Below are positions 1-64,000 of a stretch of 64,000 nt of DNA, piece after piece. A program made the translations under genes and the position numbers. How positions within the stretch are numbered: the stretch's first letter is position 1; each line of letters begins with the position of its first letter. The notes beneath the pieces are model-generated. The model made no database searches. It saw only the letters and a program-made list of their open reading frames with translations, and was not told the origin of the DNA. Source of the stretch: Fimbriosthenelais zetlandica (lineage: Eukaryota); contig OZ365109.1 in the NCBI GenBank assembly GCA_977030845.1, positions 59,582,001 through 59,646,000 of the forward strand. Reading direction: 5' to 3'.

Positions 1-3000
1 TCACCTTGTTAAGTGAATAACAGTTTGTAAACTGGCACAACATTATTGACAATCTATTTGCATCATACATGTAGATTATATTTGGATCTAGTAACTTTCC
101 ATCTTCTCCACTTGCTCCTACACATTTGGGATATCTTTAATTAAAATACAATTAAAATACTGCATAGGACAGCTAGGTCATTCCATTCACAATCGCTGAC
201 ATAGAACAGAACTTAGCAAGATCAATATCAAAATTAAATTAATGAGTTACACGTAAAAATGTCAGCTTGCAACTTAAGGCAATCTGACTCGGGGAAATAA
301 CCAGTGTTATTTCGGTTATTCTTTCAAATGGGAGGAGAATTAGTTTCCCCAAACTGGATTTGTATTCTCAAAAACCCATCCCAATTTTGAGGCATGTTAA
401 GAGCATCAAATGAGAGCTGAGCCAGGCTCAGACCTTCTCAGAACTGACCAAGCTTCCCATGCTGGCACCTGAAAAACCTGATCAAACCAGGACCAAAGAT
501 AATTGGCTTTCATCATCCCAAATTTCAACCACCTGGGTACATCAATTCCTGTCTATGATTACCTTTAGGCTTGACCATACACCAGGGTCAGTCATAGGGA
601 TAATTTACATAAGGGTCAGTCACGGGCATTCTGGTCATTAGGTTCCCTCTACATTTTTCCTTGTTTCCTTCAGGGATAAAAAATGTAGGGTAAAAAGCAA
701 GATGATGAATACCATAGTAGAGTCCATATGACATGAAGATTGATTCAATGTTTTGTATCGTTCTATGCCAGTAATCACCAATGGCCGCTTTAGAACATAT
801 TTCAAAGAATACTGGATCATGTATTTATCATTCTATTCACAAAATAATTATGGCCCATATTAGAGTTTTTGCTGGCGCATAATGGACAATGCAATTTCCC
901 AGAGAATGTACCAGTCAGTCGTGCAAGCATATGAGTCATACATCAATGTCTATGTGCCAGTTTATTCGGAAATTAACCAAGGAACTGTTTTTTCTCTGTC
1001 CTTACCCTCCACAACCGGATTTCATTATAAGTTGTGCTCATTTTAGCTGGTCCAGCACTTCCTGGAACCATTCCCCAGCTAAAACCCGGTGAACTGCATT
1101 AATACCCAGCACTTAACATCACACGTTCTCTTGTATTCAGACCTTGAGCATGTATCAATAGAAACATCCAGTGCTGGAGGGGTGCTGACCAGGTATTTAC
1201 CTTAAAGTGTTTCTACTCTGTAGTATATTTTCTTCTGAAATCCTCTCAACGGGGGTTAGCTATAAGAAAGTCTTCAATATTGAGTGTTATCTGTCAGTAT
1301 GTTGCCTTTGGATGTGTCAATGCCACTTTTCGCATTATGTCCATGTGTTTTGGTCTGAGTCCAACTCAAAGAGTTGCTCTGTGTTATTAGTTACATCAGT
1401 AATTGGAAGGCTTAGGCCTAAGCTTAATTTTGCTCATCATGTATTGGCTATATCACTGAACTGCATCCCAATCTCCCCTTAAGCTTAGTCACAAGCTGAG
1501 TATAGTAATATCTCATTTACTTTACACTTACTTATAAATTCAATAAAACCGAGTTGTCATCAAAGGGGACCATCAATCACCTCCAGCTGATACACCCTGT
1601 GGTATAAAATATGAAATTAACTTGTCATGAGCTAATTATTTAAAGATTGGAAACACAAGGCCATACAATTCTCTAGTCTATTATCATCAGGCTGCAGGTC
1701 TGGGCTGGTGTCGTGCTGGTCTAAACAATGGCCATCTGTTCTGACATTATAAAATATATAGCTGAAACGTGTTAGCGAAAGTGAAAGGGCAGTTCCATGG
1801 GCACAGTTTCAATTAACCATATGAAACTGGCCATCACGAGAATGCTTGCTTGGATGGACCCATCAATCATTCAATGAATGACTGCATCAATATTCAGTAT
1901 GAGAGAGGAGGTAGGTATACAGGGACAACGTGTTTAGTGGCAGCAAACAGGGTCAGTCCCATATATACATTTAAAAGCTAGAGAAAGATCACTTATGTAT
2001 ATGTGTAATAAGATGAATGGTATACAACCAACCTTCATTTTTACATACGTTTACATTTAAAATGGTAGGAGGAAACATTCTATCGATTATGCACACAAAC
2101 TGGCCTCATGATGGAGGGCATTGAGAAGCAATGGTGGCGTGTGGGCCTCTTGTGTCCCTTTAGTTGAGAATGGCCCGGACTTCTAAAAGATTGCTCCAGT
2201 GGATCCAACACATGAAGAATCTAATGAGAACCTGTGGCGCTATCTTTGAGACTACGTGCCTCATTGATGAGAAAGGGCGAGGGGCAATTCTTCTAACGCA
2301 AACTCAAGCAGGCAGCTTTATTTTAGCATTCTAGGTTTGATAGACTTGCTGTCGAGCAATTGACGGGTCGACTAGTGGACATACTAACTAGTGAACATAG
2401 CAAGAATTGTTGGGGTATTTCATAATAGAGAAATCATCATAATATAGAGAGAGGTCATCATTCAGAAGTGAAAGGCATAGATACATAAGTATAAACATAA
2501 TACAAAATTATTACATATAGCACATGATAATTATATAAGCCATCTATTCATGCAAAAATAAATTTCAGAATTTGAAAAGATCCAGGTATATTATGAAGAC
2601 TCTTCGGCGAGCCTCAGTGGCTTCTGGGAAGATATCTCTATCCTGCCTTCAGGCGATGGCCAACTAGCATTTATCCTTTACAAATAGTTCATTAGTAGAT
2701 GGACTGGATGCGTATATAGCAAGAAATTATAGCTCCCATACACTATATATATACATCATATAAGATGCATCAACGCTACTCCGGCTTAGTGCTATATACA
2801 TTAAGAGCTCAGATTGGGTATAATATTATATTCATGTTTCCCATTTTCAATTCCATCTTTCCTTTGAAATGTTAGGGAAATGTTAGGGAAATGAAGTAAA
2901 ATTAAAGAAAGAGACATCTTAGATGTCTCATATATATATCCCTTCCAGCCATATACTGTAGTTATGGAAGCTAGGGAAAGACAGAACCAATTCATGTCCT

Positions 3001-6000
3001 TTCATTCTTAGTTCACAAACGCGCTTTTAACACCTTTTCGGTGATTATTTAAAATGCAATGATTATTTTTAAATGCCCCATGACGTTATCGCAACGCATT
3101 GTCCCGCAATGCGATAGAAGCAACGCGCTGTATGTCTGTTTCTTTAGATCCGAGGCAAAGGACTAGGCCCTCATTTATGCCATCCCAACTCCCTCGGTAA
3201 CTAGTTTTCACATGCATACAAAAAACTTCCACCGATTTTTCTATGTAAAGAATTGCTTCGAACTGAGCAAATTCTGTTCCTCCACTCTGTCTGACTTCAT
3301 TTAATCGATGCAGCCGATATAGAACTTGATGTGGTAAATCACATTAAAGATGGTATCCCAGTTTATTGCATTTGAGCTGGGCAATATATCTATTGGGGTC
3401 CCCAAAGAAGCCCAGAGAATCGTAATGGGACGCCATATTTTAATCACAGGCGCACACCTTCAGAGGCGGAGTAATTCGATAACAGCATGCAACATCATGT
3501 TTCATTTGGATAATATGTGTATCAAGGGGGACTTCCTAAGGCTACATTCATATTTTGCCCAGACAAGTCGGCTCATTACTGTTCCCTGAATTCCATTGAA
3601 GTAGCCCATTGGCACTGTAAAATATTAATGCTTATATTTCTTTCGCTACAATGTCATTTATGGGACAGAATATAATCTACTATTGAGCGCCTTGGTTGCG
3701 TCTGCATGGAAAATAGCAGAATTCTTTAAATGGATCCATCTGTAATGGGGATGGAAATTATTTACAATGTGACAAGGGATACAGCAATGAGCATCGTTAT
3801 ATATTTTAATACCACTGCGCCCACATTGTATGCTTCATGGCTGCAGGTTACTAATAAAATTAATGTATAAGCTTATAATAATTTACGTCAAAGATAGGCG
3901 ATATTATTCCAACTGCGGATAATTGAGAACATCCTCTTCGGGTGTCCTTCCATGCACAGCAGCGTTTCTCCTATTTATCCCCAATGGATTGTCTCTAAGA
4001 AATATTGTTCGAAGAAAGCTTAATGGAAGGCCTATTTACGACCGCGTGTAATTGGATCAGATCTCTCAAACAACTGATGTTTCTTCTGTGTACTTTTGTT
4101 CCATTTCTCTGCTAAACCATTTTGGTGGGAACGACAAAGAACATTGCTTTTTACATGTATGAAAGGGGAGATTTATACCAGCTACCAATTGTTGCTGCCT
4201 GTGTATAAATCATTTAAGATAACCATACGGTCAAACACAAGTAGCCCGAAAGGGGATTTATACGTCTGTCAGTGAAATTACAGAGACTTCTCTGATTCAT
4301 TCCCTCCAGAGTGGCTCAACAAGCTTGAGAATTTATAACTGGAGGGAATTTCTACTTTGGCGTGGGCAGGATGTCTTTCAAGTCATCCGTTCCAAGAGCC
4401 TCAAGTTTAGCGATGAGATTCAAGCGTCTCAGTCGCTATATGGGATGTATGAATACTGACAGGGAAGAGTGGTTGTCAAAGGGAGGTGCTTGATCTGGCT
4501 TCATCAGGCCGAGAACACGGTGTTGGCAGACTGGCAAGCCCGTCTCCCGTCACTCCTCAACTCTTACTATTGCATTCCCACCCCACCTCTCCACATTTGA
4601 ATATCCCTCCTACAAACATGGTGAAAAGGGCAGCTGTCAAGTGTGATATAGAGACTGATAGCTCTCTGTTTTCTTCCCGACTTTAACGCTCAGTATCAGA
4701 GCTCTGACACATCCTGTGGCCTTCCTCTAAAGGGTAACTTGTAATTTCACAAGGTTGTTTGATATTAGGCTTTTCCATTGTGTAAACATATACAAGTCAT
4801 GTAGTATAGAAATGCGTAATGTGGGATTTCATAAAAAAACACTGAAAATACAAATAGCATTACAATGTACCGCATTATGTTTGGAAATCCAGAGTCGTCG
4901 CCAAATCCATGGGTCTGTTTCAGAACAACCATTAGCAATGCTAAGTCAGTGGGCAATTTTTACGCTGAAACGGGCCCCCCTGGTTCTCACGACGAGGCAA
5001 GTATCATCTATAATATGGAAGATTCCTGCATGGTTTTCTGGGCCCACTGCCTAAACTAATGTCACCTGAGTGGTTTGTGTGCATGTGTCCAAATCTGGTC
5101 CTTGATTCATAACCCTGATGATGACCAAGCCCAGCCTCAGCTGGCATACTAATCATAGCTATAGATCGTCGGGAAGTTTACACTTCTGCTTCCCGCCGAC
5201 CAACAGAGACTGCAGCAAGCCCCGGATAAGTCACAAACCAAATCCAACCTCCCCTAACTCACTGTAGAAGATGAAATGCTCCCAATCCGCAACCACAAAT
5301 ACCAATTCAGGTTTTATTTCTTTAATCTAGAGACCTAACATATGAAGATTAGATGATATTTATAGGCCCAAGGGCAATGGCATATATCTTATACTGGCTT
5401 AAATCAGGATATAGACGGCATCGGAGGTGAGGGTTGGTACTTTTTGGCTGGATAGTTTTTGATTGGTGAAGTTTGGGCGATAATGATTCATTGACCCCTG
5501 GGTTTTCTTGACCCATGGCTACTCTGGATGGACCACGCCCTTTAGGGGCTTCTGTGGACTCCCAATGGAAACCCGGGTGCCAAAATACATGTCACCGTCC
5601 TCTCCATAGTGTGCCTGGAAAGTGGCCTTAACAGAGCAACTTGAGAGAAGTGAGGTCACAGCAGAGCAGAGCTATAATAAAATTCAACAAGGGCCTTTCC
5701 TTTACTGTCCACTGTGGAAATGTCCTCAGAATAACGTCCGAGCCGCCTAATATTGACCCTTCCCTCTCACAGCCTCCCACTGTATTAGCCATGGAAACCG
5801 TAGCCCTCCTGTACCAGTCCTGTCACATCAACGGCTACAGAAACATTCAACCCCTGAAAAAGGCAAATATAATGTGATTCCCAGTCTTTGGTTACATGTT
5901 ATTTGATTCAATTATAAGTAAGGTGGGCACGTCTTGATGTGTATTTATTATTTCGTCCTGACAGTCCTTCTACATGGTGAAGTTCCTCTCCCTGTTTTCT

Positions 6001-9000
6001 ATATTGATTTCTGTCATCCACCCACAAGTATTTGGAGAGAAAAAAATGCTCATGGGACAAACCGATTTGTCAATAAGGTCGGAATGTAGGTCGTACATAG
6101 TTTGACAAGCGTATCTGCAAAGGTGTTTTCTTTAGGGAGGAGGGTTTTCATGGATAGAAACACAGATAAAAACGCTCTATCTCCTAGAAATCAGCAGCAA
6201 CATCTTGAAGCTGATATCCTTAGAATATAGATATTAGCAGCTTTTTGCTCCATTTGTCATTCGGCATTTGCCTGAGTTTTCCCCCATATAAATATATCAT
6301 ATTTAAAACAGTACATTGAGATTCTGTTTTCTATAAACTTACATGTATGCTCAAAATATTCACTTTTGGTATTTTTCAGGTGAGTCCTATTTTCCTGGAG
6401 TAATGATGTCAAAGGTAAAATAATCAAGTCAGTCTAAACGCATATTAGTTTTTAAGTATTTTATGTGCCACACATGATTTATGCGTAGATGTATGTCCAT
6501 AAACACAAAGGCCTTATACATAATATGCCTGTTTCCTCCACAAACTGCTTGTGTCCTCGCCAGTAATGCTTCGGATACCATTAGCACCCCCTGTCTTCAT
6601 CTTTGCTTTATCAGGACCAATTTATCGGCCATCATATACTATAAACTCTCTGCTATTACATGTCAATTGTATACAGTAGCTCGCCCAATGGCCCTCACGA
6701 GTATTGGTACGCCTGAGGGGCGTCTGAGGCAGTGAAAGCACTGGAGGGTTTGCTTCTTCTAAAGACGCCAAATTCCCATTTTCCCAATGCAAAGATGTCC
6801 TTAAGTGATGGTTCATTCGTGGCCCGGGCTGTGATTGAGTACGTGGCGATATTCTTATCTCCTGGGGGGTCTGCGAATCAAAGTAGGAAGGTTCCTTGAA
6901 AGACGCACTAAATCTAACCCAGAAATCGCAGATCACGAAGGCATGTCATATTTTCAATATTGAAGCCAAAACCAGCTGTCAAAACGCTGGGATATTTATT
7001 AGTTGTGACCTAGAAAAGGTGATTACTTGTGTATCTTTGGATTTTGGATAAATATTTTCAGGGAAGGAATATGGAAAGATATTGTCACTTGACATTGTTC
7101 CGAAATTCAAGGGGCCTGCACATAATTTTCATAGCACCGATTGCTCTTTTATTGTACTGATTGCTCTTTACATCCCTTGAAAAAAATGAGTAGCCTACAT
7201 GCAGGTCTTCTTCAAGTGTTGTATTTAGTCTTTGAAAAAATATCCATGGACAAAATTGCTTTACTGAATGATTATGACTTTGCTGTCCTCCTTTAAGGGA
7301 AATCTTCCATTCCTCAAAATTTAATTTAAAGCCAAAGACAATGATATTGTTCCCTGACAACAAATGTTACGAGTATCCGCATATATATTACATACAGTAA
7401 TCATACTTTAATTAAGACATTGAAGGTTCCTACTGTGAGATAATAGGAGTGAAGAGTACAGAGTGATTGCCTCAATGGAGAACATATTATCAATTCATAA
7501 TCATCCATCAATGTTAGATATTCACAGCTCCCCCCGGTCACCTCTCATTTTGATTCATTATACCCATGCACCCTGACAAATACCCAAGATATGTAAATTA
7601 GAAAATGGCTCTGGAATCCCTTGTGGCGATCCGTCAATCAGATCTTCTTCGACCATTTACATAGGCTACAGCAGTTGAATTCCCATCCCTACCATGCCTT
7701 AGTCTTGGAGCAAAACATTTCATTGTAATCTGCTTTAAAAGAACCACTTTTTTATTCATAAAGGTATTGAATTCACACTAAGGCACTCTTTTAATTTTCG
7801 TGTCGCTTCCATTGATGGTACATTAGTGATCTAAGAGTAGGTAATATGCTTCATGATTTAATTCACGTTCAGACGAGGCGTTAAAAGAGTTTCCCTTTGC
7901 GTGAGAAACACATTATAACAGCAACTTGGAGAAATCTAAGGGAAATGAAATGAAGACCTAAGGGAGAGTTGTCCCCTGGGACTTACTATAGTGATTGATT
8001 ACCTTTCAGTAATCTCATTAACTTAGTGAACTCCAGAGGTTAGGAATGTACCGCTAATTGTTTCGGCCTCTCGCTAGAACCTATAGTGTCGAAAATTGGC
8101 CTTAAATGGCTGAAGGATAATTTTCCAACATATTACCCAAGGCCGTTGCTGCAGCCCCAGACTTTTCTGCTGCACTGACCAATGTTTATGCATTCAAGTA
8201 TTATCTCTGATTCGTTAATTGATTTTTATGGATCGTGCTTTTGTTTGGATGAAGCTGGTGTAGTTTCAAGCACTATTATCAATGATAGATTGAGATGTAG
8301 CACTGTCTAAGCAAAACATTACTCTGAAATTACAAATAGAGAGAGATAGAGCTCAACTTCTGCATCTTCTTAATACATTTTGTCCAATATACTTGGCGTA
8401 ATTCAAACATAAATGTATGCATTGCTATGATTTTAATCCATTTTCTTGGGATCCACTTTTGGTAATTGTATGAGTTTGAGACTTAAACACTGTTTGGTCT
8501 TCTCTCGCCTACACATGTATGATAAATACCTTAAAGTTAAGGATGCAACATAGTCTCAAGGCACAACGTTATACAATAGTGTTTAAAAAATGAAGACACG
8601 TTGAAGGGAAGAATACTTCATCAGCGAGGCACTGCAGGCGGTGGTGTGCAGTGATGCTGTAAAAAATTATGTCCTCTTTTCTGTATATTGTACAGAGACA
8701 TGTCTCCTGAAGTACGTCGAACGACAAGAATATGTTTTTATGGCCAACCTCCTCTGCCTCGGTCTCCTTTGGCATTGGCAACATAGTCCATGGATATGGA
8801 GTGTGCTGTGTCATTCTGATTGGCCCTGTCCGTGAGGTTAGCATCAGTTAGGCATCACCTTTCACCCATACCAGTCAATGTTAGTGAGAGGTAGGGATAG
8901 GTATAGGCCTTCTATATAGGCATGCCTGTCTTGGCGCCATCCAAGGATTGCCGAGAAATCTATAGATTATTGCTAGCATCCCTTACTTGTCCTTGCCGTC

Positions 9001-10359
9001 TGCTGTCAACATGTACAAAGGTTGTGGCATGAGATCAAATGGCTGTATCAACCCGAATCTCATGTCATAATACATGGCCATATGATATCATGTCAATAAG
9101 GTAGGTCTAGCATAAGGACATTCAGGCACTAAATATCCTCCAAAACATATCAGAAACATCTCACTGCATATTATGTGTATAGGATGTTAGTGAAAAGCAA
9201 TTGGTATCAAGTTACCATAGTCAATAATAGGTTTCCAGACAGCTAAAGTGAAATGTATAAGGCCACCAACCTGAATTCAATAGGAAGGATTTGTAAAAGA
9301 ATATCCTAAGAAGAGAAGGCTTCTCCCCTGGCTTGCAAAGCGAGCGACCTTTTTCAGTATCTCGGAGGACTAAACCCCTTTAAGATATCGGAAGCAGCCA
9401 CACCATTTCACCCTTTGTGTGAAGGCCCAATGCAAGGAAAACCTGGGAGTAACTGACCTCAGGGTTTTGGCCTAGGCTCTCTCGGCTTCTCAATCACCAA
9501 GGCTTCAGTTTGTTTATGAGCTTGATGGTCTGGCGCCGTCGGTGGCTTCTTTGTGAGTAGCCAAGGGAATAGGCGTCAAGCAGAAGGAATAACACTTTGG
9601 ACTCGCAAGCTAAGTCCGGCTCTATGTCGCAGCCAGAGGCTTCAAACTGATACCCTTGGATAACAGATGGAACTTTCTTTTCACCAGAGAACCCACCAAG
9701 GACGGCTGAAACAATAGCCAGAATACCACCTGTTCTGTACTAAACTAGTTCAGCTTTCTGCCTGATCAGAAGAGCAGAGGAAACTGTCAGTTGAGCTCGG
9801 CCTTAGTGCATCAATTTTTGCCACTCCTGCCCAATATGCTATTGACATCACTTGCATGCATTATTGATGGCTGAATAAGTGCACAGGGCTCATAACGCCC
9901 AGCCTTTGACCTGAGACAAGCATTCCCATCCCTGTGTCTGTCCAGGGCATAGAGGGCCTGTGCACAGGAATGTGGAGATCAATTCTAACAATAGAATAGT
10001 ACTGGAGCCAGCAGGCTGCCGTGTAGGACACTAACTATTACAGGGTGGGTGACAGTAGTGACACAGGGGGATATCATTGGTGGTTAGTTGTGAGCCCATC
10101 TCAACCCTGCCAGTCTTAGTCCCACACTAGGTGAATGTACCTTAGGGCTTAGTCCTCTGATTAGTCGTAATCATGGAGTACGTGCCTGTGTCACCACTTC
10201 TAGCCGTCCACGCCCGGCCATGTGGCTGGGTGGCCGGATTCTTACATGGGCATTGATTAGCACCAAGCCCGGCAGGAGGATGGCTAATAGCACTCATTTC
10301 TTGTTTACACAGGCCACAGGGAATTAAATACGAGTGCGTGGCAATATCCTGAGTGGGTA

Positions 10360-10655
10360 TAGGCAGAGGCTGGGCCGGCCCAGAGAGCATCTATGTGAGT
10401 CTGTTAATGTGCTACACTCATCCATAGAGTCCACTGGGACTGGCATGAAGGGGGATGGAATGAGTAGGTCTGCAAGACCTTCACCATGTCATGGGGTATT
10501 ACACACATCCTGCAACATACATAAAACCAATAGAAGCTCTACCCGTCTAAACACATTTCTAACACTAGAGTACCAGTTTGTATAAGTGTACTGTGGGTAG
10601 AAACGCTGAACTCCCTATTATGTCCATTACCATGCCATTATTCAACTGGTCCATG
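10360..10655 (+). pseudogene. Eroded LTR-retrotransposon integrase (rve) fragment
   Basis: Motifs in order across frames: RLGRPREHL (~RFG.P.EI.SD), WGITH, HKTNRSSTRLNTFL (~HPQTNG..ERLN.TL), WVETL...HYSTG (~W...L...H.STG). Confidence 0.35.
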
Positions 10656-13648
10656 TTTCAATGTAAGTTGCACGCAATGACGGAGCCTACAAGTGGGCCC
10701 ATTTGTCTTTAGCCTTTAAGTCTGTAAACTTGTTGTGTCTTAATTCTATCATGACAAACGAATGAGCTCGAATGATCACGTTAAGATCCCCGTCCCTACA
10801 CTATTTGGTGCTTTCGCTGGTGGGAGTAAATCTGAGCCGATCTGAGTGGAATCAACACCATTGAGGAATCGGAGCCTGGTAGAGGTGCTCATAATGGGCA
10901 CAAAGCGCGTGATGCTGCCTGATATTTTCTAATACATGACTTAGCCTTGGCCAAGTCGGTGGGCGAATGCCTGGTTCAATCGCCCTCAGACCCCACGCTG
11001 CCGGTGCCTCTTCTGATACTCAAGTCAAGCATGGTAGTGGCATTACTTCCTTGAGAACCCACACTCGCCCTTGGACACTTAAGGCCTCCCATCGACCCCT
11101 GATTTACCCAGCAACCAATGGCCTGGGCAGGCCCTTGCCACGCCTAACTCTATCGTTGAACAGATTTCCGCTGCTCGTTGAACATCTCAACAGTTTCCAA
11201 TGTCTCAAATTTGATTTGATTTTCACGGAGCTGGACTAGCCTTTCCTAGAAGCATCCATTAGCCTGGGTCGATTGGCCATCTAAGGGCTGGAGAGCTGTC
11301 TTGTTCACTGGAGTGAATGCCAGGGGTTTTTGTATGGAAGGTAACTCTGATATTGGCAGAGCTCGCTGCTTTACGATGGGCCTTCCTGCTGTCCAGGCTG
11401 GACAATTCTGTCTTGGCTATAAATACAGCAGTTACAATGTAATGTAGCAGTTCCAAGGCCAATATGCTCTTTTAATGCATCTCTTATCCCAGTGTTATTC
11501 TGTACTTTCATGCACTGCTAGGTCTCTACTCTTCAGAACTACAACAGTAATTTGACTTTGGTTTCTCCATTCAACAAGAAACCAACTATAGAGTTGTTTA
11601 CCATATATATATCTTTGAAACCCTTCCAATGATGAACAGTATGTAATATTCACCAATCAGCCGAGGCTACAAAGTGGATGTAAGGAGATTTCTTGTGGGG
11701 AGATAGTAGCTGAGCTGACAGCTTGCTTACCAAACTTTATGAAGACGCTTGTCTGGCTTCACGCCACTGTCAACCGAGTGACAGGCTTTAGCACATAGCT
11801 TCATCAGCTGTCAGAGGAGCCTAATATTACTCACACAATTGGTCTTCGTGTCGCCTGTAGCCATTTTAGCTGCTTTTCATTTCTCCCCACCCTTGTGGGA
11901 TAGACATTAAAGGATGCTAGACCTATTAAACAAGCCACACTTCCAAGCTGCAGTAAAGCTGCCAGGTCTTCTTGATTATCGTGGATCAGTTATGTCAGTG
12001 TCATGCAAAGCCCCAGGCCTCCTGAGATAGCGAGGAATAGCGCCCCAGAATGTGATTGAAAGACCCATAGGTTTCCCCAGGCGTATCACAGAAAAGCTCT
12101 TATCTCTGACAAAACTTTATGACTAGGTGTGTGGGCCAGTCGTTAGTCGTTAGGGTGCTGGCGGCAGGGAATTATCATTGTCATGCCAACTTTAGGTTAT
12201 ACATCACTGAAATTTGAGTTGGTATAATTCAGTTATAAAGGTTTGCTATTACTTCTACGACATCAGCCATGATCAGAGACAGCTTTCCATAAATTTTGTA
12301 TATTAGGCCTATATATACTTCTTTATGTTTAAATGGGACTACCAGTGAATATTGCCTCAGACATGAACATTTCCTGAAACTCATCAGCTATTTCGATCCT
12401 AGTGAAACACAGATGTTACAATCTGGGCAACTGGTAAATCGACCTGATATTTATTTCCCCGTGCATATAATATAATCGTGTGTTGGCCATTCAGGGTCAC
12501 GTAAAGCAACTCCAATTATACGGGCACTGGCAGTGTCTTTCTGTTAACTGTGAACTATCTGCATTCAAAATGCAGGTTAGCAGTATTTTGTTTTACGAAG
12601 ACTCAATTAAACAATAGATGATGCATGCAAGGATTAAGACTTGACTGTCAGACCTTTAATAACTTTAATGCATGTGAAGCGAACATAGGTTAATAACAGC
12701 TCGCTGCTGCAACGCCTTTCAAGCTGATCATGCTAATGGCTGAAAACACTCCTAGATTTTTTCCTTCTTTTCACAGGGTAATCAATTAATTCCTGTCTCT
12801 GTTCGCCTCAGTATGCCAGTGCCAAACTAAAGGAGCAATTTCCCTGCCAAAGGTTTCCACTAGGAAGCTTATATGGATTTCTACCACCTAATTACCCATA
12901 ATGTGAAAAATGTTGCCTGTTTGGGACAATACGCGTACTTGAATGCTCAAAGCCTAGTTGGCATTTAATGCTGATATATACATCCGATACAGTGAAAAGG
13001 TCAGGGTTCTTTTCAAGTCAGATGTTTTCTAAACTAGTCCCAAAGGTGTGTAGTATAATTTCAAAATGTGTGAAACTCGTGCAAGTCTATTACAATAGTC
13101 GGAATCGTCCGTTCTAGACGTTCAGATTAGCTATAGACCCTTATTATAATACTACCAGGACTAATTACTTCTTTAAAGTTTGTTGAACATTATTGAAAGA
13201 GTGCACTTCAGGCGATTAGCATACAAGATTGAATAAACCTATTAACACAGGTAAATTATTCATAGAACGCTAATTCCTGAAGCACTTTAAGAACTTAATG
13301 CTTGTTCGACGTAACTAAAAAGGACAAGGCAGCGGCAGCGATTGTTTCTTCTATCGTTTCACACAGAAAGTGTCATCAGCTCCTATTTTAAATATGGAAG
13401 GTTAAGTGACACTTCATGTATTAGCTGGTACATGCCTGTCTGCAATTCGCCGATAGTGGTAAAGACTTCCCACAGGCATTACTCATCCTCATTAGAAGTG
13501 GCGAACTATAAATATTTCATAAGTTAACACCTGCCTAATTGGTGGGGACAAGGGGAGGTGAATGTTTAAGGAGTCTGGTAGGCAGTGTTGGGTTTGATGT
13601 GTGTAACATTACACCGTGGAGGAAGCAGGAGGGGTAGGTGGGTGGGCG

Positions 13649-13717
13649 ATGGATCCTCTGATGCTCAGTGAAACGCCTCAGAACCGATCGCCAATAACTA
13701 CACACTGCACACTGGAA
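13649..13717 (-). pseudogene. Isolated C2H2 zinc-finger coding segment
   Basis: FQCAVCSYWRSVLRRFTEHQRIH has exact C-x2-C-x12-H-x3-H spacing with F at -2 and the HQRIH ending. It lies within ORF 13535-13813. No neighbouring fingers. Confidence 0.4.
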
Positions 13718-16700
13718 GCTTGGTCCACACCTGAAATCTTCAGTGCACAGGTGTGCAACATCAATATAATAACGCTCACCAGGCAAGGTGTTCTCAGCAT
13801 TATGTTCTCTCAAGTCATGTATATATGATGTTCAATCGCTAACCAAACACATTCAAAGTGAGTTGAAACTGAAAACAGCAAGTTGCTTAGGTCATCTGTC
13901 CTGACTATGTTGTTTTTTGTCCTTGTATCAGTACCACACGTGTTAAAGATAATAACATTTAGAGATGATTATTTCTTTACGAATGTTAGTAAAACAAATA
14001 AAGAGTAGATTCAATTGGATCTCATTATCTTTATTTGCGGCACAGTTTCTGGACAAGAATGCTGAACCACATGTACGGTTGATATAGTCACTCAAATAAC
14101 TATAACTCGTTGCAGTGGATAAATATTACACGTAAAGGAAATAATTATACCTGTGTACCCGAAATATGACACAGGTGATCCTTCACATGTTATTCTACTT
14201 GTCAATATAACAAGGTCTCCAAGCTGGAGCATCTCATATCATACACAGTGAAATGGATTCAACTATCTCTATTATCTGTCAATCAAGGTTATCCAACTGC
14301 CTTGATCTTCTCAACATATTAAGGAATGACACCATGTTGTTATTGTTTTGCCCATGTTTGCTGAATATGTGTTTTTCTCCTATTATGAGTATAATTGTTT
14401 ACTGTGATTTTGTCATGTGCCACAGGTGACATTCAGGAAAGGCTGGTCGGATGAGACAGAAAGAGCGAGAGAAAGAGAAATAGATGATCATCACTAGCTT
14501 CCAGTTTACAACCACCACATTAGGGTAATCCCACAAAACGTGTTCTGGAGACAGATTACTCCAATCAGCTCAGAGTCGACTGAGAATCGGCTCAGCAAAT
14601 TGAGGTGTTTGGTATGCGCTAAATCGCCCAAGCCAGATTGTCTAATTAGTTGAACAAATTCCGGAGCTCTGTGGCCATTTCCTGCTTCACCGGGACAGAT
14701 ATCCCTTATCTGGGTTATCTACTGGTGCTATAGCAATGTACTACACTAGTTCCCATGGGAGGGTCAGCGGGTCTTTGGAGGAAGGGTCTATCTCTAGATA
14801 TCCGGGGGAAGAGGAGCTGCAATTAACCCCTCCCTTAAAGAGGGACTGCTGAAAAATGAGGCGAAGGGAAAAAAGCAAGGACTGATTTTGTCTGCCGCTC
14901 CGGCTTCAGGTGCTGGAGCAATCAAGTCCCACCGGAGGGACCAGGGCTGGAGAAGGGAGGCGCCAAATTAAGCATTGCGGAACGTTTGCTGACAGACTGG
15001 GATTCACATAATCATTTCCAATTAAGGAGATAACACTCTGAATGGCAGGGCAGATAGGGAAATCATTACCATATTACACCTTGCTTTGCTATGCCTGGAT
15101 GACTGCTCAGTCCTTGGACCTAATTCAGGTCTCTCCTTGAATTACATGGATCATATAGATAATTCATTTGTCTCTCACGACCTCAGTTCATCATTTCAAA
15201 ATAATTCACCTCCCTACCCCTTCCTTCAATAACTCCCATGCTATAATGGTTCTCAGCTTATACATCTATTTTTCACAGACCGTGGGCCTGTTACTTGAAT
15301 TGTCCTCAGGCCTCCTGTTCGCCAATATAACATATTTAATCTCTTGGAGGGACCTGGGGAAGCCACAGGACGGCTTGGGATGCCCGAGAGAGTGAAGGAT
15401 TGTCTCTCCATCTAGCCTCTTGCTCGGCTGATATTACACCCAATACGGCTATGCATTTGATTCATTTGATTCATCGCTAATGTGATTCATCTTCCGCCGG
15501 GAATGTCTTCAGCCGGCGAGACTTATAGAATTTATCGCCTGTCTCCAGCCAAGCAGAAAGCTCATACCCATTAAAGGCTTATACAATTTTAAGTAATTAA
15601 AATATATATTTAGTACAAGTTGCCTATGGTGTAATTCCTGAGTGCTCACCTAGTGATGAAATGTATGATGGGATCTGCCTGGATACTATGAGTAATTCAT
15701 GCTTTTTTGAATGGTTGCCTTTAACATAGACTACTCACAAAACAAGATATATCCCGACAAATTCACATTTCGATGACAATATGGAGTCTTTTCTCTCTCT
15801 TAATGCAATAATCTGAATGAATGCATCGTGTTTTAAGGCCTGTACTTTCACACATGTTGGTTAAGAAATGCCCTTTGCGTTAGTTTTCCATTGGGAACCT
15901 TGAGAGCTACAATGTCCCATTTCCTATACTACTCCTCATAAAGAGAGACGGTGGATTGTAGGACTGTCTCAAGAGACCACTGTGCACACCTCTCACTGAA
16001 GTCAGGAAGATAAAGGATGTTATTCAACATATCCGTGCGTGTTTTTGCAGGTAGCAGGATTGTTTAGCACTTATCAAAGAGTTCTATGTACCTCTAAGCT
16101 ATACACCATCCCAGTTATATTACACAATGGGATTTTCTCTCCACACTCTGTACTGCACACATAAACGTTTTTCTTTTTAATTCCGATCATATTAAATCTT
16201 GTCGCACAATATTATGTCTGAAATTCTGTGCAAGAAGAGGAGGAATGTGTTCAGTGAAGTACCATGCCTTTCTTTTTTAACAATGCTCGAATTTCTTTTA
16301 TAATGTCCTATACATGTTTCAAGGACATATATATACATAGAAGAACCATGCAAGAATCCTACAAATTGAGAATGACTGGGGCACTCCTGAATTAAGGCAT
16401 AAGTCCTTGTAATATAAAGCCACGTTTATCAGCCAAAGAACAAATACGTCTGTTCAACCATAAGGATGATGTCTGGAAAGGGTAATTGCGCTGACAGACC
16501 CAGTCAATGCGGCCATTCCTACAAACATATATCAGCTCTGCTACTAATCGCAACATGTGCTCAAGATGGAGTGTTTCTAGATTGCAGGGGCCAATGATTG
16601 AGCCTGGAGACTATCATTCTTTGATCCTTGATCTTCCAATCTGTGCTCGTCTCGGGTGAATCATGCCTTTCCTTATCCCATTTGCCAGTCATCTCACAAG

Positions 16701-19700
16701 CGTCTTTGATGGTTTCCCAGGAAGAAGCTCAGTACGGGTGGATAAACCAGATACAGATCGAGTGTTTGGTCAAGCACCCCTGATTCATACATACATGGCA
16801 ACAAGGAGTACTCGACACGTTAGTCACAGTTCAATTGCAATATTTTTATTGCATCGCTGAAAATGTCACTACATAATGCAACAATCTGATTCACCAGGGA
16901 CAGTCCCTAAAAATCCAATCATAATTATTTTCCTCATGCATCTTGCAATTGTATGCCTAACTAGGCTCATCCTGATGTACATACGTAGAACGTACATGTA
17001 TAGTACAAAATAAACGGAAGAAATAGAGCTTAATCCACCTTCACAGTGCCGTTACCCATGCAGAGACAATGTCTGTGACGTCACAGAGTGCAATACAGGA
17101 AAAAAGATGGCACTCTGATGCCAATATCAGACTCCGATGTTAAGGCTATGAGAGATCAGTACCAAAGCTATAATACATACAATAATTTCATTATATTAAT
17201 TTTATCCTGTGTTTTTGCATTATCGACCAGTGTCACATTTCATGTATGGTTAGACATACCATCAAGGAATAAGCTGTATTTCAGTGGCTTGGAAGTCGGT
17301 CATAAGAAAGGAATCTGCGGTGGATTTAAGGTGGCCTCGCGATGTTTGCCTAGTTAAAAGAACTCCATCTTCACATTACTGCCTGTGGCTAGTTCTGTTG
17401 ACCATGAAGACTGCCTCTCCAAGGCATCACGGAGGTCTCTTACCCTTCTTAAAGGGGGTCATTGTTGACCAGGTACCTGGTACATAACACAACCCACCAG
17501 TCACGTTCGGATCTATAATGCACCTGCACTGGGACTCCCCTAATTGGTCAAGGTTAGCATCTTTAAAGATCTGTGCTGGAGCCTGGAAAAGAAGCCTTCA
17601 GTGAAGCGCCTAGAACCTCACCCTCCTATAGCCCCGACCTTATGCGTGTGACACCAAGCCTTTTTGTGAGCAACCTCTGGAGGTGGTTATATTTACACAG
17701 GTCCTTAAGCCAGGCAAGGTGATCCTGATCAAAGATTTAATTACTATACAGACAAAGCCTGGGCGTGTACATTTATATGAAAGATATTGCAGACTTGTGG
17801 AGTATACTCTGTAGTTTTCAGTATCATGTTAGTCAGCAAAGAAGTCCTTTTTCAGATGTAAAGTAGTGGAGGAAAGTAGATAGGAGATAAGGTGGAATAG
17901 TACTGGACACCATACTGATACAAGAGAGCCTTGAGGCAGTCAGGGTCAGGTTGAGCAGCTCTCGAGTCCAAGGTATGGATTGGTGAGCTACCCCTGCAAG
18001 AGCCGATATGGTTGTCGCGTGTATGGTCGATCGAACGTGATACATAGTCCTCCAGACCCATGCTTCTGTGACCAACAAAAGGACATTGGTATCTCTACAA
18101 TGCTTGCTTGCCAAATGGAGATTACACCGTTATCAAGAAGCATGGGTTTCAGATAGATATGACTTGAGGGGGTCGCCATTCAAACAGCCCCGAGTCAGAC
18201 CCCATTCTGTTCCGGTCAATAACAATGTCTCGCAGACGCTACCATTGATGATATTTTTTTGACTCATTCATTTTATCAGAGCCTAGAATTATTGGCCTGA
18301 GCCATTCTGCTGGATTGTAATGCAAGTTTTCCATAAAGTCAAGCCGGATTTATGGTAGTGATGTGTCTGGAAAGGTCGAGATAGCCACTTGCAAGCCTTG
18401 TAAGTCTGCCATAAGGCAACGTGCTCACACGCTACAGTGAACAGTCAATGATCAGCGGAAAATATATGTCTCAGTCATCTACTAATAGCCGTGATATCCT
18501 TCAATTTTGTGAGCCAGGGGAGTGTCCACTTCATGTGCTTCCCATACCCTGATTACCAGCTCACATTACCCTGCTGGAATTTTCTTCCTCAACTTTCATG
18601 ATCTTCCGGCAAAACTAGGTTGAAAGTGGATTAGAGTGTCACATTTTCGTCAGCAATGATAATATACAGCTTTATACGTGTAGGGAATAAAATATAGGTC
18701 TACAAAGTCTGTGGATGAAGAGTATAGCTTCTTTTTAACTAGGTGATGTGGAATGGGTCGCCTGACCCTGGCTCCAAGTCACCCACATACCGAAAGCTCA
18801 GATCAGAGAGGTAGGCGAGTTATCATAAGCTCACTTCAGCCCTTGTGAATCCAATGCTGAGCCGGTTTCCAAAGCAGGGGGGCTTTCCACTGATCCCCTG
18901 GAGACGTCCAACTCGAGTCAGAGCCCCTGAGAAACTCGGACCCAATGGGCTTTAATACACGAACCGCTCCCCTTGACCATTCAGCAAACAGGGACCAAAA
19001 TATACCCCAAAGGCAAAGTTTTCTTGCAGAACAAACTAATCCAATTAATTCCAAGTCATTCTTAATTGAATTACCATTCCAATCATTAGTAGTGATACAT
19101 AATGATTGATTTGTTAGGCGCTGCTCCACCATTGTTCGTAAATTACCCATTAATTTGTGAGAAAACTAGGCAGAGATGGATATGTTGGCGGTAGAGTACC
19201 ATTCACCCGCAACATCCTTGTCTAGATATCTGCTGAGGAAAGGCCCTTTTGTTCCTGCCCCTTTAGGAGGATAAACCCTTGATTGCGCAAAGCCCTTTCT
19301 CCTCGGTAATGAAGCATCAAAATGGGCTATCAACATACTGTAGATGGTTTCCTCATGTGTATTGTTTGTCTGGTACATGTATATCAAATTTGTCCAAGTA
19401 AAGAAAGTTCCCTGCAAAGCGATGAAATAATATATTGTTTACCGCCTTAATCCTGGAGGACCCCATTTCGATCGTTCCTCATCCTCCATTCCTTCCAGTA
19501 CAATTCTTACAGTGCTAGTAGCTGTAAAAAGCCCTGTTGGCATCGTGGATACACATGAACATGATGGTTACCCCTCCTTTTGTTTTACCCTGGCGTACCT
19601 CCAACTGTTGAATTTTTAATGGCTTAAGGTGAATAAAACGAAGATTAACTCGAGCTAACTATGCATGGGAGGATTGAAACCATGTTGGTTCTCATGAAGA

Positions 19701-22700
19701 AAGGAATATTCAATAGCCCTTCATGTTGGGGGTGCTCGTGATCTGTGAAGCACTTTTAGATGGTTCAACACCTCTTAATATGATACCATTTTAGTTAATA
19801 AACTCATACAATGGAGATATTCCAAAATAGCCTTATGATGATGACCTAATACATCTATAAGCTCTTCACTATTCAGTACTCTGATTGAGGCAGTGATTAA
19901 ACGACCCCTTTATGCGATTCATACTCTGAGAAAAATCATACTAACAGGTCGTACACTCCCATAAAAGTGATACTGCCTCTAAACAGATTCTAGATCGTTA
20001 TTTGTATGATAGTGCTGGCTAAAAAGTGCAGCATAATTGGTATCACTTCAAAGATGAGTTGGATCATTATATGAGGCTTATTTCTATGACCTGTAACGTG
20101 TGTCATGTATTGATTTCCTCTGTAGTGAATTACTCCCTTTGCAAATTGATATGTATGGACTCGTCTAAAAGCATCCCCTTCCCTATTAACTCTAAAGTGT
20201 ACTTAGAATGTTAATTTCTGTTCCAAGAGTATTATTTCGCATGGGAAATTTGAAGGTGGCCATTTTGATAGTGAAAATAGTTAAGAAATACAGGCTGCTT
20301 TTGGCAAGACCTTTTTAATTTAACTTATTTTAGACGGAAGAAATGCCTTTAAGTCTGCCTGTTACTCTTTTTATTCCTGTTGCATTTTTTGTCGCTCATC
20401 AAGGATTTAAATTTCTGTAGCTCTTTGAACCATATATCTAAGTTGAATCGCTTTACGGGTCATCCAAGTATATCTATTATGTGAAGCAGACATGACTTGT
20501 GATGGAGAATTTCTTGGAAATTAAGTTCTGACAGAAGTGGTTACCCTGTATAATAGTGAGAGCAATTCCAATTTTCACTCCATTCATTCCACCCTTTCTC
20601 CCAGCCAACTAATCTATGTCACTCGCGCGATGGGTACTCCGGCACTGTTTTTGGCAAGGATTGACAGAGGTCAGACTCACCTAGCCGAATTAGAAGTGTT
20701 AATTGTAGTTACCCAAGAACCAACATATTGATCTCAAGTCAAGTATGGCTTACAGGACCAGCTGGTCACTGCAGCCTGTCAATATAGGAGAAGCCACTCA
20801 GAGAAAAGGTCCATTCCTCTCATACACTTAGTGCGGCCGACTATGTCTTGTGTAATAAAGTTACCACCGACCTAGGATGTGGCCAGCCAACAGTCTGTCC
20901 TCCTCCACTGGTCCCTCGGAAATTTAATCAATGATTGCTGGAATGAGGTGGTAATAATCTATTTCTCAAGATGGGAGTCAAATTAGGGTGAAACATATGC
21001 GGTTTCCGGTTCGTCCCTCCAAAAACACCTGGCATCTTGCATCTTGAAGGACGATCCACTGTTACTGCTGGGCACCTATGATGAATAGACGTACTGTGTT
21101 ACTACTTCAGATAATGAATTGCCTGAACATTACTGTCTAGTCTGTATCACTGTATTTTCACGGCGAGACTAATATAGAGCAGGAAATTCCAAACGACTGA
21201 TTTAGAATTGATTTTACTTGTTAATCTCAGGAACATTTGGAGTGAGACATGGTGTTTTAATCACTGGTCTGAATTTTCCACGGGTGATTTCATGTGGGCC
21301 TATATATGGAGTCTTTTTAGTGTAGGCCTAGCCAGACAGGCTCTCTCGTGAAGTATACCAAACGCCCTTGGGAATGAAGGAGAATGAAAGTTAGCGTGCT
21401 GGACATCCATTCCCCTTAATATTTGAACCTCTGTGTTCAGACATTGATCCCCCAAATACACTTATATTCAACAACACACTGACGCAAAGTTCTTTATTTA
21501 CGATTCTTTTTCAAACCTATCTGCTCCCTGAGAATATTCTTATCAATCATGGAGTTGGTCCTGTCCCAAAGGGAACATACAATGGAGATAGCAATCTAGA
21601 CCTGTTTCTTCCTGATTTGACATTCCACCCTCTGTATTTCTCCCAGAAAGAATGCTTGCGTTAAAACCGCGCAGGGGATTTTCTCAGCACTGTTTCAAAT
21701 ACTTTGGCTCAGGACTTGACAACAATAAAAATGGTGATTTCCATTTTAATACAGTTATAAACAGGATTCTGACTCTGTTGATAAAGTTCTGCCATGGGGA
21801 AAATTTATTCTCAGTTTTGGCAACAGGAAAGATTGTTCTGGCTGAAATAAAATCTAATCATGTTTGAGGAATATTGATTACGACTTGCCAACTAAGTCCC
21901 CTCATCAGGTTTCTTTCATCTAGCCATTTTTAATATCGCAAGTGCTGTTCAATTGTCACACATTATGTATGCACTGGAAAATTCAGAGATAAAAAGGGCC
22001 CAAGGTTCCAATAGAGTTGCTTTCCAACCTCAACAAAGCGGTTTCAGGTGAGACAGAGGTGGAAAACAAGGTGTACTTTTAAAAGGCTGAAAGTGCAAAA
22101 CAGGTCAGGGAAGTGAAACGCAGCCAGGGTCAAAAAATCTTTGATGTTGGTGTTTGCTAGCATTGATGAAGGTTGCCTAGTGGAAGCAGGGAGAGAGGAT
22201 GAGAAATCCCTTTTGATACTACAGTGGCATCGATCATGAGCGCTGTGTGGTATTTTGACAGTAAAGCTAGATCCTAGTCTACTGTAATTACCAAGGTCCA
22301 TAACCAACATATTGGACCTAGATATGAGCAGGATACATACTGTGTTCTTGTGCAAATAACATTGACAAAAGGATGGCATGGGACAGCGACAGATATATGC
22401 TCTCCCAACGTGTTCCATTTTGGGATAGAAAGGTTAACCTCCAGAATTCTTCTTAGTGTCTGAGAAAGCTTGTTTTTCTGTTGTCTAGGCTTTGGGAATC
22501 TTGCTCAGAAGTTCACATATATATGCTTACTTCCAAGCATTTACATGTATTTCCTTACTACTCCTTTAGAACTTGAGCAAGCACCCTTGTGACCCTTTTT
22601 AGCCAAAGGGAGGAACGTTACAGAAAGTGTAAAGTTTCTTTAGGAGACATTCCTGATGGGTTTTGAATGCCTTATAACAAGTCAGATCATATACTCTCAC

Positions 22701-23279
22701 TTTCAGCCTCAAGTTTGAGGTGAATGTATATGAATGAAGGTCTTTCATAATATTTTAGCTCATAGACAAATATTGAATAATCCTAAGGACACTTAGAAGA
22801 AATACTCTGCACGATATATAAGGAAAACAATGCAGCTGCTCACTGCCAACATTATTGCTTAATAGAAGACAGTATTTAATCTGTACATCCCTGTATTTTA
22901 TACCATCGCAGTAATTTATAAAACATGAAACGGTTCTAGAGTATTGTCCTTTGGGCTATTATTGCTAATATTTACCGATCACTTCGACCAGCCTATATGT
23001 TTTGGCTCCTCTAATGAATGGGGTCCTGATCAAGACAGCGAAAACACCAATAAAAAGTCCGGAGGCGCGGCTGTTGCCAATTGCTGCATTGCGGCCTGGG
23101 CCTAACGGGTTAGAATAAAGCCCAGAGCGAGAGCGCATTAGAGCAAGGGAGGTTTTAATCAGGATCCAGGCAGGGGGGAAAAAGCTAATGAGTGGTGCTG
23201 AACACTAAGTCTAATTAAAAGGACCGTTTTGAGTTGGCCCTCAGTCTCACCTTAGGCAGCTTCTGGTCTCCAATCACCT

Positions 23280-24220
23280 TCAGCTGGGAGATTGGTACCT
23301 GCCGTGTCGGTGAGATGAAGAAATGAAGGTAAGGAACCTGCGGTTTGAAGTGAAGCCGTACTGTACACGCAGCTTATCTTCCCAGTCAGGATCATGTAGA
23401 GTGGATCTTTTGGGATGACCGGGTCGAGTAAATATAGACCAAAACTTTGCCCCTACTAAGCACAGCATTGATGAAATCGGAGGATGCAATTTCAACAATT
23501 TAGCAGTGTAGAGGGGAATAAGTAGAGGCTTTTTGGTTGTGAAATTGGCAGTCAAGGCTAGGTACATGGAAGGGTTCTGTCTCTTTATACTAGAAGGCCT
23601 GCCGGGCATTAGACAGGGGAATGAACAGAGGACATGACAAATGGTAGCCTGGTCTTTAATGACAGAATCGCCAGCCTTTAATTGGAATACCCCAAGTGCT
23701 ACAAACCATGTTGCCTGTCTCAGTCGGTCAATGGTCAGCAAGCATTAATTTTAGCATTACAGCATCAGTTTTTCCCCTCGACATCATGGGCAGATTTCTT
23801 GGTGCTAGCTGCTGGAAATGAAATATCAAGCTTTCTGCGGACAAAACAACTATTTTTGAGGATCCAATTTAACAGAGTAATTAATGGTTTACTCCCACAT
23901 TGTATTCGATGGCAATTCGATGCGATAATTAAAAGACATTAAATTCCTTACAGAGATCTTTGTCTAGATTCTCCAATCTAAATACTTTCTTTTTTCAATT
24001 AGGCACCTATCAATTGTTAGTTCCACAAATAGCGAGATTTCTTTCTGAATCCTTTTCTCCGGGTGAGTTTTGTATATCACATCCTGTAAATGGAAGACTG
24101 AAAATTGCCGTAGCTATTATGAGAGACATAATTTATCTTATAAAGCTCCAGTGTTTTATTGTTCCCTTTGTCAGATTCTGCCTCTGTACGGCATCTGTAC
24201 CCTGAATGTGCAGGTCAAAA
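23280..24220 (-). pseudogene. Eroded BEL/Pao pol fragment (RNase H to integrase zinc-binding region)
   Basis: Ordered motifs: DLHIQGTDA (~LH.F.DAS), LLNWILKNSCFVRRK (~VL.WI...FV.NR), HDVEGKN (~HV.G..NPAD), LTIDRLRQA (~LT.EEL.QA), GDSVIKDQATI, TKKPLLIP (~KHP.ILP), KFWSIFTR (~RFWI...R). Confidence 0.5.
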
Positions 24221-27200
24221 GAAGTATTCTTCGACATGTCTAACGTTGTAACATAATCCTTCTGCCTCTGTATCAATTGAGTAATCCGACCTTCAGAGTT
24301 ATAAAAAGCACACTGGACCCCCTCAGCCTCCTCAGATAGATTCGTATATTGTATACTGTTCATCCCAAAAAGTAAGGCAATCTCTGCGGGAGATAACATT
24401 GATACTTTCAATAATGAAACCATTGTACTGCAGGAAAAGCACAGGCTCTTCTACATTGAAACTGTGATATTTAGGTCAGAACCAGAAAGTTTTTTTCTTT
24501 CTCTCTGAAACAAGAGAGTGACCCCTGAGGGTATGGATCGAGTCTGAAAATGTGATGCTGCCGAAAGGGGTTACCATGATACACGCAATGAATTTGGGGC
24601 CCATTACTCAGGTGTCTGTGGCAACGCTTCAGGTCTGCTTGGTGCCTCCCAGGCACCTATTGAAACACGAATATTTCAAAATCCTTGAATATTTTAACAA
24701 AAGAAATAGTAGATAGTAGAAGTATAGTAGATACAAAAATCTCGGGTAATGAATTGAAAATGTATTAAAGGATCACTGATGTGTTGTTTTATATAGTACA
24801 ACCTTGATAAAAAAATGTGTGGGAATTTTTGCCAAGCTTTTCGGATTCCCCTAAGGTGGACATAAATAATTTGATTTTGTTTCCTTGAAAGTTTATATTG
24901 CCAAGTGAATCAAAGCAGAAGATGCCTCTGATGTAGTGCTTCAAACACATGTTGGTATCAAGTATTAGATTCAGTAGGGGTGAAGGGTCTCTGTGGTTCT
25001 GTCAGTCACTGTGGTAGAAAAGGCTGTGACCAGAGATGGGTGTGGCACGCTGGAAGCCCTTCCTTAGGAGCCATAGGTGGCTGGCGTAGGACAGCTCGTA
25101 TATGGATGCATCATATCACTTAACCTTTCCTCTCACATTTCTAGCAGGGTCAGACTAACTGATGACCTCAATAAGGCGAAGATTGCTCAAATCAAAGCTG
25201 AGAGGTGGCGAGACTAAAATGACACCCTTGACACCCCTCAATGCATCTGTCGATGGCCTCTGCCAACCATTGCCAGGGCAATTGCTTTCATTGCAATACA
25301 TTGCTTCGAATTGGTGCAAGAAATGTGCCTAAAGTAATTTTGCATGCCGTTTCACAGCAGATACCAATTTTGGCCATTCATCGCACCAGTGCTGCTTCAG
25401 TGCGGGACTGGCTTCCGTGACGGTTGCCCAGGGCAACCATGGAATCAGCCAATGGGCATCACTGACCTGTCTGCTGACACCCAATCGAGTGTTTGAATGA
25501 GGATGGCTCGGCTGCAGATTGCAAGACACTAGGTACACATCTGAACTCACTTCATATGGGCACTTGGCAACTTGATTTGTGTTGAGGGCCTCTTATAAAG
25601 CCTCAGTGATATAGAGTCTAGCCATTCCTCTCCTCGTATCAACATGTGCTGGTCTAGGCTATAAATCCTGAATGACAAGAACATCCAGACAAAGCCTTCA
25701 ACATAGACTCAGTAGTCACAGAGTAACTGTCGCAGTTGAAATGTAAACGAAGCAAGGACCTTAATATGAACCCAGGTGTTCTTCCCATCTGAATATGCCA
25801 GCGGAATCTTGATTGCCGCAAAGTGTATAGGTTAATAATGCCCATAAACTATCATTCCTCATGGTTGGCTAGTAGACGGAGCCTGCAACAGATGCCCCAT
25901 TTCCTGACTCATCCACGAGCTCTGCCGATTTGATGCACACAAAATTATCCTCTTACCAACTGTGACTTTTCTTCTGCTGCTATTCAGGGTAGGAGTCGGT
26001 GACTGGCGATGCTGTCTCACGGCCACGCCTCGTCTTCTGCTGGGGCAAGAACTAACCTCATCATTAGAGCCTTCCGTGGACAAGAAACGTGCCAAACACA
26101 TTGTTTTCTTTCAGGAAATGCGAGTCAGGCGAAGGAACACGTAGAGCGTGTAAGAACATTTTCCGAGGCTCATGTTGAGTTCATCATTGCAAGTGCTGCT
26201 AGCAAACGACATTGTGTACCGTGTAAATGACACTTTATGTGTATAGATGGGTAGGAATGAGCAAAAACGTGCACAATGTCTAGCTGAAATACTCAGAAGC
26301 ACGCCGCTTTGTATTTAATCATCCTATACTTTAAAAGCTGCTAGTATTGATATGTATGCACATAACACCCCAAAGAGAAGTTGGATGGAACAAAAAAACC
26401 TCCTCAGCAAATAATATACTAGCATTATAATCAGACGTTTCCATGCTATCTAGCATGCACACTTTCTAAAGAGAGCTCACCTTGGACTGCGTACAAAAAC
26501 TGTGACAGCAATGGTTACAAACTATCATATTATTTCACTTTCATAAACAAATTGATGTTTGCTTTGCTACATAATGCCACCTTAATTGTTTTGACTGGAT
26601 TCTGAGGATCTCATTCAATATAGGGCTTCAAGAATCTTCCAGCAAGGGATCAGAGACCAAATCCGCAGTAAGCCTGAAAAATGCAACGATCAAGAGCTAG
26701 TCCAGACTGCCAATCTGCAGGACACTGCATGGGGCATTGCGCGGGAACGACAGCCACTCCTCTAGCTGTAGACTCACAATAATGAGGGTTAAAACAATAA
26801 TGTCTTCCTCACATTTGCATACCTTCCAGTGATAACAGATGCTATGTCGACAGAACAATCCTGCATAATGGTTCTTCTCCAGCGCAGTTTTTTCCCCATA
26901 CATAGAGAGCACATAAATATTCTCACCCACACACACCCGGCCTCTCATCTGTCATACATCACAATCATATCATTAATGGACTATCGATGTCTACAGTGGC
27001 CAATACTTTGCCACCTCTCCTCTCTTCACTCTGCCTGGGGACCTTACATGAAACTCCCCCCTTTCCCCTTCCCTCCTACCTCCTTCAGGCCAAGGCTTTT
27101 AACGGCTAGCCAACGGTTATGATACAACCGGCCAACAGGCTCCAAAACAGGAGGGACGGAAATGGTGCAAAGTGGACGCGGGTCCTGTTTTTATGGATGT

Positions 27201-30200
27201 CCAAATCGCATGTGAAGTGCCAGAAATAGAGCGCCCTGAGAAAATAAGCAGGGAGCAGGACCGATGCTGCATGGCCATCCAGTTAGCATGATGTTAATTA
27301 GTTGTCTACCCATACCCAATGGGAGCCAGGGCAGGTTCGACGGATGTTTGATTTCCCTGTATTATCCTAATTCGTCATCAGATGCCATGATGAGGAGGAA
27401 TCCCGCCTGAGAGGAGATGGGTTAAAATAGGATTTTGATAACTGACGCCTCTTAGCCGTGCTAACCCTCAGATGGGTATCTATACTGTGAATTGATATTA
27501 TAGACTACAAGTGTATTTTTAGACTGGCTAGACCTTGAAAAATGACAATACTTTGGAGACACTGAAGAAGTATTTGTCACACTGCGGGCTTTTAATGATT
27601 GTATTCCTTTTAGGTCTTATATAAAAGTTTCTATTGCTATTCGTATATTATAATTATGGGAAAGTATGCGTATATTATTATAACATAACAATATGTACAC
27701 GTATTATAACATTTTACTTGATGGTGATGTCCTTAACAGTAGTAGGAGTAACAGTCTCCTTTTGACATCAGAAAAAATGACATTGTTAATCCATTTACAT
27801 GAAAAAATCTTGTATTGCTCAGTTGAACGGTACACGCCCTATGTCTAAAATCGTAGATAGAAAACATTGAGATGGAGATGCTTATAGAAAGAGGTCAGCT
27901 AAATATTTGTGCTCTAATGTGATTTGTTCTGCCCTTTGATATCCAAGCTACAGAAGAACTTTTGAATTGATTTTCTTTTCCTAGAGATGCTCCGTTGTAC
28001 ACATTTGATAACAGTCACGTCAAAGTGACAAAACATCAGAGCCAGGAACAACAGAAGTGAAGGAGAGTGATGCCATTCACACATCCATGTATTCATTCCT
28101 ATAGTCAATGCGTGAGATAAGACAAGACTAAAATTCTCTTTCTGAGCGTAGCATAAGATATGATATTATGCTGAATCAGGTTACGCCTTCAATGATACAA
28201 GCAATGCAAGAGGTTAATGATATAATTATGTTACCAGTATAGTAAAAACTTACTCGTACAATATACTTGATTTAAGATGGCATTTCTGTATGATTATGCA
28301 TACATATTATGTGCTTATGTATTGCACAGGGCCCAACAACAACCAGTCAGTGTGTGCCCTTTGAGGTGAGTCCGGACGAGTGTGAGGTCTGTTTAGATGT
28401 ATGATGAAAGGCCCCATTTCCATGACACAAGCATACCATGCAAGGCTAGATGACCTGCCATAGGTTTGCACTAGCGCAGGTGGTCATTGTCTGGGAGGCC
28501 GAAGCTGATGTCTGACGGGTGACAGGCCCACCCTGGAGGCAGGTGTGTGGTCCTTCCACTAGCCACTCCTCCTCCAGTGCCCATGTCACAGTCTTCTCCG
28601 GGGTTGTAAGTCATGGCCCTGGCCTACTCCTCCTTCCCCTCTCATCCACACACTTCCTCCCCAAGAAAACTCAAGTCCATTATTAAAAGCTAAACCTATA
28701 TAATATATCATACAAATTATTGTTATACTGTTATATACTGGAAATATTAGTCATTTGTAATAGTTGAGAATCTCTTCGTAATGCATAGAGTAAAAGACAT
28801 TACGTTTAGGTACAGTCCAGGAATGAATATACACATGTAATCAAAGTGTTTAACACTGCTTCAACGTTTGTCTGAGATTTATCTCTGATCTCACGGTCTT
28901 TTTCAGATGCCTCTATGTGGGGTGAACAAAATGTTTCTATATATGATACGTTTGTTTCTATTTTAACACCCAATTCTCTCCATAGCGAGCTCTCTGGCTT
29001 TGTGGCAAGACATGAAATAAGGCTTTGAAGGCGTATGTACCCATATAGAATATACTTAGCATGGGAAGAGGGAAACAATAAAGTACGGGAGTGCTAAATA
29101 TTTCATCCTACGTCTTTATTTTGATATGACCTCCGGATCTTAAAGAAATATTTTAGTTGAATTGCTAATAATTTTATGTATGTTTGCTCCTGGGACATTT
29201 TCTGTTTGCATTGAAATCTGAATTGAATCTCTTTTTAAATGGGAAAGGCCTGGTGGGAGATGGCTGAAGGATACCTGCCACTCAACAAACCGCTGAAGAA
29301 AGCTAGATGATGGATGGTCTTGGCAGACACTGCTACTGTCGTGATGATGGTGGCCGATTTATTGTCACTCAATCAACATCACACGGACCACCAAACCACT
29401 GCCATTTTCCTGCGCCTGGCAAAATAGGTCCACCTCACCATGGTCACGCCAAATGGACTCTTGATCTGCTCTGTGTGTTTTCTCAAAAACCTATCAAATC
29501 CGGCCTTGAAATCGTGGGTCAATCGGATCGTAAGTATTAAGGGTCTCTGCTCAGTGACAGTTATAAAGCAAGAGCGGGGTGATCGTGTCTGTGACAAGGG
29601 AGGGCAGTGGGGGAGAGGGACAATCTTGTCGTGTGACTTAACTAGGATGAGGTGAGATTCTATATTGGTGAGGGAATCAAGCAGCCAGTGTTCTTGGCTG
29701 AGACTGGTGTGACTGACATGAAACATAGGGCCCAATTTCCCACAGGTCTGCTCGTATCGACAGACAGGCCACCGATGGAATAAATTTTCCCTCCTCTGCA
29801 CTGCCTTCTCTGTCAGGAAGCATTGTGGCACTTGAAGACCAATATGAATACAGGGAAGCTGTGATCAATAGTACAAGGCCTACTGTTTCTCGGTGGGAGA
29901 CTCCCAGCAGTTGCTGTTGGTGAGGTTCTCATTCAACTGAACCGGACCAGAAGCAGCCAGCCTATGGCTGGCATAACATGCAATACTTGACTAGCCCATC
30001 CAGTGAAGCTTCATTAAGGCTAATGGTGCTTGATAGCATGCCCATTGATTGATGCCACACTGCCACTGATGTGCATCTGATAAACTCTTTCCGGCTCTCA
30101 GGCCTTTTATAGCAAATCCTTGTTGTTAATGATATTTCATGGAACGCCCCCATATCACCTGGTGTAAATGCCTGGGGAGCCTTATGTTTATCACATCATC

Positions 30201-31149
30201 ACACCCTTACACATTATTATTGGTCTACCTCATGGCACAATATGGCCTTTCAGACCATAATCCATAGTTCACAAAATAATATGAGCTGTATGTAGCCTAC
30301 ACGTAACCCATCCAGTCACAGACTTTTCAACTATAGTGAGCTTTTGCCCTAAATTCATTTACTTTGATATTGTTATCGGAGAAATGACGACAAGACAATT
30401 ACAACAAAATTCTTGGCGGTTTTGTAATTTTATTCTCGGCAAGCCTCAATATTTTGCATATTCTGCCTCTGGGAATAATATCGAATCGAACATGTCTACC
30501 TGTCTGCACCAGTAGCTTTGTTCATTCTTCGGCACTTAAAGTCCGCGCAATTAAATCTGCCATTGTTTATTTTCTCGCGTTTTACAAAGAAATGAAATGA
30601 GCTTGGCACATTCATTCAGTTTATCACTGACAATTTTGTCATTGTTCTACATTCACTTAATATTTTAACCTGAACAAGATTTTCATGCTGAGAGACAACT
30701 CATGCAATGTCTTTGCTGAATGTTAATGGGTAATAAATGAGTTGAAAACTAAATATAATTTTCGAGATGTCTTGAAAGTAATAGGTAATAGGTAACTGGT
30801 AATACATGTACATCAGTCAGATGTTGTTTCAGGAGATAAAATGGAGGTAATTTCAAACGAAATGGTGATTTGAGTCTACCATATATATAAGCCCACAAAT
30901 AGTTCAATGATTTATACCTGTCTAGTAGTAATCTAAACTTCAAAGGATTAGTGTTCTGATAGCCTTAAGGCAGATAGTCTGGTCGTTTTGAATGCTTTCT
31001 TCCACCGTTTGTGTGAGTAGCAGTGGTTGTGGCAGCAGTATGGAGAGCAATGGGCATAGCCAGCCTACCTCTTCACTATACGCTACACCAGTTTAAAGCT
31101 CCATCTTCACGCCACAATCAGATGCTGTGAAATGAGGTGCTTATCGTGA

Positions 31150-32100
31150 AGCCCGCTGAGATACCAGTCTAGTATTATCACCCCATCAAGGAAGCACACC
31201 ACCCTCTTACCAAACAGCCTGGGCCCCCCTCTCTGTCTCCAAACATTCCCTTTCTCCCCCTCTTTCCCCTCTCCTCCCTCTCGTTCAGGATTCACTCCAC
31301 GCCCCACCATCGGGACCCAGCTCCAAATTCACAATGCCACACAAATCGTGGCCAAGATTAAATCGAGATTATTCACCCTGCCTTGCACTACTCCCTGGCT
31401 GGCTATATTTCAGCTGGCTGGGAGAGTATGGAAGGGACAGCCCTGGAGCGCTGGAATTACGGGCGGGGAAGGTCCAGACTGGCGAGGTACCCACAGACTG
31501 CCTGCATTGCATGATGTTTTCCTCCCTATAGACTCAACTTTAAAAGCTTGCCACATTTATCTTCATATATACATGAGTTTACCAGCAGCTGGTCACCTAG
31601 CCACACACCACTTTCCCACCGTGTTTTCCCTCTCCAGCCACATTAGCATGGCTTTAAAGTGCCTTGAATGGCTGCTTTAACTAAAGGTTTGACCCGTCCT
31701 GCTCCCTCAACACCTCACAGAGACTAGCCTCAACACGACACTCTATTGTTATACTACTAACAGGCGACTGGTCACCGCCCCTACACTTATCCATAATAAA
31801 TGCCTGCACAAGGTCCCAACAAGCTGGTACTGGGGAAGCCTGTGATTGGGTCATTCAGTTTTCATGGGAGAACATCATATCTAACCGATGGGACCACCAG
31901 ATTCTGTCCACTACCGCTATGCCAGTTCATCTGTATCTAAGCAGATGAGGATCGTGCGCGAAGGGGGACATCAGTTTTTATTTCCGATAAGAATCCTTCT
32001 TTTTGTGGCTTTTTATTGAGGTGTGGGGATGGAGATATCACCCTGAAGCATGACATGTGATGAGGGAAACACCTTAACCAAGGCTCTTTTCTCGTGTTCC
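31150..32100 (+). pseudogene. Eroded non-LTR (L2/Rex1/CR1-group) RT N-terminal fragment
   Basis: A stop-free frame at 31150-31680 carries IVAKIKSR, EGPD, LKAC and SLSSHISMALKCLEWLL (~ALTSHIMKCLERLV). Later SYLTDG (31875) and NQGSFL (32076, ~PQGS.L). Confidence 0.5.
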
Positions 32101-33007
32101 TTGCAATTTCCCCCCACATGCATGTCATTGATACATGACCCTTACTTCAGTAACAGGAGGCCAGCCCTCTTCACATTCTGATAGTAATAAATATATCCTA
32201 TATCATGGCCAAATGAAATTAAATAATTATATTGCCTATAGTCTGATATTTTACCTTAATATATCCGATATATTGTGAATATGGGACTTAATAATTGTTA
32301 TGAAAGACTTCCTGGAAGTTATAATATCAGCTAGCCTATACATAATTAGTTTCAATCCATAGAGATATATTTGTGATAGCCTTTTCCTCAATATAGCCTT
32401 TTCCACAGTGTAATTAGCTAATTGTTATTTGCAATAATACATGTTAGCCTTAACAAGCACAGAGACCTATTTGGCTAATTAGGTAATAAATATTTCCTTT
32501 TCAACAATGCTTAGCAATTAAATAAGCCTAATGAGGGAAAGCGGCGTTAATTAAATCATGCCCGACAATATTAGCCTTTGCATTATACTTTAATCACTAA
32601 TGGTGGTAATGCTGGCTATGCAAACTGTGGTATGAACTTAAAGCATCTGAATGTGAATTCAAAAACCACCTTATTTTTTCATGGAAAATAATATATTATA
32701 TATAATATTATAAAAACAACATATTAATATAAACAAGAATATGAACCTAAATGATAATACTACGCTGAATTAGGATGTCTAAATATATCTATTCAGCCCA
32801 GGCCAGAGTATTTTGGGGTAATCATTAGTCACCAGAATGATTGGCAACTTCACTATCAAGAGAGAAAAAAACTTTGACAACTCCTCTCCGCTGGAAGATC
32901 CATTATCAGCTTTTCGGACTAACAGCTAGGATCATCTTAATGATGATTCCTCCTCCAGATTCTGCCACTCGCCTGTCAGCCTTGTGTGGACGAGCCATTT
33001 CCCTCAT

Positions 33008-33340
33008 TGTTTAGACATTGACAAATCTTTTGCTATTGCTGGCTGGTTAAAATGGTTTTAATTAGAAACCCGATTGGCGTAATGAGACGGTGGCTAAACT
33101 CTTTAATTAGATAATGAGAGAGCTGGAAATTGACGAGCAGTTGGAATGATCCGGCCAGAGGCTTGCCTGCCAGTTGTAGAGGCCTTAAGTAGACAGGAAG
33201 GAACATCCCCATAACACTACAGACATGGCTGACGACCAACTTCCGGTCCTAGAGATGAGCGATAATAGAGGCTCTCAGCTTGTAGTTCCACCCCGTTTGT
33301 CTGACATTCTGATTGGCCTCAGGGTAAATATGGCACATCC
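33008..33340 (+). pseudogene. Eroded LINE RT core fragment
   Basis: CLDIDKSF..W (~LD..KAFD.V.W), then MADD at 33225-33236 (~YADD), then GLRVN (~GL.VN..K), in the expected order. Confidence 0.5.
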
Positions 33341-36119
33341 TCTCCTGCACTCTACACTAGAGTGGGTGCCTGTAATGAATTATGGTCGCCAAGAACAAAA
33401 CAAACCATAAACCATGCTCAGTTATGCCTAGCTAACACCATGTAGGCCAATATGCCTGTCAACCTGACGGAAGACACTATTAACTGAAATCATTTTAGCG
33501 ACTGCCTATGGAAATTTCTTCGACAATTGTTGCGAAGTTATACATACATAAGCTTTTCCTTCTTTTTCTATTCTTTCTCCTTGCCATTCCTCAATTTTTC
33601 TCCTAGAATTTCGTTATTTATCCTGTCCTCTTTTCAGCCATTTTCTGAATATCTCTCACGAGAACAAACTTCCCAACTGTACAGTTCGAGTTGGGAAGTT
33701 TGCTCTCCGGGAAATATACTGTCTATCAGTATTCAACGTAAATTCAAGCTTTTGTCTTGATGATACTTTAAGTCCAGAATCTAGAATCTTCAAGTATACT
33801 TCAAGTATTTGATAGAAAGTCTTCTCAAACATTTGTGACGCCACATTTCCTTATGACCTTTCAATATAATACACGACTGAGTGTCGCTCAGGTTTTATGC
33901 ATTTGAATTTCGTTTTCGTTTCCTGTTTGTACTATTCCTTTGTCTCAATTTCCCCCAAAAGCTTTCCTAATGAAAGAACAAAATCCAATTGCAGCATATT
34001 CACACAAGACAATTGATGTTCTGCCTGAAACGTTCAGTTGTAGTCTACCCCCTGCGGTCTTTTATCCACATTTCTTTGGAAGTTTTGATTTCGTTTGACC
34101 CGATCTGGAATTAATATCTAAACATTACAATGTCAGTATTGATAAGAAATAAAAGCCAGACGCCAGGCGGCGCTTTCTTAAACGATTCGTGGCTGGAAGC
34201 GTTGTTATGAATCATTTAAGCAGGCATGGGCCAACTGCAGCCCGGATAAAAACTGGTCATGACCATTCTCGTATTAATCTCAATTTGATATCTGAGTCGA
34301 ATCAATTTCTCATAAAACTCTGGTTCTGATCAACTGGGTGTTCTGCCAGTTTGTCAGTTTACGCAAGTCCCGGGGAGGGATGGTCTTTGATAGCGCATAG
34401 GGCCGTCAATAGTCGACCCCCAAAGGCCAGGATAACCAGCCTTAAAGGATGGTCTCAGTGTGTTAATTATGTTATCCCTATTGTAATCTTGTCTATCCGG
34501 ACCTTCATGGCATGCCCCTGAAGATTATCATTGGCTTGCCCATGTCCAGAGGGGTTATGACTCAGAAGCCTGTTGGTAGGCAATACTGTGGGCAACCCTC
34601 CACTTCTGTCAACAATCGATCGCTATCACCACCAATAAATATTTCTCTATTGGAGCTCCGGGACTAATGAAGATGTCAATGGAAACATGTGACAGTCACC
34701 ATCTGTACAAGACTAAAAACATGAGGATCCATTCATGTGGCGAGGAGGGCCACGCAAGCTCCACAAGGCTTGGCCCATCCATCAATAGCCTTGTATCTAT
34801 GGCGGAGGAATAGAAGACACGAGAACATGCATTTAACAAGGTTATGTATTGTCCTAGGATAATACCTTGGTATGCCACTAATACATACCCCATACATTCC
34901 TAATCCACATTATGAATATCCCTCAGCTGTAGGGCCACATGGAACAAGCTTCATCTACAATTGATTTTTCATTACACCAGGATTATGACCTTGATTTATT
35001 GCTGTTTTCTATATGGTTGCTCATTTGTATTTTTCTTCCCTGAGAGGAATAATTAGGTTAAGGAAACCCGCGATTGCATATGGTACATAGCCTATGGGAC
35101 TCAATTTGCATGATGCATAATCCTATGTTGCTGACAAATATACCCATGAATTTTACAGCATTCAATATACATCCTGAATATTCATTAAAATGACATGAAA
35201 CTGGAGAAACAAGCACTGAAGTTTTGCCATCGATTACGGCAATTCTCATGAACATGGCCATGGATGATGTATTATAATATTATGACTACTGTGTCAGTGT
35301 CCATATTGCATCATTATTCTATCCTTAATCATAATAATATTTAATATTTCATGACTCTATAATGGATAGAGTTTATCCATTTGCTATGAAGCATATTCAC
35401 ACCTGTAACCTATAAGTCTATCCCACATTATCAGCCCTGTCCCAATTTGCAGCTGCTTCGTCAGCCTAAGAGATATTAATATTTAAACGATACAGAAAAA
35501 ATATAGTTGAACATCTATGGTAATGTAAGAAAGGTCACAAAGCTCTACAGCTTTGGGTGCAGTTTATAAAGCCACTGTCAACAGCACAAAGAAGCGTCGT
35601 CCGTAACCTTAAAGTGTCACTGTCACAGGTATTGTGAAGAGATGGAATTAGTCCAAAGGAAAATTATACTGTACATTCTATCTCGTTCTGCTTTAATATT
35701 CTTTCCTGTCGTTTAGAAAGTCTCTGATGACGGGTCTGAATGACATGAGTTATTCGGAATGCAACCGTTCATACTATGTCAATCAAATTGATGATGAAAG
35801 ATTGATTCGCTCAAAATTAACTTTGAAAATCCTTGCATCATGTACAATGAATATGTTGAATAATGTGGACTCCTTGTTTTATGGGTACTTCAGTCATTGG
35901 TGCATGAGAATATTGTCATATTGCTTCAACTTAAGACATTCACTTTATGAAAGCTTGTAAGTGAGTTGTATAACATGTATAAAGCCGCCTATACCCTTTA
36001 GTTATGATAATCTCAGTCTATCAGCTCCTAAGCTCCTTATCTGATAACTCCGAACGAACTTGACTTAAGGTCGGCCATACTTCTCCAGACGTATGCCACT
36101 CAAGAGAGCATTAAGCTTA

Positions 36120-36575
36120 TCAGGTCCTGGCAGAAGTCGGCATTACAAAAACCCTGTCAGACCACACACCCCGATAAAGTGATTTAGATATATGACCCAA
36201 CACTTCTTGTCATTTGCCAGCTCTCTCTATCAATCGAGATTTTCCACTGATTCATCATTTTTACTTTGATGATTGGATGCCAAGTTTCCATAACATTTGG
36301 CAGCAGGGAATGCTGATTAAAAATAGGAAACATTGCTTTGGAGACCATGTTGACTTAAACTGGGTGACGTTACACATCTGTTTAGGGAATCAATATTTAC
36401 TGATTTCAGATGTTTACTTCTATGGCTTCCCCATGCCTTCCGCTTGGATGGAACAATAATCATTTGATAATTTTAGTAAGAAAAATGTATTATATTACCT
36501 CCCCACATTGAGTTTAATGTAAATTGTAGGGAAATGATAAGCCTTCTGTTTCTGTCAAAATACAACACAATGGTT
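36120..36575 (+). pseudogene. Eroded piggyBac-like transposase fragment
   Basis: GRSRHYKNPVRP (~GR...QY...KP), HHFYFDDWMPS (~H.Y.DN...S), KNRK, then KPSVSV / YNTM across a frameshift (~KP..V..YN..MG). Confidence 0.4.
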
Positions 36576-38099
36576 TTATTTCTAAGCAAGTACTTGATGC
36601 ACTCTGCACTGTTTTCAGCATATATTGGGCCAATTGCATTAAAGAATCTCAGTAACTACATCAGGAATTCTGCAATGCTTCAGGCTTGAAACATATAGGA
36701 CATCACTGGGATGCTCTGAAGGGAAGAGTGGCATGAGACTTAGTTCAAGGTCTTCATTATGCACGTACCCAATAATATGGTAACAAAGAAGTAACGTGTC
36801 CCACACGAAAGACATAATGTAGGTGTAATGGATTGTATGCAATGGATACTCACAAACATAATTATGTAATGCATTGTGATGGAAGCTGAAACCCATGTGA
36901 AATGTATCCCTTTACCTGATAAGGAGTAAACAAATTGAAGTTGGAATATGTGGATTGTGCTAATCTATATTATATGGATTACTGGGTGTCCAGGCTCAGC
37001 AAACCTAATTCAATCAGGCGCAAAGTAATTCTGCCTGGGCTCTCGAAACAATTGAAGCAATGTCCTGACTCTTTCATTTAGGCACCAATTACAGAGCTAT
37101 TAACACTGCGGTTAACCTTCCCACCAGCATCAGTGGCGCAACAATGAATACTAAGTACGAAGACCGCCTTGGCAACACTAGGCAAAACGGATGTTGAGGC
37201 TGACATGTATGATTATGCCACTCGTAGGAAAGTGGTGCACATGACAGCCATAGCGTGTTGAAAAGTTGGCATATTTCTGCCCAACTGTTTGAGCCTATGG
37301 CTATTTCCTCTCTAAGCCGTATCCTCCTCTATCATTTTCCGTTATCGCATACTGTTTCCACATAGAAAATACAATTTACACTTTTCACTCCTGCATGCAT
37401 ATTTGACAACACGTGTACACTGTTTACTGAAGTGGAATCTGAGGGAAGGGGCTGTAGAATAATATTTAAGCAATCCTGTATTAAGTATTAACATTGATTT
37501 TTCTCATCCTGATTATAATCAGTTCATCGTTTTAATCTTTGTGTAGCACCTCCCATATAACTTGTAATGTCATAGTATCAAAGAGTACTGGACCAGTATC
37601 TTAAATAATAGTATCCTGAAATTATCTTCATGTATATACGTGAGTATTCTCAATTGAGAAGTCCGTGTTTGTTTCTGTTTAATGGGGTTTAACATAATTG
37701 AGAAATCGCTAGGCTAAAGTTACTTCATTGGTAACTGGACGACAGAGTACATTAGTTCTTTATAGAGTATTAAATGACAATCATGGGAGATCCGAGCCCA
37801 GACCAATCATATGTCATATATATTATCTAAAATAACCTTTTTGCCCTACCATGGCATGTTGCCTACCCATTAACACGCCTAATACCAATTGGCCAATGTA
37901 GTGCACAATCTCTGTAAAAAAAATCCTAGTATTAGCACATCTGAGATACAAGTTGACAGCCCAACCCGGGCCCAGCAGCCAATTAGATACTGTGATTCAA
38001 TAACTGTGTTTCACACTGTTTGACTAAGAGTTAAGTCCCATCCAAAGTTCCCCTGGAAGATTGACTCAGCTGGGATGAACTTTATCTTATTCAGTACTT

Positions 38100-38560
38100 A
38101 TCTTATCAATACCGACGTCTGACAACTCTTCTGGCAGTGACACCCAATGAGTCACTGCATGACTCTTGCGTAGACATTGAGCCATGAGAGGTGATCTTTT
38201 TGGATTTCTCCAATATTCCCTCTGTTTGGAGCACTTGACAAACAGAGTCAATCGCCTTGGTTTCCAAGAGGGTGGCTTTCCTCAATGAATCAACGCCTTC
38301 CTAACCGAATGCAAACCATTTGTCCATGTTGGCCATGGTCATGGTTTTCAAGCCCTGAAAATGTGTTGGACAGATAAACTATTTGATGGTCCTTGGGGAG
38401 TCCCCGGGACTGGATCTGCCTGATTAAAAGGAAGTCCCCCTCACTAAATATTGGATCGGCATTTTTGTATTGGATTATTAGCCACTGCTGTTGGAATTCA
38501 GTTTCAGTGGAAATCCATAAGACATTGTTTGCCCCCAGGAACAAAAATCTGTTGAACAAG
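38100..38560 (+). pseudogene. Eroded CR1/L2-type LINE RT fragment (clearest relic)
   Basis: LHD...EVIFLDFS (38188-38211), RLG..G.P.*INAFLT (W codon changed to TGA), WGVPG.GS (38397), TLFA (~LFADD), all in canonical order. Confidence 0.65.
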
Positions 38561-39000
38561 CGTGTCGTCTTTAAAATATTCATGATAATCATTGCCTTTG
38601 TGATCAGGTAATTTGCATTCGGGTTAATCATATTCTAAATCATGTTTAGGGAAGGATATGAAATGTCAAAGACATTACACATTGTTCAAGATAATTGTTT
38701 TTAAGATCTATGTTTTTCAATTGTAACAGGACATCAATAACTTGGCGGGAATAATGAAGTGTTTTTATTCACCTTTCGACCATTACTCTTTTATTTCATA
38801 TTAAATTAGAAGGTGCTGAATGCCATTTCATAAACTTGAAAAAGGCTAATGGCGCATTTCCCATGAAAAAGCTCAGACGATGGTCCATTCACAATGGACT
38901 TGTAACCAGTTTGTGCTATTGTGTTCCAAAAATAAATGTGTAATTTAGTAATTCCCCAAAGAGCTACTTCTCTCGTACATCTGCCATCCAGCTCTCCTCA

Positions 39001-39061
39001 CCCCAACTCCCCCATCCCCAAACAACCCCACTCCCCCTGCCACCCCCCACAACTCTCCCCC
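39001..39061 (-). other. Potential G-quadruplex / i-motif tract
   Basis: Seven runs of 4-6 C within 61 nt on the + strand, with short loops. Confidence 0.55.
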
Positions 39062-42000
39062 AACCGCCTCTCTACACTTCCAGCCCTTCTGACCAGCTAG
39101 TTCCCTTGACGCACATGTAGCCCAGTTTCCTCCCATGTAACAGATGTAAAGCTTATATATCAGTGTTAAGGAAATTTTACGGTGTCTGTCATATAGTGAT
39201 AGCACGAAAGTTAGGTGCACAATACCAACAGGATGTTGATGTACATGTATTGTTGTATACCATGTACTTCTATGATACCCGGATGTACAAGAAGCGTTGA
39301 AAGTCATGTTACATATATGTAGTCTGTTATGTTGACATTAGGTATGTGGTATGTTGACATTAGATCACTTGCCATAAACACATATACATCTTTTAATGTC
39401 TCTCTTAAAAACAATAAATTCATAATATATATACTATACGTTCATATTGGCCTCATACAATTATTACTTTTATTAGGCCTAAATCAGTCAGGCAGGCCAA
39501 ATATAATATTACTATTACTAAAATCAGCAACAGATCGTATGACTACAAAACAGTCCAAATCCTCGGGAACAAAGAGAGAATATCAGAAAGATGGTGCCTT
39601 GATAAAACCTGGTTATTCTTACGATATTTTACGACATTAGTGGGAATTCAAAGATAAGTGTATAAATTGCCTGAAGACAAATGTATACAAATGACGTCTT
39701 CAGCTGGTTGTAAATGTTTTCTATTGTTATTTCTGAGCTGGCAGGACATGACATAATGACCGGTACATGTATTACTATACTGTGCAATACAGTCAACATT
39801 AAGGACAAAAAGAGCTCAACTGTTTAGAAAGGCCCTCCTCGCCTCACCATCTGCTATTCTTTTTTATTCACAGCTGCTAAGCTGAGACTACCTCAAGATG
39901 CTGGCTGTCTCACATTGTTGGAGGAAGCGAGTGTTCCCCTAAAGATAGCGAGGTGATTTTTCACACCTACCCTTCCACCTGGGACCCTCAAGGATCGTGC
40001 TTTGCACCTAGCCTTTCCAATGAACAAACCACCACTGGCGGAGGTGCTGGAGAAAGAGGAGGAGGGGGAGAAAGGAGTGAAGCTTAGCTTTTAGCTTTAG
40101 TGGCAAATTATAATGATTAGATATAGGCGCCCGCAAGTGCCCAAAGGGTATGTCTTTAATTATTTAGGACTTGTGGGGGTTGAGTCTGCCACAGCAGAAA
40201 CAGTCGCACGAATTGGTTGCAAAACAATGCTTTACTTGCACACAAATGTCCGCTGTCCGTGGAGCAAGACCAATAATGTGAGGTATCACGAGAGGCTAAT
40301 TCAATAATACACGACATAAACCCAGGTTCAGCAATAAACAAGACCCCAAACGGAAAATAAACCGCCCTTAAGAATTAATTAGAAGGTGTGATAGAAGCCT
40401 GTGGCCATTACATGGTTAGATTTGATAGGAATATTAAGGGGTTAATCATCCGAATCACTTTTCATATTTTATTAATTAATTATCCTTATGTCCCACTCGG
40501 AGGAGTGGAGTGACCCTTACATGACCCCTTGTAGGATAAATAATGAAGGGATGAATCAACTTTTTCACAGGTGTGGCGCTGTGATAATCTGCTATTCTGG
40601 GGATCCGTTAATCAAACCTCTCAGCAGATTTCTCCCTGGTAAAGTAAAAATATAATATATTGTAAATAAAGTATTCTTATATTTTCACTCGATATATTTT
40701 TAATTATCCTTCAATCATTTTTCAACTATCTGCCATTTTGATTTGGTTAATTATGGTACATTTCTTTTTTTCAATATTATATTTTCAAATGGGTTCTATG
40801 AAACCTATTAAAGTACCATAAGAATGTCGATGTGAAACCGATGTGGTTTGTATTACCTTTAGAATGACTCTTCAGAAGTGAGCAAATTACGATTATATTG
40901 ATTTGTTAGTTGACAGAGTTGGAATATTAACGAGGCCCTTAAAGCTACTTGGCTTCCGCTAAAGTTGAGTGTTTGATGCAAGCCGAGAGCTAATACCTCC
41001 GTTGAGAACCAAGTAATTAGATCAATATGCAGCATATCGCATGTCCTCAATCAACCGTAAGCTCATTTTTCTAAATCCATTGGATTCCCCGAGGACAGTT
41101 GGATCCATTTGCGCATCTGCACTACTGTATATAGATAGGACAAGCTGGGAAGGTTAACACCTTTCCACACAATAGATTATTAGATCATTTTTTGAAGTAT
41201 ACCTTCATGGCTTTAGTATCAACATTCGGATGGATTTAATGTGGATGGAAAGTTCTTTTTTATTGCTTTCATTCAAACTAGAGAGGTGAGGCCTACATGT
41301 AATAATGTAATAGGCTTTACTTTTGATGACTTAGCCCTGCACCTTAATGTCTCAAAATATGTCCAAGGAGATTAAATGTACCTGGGAAAAAGGTAAATGT
41401 TCATTCCATACAATGTCATGTATTAAAGTGCAAGTCAACACTGAACTGAAGCCGAGAATATCTCTGAATGTCAGATATACATCTAACATTGACGAATACT
41501 CAGGATAATAATCTATTCAGAGAAAAACCTCAGGACGAGGATGTTGTAGATAAGAAATAATTCAGAATATCAAACAATGACGGACCGGATCATGAGTTGG
41601 TTCCCTAAATAAGTGTAGACAAACGGACGGAGGCCACTGGCCAACATTCACCCTGATAACAACTCCCGTTGTTATACTCAGGAGTCCGGGGCAGGAGGTC
41701 ATCAGCGAGTTGCTCCTTGCACTATTGTACTCAGCTACTCAACATTCTGTGCGGGAATCTCTGGTAGGAGTTGGTCTAGCTAGGGGTAGTCACCATGTCA
41801 ACAGGCTTGTGGGGAGCAGGGGACCTCCGCAGCTTTAGCCCTAAGAGCTTGGCCTTCCCAAGGGCTCACTGAAGGCAGGACGATCACCAAAATCGTCGCC
41901 TCCAATCTGATTAAAGTGCCACCGGGCGGTCAATCATGTCTAATACAGAGACTGATAGGCTGTGTTGTTGGGGTCGTCCTCGCTTACCCTCTATCTCATC

Positions 42001-43736
42001 AGTTCAAATATCTAACACAGTGCCAGCACCACTATCCCCTCCCACACACTGACTGATGGAGGTATAACTATGATAGATCCCACACTCAATTTATTTATAT
42101 CCATTTCTGAATGATTTACTGTTGAGCACTGCTGTCCAATTATTTGATATTCCTCTTGTTGCATAAGTTCAATGAGCCGTCGCTGCATCTGTTATTTGAA
42201 GACTTGCATGACAATATTTGGGCAAGTTTGGGCTTCCAACGACAGAATACGCAACGAGAACGCAATAACCTAATACTGAAGATTAGCCATGGTAACTCCT
42301 ATAGAGTTATGTATAATAGCCTATATTGAATTCAAGGAAAGACTCATATAGTTTACTTCTTGAAAATTCAATGTTTTTCTCGTTCCAAAGGAAACCTCAT
42401 TGTTTTATACATTTATTCGGAAGTGGAGCAATGTCACTTAAAATGTATACAACATGTACTTTGAGGAAATATACATGTATGTATGCTAAATAAGAAATAA
42501 CCTCAGTCATTCAATTAAGCAATGCAGTAGGTGGTGCACGTTTGTCAGTGATGGGTCCAGGATGAGTGTGATGAGTTTGAACAAGATGGATAGCTTTAAT
42601 AAGAGATGATATATGTAGTAGTTCTGTCAACGACAGGAATATTAAGAACGTTCCCTCTACTCCCATGGGTCTACTCACATCGCTTACACAGAATACAGGT
42701 CCAGTAAACCTCCTACGCCAACCTCCCACTTAATTCCATGATGGCTAAAAGGTTGGAAGACCAATTCCTTATGTTCGTGAAATGCAATAACCTATACTTT
42801 ATGAGATTTATAATTAGGCCTACATTTAGACCTATACATGTATAATATGTGTTTTTCTTTTTTTAATTCTGGTACATTTCTTATTTGAATCCTCTTAATT
42901 CCTGTTGTGATGAAGTAACAACTTGCCTTAATTTTCAAATACTATTGCCTGCTATAAAGAGGATACACCATAGTCGTTCTAAAAATGGTAGGATAGACTA
43001 ATATAAATGTTAATTTATTTATAATCATTTCACAGAAGGGTACTGGGTACTAATCCTCCAATCCGTGTATCAGTACAAGGTGGTTTAAATATTGTGGAAT
43101 GTATCTGTAAGTCTTGAATTAATGGTGTCCATTGTAACATAGTGTTGGCCGTCTCGTATAGTCGACGGTCAAGAATCCAATATATCCTGGACGAGAGGAG
43201 TCTGACACGTGCCGAGGTACCTCCTACGCTGCAACTCGACAGGAAAAGGTCACATGGGTCAAATATCGAAAATGAGGCAAGCGGAAGTTGGGATGAACAA
43301 CGTGGATGAGGTCAAATATGGCGGCCCCCACATGAATGAACAGCCACTCTCTGCGGCTGTACAGATTGAGAATGCAACCTGTTGACATACCATGGGAGTT
43401 CCATGTTTGAATGGGTGAATGCCACATTATAGCCCCTCATCCTGTCACTAATGTACTGTCAGGCTCGCCATGGTGAAAGGCACCATTGCTTGGGTCTCAC
43501 ATGAGTCATCTTCTTCCTCCCTTTACTGACCTTTTAGGACCCCTCATTAAAGGAAACCTTAAAATACACTAACTAGGTCTGACACCTAAGGTCAGTAGCT
43601 TTTCCCTTATGACAAATACATTTGCATAATTGCACTCTTTGTCCTCCTTGACTAACTGATAGTGTTGAGAAGGAAATGACAAGGAACGTAGGGCTTTAGC
43701 TGCTTGTATGGCTGCCATTTCTTCATGTACAGCAAC

Positions 43737-43740
43737 TCTT
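43737..43740. repeat. Left target-site duplication TCTT
   Basis: The same 4-mer lies immediately after the 3' LTR at 47673-47676. Confidence 0.85.
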
Positions 43741-44815
43741 TGTAGAATCACGAATGATTCTAGGGTATGGAAAATGCCCAAAATGCCACATATTTTCCCA
43801 CATCTTGTGCACCCATCACGTTTCCCCGTTATATGATGGAGTCAAGGATTCTCATTAGCGGGGAGAGAACGTTAGAGGGGGGTGTATGGGATTTATCATC
43901 TGACACCTCGATAGCTGGACATCTGGAGGGGCGCATATCCTAATTAGATTATGCTAATGGGCGTCCCTCTTGGTGTGTGTGTCTATAGACGCTGGGAAAG
44001 TTTAAGTTTAAAAGTTAAAATTATTAATTCCTCCCTGGTATTGTGTATTATTTCAGCTATCATTATAATCATCTTTGTTTCCCCCTATATTGCAATAGGT
44101 TTTTCTAAATACCTTTTTATACATTGTTTCAATAGTTCTTTACAATCGATAAGTTTTAGGATGACATCATGTTTGTAATCATGTATGTAGGCCTACTTAC
44201 TTTTATTTATGTATCGTGTTTTGATTTTGTATCATTTATGTTTGTGTAAATGTTTTATTGTTTTACATGTAGATATGCATGTGCATCTACATGTATCAAC
44301 CACTTTTACTTCAACATTTTGTTTGTATGTGTGGATCTTATATTGTATACATGTAGGTAAAATGCCTGTGTATTGACGCTTGTAGTGACGTTCGATATTT
44401 GCTATGACATGTTTGTATGAATTAGGGATATGATATGTAACACCCAGATGTTCTAGCTGGTCAGTCAGGGATGGACCTGAGAAGGGGGTTCATGCCTGGG
44501 CAACGGTCAATATCTTATGGATAGTTCGCCAAGACCGTTGTAGGTGGCGTGGGTGTAGACCCCGGAAACCCCCATGTATCGGGCTCCCTGATTGGCTACG
44601 CTAGAGTTGACCACTAGAGGGTGCAACAGTCACCCACATCTGAATAAAAAGGGGTGAGAGTTTGCTATCGCTCTCTTGTCCCCGAGGCGCTCTTACCCTC
44701 TTGAGATCTTAACCAACTTAAACGAGACTTCTCTCATTCCTTCACTTTAATATTCTTAAAGTCGTGGGCCTCATGGACCCATAGAAATGGGGGACTAACA
44801 GTCCCAGACTTTACA
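43741..44815 (+). repeat. 5' LTR (1075 bp)
   Basis: Runs TGTAGAATCA...GACTTTACA. Line-by-line comparison with 46598-47672 showed no difference. The ORF track has the same 75-aa ORF at 43951 and 46808. Confidence 0.97.
44591..44654 (+). promoter_or_regulatory. LTR regulatory signals: inverted CCAAT box and AATAAAAAGGGG (TATA-like or poly(A) signal)
   Basis: ATTGG at 44591-44595 and AATAAA at 44643-44648, in the 3' third of the LTR. Both recur in the 3' LTR (+2857). Promoter versus poly(A) role cannot be resolved from sequence. Confidence 0.4.
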
Positions 44816-44833
44816 CTGACGACCTACGACGAG
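44816..44833 (+). other. Degenerate primer-binding site
   Basis: CTGACGACCTACGACGAG lies immediately after the 5' LTR. Without the 7-nt CTACGAC duplication it reads TGACGACGAG, 9/10 to TGGCGACGAG (complement of the metazoan tRNA-Ser(GCT) 3' end, recalled rather than searched). Confidence 0.45.
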
Positions 44834-44940
44834 ACTATTGCTGTCGCAAGATAGCAGGACTCCTGGAATGTGAAGTTCTGAGAAGCTCGGAGATTGCAGA
44901 TTGTCTCCCAACGATAGACCACGGCATGGACCAAGTTGAC

Positions 44941-45053
44941 CAGTGGATCTCGGCATCAACTTGTAGGGTAAGTGGCGACAATTTTGCAGGTTTGGTAGAC
45001 CCTGGCACCAACATGTTGTTCTTATTACTTCTTGATTTCTGGAGATTAGTATG
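44941..45053 (+). pseudogene. Possible aspartic-protease remnant inside the LTR element
   Basis: A stop-free frame reads QWISASTCRVSGDNFAGLVDPGTNMLF, resembling V.G...LVD(T/S)GA of retroelement proteases. The catalytic motif is altered to DPG. Confidence 0.3.
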
Positions 45054-45324
45054 ATGATTATGATGTGATTTCCGGGTAGATTCTAACTACATGGGTAATG
45101 TGGGGGAGTTGGAATGTGGTATTGGTAGTTTTTATTGATATTGATTGTGTGGTGCCTTGGGTTAAACCATTACTTGTGGATGAGCCACAAAACCTTTGCA
45201 TGTGATGTTCGGTTGACCACTAGGTTATGAGCTACTCAGGCCTCAGCAAACGATCATCGCCCTCCAGATGTGGCTGACGATGGACGGTCCTAATGACAGA
45301 GGGGCATGAGGTTGCACCTGTACA

Positions 45325-45741
45325 GTGGTAGTACTAGCGCGTGTGGATGGACATGGATGGGACATTCATGGTCCTCTCCTCCCCAGTTGGTACCTGGAAG
45401 GCCACGTGTTGTCTACCCAAGCTACACGTTCTCTTATTTCTAAGGTGGTAAGGGAAATGGGGAGTCAGAGTCCCCGAGATGTGCTGCCTCTATCGCCCTG
45501 GCTATGTGTCTCAGCCAATGATCAGAGCTGTGTAGGGATCGTTATTCAACATTATTCCGGGGTGAGGGCTACTGCACATGAAAATGTGGGGCTGGGGGAA
45601 GTGTGTCCCTCCTATTCCACGCTTCCCACAGACCCCCGCCTCATCCCCCGGGGTTTTGTTGTCTCCTCCAGTCTTTTCATGAGTCAAAAGGATGTACTCC
45701 GGTACGGCTGTCATGCTCTTTCTACATGTGTTTTCTATTGA
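45325..45741 (+). pseudogene. Possible integrase-core remnant inside the LTR element
   Basis: The 138-codon ORF contains RV...DIHGPLLPS, VLSTQATRS and SPRDVL, loosely echoing RV.xD..GPLP.S, YIL..DY.TR and G.PREIL of Gypsy rve domains. Very degenerate. Confidence 0.3.
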
Positions 45742-45888
45742 CCAACAATATATAACAAATGTGAACTATATCTAAATCTGCAAGTCTACAATAATAATGC
45801 ATCATGCAACTAGTGACAATGCTATTTTTACGATGCACTATGGACATTATACAGTGCCTTGGATGCCCCCGGTGACAATCTTTAAACC

Positions 45889-46011
45889 TTTCCATAAAAT
45901 ACGGACATTATGATATTATGGAAGGTGAATTATTCTTATTGTGTTTTTCTTATGTGTGTGTTGGCATTATCTTACTTTTCCATAAATTCGGACATTATGT
46001 ATATTATGGAA
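45889..46011 (+). repeat. Imperfect 35-bp direct repeat (2 copies), each an inverted repeat
   Basis: TTTCCATAAAATACGGACATTATGATATTATGGAA (45889-45923) and TTTCCATAAATTCGGACATTATGTATATTATGGAA (45977-46011). TTCCATAA/TTATGGAA arms in both. Confidence 0.85.
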
Positions 46012-46267
46012 CGCAAAAGTATTAATGTCAAAATATCTCTCTAATATAAGTGTGTACGGTTGTGCACAGGGCCTTATATTCTATGTGTGTTCTATTGGTG
46101 TATGTTTCGACTCGTTAAATATTGGAACCTGTTGCACAGTTCCATTCTTGAGCCGTGCCGATGGATCAACATGTTGAGGCATTTGGGCTAAATTCCATCG
46201 TGTCATATATTTTGTATTGTGTACGGATAGCCACATGGGCTTATTTTCTGATTGGTTAGTCTATTAG

Positions 46268-46542
46268 TAAAATGTCGTGTTGACGACAGTGCTGGTAAAG
46301 GCAGGGGCCTACCGTAAGCAATGTAGATTTAGGATTATGTTATACTCGTGTTTGAGGTTGCTCCACGTGTATATATGATCGATTAATTGCTTATTTTAAA
46401 ATGTTGTGTTGACAACAGTGCTAGTAAAGGCAGGGGCCTACTAGAACCATTGTAGAGTAAGTTTTGTGTTAACAAAACCTTACTATCTTGTGTTTAAATT
46501 GTTAATGTTGTACTTGTGTTTGAGCTTGCTCCACGGGTATAT
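46268..46542 (+). repeat. Imperfect tandem duplication in the 3' interior of the element
   Basis: A 45-bp block at 46268-46312 matches 46397-46441 with 3 mismatches. A second block TACT(C/T)GTGTTTGAG(G/C)TTGCTCCACG(T/G)GTATAT occurs at about 46343-46374 and 46511-46542. Confidence 0.9.
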
Positions 46543-46550
46543 TGCTACCT

Positions 46551-46597
46551 AAAAAAAAAAAAAAATAAAAAAAAATAAAAAAAAAGTGAGGAAGGTA
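46551..46597 (+). other. A-rich tract plus polypurine tract (plus-strand priming site)
   Basis: A15-T-A9-T-A9-GTGAGGAAGGTA directly abuts the TG of the 3' LTR. Confidence 0.8.
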
Positions 46598-47672
46598 TGT
46601 AGAATCACGAATGATTCTAGGGTATGGAAAATGCCCAAAATGCCACATATTTTCCCACATCTTGTGCACCCATCACGTTTCCCCGTTATATGATGGAGTC
46701 AAGGATTCTCATTAGCGGGGAGAGAACGTTAGAGGGGGGTGTATGGGATTTATCATCTGACACCTCGATAGCTGGACATCTGGAGGGGCGCATATCCTAA
46801 TTAGATTATGCTAATGGGCGTCCCTCTTGGTGTGTGTGTCTATAGACGCTGGGAAAGTTTAAGTTTAAAAGTTAAAATTATTAATTCCTCCCTGGTATTG
46901 TGTATTATTTCAGCTATCATTATAATCATCTTTGTTTCCCCCTATATTGCAATAGGTTTTTCTAAATACCTTTTTATACATTGTTTCAATAGTTCTTTAC
47001 AATCGATAAGTTTTAGGATGACATCATGTTTGTAATCATGTATGTAGGCCTACTTACTTTTATTTATGTATCGTGTTTTGATTTTGTATCATTTATGTTT
47101 GTGTAAATGTTTTATTGTTTTACATGTAGATATGCATGTGCATCTACATGTATCAACCACTTTTACTTCAACATTTTGTTTGTATGTGTGGATCTTATAT
47201 TGTATACATGTAGGTAAAATGCCTGTGTATTGACGCTTGTAGTGACGTTCGATATTTGCTATGACATGTTTGTATGAATTAGGGATATGATATGTAACAC
47301 CCAGATGTTCTAGCTGGTCAGTCAGGGATGGACCTGAGAAGGGGGTTCATGCCTGGGCAACGGTCAATATCTTATGGATAGTTCGCCAAGACCGTTGTAG
47401 GTGGCGTGGGTGTAGACCCCGGAAACCCCCATGTATCGGGCTCCCTGATTGGCTACGCTAGAGTTGACCACTAGAGGGTGCAACAGTCACCCACATCTGA
47501 ATAAAAAGGGGTGAGAGTTTGCTATCGCTCTCTTGTCCCCGAGGCGCTCTTACCCTCTTGAGATCTTAACCAACTTAAACGAGACTTCTCTCATTCCTTC
47601 ACTTTAATATTCTTAAAGTCGTGGGCCTCATGGACCCATAGAAATGGGGGACTAACAGTCCCAGACTTTACA
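46598..47672 (+). repeat. 3' LTR (1075 bp)
   Basis: Copy of 43741-44815, preceded by the PPT and followed by the TSD TCTT. Confidence 0.97.
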
Positions 47673-47676
47673 TCTT
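47673..47676. repeat. Right target-site duplication TCTT
   Basis: Matches 43737-43740. Confidence 0.85.
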
Positions 47677-49749
47677 GTTGTTGCCATTGCAATTGCCTCT
47701 GATGATATGATTACTCTGAGGAACTAATTAGAAAAATGATAAGTCTTTTATGGCATGCATCAAACGTTTAATCCTAAAACAATGTGATAATGCTGGTGGT
47801 GGAAAAGGAACTGGCTGAGGAACGTGACTGAGATAGTGTGTTTGTGGGTATACAAAAGAGGCTGTGTGATAAATGATGAGGCAGTGGGGTAATCACTTCA
47901 TAATGTGCAGTAGTGTTACGGTCATTAGGCAGCTGTGATGATCTAATGGTAGGGTGTGTGGGATCGGCATGCCATATCAGGCACGTAGGGCTGGGCTAAT
48001 GAGTCAACAGCCTGGCGTCACACATTTACCTTGCATTACTTTCCATCCTATATCATCATTCTACCTTAGAAAGAAAGGGAAGTGGGAGTGTCTTAGGCCC
48101 TTATGATATACTGCACCTTCACAGCCATATAACGAGTTGCTCCCCTCCCAATGATGAACACGATTCCTTCAGGCACCATCAGTGAAAAATGGCTCAATTC
48201 CTTTTAAATGTTTAAAGAACTTGGTGAACACAAGTGGCATGATTTACTTCTTCAACAGTTTTATGTTCGGTTTGCATGGCAACTGGCTCGGTAGAACATA
48301 TGATCTCTATCACTTATGTGAACATCTTGAAGCATGCAAAGGGGCCATTGTGTGATTACCTACTAAACCTATGAGTGAAACCCAGTCCACTTTAGCCCTT
48401 TAACCTCTCCTAAACTTATGAGCTCTGATAAACCCAATATACCACCATCTCAGACAGCCTACAGCCAAATTAGGTCAATATTCCCCTACTGGAATTTCAT
48501 ACACTTCTTATAGAACCCAATACAATGGCTGTTCTCCAGAAAAACAACAGGGGAGGTTTTTTTTAACATTTACCAGAGATGGACCTATGGGGAAATTGTG
48601 TGTATTTATGTTATTTCTTTTATCAAAAAGGCCCTGGGTTAGTGATCAGTGACTTGGTTCACGTTTGGTTTACCACATTTCAGTCAGGCTCCAGGACTTT
48701 GTATGTGTACTCAGGGTGAAACCTCCCAGAAATTGCCTTCATTTTCTCTCTGTGTGGCACTGACACGAACATGCCGTGTACATCCCTAGATTCACCCGGT
48801 GAAGTTTTGAATTAAAGGACATGTTTTTGGACATTGTATGTTGGCTGGCAAAGCACAAGGGGTCACACCCGCCATCCAATACAATGATTATAAAAAACTA
48901 TAATATAAACTTGCAATTGTAATGAAATACTATCTATAGGATTCCATTTGTAAAATGCGTTTGAGTTCCTACTAAATTTCAAATTTGCTCGCTGTTTTCT
49001 GTTGTTAGGCTACTAAAAAATTAATTATTAAAGTATGCAAATGCCTCTCAATATTCATGAATATAAAAATCATTCTGCCTTTATAGTTTCATCTAAATAA
49101 ACTTTACCTACTAATAAATTACGATCATAAAACGAATCTTCCTACGGTTTTAATTCCACTTGCCATGTTGGTGTATTTATAGCCAAGTTCGTGATGCGGA
49201 GAAACTACATTATTCATACATAGGAAAATTGTACTGAGAGGTCGGAATTTGGACTGAGCGGTCGGAATTTGTATTCACAAAGCTATCAGATGGTTAATTC
49301 CCTTGGGAAATATTTATGCCTTCTCTTAACATTGAAAGTCAACCTCCTTTTGTACATGATGGAGGACAGTCGTATAAGAGGCATCTAATAATATTTCCCT
49401 TCCTTTTTCATTGCAGGTATGTATATGCATCAATCATCCCCACTTGTGATGCTAGAGTAGCTTGACACAGGAGTGTCTCTGGTGGCCTGGGAAATGCACA
49501 TGTGTCAACGCTTTATACAGAAGAAAAAAGCCCAACAGTAAGTCGAAAATGGTGTCAGTAAAACCTAGCCTTGTTTGTTGTATGAGGGTAAATGATCTTT
49601 TTTTGGTCAGACAGATGCAGATGACAGCCATGGTTTGAATCCAAGGCTCATTTTATAATGGTGATGGAATGTGCTCCAAGAAGTAGTTAGGATAACATGG
49701 CTTTATTTCGAGGAGCTTTATCTTGTGTTCAAATAACACGTTCATGAGG

Positions 49750-50420
49750 ATTTTTGGATGATGCCTTCTTATATAATATTATCATGACACTGGTCATGTG
49801 ACAATTGGACCTGGGTTATAAATGCAAAGGAAGGTCTATAGCCGTTTGCCATTTGGCTCTGTATTTTAGTGTTTACAAGCCACCCAAAAAATCCCTCTCT
49901 GAAAAAAAGGCTTACAAAAGATACCAGGCATAACCTAGTAAATACTGGACCAAAGCCCATGGTCCTGTTTGCCTGGTCCTATCAGGTGCCTTTAAATTGC
50001 TTCCCACTATTTTTATTCATTGTTTTGTAACCCCCATTACGTCGGGGAAAATCTGGCAGAAAGAAGTTTGTCAGAATCCATTGGTTTAAAAGAAGGAAGC
50101 CCAAATTGGAGGAGACTTCAGAATCCACGGATTTTAGATTCAGACATTAAGAACAGCAACAAGTCCCAATTAGGAATCACAAATGGCAAAGCTATCAATT
50201 GATGCAGCGCAAATCAGTCGAGTACGTGACGATTGTTATTATGCAACATGGGTTCCATTGAAAGTTGGAAAACATGTAGTCCTGACTGTAAGGAAAATTT
50301 CATGGATATGCTGTTGTAAGATTCTGTTAACAATAGATTAGTGATGTTACAGAAATATTAGAAAAAAAACCTATGACAGTGCATGGAGGACAAAAAAATA
50401 TTAGGTTCACAGGTGCACTG
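49750..50420 (+). pseudogene. Eroded Ty3/Gypsy RT-RNase H fragment
   Basis: DFWMMP (~GFWQ.P), VYSRLPFG (RLPFG at 49843-49857), LSIDAA (DAA at 50201, ~DAS), CYYA (~VAYAS), ILEKKPM (~I..KPL). Spacing is much shortened. Confidence 0.45.
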
Positions 50421-51491
50421 CTGTCATTGTGCTGATTGCCATATGCTAGGGCAATCATAATAGTACGTATGTATGAGAATATAAACTTGTACTCGTCAAA
50501 GACCTATGGTCCAATCAGCTCTGACGGATGAGATGGCAACACATAAAATATAAATTAAACAGCTCCTTTTATCATTACCATTAGCACCATACATACTTTA
50601 TTATTAACACAGAAATAATGATACCTCAATTAAGCCTGCTTTTTGCACCATTCCATTCATTCCTTGTGAGAAATTATTCATTGAAGGAATCAATTGCTCC
50701 TATAGTACAAATGTGCAATGCAGAAATTCCCCCTGACTGAATTTAAGATATTTCTTACTTACTTTGTACCAATGAGTTAAATACAAACATCCCTAATCCG
50801 AACATCCCAAATTCTGAAGCGAAATATTTTTCGTCATGATATCACAGTTAATAAACACATCCCTGTAATTCTTTATCCAGAAAATTGGGACATCGTTTTG
50901 TGAATCATCTTGTAGAGAAACCGCCCGGGCTTCATTCACAGACGACCCATTTAGCAATGCAAAGACCTGCCCAGTAGTAAAGAGTACATCACACCACGAT
51001 ACAAAGGCAGGCCATTATGAAATGCCAAATGCACAGCTCGTATTACTGTGTTGGTAGACTGTGTGACCCTTACACTTAGGCCTGTCCATACAAACTATAT
51101 AAACCTTGAGCAATGGCAGAGAGTGGGAGAATAGTACCTGATTGCCCTGACGCTTCTATTCATAACAAACACTCTGTGGTGACAGATACATCGATCCCAT
51201 CCTTACCTTAAGGCCCTTAAAGATCTCTGTTTGGGTACACACAAAATATATGCTATGAACACCGAGAGTGAACACTCCAACGTAATCTCGGACAATCAAA
51301 CGAATTGGAAGGTCTTCTACAGAGTGTTCTCCTCTGGGAATACCTCATCTGTTTGCACATCTCTAATATGAGCATTGAACTTCGATACTTCAAAGAGGTA
51401 TCAGGAGAAGCGCGATAATGACAGGGTCGTAAGTGCAAGGGTAGCCTGGTACAAAGCCTGAAGCTCATACCATACTACTCACATTGTAATT

Positions 51492-51950
51492 GAGGAGGGG
51501 AAAAAGCCATTGTCGCCGTTTCCGCAGCTGAAAAGGCACGATGGGCGCTACAGGATATTGGGATCGATTCATGAAAATTGTGGATTAGATTTTGAAACGG
51601 AGTAGAATGTCAATAGCGCGATTGTTTGGAAACATGAAACGGGCAATACTGAAGATCACACAGTAAGGAAAAGCAAAGCCTTTGGTCATTATTTATAGGC
51701 TTCACCGCTGATTACAATATCTACGGAGGTTTTGGACCAATTAAGCGATCAATGTTCACCAAGGGTTACTGAGAATTTAAACTATTTGTCGGATGATTTC
51801 TAATCAAAATTAGTCTCAAAGGGTTCTGTTGGAACGCACTTAAACGTGGCCTTTGTAATCTCTGATTCATTGGGTGATGATCCTATTGGATCACGATGAG
51901 GATTATAATTGGATTTTGTATTTTATGTGTTCTGAACGCTTAGGACTCCT
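51492..51950 (+). pseudogene. Eroded DIRS/Ngaro-like RT fragment
   Basis: One frame with two stops: LSPF..LKRHDGRYRIL (~SP...PKK.G..R.I), KAFG...ASPLI (~LPFG..SSP.IF), NYLSDDF at 51780-51800 (~HYLDDF). Confidence 0.4.
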
Positions 51951-52399
51951 CGTATCCATTTGCCTTCCAATTTAATAATTCACCCATCCATGCATTCATA
52001 TAAGCTACAGAGACATACTTTTATACGTCACGTTTCAATTTTTTTTTTCAGAAATAGAATGTACAGAGTTCAGGCTTTAAATTTGTCCATCTATAGATGT
52101 ACTCCTGCCCCAGTCACATATCATGTAGAAATGTGATTCTTCTTTCACCTCATCTGCCATTGCTTTAACTACGGTGTCAATTTTTACTGTGGATACTTTG
52201 CATTAGAAGTTCAGACATTAAAATCATACGTAGTGAACATTTTTATACTGTCTAATGGAAAATTCCGAACCTTTCATGAAGTATCCAGGGAAATGCGAAT
52301 CTATACAAAATGGAGACTTGTCCTCAAACGTCATTTCAACACCAAAGACTGACAAACCCAACACATTGTCACTGTTTTATTAATGCAGTCCACACATTT

Positions 52400-52640
52400 G
52401 TATAGAGGAAAATCCTCTGGCCAATGCCATTATGTTGGCATATTTCTGTTCCAACCTCCTTGGTTGCATGTCCTGCATGTATGATCTGGAGCCAAGATTC
52501 CAGCAGATAGTAGCAGACAGAAGAGGCTATAGTGCCAGGTGACACTCCGTATGTTATTCTTGCCCAACAATCGACCCATTCGTGCAACGTGAGAGACGAG
52601 GCCAATGGCAAAAGTCCTTTATTGTTGGCAGTGGTCATGG
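52400..52640 (+). pseudogene. Possible degenerate ankyrin-repeat segment
   Basis: NPLANAI, ADRRGYSA, GDTP and NVRDEANGKSPLLLAV..WGH resemble the ANK consensus (N..D..G.TPLH.A...GH). Confidence 0.25.
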
Positions 52641-53689
52641 CCTGGGGTCATGGACAGAAACACCAAACATTCAGCCACGACATCATGAATTGTGATAATG
52701 GAATCGGTGCGCTTGAAATGAAAATCGCGCAGCAGTTTCAGGGGCCTTGATATAAAACCTCGACATTTTTCTATGGCAAATATGGATGCTTTTGTCCGGG
52801 TGAATACATTTACGTCTGACACTTGATGAATTTGACACTGTTTACACCCTTTGGATTAGTCCTGTTCTTTTGTATAATTCTTATTTATTTATTAGCATGA
52901 ATAAATTATACTGTATTGCCAGCCTGTATTGACGGTTGTTTAGACGATAGATGATATAAGACTATATTTCCAATGAGGTCAATAATTTTGAGACAATTCT
53001 GTGACCAATGTGCGGAAAAGTATGTGGTTTTCAGATTTTTAACATAATGTTTAACATAGTTTACATGAATTATATAACCAAATATCACATGCAATTGCCT
53101 GATCAATGAAGGGAAATAGTATGGCCAACTATGACAGATCAGACAAAACCATTATGCCAATATATCTTCAGATGAGCCAATTCTAATCCAAATCAAGAAG
53201 AGAATTGGAAAATCTCTAAAAACATTGTGTCAGATGGGTCCTTTGTGCCCTGGCACGGACAAGACTTTAATCTCTTAGCTGACTGAAATACTTGTCCAAT
53301 TATCGAAGCAGACTAATCATTTGAAACAAAGCCTTTCAATGGAAAGGTTTTACCTCTTAAATTGCAGTGAGAATGCCGTTGTCATGGCAGAGAATTACTT
53401 TTCAAATGGGTGTGTGCATGCTTCTTTTAGATCGATAGAAAGTATCATCAATGACAAATATTATCTGTCTAATAAATATATCTTGTCAGACTGATGCAAA
53501 TTATTATCTCTTTGGTAATCAGGCTCATATCAGTAACTGATATGAGTTCTCCTTTCCATTCAAGACCTCTATAATTGGAGGGGGAGTTTTTTCTACGTGG
53601 TATGGGAGAGATTTGAAGCAGAAATTGCCATATAGAACTAGAGCAATGTGCTTGGTATCAACCAAGAGTCATTTAGACATAAGTGCCAT

Positions 53690-54620
53690 TCCTCTCCCCA
53701 TCATTCTCGACTAGTTGAAATGACTTCTCAAATAAGGGGAAATACTCCTCGGATCAGGCTGGTATTTGTAGCTCGTGCTCACTACCTATACCTTACCCCA
53801 GCACTCCAAAATGTTATTTTCCACTCGAGTCGTATGCTGAAAGTACCACCACTTCTCTTCTCCCAGAGCAGAAGAGATAAAGTTCCCCTCGTCATGGGCA
53901 AAGTCGGCAAACATCATCTCCGAATTTTATACACTTATTTTAGGTGCTTCGTCACGATTCCTTTCCAAGAGAGCACTTGGCCCATGTTTAAAATATGTAC
54001 CTGCCTGCATATAGAGGAAAATACATATTGACATGTGTATACTTATATACATACTTAAAAGTATAACACATGCTACTTTGACACCTTAGAAAATAACGTA
54101 GCGCTATTTTCTAATTATTGATGGGACTTAACATTTAGAGGTGGTGAAGTTAAGAATGGGGCGGGAGTAATGTATAGTGATTGATATACTTAAGAGGTGG
54201 TGACTATGATATATATACAGTTTGCCTGTCTGACTTTACCAAGTGTCCTGCATTTGGTAGGCTTACTTATACCAAGAAGCAGTGCACCTGAAGACACCAC
54301 CTGTTATCAGTCATCATTTACAGCAAAAAAAGGAAAAGACTTGTTCCTCGAGACGCCTCCACTTAACTTCTTCATCCGTCCCAAAAACATAATCCTCAAG
54401 AAGTCCCTCATTTCACAAGATAGTCCTCAACGTCTCTGACAAAATGACCCGAGGACGGCAAACACAATCACGACAACCGTTTTGAAAACATCTCCATCTC
54501 GCTGGAAAGGATAATTTTAATGAGAGGTTTTTGAATGGAATGTGGCACAGATTAGCCTTTACAGGCTAATACATCAGACGGAGGAGCTTTCAGTGAATTA
54601 AGACTAACAGGCACAAAGAG
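53690..54620 (+). pseudogene. Possible Penelope-like (RT thumb/linker/GIY-YIG) remnant
   Basis: SSPHH...SQIR...RI (~S.HP.H...SQ.LR..RI), KVPLVM (~RVPLV.TYHP), LFLETPPLNFFIRPKNI (~F..PP...RRPKNL), YIRRR...RHK (~YIG.T.R...R..EH). Confidence 0.3.
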
Positions 54621-55770
54621 TGGCATGCTTTGTATGTCAGCAGAGCCCGGCCTCCGATTGGCACCTTTCACCATGTTTGCCGCGTGCTGCACTATGGGTA
54701 ACGGAAGTGGGAGCTGGCAGGGTCGTGGCCGGCAACAAGCTGGTGAATTGCCGTGAACGCTGCCTTTTATGAAGCTTGGTCATGGTGCATTCAATCTCTC
54801 CCCACCTCCCAACATGGGTGCTTTTCACTTCCCCCACCCACTCTCAACCCCCTCTCCTATGTCACGGTATATATAAACCTGATCATGGCCGATTCCACAT
54901 CATTCAGTGGCTGCAATATGTTGTGACAAGGAACGATGAATTCTCGTGCCTGAGGATCATTTTTCCTCCAGGAGATGTCTCATCCGTGCATGGCAATGTG
55001 GCTGGCCAACAATACAGCAAAATTGATTCTTGATAAACTTCTTATTGATAGTTGATGCACTGGGCTAGATGCATATTAGAGTGGAAGTGTATACGGGGTA
55101 TTATGGTCAATTCAGAGGGAAAAGAGGAAGGGTGAAGTGGGCTAAGGATAAAGGCAAAGTATGACTGTATAGTACCATGCAGTCCCCCCAACCCCCATCT
55201 CCCCAACCTGCATGATGGCTTTGATGGCAATGGATGCCTTGCCTATCCCCCTTCACACCCTGTACTGCAAAGTCCCCATACAAATATAGGCATGCCATTT
55301 GCATGTGTCTAAATGCGTTTAATGCACAGCCATTGCCATAAAGCCATAGAACCCTTACTACCAAACTGTTTCATGAATGCACACACTAAAACCCAGGTGT
55401 AAATGCAAGGTGTGCTTAATTAGCAACCGGGATATATTCGCCCAGCAACACGCGACCGACAAGTGTTCATAGGTGTCACCTTTTTATCAGGGGCTAATAT
55501 CAATTTAAACCCTTTTCAAATCCGATCCTTTTATGCCATGGGATTAAGGTCTGATGAAATTGAACCGTGTACTGCTTTATACTGAAAAAAGACAAATTTC
55601 CCAAGTACTGAATGGAGAACTATGTGTGCATTTATCCTGTTAATATTTCATTTTATCAAGAAAGATGGACCCACTATACCTATCATTGCAGAGGAATAAA
55701 TATTATGCATCTGTCAGACTGAATAGCTGAAATACAGCTGATATAAACAAATAGAGGTATAATGCATAGA

Positions 55771-56125
55771 CTTGCAATCGATGAGGCGAGGATCGGAAAA
55801 AGCAGATTTATGCCCAGGCTTCTCGGCATAATTATCCTGCCTATGGACTTGGCATTGTTTGTCCACATAATTGACCGGTACTGGAGGAACGGTCTGGAAC
55901 TGACCACCGGACATGCCTCCATAAAACCGATCTGCTGTCCAGTGCTCTGTTTCTATATACAGACTGTCGTGGCTGGCAGGTGCGGTCAGTGATGTATACT
56001 CACCCCCGCCTGTCAGACTCTACATGTAGACATGGCCACTGGTCAACTCCGACTTGCTTTCTCCCGATTTGCCATGACGACCCAACCGTGTCATGTCATT
56101 AATTTACTCTCATTGGCACTGACGT
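55771..56125 (+). pseudogene. Second eroded piggyBac-like transposase fragment
   Basis: LAIDEARIGKSR (~L.IDE.M..F.GR), ID...LELTTG (~D..GY...E.YTG), GH / D..SPDL (~GH..Y.DN..SP.L), IGT. Confidence 0.3.
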
Positions 56126-57459
56126 GTGAGCTGGCCATGGTGGGATTGTAACCTATAGCTACAGCTTTATATATAACACTTTATATTGTGCTTTCCACAT
56201 TAGTGAAATGTTGGGGGTAGGATTTAGTCACGGAAGATCACGTATCAAGGCAACTAATCATTACACAAATGATACACAAGTCATTATACATGTATATATC
56301 TCATGTATTCACAAAATATGTATCAATCTGACCATTGGATACACTGATGTACTATTGCACACAAAGTAATGTAGCATTAACCAATATGAGTATCACTCGT
56401 GGCTACGCTACGCTCTGCCCATAGCAAGGGCATTTTTTTTTTATTATTTAGAATATTCATGGTTGTTTTGCACTCCATCTACCCAGATGCAACCCTTTTT
56501 GCAAACTCTTTCTATTTTCACTTGGGCTATTATAAAAAAAACCAGGATGAGCAAACTTATCCAGTCCAGCATGTTAGCATGTTGTCTCTATTTCCTATAC
56601 ATGTAAAAGCCCTCATATGTTTGAATGTACAGCAAGAGCAGGAACTACAAGGCTGTCATATGTCTATTTCAATTGATACTCTAGCTCTCGATGTTCGGAT
56701 TTCTTAACAGGAAAAATGATAGAGCTCTGGTAAGCATGATGTACTGGATCACGCTATAAGGTAATAATACTGAGGCTAATGCTCTAACACAGTGAACCCG
56801 TGGGAAACACTTCAAGTCTAGGTCTGGCGGGTTCCACATTCTAATTTCGCCGTGAAAAATTTAAAGTATTAAAGCTTCAAGGAGCAGACATTGCGTGGCT
56901 CATCCTGCCTAACCTTACATTGCAGCCTTCAAAACAGATTTTGAAGATTTTGCTGAGAACGAAATTAAACATTAGACTCTCACTTTCGAAGAAATATAGT
57001 TTTCATAAATTTAGAGACAAATATATATATGTGATAAGGCTTTAGTCTAGCACTTAGGAATGAAAGGCTGTACTAATTGTAACCTTTGAAAATACTTTGC
57101 AACATACATGCATGGACAGCGTTCGATCAATTGTATCCCTGGTGCTTGGGAACTAATGGTTCATAACCAAATGAATAAATGATTCTGTCAATATCTATAT
57201 GAAGGCCCATTCCAGACGAGGAGGCCAGGAGCAAGCATGCTTTCTCTGTGCCAATGCTTCTCATTAGGCCATGAAAATTACCATAAAATAACAACACTCT
57301 TCTTCTGCCACTTCAGGCTAGAATAATTAATAACAGACTAATCAGCCCTATCCAGACTCAGATAGCAATGCTTCCCTCCTTCTGCCGGGCCAAGATACCA
57401 ATATATTAATGCATAGAAGTATAATCAATAAACAATTTGATTATACATGAATTTTCTGA

Positions 57460-57755
57460 CCCTGGCTTCCAAAGACTGTTTAGGAGCCTTCATTGCTTGT
57501 AAGCCCTGGTTTGATAGAGATGAATCCAATATGTATTGAAATGGTAAACAATGGGTTTTGGAATAGTTTCATGACCTTAGTTTAACAAATTGGCTGAAAA
57601 GCCATGAATCTCTGTTGAGAAATAATAAATTCAGACCATCTGACCAGAAATCGATTGGGACGCCTGGGCGCCGATGATAAATATGAAAACATTACAAAAG
57701 TCCAGCCCCAAACCTTTCCATCTTTTATGTCGACTCTTATCGTTAATGATCTCTG
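57460..57755 (+). pseudogene. Eroded CR1/L2-type LINE RT fragment
   Basis: DCLGAF (~D.SKAF), TNWLKS (W at 57591), SIGTPG (~G.PQG), LIVNDL (VNDL at 57742-57753), in order. Confidence 0.45.
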
Positions 57756-58727
57756 AACACAATTTTCCAGCAATTAGCCGCGGGATGGATCGGAGGAGAG
57801 ATGGGAAGTTAGAAAGCGTAAGATGGAATATGAATCACAATTGTCAGGTCTGTGTGCATCACTCATATTGCAGACTTATAGATGTGTATTGGTGCATGAA
57901 GACCTTTCATATCAAATGTGTAAATACGGGGTTAGGTGGGTTAGTGGGTGTTGAATCTGAATCCCAATTGTAAGGTGATTAGGGAGTGGCCAGCTTTTGA
58001 TGTGGTCATGCACAGGTGTTATCTTTCCCACCCACACAAACCCCTGGTCACTCGTCCATTTCTATGACCATCTGTACCACCACATTAGCCATGCCCAGTC
58101 CAAGCAAAGAACTGAGGAAAACAAACCCAGTGCCGTGTGAAAATATCTAAATTTTACATTGCCACTGTTCGGTGTCGAGACCAGTTGATTAACATGCAGT
58201 TCAGGCATCAGGGTCAGTGTACCATTGTGAGGGTGGGCTTGAATGGTCACTCAGGGTGCGTGGATGACCCCAATGCAACCCCTTTAGGCTGACCTCTCAC
58301 TGTGTAAAGCACTGAATGTGAGACAACTTAATTGACCCATTCTACTTTATGTTATGCTGCTCCAGATGACCTCTGGATGTCTCATTGACTTGATTGCTCT
58401 AATGCTGAGAGGTGGGAACAAAATGCCACAGCTTCAACGACTAATGTGCTCATAAATTTCATCAACTCCTCGGCTCCCCAACTGCATGGCTAATTGTGTC
58501 ATAAAATCTTGATGTAAATAAATCACAACGTCTCAGTCTTTGATGGGACAGATGCAAATTGATCTGAATATTGTTGCTGAATGTCTCCATTCTGCGGTAG
58601 ATTAAGAGCGGCTGGGAAATACTTATTATGTGCACCTAGAATAACAGTCCGAAACATCCCATTTTGATGTTCTGAAATGGCCGACTATAATAATTAGGGC
58701 CTATGCTGCCATTTGAGATGCCCTTCA

Positions 58728-58766
58728 CCCCCCGCCTCCCAACCTCCCCACCCCCGCCTACCCCCC
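58728..58766 (-). other. Potential G-quadruplex tract
   Basis: Five C-runs (3-6 nt) in 39 nt on the + strand. Confidence 0.45.
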
Positions 58767-60932
58767 TTAGAAATTCCCATGGCCCTGAAATGTACTATGC
58801 CTTCTGCCATGAAGAAGTGCTGTTAATGTAGTGCTTTGAATGAATCAGCTTCGGAATTTCTGGTTCATATTTCTGTTTTACCTCCTTTCTGTTAAATCTT
58901 TCAAAGAAATGTCAAAGGACATTAAAGAGGACCCAAGGCCCTCATAGTTAATGGCTGCACAAACACAAGATGCCCACATCAAGAATGTGATCAGTGCATC
59001 AGTGCTTATCTCATTAACTGTGCTTTCTTTTAAAAGTTTAATAATTTTACAATTATGTGAATTGTGTGAGGATTATATATGAGTAAATGAATTAAATCAT
59101 ATCCATGATTAACTCCATTCAATACCACTGTTCATGGATCATGTTTGAACATAGTCAGTTCAGTTTTTAGTGTGCAAACTTCAGCTGCCCCTATATATTA
59201 TTACAAACCTGGCAATACAAAATGACCCTCGTTGTAATAAACATACTTAGTAAAAGAATAATCACAGGTGTATTTATGCTCTTAAAATAATAATGATATT
59301 CCTGACATGAGTGAAATTCTGTCATTCAAGCAATGTTTTTTTATCATTACCTTCTTGGAAGTGGATGCTATATGTAAACTACATTCATTTCTCCCCCATT
59401 ACTAATTCTCTATACAGTTTACATGGAGGGAAAATAAGTATTATGAATACTCTGAAACATATCTATAGATATATCCCTCCTTAGGGATTGATAACTTGCA
59501 CTATATAACATCTATTTAGTTAATCTATGTACTCATGCCAGTAATGTAGCAAAACTTCTGAAACGATCACCTGCATGGTATACAAGCTACCAGTATACTC
59601 TATATAAGCCTATGATAAGTTTATCGCTCGATATATAGAGCATAATGGCATTCCTTCTGAAGCATAAAAGTCATACATCATTAAAGTATTGAAGGTAGCC
59701 ATTTAACGAGTTATGTTAGACCCATGGATTGTGTGAGAAGGGTAGAGGCATTTGCTCTGCCATTCCATGTTATCATTGAAAGGGCGTGTCAAAGCCAATC
59801 AAATGGGAAAACCTGCAGAAGAGCAACCAATACTCGCGGAAAACCCTAGAAAGCAGTCAGTCAATCCACTCCCCGTGGACTTAGTCCCACAACACATGAA
59901 ACATTAACCCATAATTGGCCAACATAGAACAAATGGTTGCAAGCCCATTACCAGGCTGCAGCAAACAGGGCTAATTCATTTACTTCTTTAGAAGGGCAAT
60001 TGCAATGCAGCAGCAAAAGTACTATGAGTCTGATTCTGGCGCCTGTAAGTTGTGCATCTGTGTTCACTTGCCTGATGGCTAAAAGAGATATATATTGGTC
60101 CATTTAATGCCCAACGGAGAGTTTGTATTAGAAGCTGAATCCACAGGCTATTGATTTTTGTATTATGACACAGTGCTTGCCAATCATGATAGGTTATAAC
60201 ACGTATGATAGTAGAGAAAACTCTCTGCTTACAAACTCAAGCCTTCTACGTGAATTCACTATCCTTTATGTTCACCTCTGTGACATTTCTCTAGATGTGA
60301 CTTTGCGCCGACTGTATATACCTCATAGCCAGTCTAGATGTTGATTCAACTATCTGCTGCTTTCATTGAATCTGCATTGGGCACAACTGTGCCAATTAAT
60401 GATACATGTACACCCCTTGCACTCATCAAATTTATCTAATATGTTTCACTTAAAGGAATATAGTGATAGGAATATAGTACAGTGACAAAGTCTTGCACTT
60501 ATGTATTTAGGTAATAATTCCATGCAATATGCAGGCCATGCTTCAGAAGGAAACTGTGTGCACTGCTTTAACTAGTCCAGTGAGAAGAAAATCTAATCAA
60601 TTTTTCAAAAGGGTTTTTAAAAGTTCTCAATTATTTGGATTTTGTGGCTATTCAAGAAATTCCCTCCTTTTATCTTTGTGCTGACAGGAAATCCCTCTAC
60701 TAGTTTTGTAAGCAGAATAAATACTGAAATGTGAAAAGAAGATGAAATACTCGCTTCTAAGGACCGCTGTGATTGCATAAGCCCTCTATGTTAGTGATCC
60801 AGAGATCCTATTAGGAAGAGGGATAGGATATATTGCCTTATTTTATGCCATTCTCAATCTAATCCCTATGCAGTATCACTTTACAGGAACTGCCACAATG
60901 TATTCAACATAAAGATGCAATCGTTCCTTCCC

Positions 60933-61369
60933 ATTACCGAATTATGGCAATATCTAAATCTTTGATGACTTTGTTGTTGCCCGGAATTGGATTTTATGGC
61001 TGTAGCCCCATGCGGGTTGAAATGAGATCAGGCTGGGGAATGCTTCTGTAGGAGTAAGTTCGTATGTGTAAGAAATGTTGAAGATGTAGTTATTCAACAG
61101 AAGACGCAGCTGAATCCAGAATTGTCATCGTCATGCCTCAGTCCATCTTGAATATTCAGGTGCTGGGAGGCCCACATGCACTATCGATCTGCGGACATAA
61201 AAATGTGGATTGATGGCAGTTGATTGATTTTACATCACTCTCCGAGCAGAGCATAATACAACCCCTAGGGGCAAATCTCACCAGCAGAAAAAAAATCACC
61301 CCTCCGTATGAATCTCCTAATGGAAGAACAATTGCTTTTAAAGCAGTAAGATACGGGGACCTCGGTGTC
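60933..61369 (+). pseudogene. Possible LINE apurinic-endonuclease remnant
   Basis: ITELW (~ITETW), GWGMLL (~GGGVLL), YGDLG (~GDLN), in order. Weak. Confidence 0.2.
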
Positions 61370-64000
61370 TGTCTCACAGACACAGTGGAACAATGCCCTT
61401 TACACCTTACTCACAGGCAGTTGGACACCTTATCCATTCCTTTCTGTTTATACACAGTATTTGACAAGAGATAACATTTGCCATCGTTTTGCAAATTGAT
61501 TTATGGTTGTAGTTTGTTGTAGGGAGGATTTGTGTCCCCGCAAAGCTTGGCCTGTGAAAGTAATGAGCTGATCTGCAAGTAATGTAGCTGTCAGACAAAG
61601 GGCCTGCCTTGTCTTGGAGAACCCAACCCTATTGATTGTATTTATTGTATTCTCCTCCTAGATCCCAACGGGCAATCCTCACTAGTATATATATACCACA
61701 TCATGAAGACAATATTCCAGCCTGACCATACTATATTATATATATACATACAACCTTACCATTACCCCCATCAGGATGCTATGACTTCATCACCGTATAA
61801 GTGAATTTCCAAGCTGCTTCCTTGCTCAATGATCCTCCTCCTACTCCTACTCATGGTCTTCGCCTCCACCAACCACATGAATATTCATATATCATTCACA
61901 TTTCTATGCTCTGCCATTACAGGGGCTTGGTTTATGTCCCTCATTACCGGATTATCATTGTAGGGTATGTTTTATGTTGTACAGCTTTGATCGATGTCGC
62001 TATTATGTCTATACACGTTTGATCGTTTTTTCTCAGCTGGTTATTTTGTCCCTGACCTACAGAAGAGCTGCTGTATAGAGATGATTTATCTTTGATGCCT
62101 CATTTGTATTATTGGCAGTCCACATGTAATTAACCGGTGGTAAATTCTAAAAGATATATCACCTGTCCGTTTGTGTATACATCATTAACGTTATCAGGAA
62201 TAATCGCAATGTTAATCATGACCGTTTATCACTGCATCAGACTCTAGGGTCTCGGTATTGAGGACACCTTTCAATGCCTTTCCCTCTTTGCTATAGTTTG
62301 TCACTGTATCTGCTTATTGACACCGTTGGTGAGGTTTATGGTGATATATAGTGGACTGCACCTAGGTAGAGATCAATAGAACCTGGAGTACTCGTTCACA
62401 ATAGGTTCCTCCAGGGTTTGAAGGCGGTCAGATCCATCCTGTAGCTAAACACCCGGGAGAAACAATCCTCCGCTACATGATCCGCTCTGTCTGTGTCAAT
62501 ACGAGGACCATGAGGATAGGGTTACCGGGCTAGTTTCACCAACACTACCATTCACCAAAGCCCAAGGTCATTAAACCTGCAAAGATTCTTTCATCCATTT
62601 GGCGCCATAAAAAACTATTAAACACAGATGGAACAGATTGATTCATCCAAAAGGGCTGTTATGCTTTTTAACAAAAGAGGGCTTTAAATATGGGATTTAA
62701 ACATTACATAATCACCGGCATTTTGATCCCTGTAGCACACTCTCTGATCAAGGATGATCTCAGTAAATATCTACATTAAGCAATTTATTCACTCAGTAAC
62801 ACTGTAGATAGGTAAAGCTAGTACAAAGGTAATGATCGGCATCAAAGCCAGATAGGATCATATGAAACGTTCTCTTTGCAACGCAGGGAGATTTGCTCAG
62901 GATAATTCAAACTCCCAGGTCGTATTAGAAAGGTCAGTCTTCCAGTGCATATATCTATGCCTGACCAGGCTTTGGTCATGGTCCAGCTTCCCTAGGGGGG
63001 TCTCCTCTTGTGTCAAGGCTAGGCTTGGAGCTATACCTTAGCATCCTAAATAATACCTTCCAGTACAATTATTCAGGCATGTAAGACAATCCAAACCCAC
63101 TCCTGATCCCCACAAATGATAAAAATTACTGATAGTGTTTACATCTCGTATTTTGCATCTCACTTTATTCTAATATTTGTCCAAAATCGACTCTCTGAAA
63201 GTCCAGGATATGGTCCGGACAAGTGTGCATGTGGGGAAAATCAGTGTTTCACCTATTCTGCCCCATTGCTCGGCCTGACATGATTCAGTCCGACCAGATC
63301 GCATGTAATATTCAGGGCTACGGTTGCCTCAGCATTGTTGTCGGATCTCAACCATGAACCCCAAGCCTCGCCCACCCCTGTGTTCTTCTAAAAGTCATCT
63401 GTCGAAAGCCAACGCCTGAAAATCGTCGTCCGGCCCATTCCTTTCACATGCAAAAGTAATTGCCCACATTTCCAATCAACCACGAACCTGGCCCAACCCT
63501 CCTTTTAAATTATGGAGGAATCAGACTTAACGCAATAGCAGTGGATCTGGAATGTTCTTCGCCCAATCCTTGTACACGTACCTGTTAATATCAGTCGACA
63601 CGAAGCTTGGATTTACACAAAGCTATGATTAAAGTTATTAAAACCCGGCGGTTAAACCAGGAGTTCCTGATTATCAAGGGAATAATTAGAAGGAGTTATT
63701 GATGGAATAGACACGGTTTGGTGTATTGTATACGCCCCAAATCGGGGGCACTAGAGCACCTGCACATCCGATGAATTTCCCCTGAGCTGACATAGCATGA
63801 CTTTTTACCTCCGACAAGTGTTGGCGATAACATCTGGAGCTTTGTAATACAAAGGGTTTATATTTCACTCTGTAGTGAGCCTGACATGACCAGACATCTG
63901 ACACAAAGGCCTCAGTATAGGTGAGTCCATTGGCTAAACACACGGAGCCACCCGAGAAGCCATCGCGCTGAGGCTGAAGCTAAGTGGCTTCTATGCTAAT

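What the first reader, a model, noticed from the sequence alone, without database searches (positions are those of the whole stretch)
43741..47672. Very young non-autonomous LTR element with oversized LTRs and a non-coding, structured interior
Seen: the two 1075-bp LTRs show no visible difference, while the 1782-bp interior keeps at most ghost protease and integrase motifs. LTRs make up about 55% of the element. Known: LTRs are identical at insertion, so identity means recent transposition. Inference: this LARD/large-TRIM-like parasite is still being mobilised in trans by an active autonomous Ty3/Gypsy partner elsewhere in the genome. It is the only young sequence in an otherwise ancient 64 kb.
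Basis: partly seen in the sequence, partly recalled or inferred. Interest (0 to 1): 0.7.

Follow-up and report, generated by a model that had tools for sequence, protein, structure and literature searches.

The report
Young stowaway of an envelope-bearing retrotransposon
This is a recently inserted, gene-less jumping element in an animal genome whose tail end is about 93% identical to that of an intact, envelope-carrying Gypsy retrotransposon elsewhere in the same genome, which likely supplies the machinery that copies it, a known way of life in a little-studied kind of host.

Summary
Real, and mostly ordinary. The 3,932-bp element has two identical 1,075-bp LTRs, a 4-bp target duplication, a PBS for tRNA-Arg(TCG) and a PPT. 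The assembly holds 5 near-identical copies, 11 of a sister subfamily and many solo LTRs, at different sites. Candidate helpers exist: a young Ty3/Gypsy clade with the same termini and primer, including one gag-pol-env (F-type envelope) element. That element shares the last ~420 interior bases (93%), the PPT and the 5' part of U3. Chimeric LTRs with intact target duplications point to co-packaging. The 5' interior belongs to an older non-coding lineage of at least three families; it keeps a GNRA hairpin, a splice-donor motif and a faint trace of the pol tail. Corrections: the LTRs are not oversized (helpers 1.1-1.4 kb), the interior is not globally structured, and no protease or integrase-core ghost was found. 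Oddities: 36 of 37 PBSs are imperfect, 1 is an exact tRNA copy, and 4 of the 5 youngest copies mismatch the tRNA's CCA end. It works like ETn/MusD or Dasheng/RIRE2. Ongoing mobility and the actual helper are inferred, not shown.

The parts
43737..43740 (.). Left copy of the 4-bp target-site duplication (TCTT)
   Evidence: all 16 two-LTR copies and all 18 solo LTRs examined have a 4-bp duplication
43741..44815 (+). 5' LTR, 1,075 bp, TG...CA, identical to the 3' LTR
43741..44182 (+). 5' part of U3 (LTR 1-442) shared with the LTR family of the env-bearing element on contig C14: 86% to solo LTR L138, which continues as a C14-type LTR; C14 itself lacks about 275 bp of this block. Starts with a small hairpin and holds the 13-bp deletion point near 44063
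44455..44662 (+). LTR block (715-922) with an inverted CCAAT-like motif (44591) and AATAAA (44643); resembles LTRs of the env-less C11/C38 autonomous families and of non-autonomous family D more than C14
   Evidence: promoter or poly(A) role inferred
44817..44835 (+). Primer-binding site for tRNA-Arg(TCG), imperfect: mismatch at position 3 (opposite the tRNA's CCA end), one extra base, further mismatches
44839..44856 (+). GNRA-tetraloop hairpin just after the PBS, kept in autonomous and non-autonomous relatives with compensatory changes
   Evidence: (96.6% of cells paired, 2 of 7 pairs change on both sides)
44967..44975 (+). Canonical splice-donor motif; present in all 10 non-autonomous interiors scanned and, at a similar distance from the LTR, in 3 of 4 autonomous leaders
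   Evidence: use as a donor untested
45141..45238 (+). Conserved island shared by non-autonomous families A/B, C and D; faint DNA homolog of a block in the pol C-terminal tail of the autonomous clade, where it lies among branch-point and acceptor-like motifs about 0.35 kb upstream of env
   Evidence: no shared fold found
45560..45650 (+). Strong local GC-rich hairpin (window z -3.8); conservation across families not shown
46177..46597 (+). 3' trailer, 93% identical over 360 bp to the post-env trailer of the C14 element; holds two 129-bp-spaced repeats (46268-46342, 46397-46471) and an A-tract (46551-46585)
46586..46597 (+). Polypurine tract, same as in the C14 element; the PPT plus LTR-start pattern occurs 13 times in the genome: 12 non-autonomous copies and C14
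46598..47672 (+). 3' LTR, 1,075 bp
47673..47676 (.). Right copy of the target-site duplication (TCTT)

Best explanation
It is a recently inserted non-autonomous LTR retrotransposon that encodes nothing and is likely copied in trans by a young Ty3/Gypsy clade of the same genome, most likely by the family of the gag-pol-env element on contig C14. Shown: the cis parts (LTRs, PBS, PPT, 4-bp duplications), dispersed copies, and autonomous relatives with open frames and identical or near-identical LTR pairs. Inferred cycle: the 5' LTR makes a full-length RNA; helper Gag packages it, likely through the conserved leader (GNRA hairpin, donor region); tRNA-Arg(TCG) primes at the imperfect PBS; helper RT and integrase copy and insert it. 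Inferred history: an old non-coding lineage, itself a long-deleted member of the clade, acquired one contiguous 3' block (trailer, PPT, 5' part of U3; about 860 nt) from the C14 family by template switching in shared particles.
For: Five copies at 99-100% on four contigs and 11 at about 91%, each at its own site with its own 4-bp duplication. Copy L031 has a 13-bp segment in U3 of its 5' LTR but not its 3' LTR; the window copy lacks it in both, with 0 differences over 1,735 interior bases outside the A-tract. That is how reverse transcription spreads a U3 change. C14: gag (zinc knuckle), pol (RT, RNase H, integrase), env (Baculo_F, 32.7 bits, cut-off 24.1), identical 1,418-bp LTRs, 4-bp duplication. 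Trailer 93% to C14 and the same PPT. Chimeric LTRs with intact duplications: L085, L086, L087, L138; further chimeras L142, L152. Family D carries the trailer of a different env-bearing element (70-84%). All share the tRNA-Arg(TCG) primer; one copy (L055) has the exact 18-nt complement of the genome's main tRNA-Arg(TCG).
Against: No autonomous element with this LTR end was found: all 19 exact matches to the LTR-end/PBS pattern are non-coding or truncated. C14 is a single full-length copy and its LTR is mostly unlike ours. The env-less C11 family is equally young (LTR pairs with 0 and 2 differences; gag-pol copies 5-20 differences in 5,073 bp), has the same PBS form and the same first 21 LTR bases as the youngest subfamily, and resembles the LTR's 3' part better. 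The C14 sequence link may therefore record past rather than present help. The window's PBS pairs less well with the tRNA (-17 kcal/mol against -20 to -31 for relatives). No expression, particle or population data were available.
Confidence: 0.8

Rival explanations
1. Same kind of element, but the present helper is the env-less, fused gag-pol C11 family (or C38), and the C14 block is a relic of an earlier partnership.
For: The C11 family has several near-identical copies with a 1,691-aa open frame and LTR pairs with 0-2 differences. Its PBS form and first 21 LTR bases match subfamily A. LTR 715-922 resembles C11/C38. Pol is 85% identical across C14, C11 and C38, so the machinery may be interchangeable.
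Against: Only short or weak (65-77%) matches to C11/C38; the trailer matches C14 and not C11, C37, C38 or C1. The chimeric LTRs found are with the C14 family.
Confidence: 0.35
2. The element moved recently but is now dead; the youngest subfamily's PBS mismatch marks the end of the lineage.
For: Only five A-type two-LTR copies; weaker predicted primer pairing; one of the five already carries secondary insertions. By my arithmetic, 0 differences in 1,075 bp allow up to about 0.3% divergence, i.e. up to several hundred thousand years at recalled animal rates.
Against: The mismatched PBS is shared by 4 insertions at different sites, so it went through reverse transcription several times. Four A copies show 0 substitutions between their LTRs. 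Helpers are intact and equally young.
Confidence: 0.25
3. The LTR identity is an assembly or polishing artefact, or the element is a local duplication or gene-conversion product rather than a retrotransposition.
For: No reads could be laid on the locus, so the assembly is untested.
Against: The same assembly keeps LTR pairs apart when they differ by one 13-bp indel (L031) or by 1-10 substitutions (8 of 13 pairs). Each copy has unique flanks and its own duplication. The left flank is single-copy.
Confidence: 0.03
4. The interior encodes a small accessory protein, possibly through splicing, so the element is not purely parasitic.
For: A conserved donor motif follows a short ATG-started frame in families A, B and D.
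Against: The longer frames are not conserved between families or even between A and B; indels break them. No Pfam hit. Family C is out of phase at the donor.
Confidence: 0.05

Closest known systems
Mouse ETn / MusD pair (PMC7472051, PMC1331978; passages read)
   Same: A non-coding LTR element that depends on an autonomous relative using the same primer tRNA; the commonest PBSs are mismatched to the tRNA, with occasional perfect ones.
   Different: ETn and MusD share nearly identical LTRs and MusD has no env; here only part of U3, the PPT and the trailer are shared, the partner is a Ty3/Gypsy with F-type env, and trans-mobilisation is not shown by experiment.
Rice Dasheng / RIRE2 (via PMC5473765; passages read)
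   Same: Non-autonomous Gypsy-type element with a putative autonomous partner, similar target duplications, and chimeric elements between the two.
   Different: Plant, high copy number, no env reported in the passages read. Here there are about 16 two-LTR copies in an animal, and several non-autonomous families carry 3' ends of different helpers.
LARD and TRIM structural classes (PMC6696364, PMC6934838, PMC5718144; passages read; Kalendar 2004 not held, recalled)
   Same: LTRs, PBS, PPT, non-coding interior.
   Different: At 3.93 kb it sits on the 4-kb border between the classes; its LTRs are 4-10 times TRIM terminal repeats (100-250 bp); the interior is not globally structured.
F-type env errantiviruses of invertebrates (PMC13524379; abstract, section 8, first part of section 9 and passages read) - applies to the C14 partner
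   Same: gag-pol-env order, F-type env, LTRs, tRNA PBS, recent insertion.
   Different: The main text does not contain the word 'non-autonomous' or an Arg primer; its supplementary tables were not opened. The window element itself has no genes.
Non-autonomous grass pararetroviruses (PMC5491270; abstract only)
   Same: Partnership kept up by region-specific recombination of non-coding sequence between partners.
   Different: Caulimoviridae in plants; no LTRs or integrase.

Membership tests
Non-autonomous LTR retrotransposon (general) | Two LTRs with TG...CA ends and a target-site duplication | tested here: met
Non-autonomous LTR retrotransposon (general) | tRNA primer-binding site and polypurine tract | tested here: met
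   tRNA-Arg(TCG), imperfect in this copy; PPT
Non-autonomous LTR retrotransposon (general) | No gag or pol coding capacity | tested here: met
Non-autonomous LTR retrotransposon (general) | Dispersed copies made by reverse transcription | tested here: met
   16 two-LTR copies at distinct sites; a U3 deletion present in one LTR of L031 and in both LTRs here
LARD | Length above 4 kb (PMC6696364) | tested here: not met
   3,932 bp; uninterrupted subfamily B copies are 4.4-4.7 kb
LARD | Interior with conserved RNA secondary structure (recalled from Kalendar 2004; paper not held) | tested here: inconclusive
   No global signal; one conserved hairpin with covariation; no shared fold for the second island
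TRIM | Terminal repeats of 100-250 bp, total under 1 kb (PMC6934838); up to 4 kb in a wider definition (PMC6696364) | tested here: not met
   LTRs of 1,075 bp; only the wider size limit is met
ETn/MusD-type pair | Same primer tRNA as the autonomous partner | tested here: met
ETn/MusD-type pair | Nearly identical LTRs in parasite and helper | tested here: not met
   Only LTR 1-442 is shared with the C14 family; no autonomous element with this LTR end
ETn/MusD-type pair | Trans-mobilisation shown by experiment | not testable with these tools
F-type env errantivirus (the C14 partner) | gag, pol (RT, RNase H, integrase) and F-type env between LTRs, with PBS | tested here: met
F-type env errantivirus (the C14 partner) | Env expressed and cell-to-cell transmission | not testable with these tools
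   no expression data

The most novel reading that the evidence does not exclude
A long-lived, gene-less satellite lineage of invertebrate envelope-bearing Gypsy elements: it keeps its own packaging leader, survives helper turnover by capturing each new helper's 3' end, rides enveloped particles from soma into germline, and is selected for a PBS imperfect enough to escape tRNA-fragment silencing yet still primed, in a clade whose RT only rarely hands the tRNA sequence on to the progeny (1 of 37 copies), between retroviruses and yeast Ty3.
Probability: 0.2. Interest if true: 0.65.

Novelty: new member of a known kind. Interest (0 to 1): 0.38.

Why it matters
Non-autonomous LTR elements with an identified partner are well studied in mouse and rice but are rarely tied to a helper in invertebrates (the bivalve TRIM study found none, PMC6934838). 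Here parasite, candidate helpers and recombinants lie in one assembly, so the cis signals needed for packaging and priming can be read off from what three or more families have independently kept. The PBS series (36 of 37 imperfect, one exact tRNA copy, youngest subfamily mismatched at the CCA end) makes the priming-versus-silencing trade-off proposed for mouse ERVs testable in an invertebrate Gypsy clade. As a mechanism it is not new.

Tried and rejected
Rfam on 43000-48400 at E up to 1: 0 matches. ARAGORN on the window: no tRNA. Protease and integrase-core ghosts: rejected. Global interior structure: rejected. Conserved ORF across families: rejected. Shared fold of the second island: not supported (consensus energy -1.7 kcal/mol; the C14 row in that alignment was offset and overlaps only partly). 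Synonymous-site conservation of the pol-tail block is high for C14 against C38 (0.95-1.0 against 0.62 overall) but not for C14 against C11 (0.72-0.79 against 0.67), so it is only partial support. Five of the seven extra loci ending like tRNA-Arg were not tRNA genes and were dropped as primers. The LTR comparison for the C1 gag-pol copy was mis-cut and is dropped. Genome-wide searches of the window flanks were not scored. The LTR searches scored only 40 of 176 and 40 of 97 candidates, so solo-LTR counts are floors. Earlier findings: two look-ups, nothing shown. Literature searches for a non-autonomous partner of an invertebrate env-bearing Gypsy (listings only, except the papers named) showed none; most subscription papers are not held, so this does not show absence. 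The env protein had one homolog at 36%; the pol search gave mostly unnamed hits up to 66%, so the helper was not placed in a named Gypsy lineage.
Full report
1. Observation. The repeat is exact. LTRs 43741-44815 and 46598-47672 are 1,075 bp with no difference, the interior is 1,782 bp, the ends are TG...CA and the insertion is flanked by TCTT on both sides. The sense strand is +: a PPT abuts the right LTR and a PBS the left. The window lies on contig C1 of a 447-Mb assembly. TTAGGG-type telomeric arrays and a collagen-like frame in fetched loci indicate an animal; an invertebrate is inferred from the kind of helper. The interior has no + strand frame above 143 aa and no Pfam match.

2. Family. 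The 5' half of the interior finds five places at 99-100% (subfamily A, including the window) and eleven at 89-92% (subfamily B), with all 36 candidates scored. All 16 are two-LTR elements at different sites, each with its own 4-bp duplication. All 18 solo LTRs examined also have one. Of 13 LTR pairs aligned, 5 have no substitution and 8 have 1-10, so the assembly does not simply homogenise LTRs. A is a shortened derivative of B (interior 1.78 against 2.3-2.6 kb). Copy L031 has a 13-bp segment in U3 of its 5' LTR and lacks it in its 3' LTR; the window copy lacks it in both and equals L031 over 1,735 interior bases, differing only by two bases in the A-tract. The simplest reading is that the window copy descends from L031 by reverse transcription. 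A mixed particle giving L031 two different U3s is the alternative; the copy at L034/L035, whose 5' LTR starts B-like and whose 3' LTR is A-like inside one duplication, shows that such mixed copies exist. By my arithmetic, 0 differences in 1,075 bp bound divergence at about 0.3%; the age in years depends on a rate I do not have for this host.

3. Helpers. The 3' half of the interior hits one further place, contig C14. There lies an element with gag, pol and a 655-aa third frame that has a hydrophobic N-terminus and a Baculo_F match above the curated cut-off, between identical 1,418-bp LTRs with a 4-bp duplication (feature neighbours in the ESM Atlas are F-type envelope clusters). The last ~420 interior bases match its post-env trailer (93% over 360 bp) and run through the same PPT into the same LTR start. 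The exact PPT/LTR-start pattern occurs 13 times in the genome: 12 non-autonomous copies and C14. Searches with C14 gag and env reveal a clade: C38 (gag 79%, no env) and a C11/C37/C10/C1 family (fused 1,691-aa gag-pol, no env), with the same terminal motifs and LTR pairs differing by 0, 0 and 2 bases. Pol is 85% identical among them. No autonomous element carries our LTR end: all 19 exact matches to the LTR-end/PBS pattern are non-coding or truncated.

4. Mosaic structure. A tile map shows three sources. LTR 1-442 matches the C14 family through solo LTR L138, which continues as a C14-type LTR; C14 itself keeps bases 1-35 and 312-442 and lacks the block between. LTR 715-922 resembles C11, C38 and family D. 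The 5' interior matches only other non-coding families (C, D), which have different LTRs. [quoted passage not shown] Chimeric LTRs with crossovers at other points and intact duplications (L085, L086, L087; also L142, L152) fit repeated co-packaging; gene conversion before insertion is not excluded. Family D carries the trailer of another env-bearing element, and three truncated copies on C39 join a B-type LTR to a D-type leader. The direction of capture is inferred by parsimony.

5. What the interior keeps. It is not globally structured. Three pieces are conserved. (a) A GNRA hairpin after the PBS, in 18 autonomous and non-autonomous leaders: 96.6% of cells paired, 2 of 7 pairs changed on both sides, 0 of 500 shuffles as high for paired cells but 106 of 500 for pairs with double changes; the sequences are related, so this is moderate support. 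(b) A splice-donor motif 115-180 nt after the LTR in 10 of 10 non-autonomous interiors and 3 of 4 autonomous leaders. It may serve to suppress poly(A) use in the 5' LTR, as described for retroviruses (PMC3694450, search listing only); this is untested. (c) An island at 45141-45238 whose DNA profile hits the pol tail of the C11 family at E 0.003 against 0.32 for the best reversed control.

6. Primer. The genome has arrays of tRNA-Arg(TCG) whose 3' end matches the PBS series. Of 37 PBSs listed (31 non-autonomous, 6 autonomous; some are segmental or tandem duplicates), one (L055) is the exact 18-nt complement of the main tRNA; its four family-C sisters differ from it at three PBS positions, while three full-length sisters differ from it by 3-4% elsewhere. 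Copying from the tRNA is the likelier cause, but two of the three changes are at CpG and an ancestral perfect PBS is possible. Four of five A copies, including this one, mismatch at position 3, opposite the CCA end, and have the weakest predicted pairing; the fifth has a canonical start. Retroviruses inherit the tRNA sequence about half the time, yeast Ty1 and Ty3 do not (PMC7472051, PMC5371799; passages read). This clade looks close to Ty3 with rare exceptions. In mouse ERVs mismatched PBSs are proposed to evade tRNA-fragment silencing (PMC7472051); whether that applies here is untested.

7. Comparison. It works like ETn/MusD and Dasheng/RIRE2. It fails the size test for LARD by 70 bp and the terminal-repeat test for TRIM; those classes are structural labels and add little. 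The C14 partner fits the F-type env errantiviruses surveyed across invertebrates (PMC13524379), whose main text does not mention non-autonomous partners (supplements not opened). Five paper searches showed no such partner described, within the limits of the library.

8. Verdict. It is a new member of a known kind, with an unusually complete record of helper, recombinants and PBS variation. Which helper acts now, and whether the element still moves, remain open. Interest 0.38.

Noticed in passing
L065/L071 (G000:C14:1822842-1834030, - strand): Young gag-pol-env Gypsy element with identical 1,418-bp LTRs, an F-type env and separate, overlapping gag and pol frames; a single full-length copy was found.
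   Followed up: yes
L101/L102 (G000:C21:10.570-10.577 Mb) and matches on C27, C11, C21: A second, more distant env-bearing Gypsy family (env 28-29% to C14) with several copies and long open frames; further env-like families at 21-30%.
   Followed up: partly
L090-L095, L088 (C11, C37, C10, C1, C38): Young env-less members of the same clade keep the leader donor motif and the acceptor-like block in the pol tail although they have no env.
   Followed up: partly
L051, L053, L055, L057 (family C); L060-L064, L103 (family D): Two more non-autonomous families with the same leader but different LTRs (1.6 and 1.15 kb); L061 is a tandem array with three LTRs; L103 sits inside an env-bearing element in opposite orientation.
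   Followed up: partly
L034/L035 (G000:C11:17.659-17.667 Mb): One insertion whose two LTRs differ by about 11% in their 5' halves but are 99.4% identical in their 3' halves, with an intact 4-bp duplication and two inverted-repeat elements (1.3 and 2.6 kb) inserted.
   Followed up: partly
L096, L098, L100 (C27, C10, C1): Related Gypsy family (gag 53-55% to C14) with short LTRs of about 480 bp and the same LTR start and PBS start; L096 appears internally deleted.
   Followed up: no
L108-L119 (C1:8.10 and 9.07 Mb, C11:14.14 Mb; pattern matches on C25:13.59 Mb): Tandem arrays of tRNA-Arg(TCG) and tRNA-Arg(CCG) genes at about 160-180 bp spacing.
   Followed up: partly
L032:1429-2076 (-): The copy on C10 lies beside a frame with a P-loop motif that resembles a Polinton/Maverick-type packaging ATPase (resemblance recalled, not tested).
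   Followed up: no
L069, L070, L083 (C39): Three truncated B-LTR/D-leader chimeras with shared flanks (segmental duplication), followed by a 206-aa frame without a Pfam hit.
   Followed up: partly
window 1-43736 and 47677-64000: About 60 kb without Pfam-detectable coding sequence or matches to the fetched repeat-rich loci; two small tandem repeats (2866-2893, 49229-49271). Likely a gene desert or large intron.
   Followed up: partly
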